Notes: generated by a model not told the origin, from the sequence alone. A stretch of DNA of 13,025 nucleotides from Bacteroidales bacterium (GCA_041584015.1 JBFHES010000120.1:1-13025); one strand, 5' to 3'; numbered from the stretch's first letter, positions 1 to 13,025 are shown. Numbers and translations are program-made.

Positions 1-99
1 AACGTATCAATATATTCACCTCAGGTGTTTTTATTTCATTAATATGCATAGTTCGGTTATTGCTTTTGTTTAGTGCCTTGTTATTGCCAATTAGGTAAA

Positions 100-3000
100 C
101 TACTTCTTGCCGTTTCCTTCAATGGATCCTTGTATGCCTTCCAGTGCTTTACCCAGGTTTTCAATTTCTTCAACCACGCGCCCTACAGCATTACCTCCAT
201 AGTTTTTCATACGCTGACTACGCCTAAATACTTCTCTAATCTCGTTTAAGCGGATGGTTTCCTTATCATTCAGTTTATTGGTGAGTTCCTTAAACTTTAG
301 CAGATTGGCTTCACCATCGCTGGTTAAGGTTTGCGATTCGCTTTCGTAATGGGTATAGACCAAAAGATCCAATTCTTCTTCATTTAAAACCGGCACTACT
401 TTTTCGGCAATCTTGTTCATATCACGATACGAACCTTGTAACTTAAAGCTTGGTTCGGTGCGGTACTCATCGGCTTGCGAGGCAGAATTAATATAGGCCA
501 TGTTCACTTTTGAGATTACATCGCGAACCACAAACAGCTTCTTTAAAACATCCACATATTCGGTCATCTCGGCAGATGAATGTGCTGCCTCAAAGTCTAA
601 TCCTTCGGACGATCCGCTTGCAGCCAGCTGCATTAATGGATAAATATCGTTGTAGCTTTTTTGTACCAAACCATTTAATATCGGATTCGATGTCATGCAG
701 TTCTCCAGGTACGACATGTAGAATTTATCTTCGGTATCGCCAATAATATCTCCAAGGTTATACACATCGGCACGGTTCAGCAACATATCTGGCACCTGAA
801 AACGCTCACCACTCTCGGTGTACGGATTACCGGCCATGATTACACAAACCTTCTTGCCGCGGAAATCGTAGGTTTTTGCCTGTCCCTTATAAACGCCCTC
901 AATCTTACGTTGCGCATCACATAAGGAAATAAACTTCTGCAGAAATTCAGGATTACAATGTTGGATATCGTCCAGATAAATCATGACATTATCGCCCATT
1001 TCGAAGGCCAGAGCCAGCTTTTTAAGTTCTTCGCGTGCCGCTGCATTTTTCACTTCAGCCGGATCGAGCGAGACTACCGTGTGCCCTATTGCTGGTCCGT
1101 TTATCTTCATAAAAATAATACCAAGCCTGCTGGCTATGTATTCCATCAGGGTAGTTTTACCATAACCCGGTGGCGATATCAGTAATAATAAGCCCATAAG
1201 ATCGGTACGTTTGCCCTCACCTGCCACACCAATTTGTTTGGCAAGGTTGGCACCAATTATTGGCAAATAAACATCGTTAATGAGTTTGTTCCTTACAAAG
1301 GAAGACAACACTCGCGGCTTGAATTCATCTAAACGCAAATGTTGCTCAAAGTCAACTATCAATTCTTTTTTCAAATGCTCATACTTTCTGAACTGGGCGA
1401 CATTAATAAGTGTGAAATTCTTTAAGCGATGCATAAAGGCATTAAAGTTTAACAAGTATTCACCGTTCTTCAGAACTGCATGCGAGCCCTTCATTCCCTT
1501 CACATTGATCGATAACTCTATATCAACTACCGAAATTGGGGTGAATGTTTCCGACAGAATCAAGAAAGCACATTCTTCCAATGCATCGCCAAAATTAATA
1601 GCAGACACATGACTATTAAATGCCTTTAGCCAATTAAGGATGAGCGAGAATTTTCGGTGTTCTTCGTGCACCGCCGCAAGCGATTCTTTAAACACGCGGC
1701 TAACTTTCTCTTTTGTTAGATAGGCATTAAAGTCGCGGTAACAAACCGATGCTTCTTTACTAATTACAACATGCTCATCGGCTATAATTTCGTGGAACAA
1801 ATAGTTACCAGCCTCATGGGCAAATAGGAGCGAGAACAAATTGCTTTGCTCACAAAATGCGGCAATCTTTGTCTGTATTTCGGCAATGATATAATTAAAC
1901 TCAGAGCTTTCTGGGAAAATCTTTAGCAATGCTCCTACACCATTCAGCTCGTTGGTAATGGTTTCTTTCCACGCTGCACTGGCAATGTATTTCCAGAAAT
2001 AATTTGCCAGAACGCGGGCTTTAATCGGATAACGGAGTAAGCCAATGTTCTTATAAAAATAAATTAGCTGTTGCAGCATACGCAGTGCATCAGCATCGTG
2101 CACCCCCTTTGCATAGGCCTCGTTTACATGTGCCGACATGTAGCCATGAATAATGGCCATTAGTTGCTCCTCTTCCATTTTTACCAATTGGAAAATTGGC
2201 GGTATCAACTCATCGTTATTATGCTGCTCCATGGCCTGCTGCAAAATGCTGTATGCCATAAACTCGGCACGATAAACAGCCGTATTTTCGGAGATTAAGC
2301 TTTGTCGCCATATGTCTTTGGTAGCATTAAAATCAGGGTCACTTACCTTCTCGAAGAAATTTGTCCCACTTAGATGATAGAACATTTGGTCACTTTTAAA
2401 CACCATGGTAAGCGCCAGCTTTTGCGTATTCACCGAAAATTTATAATCGCCAAATGCTAAAATCTCCTGACCATCAACATACAGTTCCTGCTTGTCTTTG
2501 AGCAAGCGGATTGCCTCTTCTTTAAGTGTCTTCAGCTGCGATTGCAGGTCGTCAGCTTTAACCGTGTCTTTATATGCTGTTAATTCGGCAACAATGCTGC
2601 GGATTTTAGCAATCATCACATCGGCTGCAAAAAAGGCATTTATCTCGCTTACCGAAGTGTAGCTAAATAGCTTGTTTCGCACCGACTTTAATACACGTTC
2701 AGCTGAGCCAAACAATGCATTTATCTTTCTGTCCAGTTCTTCCTTCAGGTTAATTTTCTTTGTTTCGAAGGAATTATATAAATCTTCGCGTCGCTCAGCA
2801 ATTTCATCAAGGTAGGCCGGAAAGTCGGCAAACTTCCCTTCCAGGTCTTCCAACTGAATCATCAACCGCGCCATGTAATCATCACACTTTGCAACGGTAT
2901 CGCACAAATCCAGGTAATTAACCATGCCTTGCTTTATAAGCTTTATCTTGGAATTAAACTCTGCCTTTCCTTCGCGCTGGAGCAACTCTTTTTTCTTATT

Positions 3001-5025
3001 CTTTAACGCTGCAGCTATTTGATTAAACTCGGCATAAAGCGCCGATATGTTTTCAATAATGCGGGTGGTTTCGGTGGCATCATGAATTTTAAGGCTGCCC
3101 ACAATTTCGATTAACATCTCCAGGTTTCCCGAAAATTCAGTTAAATCATCGGCCGTTTTCTCGGCAACTATTACTTTGCCAATGCTGGAGATATTCTCGT
3201 GAAACTCCTGTATTTTTTCCTTGTACGGCAGCAGAGCTTCTTCTTTTAATAAAAACTCCACACAATCAATCGAGGTTTTATCAAGCTGATCAACCAGCTT
3301 TTCTTCAACGGGTAGTAAGAGCTGAAGATCTACGTAGCGCAAGTCCTTTGTTGAGATTACCTCGCCACGCAAACCACGCAACTGGCTTAGATAATCCACA
3401 AAGTTTAGAACCGTTTTATTCGCGTTACCGGCAATTGTATTCAGCAATACATTTACCTTTTCTACAACTACCTGCGTTTGTTCATCGGTGCTTTTGCGAA
3501 TGGCAATTACCTTTTCATACTCATCAATGGCATGCGAAGCTGTTTCCTGAATCGATTTAATGGGCAGGTTCAGCTCAAAGCAATCCTTCTCGTGTAACCA
3601 ATAATGAGAATCAAGAATGTCCGTGGCCAGCTTAAGAATATCAAAGTACAAATTAGAATAGGAGTCTTCCTTGCGCAGCAAAACTAAGATCTCGTGACAC
3701 TCAGCCATTCCTCGCACCAGGTCGTGATTACCAATTTTATACAACATAGAATCGCTCTCTACAGCAATTTCAAAATTTGGACTGATGTAAGGTGTTTGCC
3801 AGATTTGAATGGCATGATGCTTTTTCGCTTCTTCATCCGATCGGAAGAAACACAATTCGCCATTATCGAAAATTGAAAAACCGTTACAGTATAATGGCTT
3901 CTCAACCTTCTGCTCAATGAGGTTATAAGATAGTAAGACATACACCCCGGTGTTGCTATTGAAAAATACATATTGAAAGTCTTCGCCGTTGGGCGATGCA
4001 ATTTTCTGCTCAAAGAGCATGTCTTTTGCCTCGAGCTCAAAAATTTTGTGTTCACCGGTTTGCAGGTAATATCCGTTCGAGAAAATTATTCCATGGCTAT
4101 CGGGCAACAGCACACACGACTCTTCCATGGAATCAATGCGCACGACTTCCTGTACTTTCTGGTTGTACACAAAATAGCGATACAAATCTTCCTGGAAAGG
4201 GCGAATCTTTAATACGATAATCTGGTCGATTATGGCATAATAAATCTCGGCATCATCAAGGGTTTGGGTTTTATGATTCACCTCTTCGGTATAAATCCCC
4301 ATGCCGGAGTCGGTGTTGTTCTCCACCTTTATGGTTAAATCGCCTTCTGTGGTTTCAACAAATACCTTGTCTTCTATTGATATATGTGGATGCTTGCCTT
4401 TGATATGCTGATCGCGGGTGGTGCGTTTCCAATTAAACTCATGCTGGTCGGGGAACACATATTCATGATCGCTGCGATTATCAATATACTCCAGTGTGTT
4501 TTCGCTGATTAGCCACTTGAAGGTTTTAAAATCGTGCTTGCCCTTGCCTACCCTAAAAACCAAATAAAGATAAGGTCCAATTTGGGCAAACTTCTCGAAC
4601 ACCGTATGCTTGTAATACTTATATAGATTCTTGAAATCTTTCTCGAATGCAGCTGCACTCAGGAAGCCTAAGTCCTGCTTAAAAAACTTATGATCCGCAT
4701 ATTGATAAACACTAAAAACATCCGAGACATCCACCTCCGATTTTAGACCAATAGTAACATTATACCCAAATACGAAGAGTTCGCCCAGTGGAAACATATC
4801 CACCGGAATACAATTGTTATCCGTTGAAATACGCTCCGTTGAAATTAGCTTTGTTGAGATGGACCCAAATACTTTTTTGCGATCGGTATTTAGTTGCTGA
4901 AGTTTGTGCTCCAGCCCTTTCCCATCCTTAAGTAAACGGTTTCGTAAAATTTCGTAGGTACCTTGTTCCAGGCTTATATTTTGTCCTAAGTCGTCCTGCG
5001 CCTTAGCTAATTCTTGTTCGGTCAT
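100..5025 (-). CDS. Giant 1641-aa multidomain protein with a single MoxR/AAA_5-class AAA+ ATPase core near the C-terminus. The N-terminal ~430 aa are beta-rich, followed by a ~750 aa mostly helical/coiled region, then the ATPase and a ~220 aa C-terminal tail.
   Basis: Uninterrupted 4926-nt ORF from ATG (5023-5025, reverse) to TAG (100-102, reverse). The translation contains Walker A ISPPGYGKTT, Walker B MIYLDDIQH, and the MoxR/AAA_5-like stretch KKVCVIMAGNPYTESGERFQVPDMLLNRA. This resembles the ATQNPxExxGxYxLPEAQLDRF region of MoxR ATPases. All antisense ORFs inside it are short. Confidence 0.85.
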   Translation of the reverse strand: MTEQELAKAQDDLGQNISLEQGTYEILRNRLLKDGKGLEHKLQQLNTDRKKVFGSISTKLISTERISTDNNCIPVDMFPLGELFVFGYNVTIGLKSEVDVSDVFSVYQYADHKFFKQDLGFLSAAAFEKDFKNLYKYYKHTVFEKFAQIGPYLYLVFRVGKGKHDFKTFKWLISENTLEYIDNRSDHEYVFPDQHEFNWKRTTRDQHIKGKHPHISIEDKVFVETTEGDLTIKVENNTDSGMGIYTEEVNHKTQTLDDAEIYYAIIDQIIVLKIRPFQEDLYRYFVYNQKVQEVVRIDSMEESCVLLPDSHGIIFSNGYYLQTGEHKIFELEAKDMLFEQKIASPNGEDFQYVFFNSNTGVYVLLSYNLIEQKVEKPLYCNGFSIFDNGELCFFRSDEEAKKHHAIQIWQTPYISPNFEIAVESDSMLYKIGNHDLVRGMAECHEILVLLRKEDSYSNLYFDILKLATDILDSHYWLHEKDCFELNLPIKSIQETASHAIDEYEKVIAIRKSTDEQTQVVVEKVNVLLNTIAGNANKTVLNFVDYLSQLRGLRGEVISTKDLRYVDLQLLLPVEEKLVDQLDKTSIDCVEFLLKEEALLPYKEKIQEFHENISSIGKVIVAEKTADDLTEFSGNLEMLIEIVGSLKIHDATETTRIIENISALYAEFNQIAAALKNKKKELLQREGKAEFNSKIKLIKQGMVNYLDLCDTVAKCDDYMARLMIQLEDLEGKFADFPAYLDEIAERREDLYNSFETKKINLKEELDRKINALFGSAERVLKSVRNKLFSYTSVSEINAFFAADVMIAKIRSIVAELTAYKDTVKADDLQSQLKTLKEEAIRLLKDKQELYVDGQEILAFGDYKFSVNTQKLALTMVFKSDQMFYHLSGTNFFEKVSDPDFNATKDIWRQSLISENTAVYRAEFMAYSILQQAMEQHNNDELIPPIFQLVKMEEEQLMAIIHGYMSAHVNEAYAKGVHDADALRMLQQLIYFYKNIGLLRYPIKARVLANYFWKYIASAAWKETITNELNGVGALLKIFPESSEFNYIIAEIQTKIAAFCEQSNLFSLLFAHEAGNYLFHEIIADEHVVISKEASVCYRDFNAYLTKEKVSRVFKESLAAVHEEHRKFSLILNWLKAFNSHVSAINFGDALEECAFLILSETFTPISVVDIELSINVKGMKGSHAVLKNGEYLLNFNAFMHRLKNFTLINVAQFRKYEHLKKELIVDFEQHLRLDEFKPRVLSSFVRNKLINDVYLPIIGANLAKQIGVAGEGKRTDLMGLLLLISPPGYGKTTLMEYIASRLGIIFMKINGPAIGHTVVSLDPAEVKNAAAREELKKLALAFEMGDNVMIYLDDIQHCNPEFLQKFISLCDAQRKIEGVYKGQAKTYDFRGKKVCVIMAGNPYTESGERFQVPDMLLNRADVYNLGDIIGDTEDKFYMSYLENCMTSNPILNGLVQKSYNDIYPLMQLAASGSSEGLDFEAAHSSAEMTEYVDVLKKLFVVRDVISKVNMAYINSASQADEYRTEPSFKLQGSYRDMNKIAEKVVPVLNEEELDLLVYTHYESESQTLTSDGEANLLKFKELTNKLNDKETIRLNEIREVFRRSQRMKNYGGNAVGRVVEEIENLGKALEGIQGSIEGNGKK
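770..1220 (-). other. AAA+ ATPase core of the giant protein (MoxR/AAA_5 class). Walker A is encoded at 1146-1190 and Walker B at 958-984.
   Basis: The reverse complement of 1146-1190 translates GLLLLISPPGYGKTT. The reverse complement of 958-984 translates MIYLDDIQH. The spacing and the downstream hhhhxGNP...LxxR pattern match the dynein/MoxR/McrB-type AAA_5 fold. Domain boundaries are approximate. Confidence 0.7.
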
Positions 5026-5125
5026 TCTTCATATCCTTGAAAATGAAACAAATTGGTTGAAGTGTTTAATGCAGCACCTGGCATGTAAACCAGAATAGCA
5101 TCATCGTTGTGCCAGCCTTAAGCTG

Positions 5126-5156
5126 AAGTCTACAGAGCATGTTGCTCCATAGACTT
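5126..5156. promoter_or_regulatory. Near-perfect 31-nt palindrome / compound hairpin in the 138-nt spacer between the flotillin stop and the giant-ATPase start.
   Basis: AAGTCTACAGAGCA-TGT-TGCTCCATAGACTT has 14-nt arms with a 2-nt internal mismatch (CA/CA) and a 3-nt loop. On the plus strand it is followed by TTAATATTTT. On the minus strand, which is the sense strand for the operon, it is followed by CAGCUUAAGGCUGG with no U-tract. A full intrinsic terminator for the operon is therefore unlikely, and a partial attenuator, processing site or protein-binding palindrome is more plausible. Confidence 0.5.
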
Positions 5157-5163
5157 TAATATT

Positions 5164-7296
5164 TTACAATCCTATTTCGGAGGCAGTTTTACCGTCGAGT
5201 CCAAGTTTGTAAACAGCACTAAGCAAGCCGCTCAACTTTCCTTTGTCTTCTTCACCTTCCATGCCCTGACTCACTTTCATAAGCAAACCAGACAAGGTTA
5301 AACTCTGCAATTCGTCGGCTGATATTCCAAACTGATCTACAAAATGACGGAAGTTTTGCTTAAAGCTATTTCCTTCTGATGAATTAAAAAACTGGTCTTT
5401 CAGATCTCTCAATACTTCAGAGTTATTCAATACGCGATCAACTTTTTTGCCTTGTGTAATGGCGTCGGTAATTTGCTCGAAGAACTTATTCTCACCACCA
5501 ACAATATCAATATTTGCAGACTTAAGCGCCTCTGCAATAACTAAGGCCTGTGAGCTTGCAATATCCTTTTGAATATTGATTTCAGCCAATTCAATCTCTT
5601 TCTCCTTATTAATTCTGATTTTGAATTCCTCGTGCTCTTTTCCTACGCCGTCTAATTTCTTCATGGCATTGGCTTTTTCTTCCAATCCCTCGGCTTCAGC
5701 AACAAACTTCTCTTTCAGCACACGACTTTCCGCCAATCCTTTTTCTTCGTTTGATTTTGCTTTGGCAGTAATTACCTCAGCTTCAGCTTCGCCTTGCTTA
5801 CGTGTAGCATCTGCCTCTACGTTTGCCTTGGCCTCAATACCTTTTGCTTCGGCAACAGCCTTTAATTCAAGTATGTTTGCGTCGGTTTGTCCCTGTTTAA
5901 AGTTCGCCTCTGCTTTGGCCTCAATCACTTGCGCTTCTGACAATCCAATGGCAGCCTCTTCGGCAGCCTTTGCTTCGGCAAGTACCTTTATTGCAGTGGC
6001 CTGCTTAGTTGATGCTTCTTTCTCAGCTTCCGCTTCAATTTGTATTTGATCCGCCTTAAATATGGAAGCTTGTTTCTGTGCCTCGGCAGCTTTAATCTCT
6101 TTCACTAAGCCTTCTTCAGCATCTTTCTCGGCTTGCTTAATGGCAACATGTTTCTCACGTTCTACCTCAGCAAATGCTCGTGTATCTTTAATTTTCTCCT
6201 CTTCATCAACAACTAGTTTTTCAACCATTACACGTTGCTTAATCACATCCTGAATGTTTTTCTTTTCTTCCTCAACGGCTTTCTCTTTTTCGATTTGTGC
6301 CAACGCAACAATCTTTTCCCTTTCGGTAATTTCAAGCTGCTGATCTTTAAGCACAGCTTCAGCTTCAATGGCTTCCGTGCGTTCTTTGTTTTTGGTAGCT
6401 ACAATTACCTGACGAAGTTTATTTTCTTCAGCAATTTGCAATTCTTCTTCAACGGCAATGCGCGCCTGCTGTGCAATTAAACGCTGTTCTTCTTTCACCT
6501 TATCAATTGATGCCTGCTCGCGTGTTTGTGCTGTTTCAATCTCGCGCTGCTGCTGCGCCTCTTTTTCTGCCAGTTGTTTCTCCAGTTCGAGAATAACCTC
6601 ACGAGCCTCAACATCCTGCTTGGTAATAACCTTTTCTTTTTCGCGCTTAATATTGTTTGCCAGTATCATCTGGTTAGCAGTTAACTCAGTAATTTTCTTA
6701 ATACCTTCTGCATCCAGAATATTATTTGCACTTAATGCCTCAATTGGTGTTTGCTCCAAATAGTCAATGGCACAATCATCAAGTACATATCCGTTTAAAT
6801 CGGTGCCAATTGCCTGAAGAATTTCCAGTTTAAATTTCTCGCGAGAATTGTACAATTCCACAAAATCGAATTGCTTACCCACTGTTTTCAAGGCCTCTGA
6901 AAATTTAGCATCAAACAAGTTGATAAGCATCTCCTGATCGGAAGCACGATAACAACCGATGGATTGTGCAACCTGAATAACATCTTCGGTTGTTTTGTTA
7001 ACACGAACAAAGAATGCCACTTTTATATCGGCACGCATATTATCCTTACAAATCAAACCTTCTGATGATGATCTGTCGATTACAATTGTTTTCAAAGTAA
7101 TGTCCATGATCTCCATTTTGTGCAATACCGGAATTACAAAAATGCCACTAAATGAAACTTTCGTTCCACCGGATCCGGTTCGCACAAGCGACTGTCCTTG
7201 CTTTGCTTTCTTATAAGTTTTAATTACCAGAATAATTATTCCGAGAAGAATAACTATGAGGAAAAATCCTGCTGTTATTGAAATGTTACCACCCAT
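5164..7296 (-). CDS. yqiK: Flotillin / SPFH (band 7) family protein of the YqiK type, 710 aa. It has an N-terminal TM anchor, an SPFH domain, and a long E/A/K-rich coiled-coil flotillin region.
   Basis: The N-terminal hydrophobic helix is FFLIVILLGIIILVI. The motifs VRTGSGGTKV, LICKDNMRADIKVAFFVRV and NILDAEGIKKIT line up with E. coli YqiK as I recall it (VRTGLGGQKV, LITKDRMRVDVVVAFFVRV, NAFDAEGLTKLT). About 330 aa of EA-rich heptad-like sequence follow. Its start codon sits 1 nt from the upstream NfeD-like stop. Confidence 0.9.
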   Translation of the reverse strand: MGGNISITAGFFLIVILLGIIILVIKTYKKAKQGQSLVRTGSGGTKVSFSGIFVIPVLHKMEIMDITLKTIVIDRSSSEGLICKDNMRADIKVAFFVRVNKTTEDVIQVAQSIGCYRASDQEMLINLFDAKFSEALKTVGKQFDFVELYNSREKFKLEILQAIGTDLNGYVLDDCAIDYLEQTPIEALSANNILDAEGIKKITELTANQMILANNIKREKEKVITKQDVEAREVILELEKQLAEKEAQQQREIETAQTREQASIDKVKEEQRLIAQQARIAVEEELQIAEENKLRQVIVATKNKERTEAIEAEAVLKDQQLEITEREKIVALAQIEKEKAVEEEKKNIQDVIKQRVMVEKLVVDEEEKIKDTRAFAEVEREKHVAIKQAEKDAEEGLVKEIKAAEAQKQASIFKADQIQIEAEAEKEASTKQATAIKVLAEAKAAEEAAIGLSEAQVIEAKAEANFKQGQTDANILELKAVAEAKGIEAKANVEADATRKQGEAEAEVITAKAKSNEEKGLAESRVLKEKFVAEAEGLEEKANAMKKLDGVGKEHEEFKIRINKEKEIELAEINIQKDIASSQALVIAEALKSANIDIVGGENKFFEQITDAITQGKKVDRVLNNSEVLRDLKDQFFNSSEGNSFKQNFRHFVDQFGISADELQSLTLSGLLMKVSQGMEGEEDKGKLSGLLSAVYKLGLDGKTASEIGL
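5616..6606 (-). repeat. Low-complexity E/A/K/Q-rich coiled-coil coding region of the flotillin gene. On the plus strand it appears as recurring gcttc/gcctc/ttcagc units.
   Basis: The translation is dominated by EAEAEK, AEAKAAEEAA, IEAKAEAN and similar units. The antisense frames give long A/S-rich pseudo-ORFs (for example 5576-6049), which is typical for this composition. Boundaries are approximate. Confidence 0.6.
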
Positions 7297-7297
7297 G

Positions 7298-7975
7298 TTA
7301 ATTGATTTTATATGGTTCTATTAAATAAATTTTCTTGTCTGCGTAATACTCTATCACAAGTCCCTGTTCTCCCTTTTGCATCTCCACTCCTTCGGGCGTT
7401 ATCACATTTATAGTAAACTGTGCATTATCAACAGTTAAACTTGCCTGCCCGAAAGTAGTGTGTGTTGTGCTTAATAGAACAGTGCAAATCTTCCCACTCA
7501 GGCTCTCGTTCCTATCTACCTGTTTGCCTTTTTTAAAGATTTTAACGAAAGGCATACTTAGCACCTTTGACAGAAGCAATGATGCGATCATGGCCGGAAT
7601 CATGATTAAAAGAGCAAGAAAAAAGTTTTCTATGCCCAGCAGGTCATTTGTCCATAAGGTGATCATCCAAAACGGAAGTGCAAAAAAGCTTATGATGATC
7701 ATCACAGGTACTTTGCCCAAATTGAAGAAGGATAATACGGAGTTGAGCCACATAACCGATCCGCTTGCTCCTACACTTGCGTCGGCATCTGCATCCAAAT
7801 CAACATCTGCGTCCAAGTCCACATCAATATCGGCGTCAATATCCACGTCGGCATCAAAAGCATCCAAATCGAAAACGCCAATAATAACAATGATCCAATA
7901 CAGAAACACCAAGATCAATAGCACACTTGGGATAATGTTGGCTGGTGAGAAACAAAATTGAATAAACTCGCTCAT
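7298..7975 (-). CDS. yqiJ: NfeD-like membrane protein of the YqiJ/DUF1449 type, 225 aa. It has N-terminal TM helices, an acidic D-x-D repeat tract, further TM helices and a C-terminal OB-fold-like soluble domain.
   Basis: Hydrophobic helices are VLLILVFLYWIIVIIGV and MIIISFFALPFWMITLW. FNLGKVPVMIIISFF resembles E. coli YqiJ LNIGRLPALVVLCLL (recalled). The beta-rich C-terminus GKICTVLL...GLVIEYYADKKIYLIEP fits the NfeD OB-fold. It sits directly upstream of the flotillin with a 1-nt spacer, which is the canonical yqiJ-yqiK arrangement. Confidence 0.8.
   Translation of the reverse strand: MSEFIQFCFSPANIIPSVLLILVFLYWIIVIIGVFDLDAFDADVDIDADIDVDLDADVDLDADADASVGASGSVMWLNSVLSFFNLGKVPVMIIISFFALPFWMITLWTNDLLGIENFFLALLIMIPAMIASLLLSKVLSMPFVKIFKKGKQVDRNESLSGKICTVLLSTTHTTFGQASLTVDNAQFTINVITPEGVEMQKGEQGLVIEYYADKKIYLIEPYKIN
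7777..7870 (-). repeat. Imperfect short tandem repeat in coding sequence (units of about 6-12 nt, GCRTC..ATC..ACRTC) encoding the acidic tract DLDAFDADVDIDADIDVDLDADVDLDADADA.
   Basis: Plus-strand sequence 7780-7870 reads gcatctgcatccaaatcaacatctgcgtccaagtccacatcaatatcggcgtcaatatccacgtcggcatcaaaagcatccaaatcg. The translation alternates Asp with a hydrophobic or Ala residue for about 31 aa. Confidence 0.8.
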
Positions 7976-8192
7976 ATCTATTAGTTAAAAAGTCAGTTCT
8001 AAAACACCTCTAATCGAATATTGCTAAGATAGCATCTTACACTTAAGAATGATCCCTATTTTTTCTGATTAAATCGAGTTTTACAACATATTATGATCTT
8101 TAAACATCACATTCTACTATGTCAGATCGAAAACATTACATTAACTTTACTCGCAATTACAAATTATCGTACAAAATCGAAAATCAACTATC
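7976..8192. promoter_or_regulatory. AT-rich divergent intergenic region. It presumably carries the promoters for the minus-strand NfeD-flotillin-ATPase module and the plus-strand PLD nuclease gene, and it has recurring ATCGA(A) motifs.
   Basis: There are 217 nt between divergent start codons. ATCG occurs at 8014, 8074, 8127, 8166 and 8177. The 8-mer ATCGAAAA occurs exactly at 8126-8133 and 8176-8183, 50 bp apart. The best -7-like element for the plus gene is TAACTTTA (8142-8149), which matches 7 of 8 positions of TAnnTTTG. I found no convincing match for the minus-strand promoter. Confidence 0.35.
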
Positions 8193-8894
8193 ATGAGCAA
8201 TCTGATTAAACCACTTATATTTCAATCCGTTTCAAAGCTTGGTTATACCAAACAAGAAACTCAGCAGATCAGAAAACATTTGCTCCAATCGAAACATCTT
8301 CATCGGGACCAATCTGTTTTGCGCGCTTACATTTTCGATCTTGCAAGAACACACATGGAGTCTGACAACAATGATCGCCTCATGAATTGGATGGAGACCT
8401 CCATTAAGATCATCATGCTAAAGGAAAAGGATTTTGAGGAACTTAACGAAGTATATTTCTCGCCTGGCAACACCTGCCGAGATGCCATCATCGGCCAAAT
8501 TGAAAATGCCCGACACAGCATTAAGGTATGTGTTTTCACCATTTCGGATAACAACATTGCCAAGGCACTGAAATCGGCACATCACCGTGGAATTTCAATT
8601 AAAATTATTAGCGATAACGACAAGTGTAACGATAGGGGCAGCGACGTGTACGAATTAGCAGATAACAAGATTCCGGTGAAGATTGATCACTCACATCACC
8701 ACATGCATCACAAGTTTGCCATTTTCGACGATGAGGCATTATTAACCGGAAGTTACAACTGGACCATGAGTGCGGCACAGTACAATCAGGAGAACATACT
8801 ACTTACCCGAAATGAGCATAGCATAAAAGCTTACCGAAAAGAATTTGATCGCTTGTGGGAAGAAATGGATCAAGTGCGTTCCTATAAGTTATAA
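8193..8894 (+). CDS. Phospholipase D superfamily single-HKD nuclease of the Nuc-like endonuclease family, 233 aa. It has an ~85 aa N-terminal helical extension and no signal peptide.
   Basis: The C-terminal 150 aa carry HxKxxxxD(x)6GSxN as H172-H-K174-FAIF-D179-DEALLT-G186-S-Y-N189, encoded at 8706-8759. The surrounding pattern (VYFSPG...IKVCVFTISDNNIAKAL..A..RGISIKIISDN......NILLTRNEHSIKAYRKEFDRLWEE) is typical of Nuc/Zucchini-type PLD nucleases. There is only one HKD motif, so a homodimeric active site is implied. The N-terminus MSNLIKPLIFQSVSKLGYTKQETQQIRKH is not hydrophobic. Confidence 0.85.
   Translation: MSNLIKPLIFQSVSKLGYTKQETQQIRKHLLQSKHLHRDQSVLRAYIFDLARTHMESDNNDRLMNWMETSIKIIMLKEKDFEELNEVYFSPGNTCRDAIIGQIENARHSIKVCVFTISDNNIAKALKSAHHRGISIKIISDNDKCNDRGSDVYELADNKIPVKIDHSHHHMHHKFAIFDDEALLTGSYNWTMSAAQYNQENILLTRNEHSIKAYRKEFDRLWEEMDQVRSYKL
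8706..8759 (+). other. HKD catalytic motif (HxKxxxxDxxxxxxGSxN) of the PLD-family nuclease.
   Basis: cat cac aag ttt gcc att ttc gac gat gag gca tta tta acc gga agt tac aac translates HHKFAIFDDEALLTGSYN. Confidence 0.85.
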
Positions 8895-8935
8895 AGCGAG
8901 TATTTATGAGCCATGCGCCAATTATTGTTTTGTTT

Positions 8936-8976
8936 GCTTAAGCTGGATTAGCAAAAGCTTAACACTTTACGTTAAG
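8936..8976. repeat. Cluster of overlapping inverted repeats built from TTAAGC/GCTTAA/GTTAAG half-sites. It forms alternative hairpins downstream of the PLD gene and about 225 nt upstream of the TPR-LuxR gene.
   Basis: GCTTAAGC (8936-8943) is self-palindromic. TTAAGC (8938-8943) pairs with GCTTAA (8957-8962) across a 13-nt loop. CTTAAC (8958-8963) pairs with GTTAAG (8971-8976) across a 7-nt loop. The two hairpins share bases, so they are mutually exclusive. No U-tract follows either of them. Confidence 0.4.
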
Positions 8977-9147
8977 ATTAAAAACAGGAACAGCTATGGC
9001 TTCTCAACAACACATCAATAGGCCCATGGCCTTTAGCGCAAATAAATAATAAATCATCTGTAAATACCAATTTTATTTGTTAACGAAAACCTGCACGAAA
9101 CATAGGCAAAACCTTGCTAATTGGGTAAGATTAACGGATATTATATA

Positions 9148-9155
9148 TACTTTTG
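9148..9155 (+). promoter_or_regulatory. Candidate Bacteroidota-type -7 promoter element (TAnnTTTG) for the TPR-LuxR gene.
   Basis: TACTTTTG at 9148-9155 matches TAnnTTTG exactly and lies about 47 nt upstream of the ATG at 9202. A TTGG (9121-9124) about 23 nt upstream could serve as a degenerate -33 TTTG. Confidence 0.45.
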
Positions 9156-9201
9156 CCAGTCATAGGTTATCACTTGCAAGACATACATTATTTCAGACTT
9201 A

Positions 9202-10776
9202 ATGGCAATTTTATCCATCAATAGAAAATCTATCACAATAGCATTATTTATATTCCTGTTAGGAACTTTATTTATCAGCTGCGACTCTACTGATTCAAAA
9301 TCAATTGAGACAACTAACAGCGAGCCTACCTTAACATCGGAAGAATACTTAAACGTAATTAATTCAACATCCGATATTGATAGCATCATCGCCTATAGTG
9401 AGCAGTTTAATCCGCTTATTGATGAAACATCACATGAAGATCAAGCCTATTATTACTCTAACCTGGGTGTAGTTTACTACCAGCATTCGCTCTACGATGA
9501 AGCGGGTACATTCTTTAAGCATGCACAGGAAAGCTATGCTCAATTAAAAGACAGCGCCCGAGCCAACCACATGCGCATGAACATGGCAGCCATGAAAGAG
9601 CTAAATGGCAATTACAATGATGCTGTAGAAGTATATCTTGATGTAATTGAATATTTCTATAACCACAAAGACAGCCTACAGTTAGCCAATGCCTACTCCA
9701 ATTTGGGTGTGGCCTATGAGCAAATGGAGCTGGCTCAAAAATCGATTGAATATCACAAGAAAGCCCTAACAATTCGCAGGGCAATTAAGGACACCATAAA
9801 CATTGCCTATTCATATAATAACATTGGAGTTGTGTTTACCGAAGTAGTGGAGAACAATGACTCCGCATTGGTTTACTATCAAAAGGCTTATGCGATTTTC
9901 ACGCCCCAAACAACGCCCTGGGAAACCGCTACAACGGCAACCAACATCGGACATATTCATCTAAATAATTCTGAATATGAAAACGCAAAATTACATTTTG
10001 ATGTGGCTTATCATATTTTCGATTCGCTAAACATTGAGCAGGGACTAGCTGAAACGATGCGTAGTTTTGGTCAACTGTACTTTGCACAGGGCAAAGATGA
10101 TGATGCAATTGATGCGCTAACAACATCATTAAATCAGAACCAAATTTCGGGAAATATTAAGGAGGTACTTGAGATAAATAAGATTCTATCAAAAATATAC
10201 ATTGCCAAAGGAAACTATAGCAAGGCTATTGAAACCATGCAGATTGCCAATCATCTGGATGATTCATTACTCAACATAGAAAAGCAGAAAGCTATTGCTG
10301 AAATGGAAACCAAACATCAGGTAAAGCAAAAGAATAAAACCATTGAGGTGCTTAGACTGGAAGATGAGTTGGACAAAAAAAGGATAAGAAATCAGACCAC
10401 ACTCATCATTCTGCTAAGTGTAATTTTTGGACTCATTATCATGCTCCTGGTTTTTCGCTCCCGACAAAACAGATTAAAGCAAAAGCAGCTGCGCATTGAA
10501 TTGCACAACTACATTCTTCGCATTGATGAAATGAAATCCGAATTGCAGAAGAAAGATGAAAAACCGGAATCAAGCGATGATGTATTTGCTAAATATGATT
10601 TATCAAGCCGGGAGATAGAGGTGCTGAAACTTATTAGCAAAGGTTATAAAAACTTGCAAATTGCTGATCAATTATTCATTTCGCAAAACACGGTTAAAAC
10701 CCATATTAAAAATATTTATTTAAAGCTCGACGTAAAAAACCGAGTGGAAGCCTTAACCAGGATAAGCACTAACTAA
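9202..10776 (+). CDS. Membrane-spanning one-component regulator, 524 aa. It has a lipoprotein-type signal peptide, an extracytoplasmic TPR-repeat sensor domain, a single TM helix, a cytoplasmic coiled coil and a C-terminal LuxR/GerE-family HTH.
   Basis: The N-terminus MAILSINRKSITIALFIFLLGTLFISCDS has a signal peptide with Cys at position 27. TPR-like repeats recur with the pattern Y.N.G..Y...Y..A...(Y/F).KA (for example AYYYSNLGVVYYQHSLYDEAGTFFKHA, ANAYSNLGVAYEQMELAQKSIEYHKKA, AYSYNNIGVVF). The TM helix TTLIILLSVIFGLIIMLLVF is encoded at about 10396-10458. The C-terminal LSSREIEVLKLISKGYKNLQIADQLFISQNTVKTHIKNIYLKLDVKNRVEAL is a textbook LuxR/GerE HTH. Confidence 0.85.
   Translation: MAILSINRKSITIALFIFLLGTLFISCDSTDSKSIETTNSEPTLTSEEYLNVINSTSDIDSIIAYSEQFNPLIDETSHEDQAYYYSNLGVVYYQHSLYDEAGTFFKHAQESYAQLKDSARANHMRMNMAAMKELNGNYNDAVEVYLDVIEYFYNHKDSLQLANAYSNLGVAYEQMELAQKSIEYHKKALTIRRAIKDTINIAYSYNNIGVVFTEVVENNDSALVYYQKAYAIFTPQTTPWETATTATNIGHIHLNNSEYENAKLHFDVAYHIFDSLNIEQGLAETMRSFGQLYFAQGKDDDAIDALTTSLNQNQISGNIKEVLEINKILSKIYIAKGNYSKAIETMQIANHLDDSLLNIEKQKAIAEMETKHQVKQKNKTIEVLRLEDELDKKRIRNQTTLIILLSVIFGLIIMLLVFRSRQNRLKQKQLRIELHNYILRIDEMKSELQKKDEKPESSDDVFAKYDLSSREIEVLKLISKGYKNLQIADQLFISQNTVKTHIKNIYLKLDVKNRVEALTRISTN
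10600..10773 (+). other. LuxR/GerE-type helix-turn-helix DNA-binding domain at the C-terminus of the TPR regulator.
   Basis: The L(S/T)xRExEVL ... IAxxLxISxxTVKxHxxNIxxKL pattern is present in full. Confidence 0.85.
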
Positions 10777-10927
10777 TAAAAAACAGCTACCGATTAGGTT
10801 TAGTAGACCTAACGCAACACCAGACAAAGAACAAAAAGTAAAAAATACAGGACAAAAAACTAACTGTCTTATTTAAAGACATCAACAACTTTTAAAGGAA
10901 ACAGCTCACCCTTAAAAATCGCTAAAA

Positions 10928-10943
10928 TCACCCAAAGGGGTGA
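10928..10943. other. Small GC-rich hairpin (TCACCC-AAAG-GGGTGA) with a competing upstream TCACCC copy at 10906-10911. On the minus strand it is followed by a T-rich run.
   Basis: It has a 6-bp stem and a 4-nt loop. The reverse complement of 10912-10927 reads TTTTAGCGATTTTTAA, so it looks like a minus-orientation intrinsic terminator, but no minus-strand gene lies to its right in the window. On the plus strand it is followed by AAAAATATTCG. Confidence 0.3.
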
Positions 10944-11004
10944 AAAATATTCGACGAAAATAACGGTGATTTGTACTACTTAAGTCAAACGAAGAACAAG
11001 CGCA

Positions 11005-11580
11005 ATGTTTAAAATTCTAACGATACTGTTACTTGCTATAACGCCATTTCAAGGTGTGGACAATCAAAGCCAAAAATCGTATCCGGTTAAATCAGGAATG
11101 ATAAAGTACAAGCTTGAAGGAAGGACGAATGGTTCGAGACTAATTTATTTCGACAACTACGGCGCCTTAATTTATTTGGAAGATATTTTTACGAAGCCAA
11201 ACGTTAGCGCAAACTCCGAAGTAAAAATTCTATGCTGTGATACTTTAATAACCATTAACGACCAGACACACACCGCACAAGTTCAAATTATCAAAGAAGC
11301 CGATATGCAGTTTAAGGATAACATTATCAGTCCTGAAATTCTTCATAGTCTGGGATACTGCAAAACGGGCTCCGAAGAAGTTTCGGGTATGAATTGCGAC
11401 AAGTATGAAGGAGATAATGGGAAAATCTGGATTTGGAAAAACCTGATCTTCAAAACAGAAATGCACATCCTCAACTCTCTGGTAAAAAAAGAAGTTGTTG
11501 AATTTAATCCCAATCAGATTATTTCTGCCGGCAGATTTAAAATACCTAAAAACTACAAGATTGTAAACACCAGCAATTAA
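11005..11580 (+). CDS. Small secreted hypothetical protein, 191 aa, with a signal peptide and 4 Cys.
   Basis: The ORF has an N-terminal MFKILTILLLAITPFQG signal-like segment. It lies 228 nt downstream of the regulator gene and 46 nt upstream of the next secreted-protein gene. No recognisable domain. Confidence 0.6.
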   Translation: MFKILTILLLAITPFQGVDNQSQKSYPVKSGMIKYKLEGRTNGSRLIYFDNYGALIYLEDIFTKPNVSANSEVKILCCDTLITINDQTHTAQVQIIKEADMQFKDNIISPEILHSLGYCKTGSEEVSGMNCDKYEGDNGKIWIWKNLIFKTEMHILNSLVKKEVVEFNPNQIISAGRFKIPKNYKIVNTSN

Positions 11581-11626
11581 GCCCCTGCGACCTACTCGAA
11601 AAATAAAAAATCACAAAATATACCCT

Positions 11627-13025
11627 ATGAAAACAAAACACTACCTTAAAATTTTTGCCATTCTAATGGCCTTACCAATGCTGTCATTTTCACAAGCAGA
11701 CTTTATTCAAACATCGACGGAGGACTTTCGCTTTGGTGTACAAGAGAATGTTATCACAAGCACCGATCAGGTACAATTAGCTACAAAAGCTGTTGGCATC
11801 AGCGTTTGGAGTTCAACTGGCAATTTACCAATCAACCTGTCTGGTCATAGAATGACAACCTGGAACGATGATATTTTTCTCGTTGGCGGACATACTGGTA
11901 GTTCGTATAGCGACCAGGTATATCGTGCCCTTACTCCAACACAGGGGTTAATCTCATGGGATGCAATGGGAACATTACCTGTTGCAGTGAAAAATCATGA
12001 ACTGTTAGCCACAGGCAAACACCTGTATGTAATTGGAGGTGATGTAAACGGTACTGCAACAGCTGAAATATATTCAGCTGAAATAAATGAACTTGGTAAC
12101 ATTTTTAGCTGGCATCAGTGCAATACAAGCTTACCCGCTGGTTTAGCATCGCATACTGCAACCTATGTAAACGGATATATGTACATAGCTGGCGGAAGTA
12201 GCTTAACAAGTGGTAATACAGCTACCAGCACAGTTTACGTTGCCCAAGTGCTTGGCGGCGGCGACTTATCAAGTTTTACAGCTACAACATCCTTACCTGC
12301 TGCACTTAGTGCACATACTGCTTTTGCATACGATGGTAAATTGTTTATCGTAGGCGGAAAAAACAACTCAGGAGTTTTACAAAGCCAGGTTTACTACTCC
12401 ACAGTAGGAGCCGATGGTTCATGCGGTCCATGGGCAAGTGCCGGTAACTTCCCAACAGGAATTAGCAACCACGCAACAGTATGCAGCAATGGAATGGCAA
12501 CTGTAATTAGCGGTGATATAGGTGGATCAGTGCCTTTAAGCAGAAAGGCATATACCTGTGATCTTAGCAATTTCCCGATACTCACCTGGACAATGTCGTC
12601 AAACGAACTAACCAACCGACGAAAGGATGGACAGGTAGTTTGCGCCAACGACCAGTTAATATTCACAGGAGGCGAAGAGTTAAGCGGATTACCTAATAAT
12701 GAAACCCGCATTTCACTTCTATCAATGGCTACTCAGCTATGCGAAACCGGAACTTTTATTTCAAATCCGTTTTTTGTCGGAAGCGAGAAAAATATTGTTT
12801 CATACAGCTATCAACTACAAAGTGCAGCAGGTGCAGGTAGCACTGCTTATTACAGACTTGCAGGATTCGATGGCGAATGGGGCAACTGGATAAATGCTGG
12901 TTTACCAACAACAGTATCAATCAATCAAAACAAGTCATATTTACAATATCGTTTCCATTTCACTTCGAATGGATTGACCAATGTTACTTTGTTAGATGCA
13001 TCAATTAATGTTTCTGGATTTACCG
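11627..13025 (+). CDS. Secreted Kelch-repeat-like six-bladed beta-propeller protein. It is 5'-complete and 3'-truncated by the window end, with at least 466 aa read.
   Basis: The ATG is at 11627-11629, and I translated the frame to the window end without meeting a stop. The signal peptide is MKTKHYLKIFAILMALPMLSFSQA. There are six blades of about 50 aa, each ending in an hhhhGG motif: DIFLVGGH, HLYVIGGD, YMYIAGGS, KLFIVGGK, ATVISGDIGG and QLIFTGGE. They are preceded by (S/N)HT/HA motifs typical of Kelch/galactose-oxidase-type propellers. The six-frame track omits it because the ORF is open-ended. Confidence 0.7.
   Translation, partial: MKTKHYLKIFAILMALPMLSFSQADFIQTSTEDFRFGVQENVITSTDQVQLATKAVGISVWSSTGNLPINLSGHRMTTWNDDIFLVGGHTGSSYSDQVYRALTPTQGLISWDAMGTLPVAVKNHELLATGKHLYVIGGDVNGTATAEIYSAEINELGNIFSWHQCNTSLPAGLASHTATYVNGYMYIAGGSSLTSGNTATSTVYVAQVLGGGDLSSFTATTSLPAALSAHTAFAYDGKLFIVGGKNNSGVLQSQVYYSTVGADGSCGPWASAGNFPTGISNHATVCSNGMATVISGDIGGSVPLSRKAYTCDLSNFPILTWTMSSNELTNRRKDGQVVCANDQLIFTGGEELSGLPNNETRISLLSMATQLCETGTFISNPFFVGSEKNIVSYSYQLQSAAGAGSTAYYRLAGFDGEWGNWINAGLPTTVSINQNKSYLQYRFHFTSNGLTNVTLLDASINVSGFT

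Follow-up and report, generated by a model that had tools for sequence, protein, structure and literature searches.

A comparative genomics study (PMC11237479; bioRxiv 2020, 10.1101/2020.09.24.301986; mSystems 2024) has already described an operon that encodes a YqiJ/YuaF protein, a protein combining Band-7, coiled-coil and flotillin parts, and an ATPase built of a beta-propeller, a coiled coil and an AAA+ domain, with ANH61663.1 of Dokdonia donghaensis as an example. The sections of that paper devoted to the operon define a full form with a CesT/Tir-PspA pair and abbreviated operons without the pair, and report a PLD (HKD) neighbour in some Proteobacteria. A link of PspA with Band-7/FloT and NfeD is also described (PMC9239133). 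Homologous proteins, encoded in the same order and also by tightly coupled genes, are those of E. coli yqiJ-yqiK and B. subtilis yuaF-floT. The E. coli yqiJK locus, however, has no downstream ATPase gene, whereas the present locus has one.

The 13,025-nt stretch of DNA analysed (the window) encodes the same three core proteins as the published operon, in the same order and including an ATPase with identical domain architecture, and nothing essential differs between the two as far as the operon is presented in PMC11237479. The original prediction had taken the ATPase for an unrecognised third member of the YqiJ-flotillin couple; the novelty of this association fails, as the published account in PMC11237479 contains exactly this operon. 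CesT/Tir, PspA and HTH-protease repressor genes are absent from the window, which represents the abbreviated form of the operon because the CesT/Tir-PspA pair is missing.

Three minus-strand ORFs were found exactly where they had been predicted. They code for a YqiJ/YuaF-type short NfeD-like membrane protein of 225 aa (7298..7975, from the ORF and its translation), a YqiK-type flotillin of 710 aa (5164..7296, from BLASTP and hhalign comparisons with E. coli YqiK) and a soluble ATPase of 1,641 aa (100..5025, from Pfam and AF2 models). The claimed 1-nt gap between the first two genes was confirmed, with the stop codon TAA at 7300-7298, a single base at 7297 and the flotillin ATG at 7296; at other loci the spacing of the corresponding genes has a median of 13 nt. 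The spacer between the flotillin and ATPase genes (5026-5163) is 138 nt long, as had also been claimed. Scanning the window for Rfam families and tRNA genes gave no matches. The right end of the window, seemingly gene-free, is occupied by a long ORF running past the end.

The YqiJ-like protein scored 20.3 bits (E 6.6e-4) against Pfam YqiJ_N, under the cut-off of 23. A profile of 20 orthologues aligned over the full length with its E. coli counterpart YqiJ (hhalign 96.4%, E 1.4e-9), the C-terminal 70 residues being part of the alignment. Among the orthologues, YqiJ_N was matched by 8 of 20, and one reached Pfam NfeD (E 0.0048), the model for the C-terminal OB-fold domain through which NfeD proteins bind their partners. 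Three TM helices are predicted from the hydrophobic segments, and the topology read from the sequence also includes an acidic loop with D-x-D repeats (aa 36-66) and a putative soluble beta domain at the C-terminus.

The 710-aa flotillin gave by itself no match in Pfam, NCBIfam or PDB sequences, and the Pfam search returned nothing, Band_7 included, even at E <= 10. Since the single-sequence family searches were empty, it was identified by comparing it directly with YqiK of E. coli, which resulted in a BLASTP match of 6e-47 with 31% identity across 463 aa and an hhalign probability of 100%, the strong homology spanning the SPFH region. Band_7 was reached by 3 of 24 orthologues (best E 3.3e-13), the sole PDB match of the 24-orthologue profile was the coiled coil of QmcA, and orthologues carry the NCBI/JGI names 'flotillin family protein' or YqiK. 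The protein starts with an N-terminal TM helix, continues with a divergent SPFH/Band-7 domain and a long Glu/Ala/Lys-rich coiled-coil region and ends in a conserved C-terminal block with IDIVGGE as the last residues. It differs from E. coli YqiK in length (710 versus 553 aa) and in an SPFH domain too divergent for Band_7. After the TM helix lies the stretch KTYKKAK and, as this stretch is basic, the positive-inside rule would place the bulk of the flotillin in the cytoplasm.

The ATPase has more than 5,300 homologues. Pfam assigned it to DUF3686 (E 3.5e-183) and DUF7902, with AAA and AAA_5 barely over their cut-offs. AF2 models were obtained for aa 1-500 (pLDDT 86) and aa 1193-1641 (pLDDT 80). 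In the former, a helix of about 50 residues (aa 3-53) precedes an all-beta domain modelled as a beta-propeller (aa 59-410; 3796..4851, minus strand), which makes up the core of Pfam DUF3686. The leading Foldseek matches were beta-propeller proteins, among them Sec12, Cdh1, the Dos1 propeller and the WD-repeat domain of DCAF1, although with low TM scores. The DUF7902 segment (aa 596-680; 2986..3240, minus strand; Pfam E 9.6e-25) lies inside the presumably helical middle region (aa 500-1190). The AAA+ alpha/beta core (aa 1278-1423; 757..1194, minus strand) contains the Walker A motif SPPGYGKT (nt 1153-1176, minus strand) and the Walker B motif VMIYLDD (nt 967-987, minus strand), the latter being D-D in all 20 family members compared, and a beta-hairpin is modelled before the sensor-1 strand. 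The protein has no TM segments that could be read from its sequence and for this reason is presumably cytoplasmic.

Searches against PDB sequences were uninformative: the family profile gave no match at E <= 1e-3, and the single-sequence search gave only weak matches near Walker A, to Cdc48/p97 and RuvB. Due to this, the AAA+ clade was judged from the predicted structure. The predicted fold was closest to the MoxR ATPases CbbQ and NorQ and fits the helix-2-insert / pre-sensor-1 hairpin group. The MoxR-class label originally given to the protein agrees with this predicted fold but not with the sequence, in which only generic AAA/AAA_5 matches near the cut-offs were found and Walker B is D-D, not D-E. 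MoxR proteins are about 250-500 aa long and normally work with VWA partners. Compared with CbbQ, NorQ and RavA, the window ATPase has a similar predicted AAA+ module with a pre-sensor-1 beta-hairpin, but differs in its 1,641 aa, in its propeller and long helical region and in having D-D rather than D-E in Walker B. The D-D pair could mean weak hydrolysis. In the operon sections of PMC11237479, the AAA+ clade, the D-D Walker B and the intercistronic hairpin described below are not assigned.

NCBI names the protein 'DNA repair ATPase', and the name 'ATPase involved in DNA repair' is also used by Pfam and NCBI. According to these names the large protein would be a DNA-repair ATPase, and the flotillin neighbourhood would reflect membrane tethering of a damage-induced DNA-processing activity. 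Such a role could also be read from the Walker B sequence LDDIQH, which resembles the DnaA motif, from a LexA-like HTH + S24 repressor linked at 18 loci, from a Nuc-like PLD gene that sometimes adjoins the module and from a DUF559 endonuclease gene inserted at some loci. We nevertheless regard it as very improbable. The domain searches detected no DNA-binding, nuclease or protease domain in the ATPase, the RuvB_N match spans the Walker A stretch only and is under the cut-off, and the nearest predicted folds are those of protein-remodelling MoxR ATPases. Moreover, what is conserved next to the ATPase gene are genes for membrane proteins and PspA rather than for DNA repair. The literature search found no paper backing the name, none on DUF3686 and none pairing 'DNA repair ATPase' with flotillin. 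The database name is probably misleading.

Gene order was compared in 65 related loci having at least 3.5 kb of upstream DNA, which come from Bacteroidota, Planctomycetota, Verrucomicrobiota, Kiritimatiellota, Desulfobacterota and Clostridia. A flotillin gene was located upstream of the ATPase gene on the same strand in 62 of them, and a YqiJ-like homologue upstream of the flotillin gene in 55. The same order was observed in lineages at only 28-37% identity, in Natronoglycomyces and Streptomyces (Actinomycetota) and on the Pseudomonas plasmid pQBR103; besides Actinomycetota and Pseudomonas, two distant lineages keep it. The synteny on which the original prediction had made the association depend is kept in these loci and in the distant lineages, and the three-gene module is conserved across many bacterial phyla. 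A second ATPase paralogue suspected in L034 and L071 was rejected, as the gene actually codes for a 154-aa ankyrin-repeat protein.

The extended form was found in 16-19 of 83 clustered loci (about a quarter) and consists of a divergent HTH(+S24) repressor followed in this order by CesT_Tir, PspA, YqiJ, flotillin and the ATPase. On pQBR103 a set of YjfI, PspA and glutathionylspermidine synthase is joined to the module. Both arrangements speak for a link of the module with stress. The window has neither a PspA nor a CesT gene, and three loci (L025, L027 and L044) have the ATPase gene with no flotillin gene nearby; both observations run against the joint flotillin/PspA function proposed below.

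These neighbourhoods also bear on a role of the ATPase as a MoxR-type maturation chaperone for another client located in flotillin microdomains, acting in cofactor insertion or enzyme activation and not on flotillin or PspA. CbbQ and NorQ, to which the AAA+ module is structurally closest, each serve to activate or mature a particular client enzyme. Flotillins of bacteria are considered organisers of client proteins (PMC9239133). The annotated neighbourhoods, however, showed no conserved client gene or VWA adaptor, and no VWA family was noted either among the precomputed Pfam matches, available for a handful of annotated loci, or in the annotated recurrent clusters. The sole recurrent partners were YqiJ, flotillin, PspA, CesT/Tir and the HTH repressor, and we consider a separate client unlikely.

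The spacer between the flotillin and ATPase genes folds into a stem-loop of 14 bp with a 3-nt loop (5126..5156, minus strand), which begins 8 nt past the flotillin stop codon and has a stability of about -18.5 kcal/mol. The fold of the whole 138-nt spacer had a z of -3.5, and none of 200 shuffles was equally stable. The terminator scan found no U-tract terminator-like site in the spacer. The original statement that no clear terminator separates the genes holds with respect to the U-tract, but the strong 14-bp hairpin does follow the flotillin stop. A z < -2 was found for 17 of 24 orthologous spacers and, among the control spacers, for 57 of 206 (Fisher p = 4.7e-5), and in some relatives the post-flotillin hairpin is a typical U-tract terminator. 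Candidate roles for the hairpin in the window are partial termination, attenuation or stabilisation of the mRNA 3' end. The promoter scan covered sigma-70-type sites, Bacteroidota promoters being outside its coverage, and the exact Bacteroidota -7 motif TAnnTTTG was absent from both intergenic regions.

Because a strong hairpin lies between the genes, the ATPase gene may be transcribed separately. In the extreme case, the adjacency would be meaningless and the ATPase gene, transcribed on its own, would be found downstream of yqiJK-like genes by coincidence. In line with this, a strong hairpin parts the genes here and in most relatives, and between the point where the flotillin match ends and the start of the ATPase gene there are from -31 to 2,379 nt, often with one to three small genes. 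We give this explanation next to no credence, since chance adjacency would not survive such distances: 62 of 65 loci from six phyla have the genes in the same order and orientation, as do lineages that are only about 30% identical, and the identity range of 28-59% argues against a single recently transferred island.

Upstream of the module and transcribed divergently from it, the window encodes a single-HKD PLD-family protein of 233 aa (8193..8894, plus strand; PLDc_2 E 1e-30) without a signal peptide, which matches NucT, DrmC and DpdK weakly and far under the cut-offs. Its homologues adjoin the module in L012, L031, L072 and L083, and only about 5 of 84 loci have a PLD gene. The PLD neighbours reported in the operon sections of PMC11237479 belong to some Proteobacteria, whereas those found here belong to Bacteroidota and Verrucomicrobiota, and in the window the gene is divergent. 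Around two relatives of the PLD protein (L090 and L093), the module is missing from the surrounding 10 kb. A metagenome scan with PLD gave five loci, one of which (L089) is the same organism (99-100% identical), and the module was present in none of the others. As its relatives occur without the module, PLD is not a fixed component but an occasional, non-obligatory neighbour.

The PLD gene was one reason to consider an NTP-dependent conflict or anti-phage system, in which flotillin and YqiJ would sense phage perturbation of the membrane, the AAA+ protein would transduce the signal and PLD, where present, would be the effector. Defence systems often include large multidomain ATPases. The weak similarity of PLD to DrmC, DpdK and NucT, the homologue on the Pseudomonas megaplasmid pQBR103 and the divergent XRE-HTH(+S24) repressor at 18 loci, of a kind common in phage-related switches, point in the same direction. 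PADLOC, however, matched neither the flotillin nor the YqiJ-like protein, and its matches of the ATPase were weak and confined to the P-loop-containing AAA+ region (E 8.5e-4 and 3.9e-3). The module was present in no phage record and in only 13 of 72,556 plasmid records, several of these being chromosome-sized replicons or megaplasmids. The flanking genes are varied and have mostly ordinary cellular functions rather than defence functions, the PLD gene is rare and its relatives do without the module, and the three proteins are 45-65% identical across whole phyla in a stable architecture, unlike fast-diversifying defence genes. The literature search found no paper tying flotillin to anti-phage defence. 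The defence alternative raised by the original prediction therefore receives little support, and we judge it quite unlikely.

We lean towards the reading that the three genes constitute one conserved, chromosomally inherited membrane module engaged in the ATP-driven assembly or remodelling of flotillin/PspA structures during envelope stress. The idea of an AAA+ remodeller anchored by flotillin, put forward in the original prediction, was reached independently in the account of the operon in PMC11237479. In such a module, the YqiK-type flotillin would be anchored by its single N-terminal helix, with the SPFH and coiled-coil parts in the cytoplasm, and would presumably assemble into a large oligomeric scaffold at the cytoplasmic side of the membrane. 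Its partner in the membrane would be the YqiJ-like protein, the two being as closely coupled as in the yqiJK and yuaF-floT pairs. The MoxR-like AAA+ module of the ATPase is probably ring-forming, with beta-propellers carried on long helical arms. We infer that the flotillin scaffold serves the ATPase as a docking site, as does PspA at loci that encode it. Through slow or regulated ATP turnover, suggested by the D-D Walker B, it may assemble, remodel or dismantle membrane-protective assemblies under envelope stress. The post-flotillin hairpin probably sets the expression of the ATPase lower than that of the structural pair.

HflK/C forms a periplasmic SPFH cage around FtsH, a membrane protease of the classical AAA clade, and PspA is a bacterial relative of ESCRT-III. 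The analogy with HflK/C-FtsH invoked in the original prediction is a loose one. Both partners of the window are probably cytoplasmic, the flotillin bulk by the positive-inside rule, and the ATPase is soluble, has no protease domain and, judged from its model, belongs to a different AAA+ clade. The likeness to HflK/C-FtsH, as to Vps4-ESCRT-III or PspF-PspA, is one of principle only, a membrane scaffold combined with an AAA+ machine, and no homology of the window ATPase to Vps4 or PspF is implied.

More tentatively, the giant ATPase may be a dedicated ATP-driven assembly/disassembly machine for flotillin scaffolds and PspA, a functional counterpart of Vps4, with the conserved hairpin setting the ratio of scaffold to motor. 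A machine of this type was proposed in outline in the published description of the operon (PMC11237479). If true, it would be the first defined enzymatic partner for bacterial flotillins.

With the window, the abbreviated form gains a further example, together with some details of its anatomy. New here are the invariant D-D Walker B, the recurrence of the hairpin across lineages and the near-absence of the module from the plasmid records together with its absence from the phage records. The role of bacterial flotillins is unsettled, and a deeply conserved dedicated ATPase partner would give a concrete handle on flotillin/PspA membrane maintenance.

Three co-directional genes were found on the minus strand of the window by ORF listing and translation, as the original prediction had it, coding for a YqiJ-like protein of 225 aa (7975-7298), a flotillin of 710 aa (7296-5164) and an ATPase of 1,641 aa (5025-100). 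The 1-nt gap between the first two genes (TAA at 7300-7298, one base, ATG at 7296) and the 138-nt length of the flotillin–ATPase spacer (5026-5163) were likewise confirmed. The plus strand carried a gene of the phospholipase-D (PLD, HKD) family (8193-8894), one for a TPR-TM-LuxR(GerE) regulator (9202-10776), one for a small secreted protein, and an ORF leaving the window at the right end (11626-13025). The last, truncated by the window edge and for that reason absent from the ORF listing, began with a signal peptide followed by repeats that looked Kelch-type by eye. The regulator type matched the Bacteroidota-named families FimS and BT3442, and a perfect match to the Bacteroidota -7 promoter motif, TACTTTTG, was located at 9148-9155 (plus strand), about 50 nt upstream of the regulator start.

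The 710-aa protein by itself had no matches in Pfam, NCBIfam or PDB sequences, so its flotillin identity had to be tested. It aligned with E. coli YqiK over 463 aa at 31% identity (E 6e-47), and a profile from 24 flotillin orthologues, three of which reached Pfam Band_7, matched YqiK with an hhalign probability of 100%. Its relatives are labelled 'flotillin family protein' or YqiK by NCBI and JGI. The 225-aa protein scored slightly under the Pfam YqiJ_N cut-off; its family profile and E. coli YqiJ aligned over their full lengths (96.4%, E 1.4e-9). An acidic D-x-D repeat loop of highly variable length across orthologues lies between its TM helices 1 and 2 (aa 36-66, window 7778-7870). By the positive-inside rule this loop would be cytoplasmic, and its putative role could be the binding of cations or of a basic partner.

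The 1,641-aa protein showed Pfam matches to DUF3686 (E 3.5e-183), DUF7902 and, weakly, AAA/AAA_5. The family to which it belongs numbers over 5,300 members and bears the NCBI name 'DNA repair ATPase', for which neither the domains nor the gene context gave any support. The AlphaFold2 model of aa 1-500 (pLDDT 86) comprised a helix of about 50 residues, an all-beta domain (aa 59-410), with beta-propellers as top structural matches, and further helices. The model of aa 1193-1641 (pLDDT 80) was an AAA+ module with a beta-hairpin ahead of sensor 1. The Walker B motif (window 967-987) reads LDDIQH, with both aspartates unchanged across 20 diverse family members; it resembles the DnaA motif and not the usual D-E. 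The D-D pair may point to ATP turnover that is slow or switch-like.

The one-genome-per-species scan revealed a relative in at least 589 genomes. The best 80 loci (L numbers) were retrieved and synteny was counted in the 65 whose upstream DNA reached 3.5 kb or more. A flotillin homologue lay upstream on the same strand in 62 of them, with a YqiJ-like gene detectable as well in 55; the three exceptions without upstream flotillin were L025, L027 and L044. The loci came from Bacteroidota, Planctomycetota, Verrucomicrobiota, Kiritimatiellota, Desulfobacterota and Clostridia. The flotillin–ATPase order was retained at just 28-37% identity, Natronoglycomyces being among such members, and also on Pseudomonas plasmid pQBR103 and one Streptomyces plasmid. 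The synteny expected under the original prediction was confirmed. The yqiJ–flotillin pair was tightly packed (median spacing 13 nt), whereas the distance from the flotillin match end to the ATPase start ranged from -31 to 2,379 nt, and small genes frequently intervened. The ATPase gene is attached more loosely than this pair.

In some Bacteroidota a DUF559 (Vsr-like endonuclease) gene stood between the flotillin and ATPase genes (L010 818-1258, L013, L017). In a Rubripirellula MAG (L058 9917-15232) the ATPase gene was split into ORFs of 776 and 887 aa, owing either to pseudogenisation by frameshift or to faulty assembly. In some lineages ankyrin-repeat genes adjoined the module (L034 1753-2217, L071 3569-4036, L086 1-807 and 2416-3978) and may encode adaptors; in the homologous ATPase P0402 ankyrin repeats were fused to the protein itself.

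The suggestion that the window spacer held no clear terminator was correct in that a terminator scan detected none with a U tract there, but a 14-bp hairpin (5126-5156, minus strand) starts 8 nt past the flotillin stop, and the spacer fold was well above shuffles in stability (z = -3.5). In those related loci where 40-320 nt directly separate the flotillin and ATPase genes, z < -2 was observed in 17/24 orthologous spacers versus 57/206 (28%) other co-directional spacers of the same loci (Fisher p = 4.7e-5). Long, often perfect stem-loops right after the flotillin stop occurred in unrelated lineages (L004, L007, L016, L028, L035, L055, L057, L070, L080, L083 and others); typical U tracts accompanied some of them (L004, L028, L035, L083), others, among them that of the window, being without. 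The post-flotillin hairpin is read as a putative recurrent device by which the ATPase is expressed less than, or separately from, the structural pair, and may set the scaffold-to-ATPase expression ratio.

Clustering of all neighbours of the module loci revealed only three further recurrent partners: PspA (19 loci), a CesT_Tir_1 protein (16 loci) and a divergent XRE-HTH(+S24) repressor (18 loci). The combined string ran from the oppositely oriented repressor gene through CesT, PspA, YqiJ, flotillin and ATPase. A MoxR-style chaperone acting on some client is possible, but neither a client nor a VWA partner was noted among the neighbourhoods. In two Bacteroidota loci the PLD homologue by the module was co-directional with PspA and a DnaJ-domain protein (L012 15462-17086) or with the HTH/S24 repressor (L031 1317-2729); these shared directions suggest that PLD is co-regulated there with stress genes and not with the ATPase. 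The PLD neighbour and the repressor weakly suggest a defence role, raised in the original prediction, which is contradicted by the absence of any but weak PADLOC matches, the absence of the module from phages and its rarity on plasmids, the ordinary flanking genes and the stable architecture.

The view of the ATPase as an unestablished third member did not hold. PMC11237479 (mSystems 2024; preprint 2020) already describes a conserved operon of CesT/Tir-PspA and three more proteins, namely a 3TM YqiJ/YuaF protein, a flotillin with Band-7 and coiled-coil parts, and an AAA+ ATPase with beta-propeller and coiled coil, accompanied in some Proteobacteria by a gene for a PLD (HKD) protein; operons abbreviated by absence of PspA are described there as widespread. 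The Dokdonia donghaensis example in its Table S3 has the same gene string as recovered here in Flavobacteriia. PspA was independently tied to Band-7/FloT and NfeD (PMC9239133). The three-gene association is already known from comparative genomics, and the window is an ordinary abbreviated instance of the published operon. The literature search found experimental data on the ATPase in no paper. Incremental points of the present analysis are the PLD association outside Proteobacteria, the near-absence of the module from mobile elements, the recurrence of the post-flotillin hairpin, the MoxR-like fold predicted for the AAA+ module and the invariant D-D Walker B. On P. fluorescens SBW25 plasmid pQBR103 (L094, 84.4-97.6 kb) the module ended a ten-gene string (YjfI, PspA, rhomboid, DUF2491, DUF350, DUF1190, glutathionylspermidine synthase, hypothetical protein, SPFH, ATPase), uniting on one megaplasmid both PspA operon classes of PMC11237479.

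The module is real and biologically interesting, and a functional link of its genes is very likely. The TM helix of the flotillin is followed by basic residues and the ATPase lacks a TM segment, which would place both proteins on the cytoplasmic side. In the predicted structure the closest relatives of the motor were protein-remodelling chaperones, and the conserved partners of the ATPase were membrane-scaffold proteins only. As the best-supported reading, with a moderate degree of probability, the ATPase would use ATP to assemble or remodel flotillin/PspA structures when the envelope is under stress.
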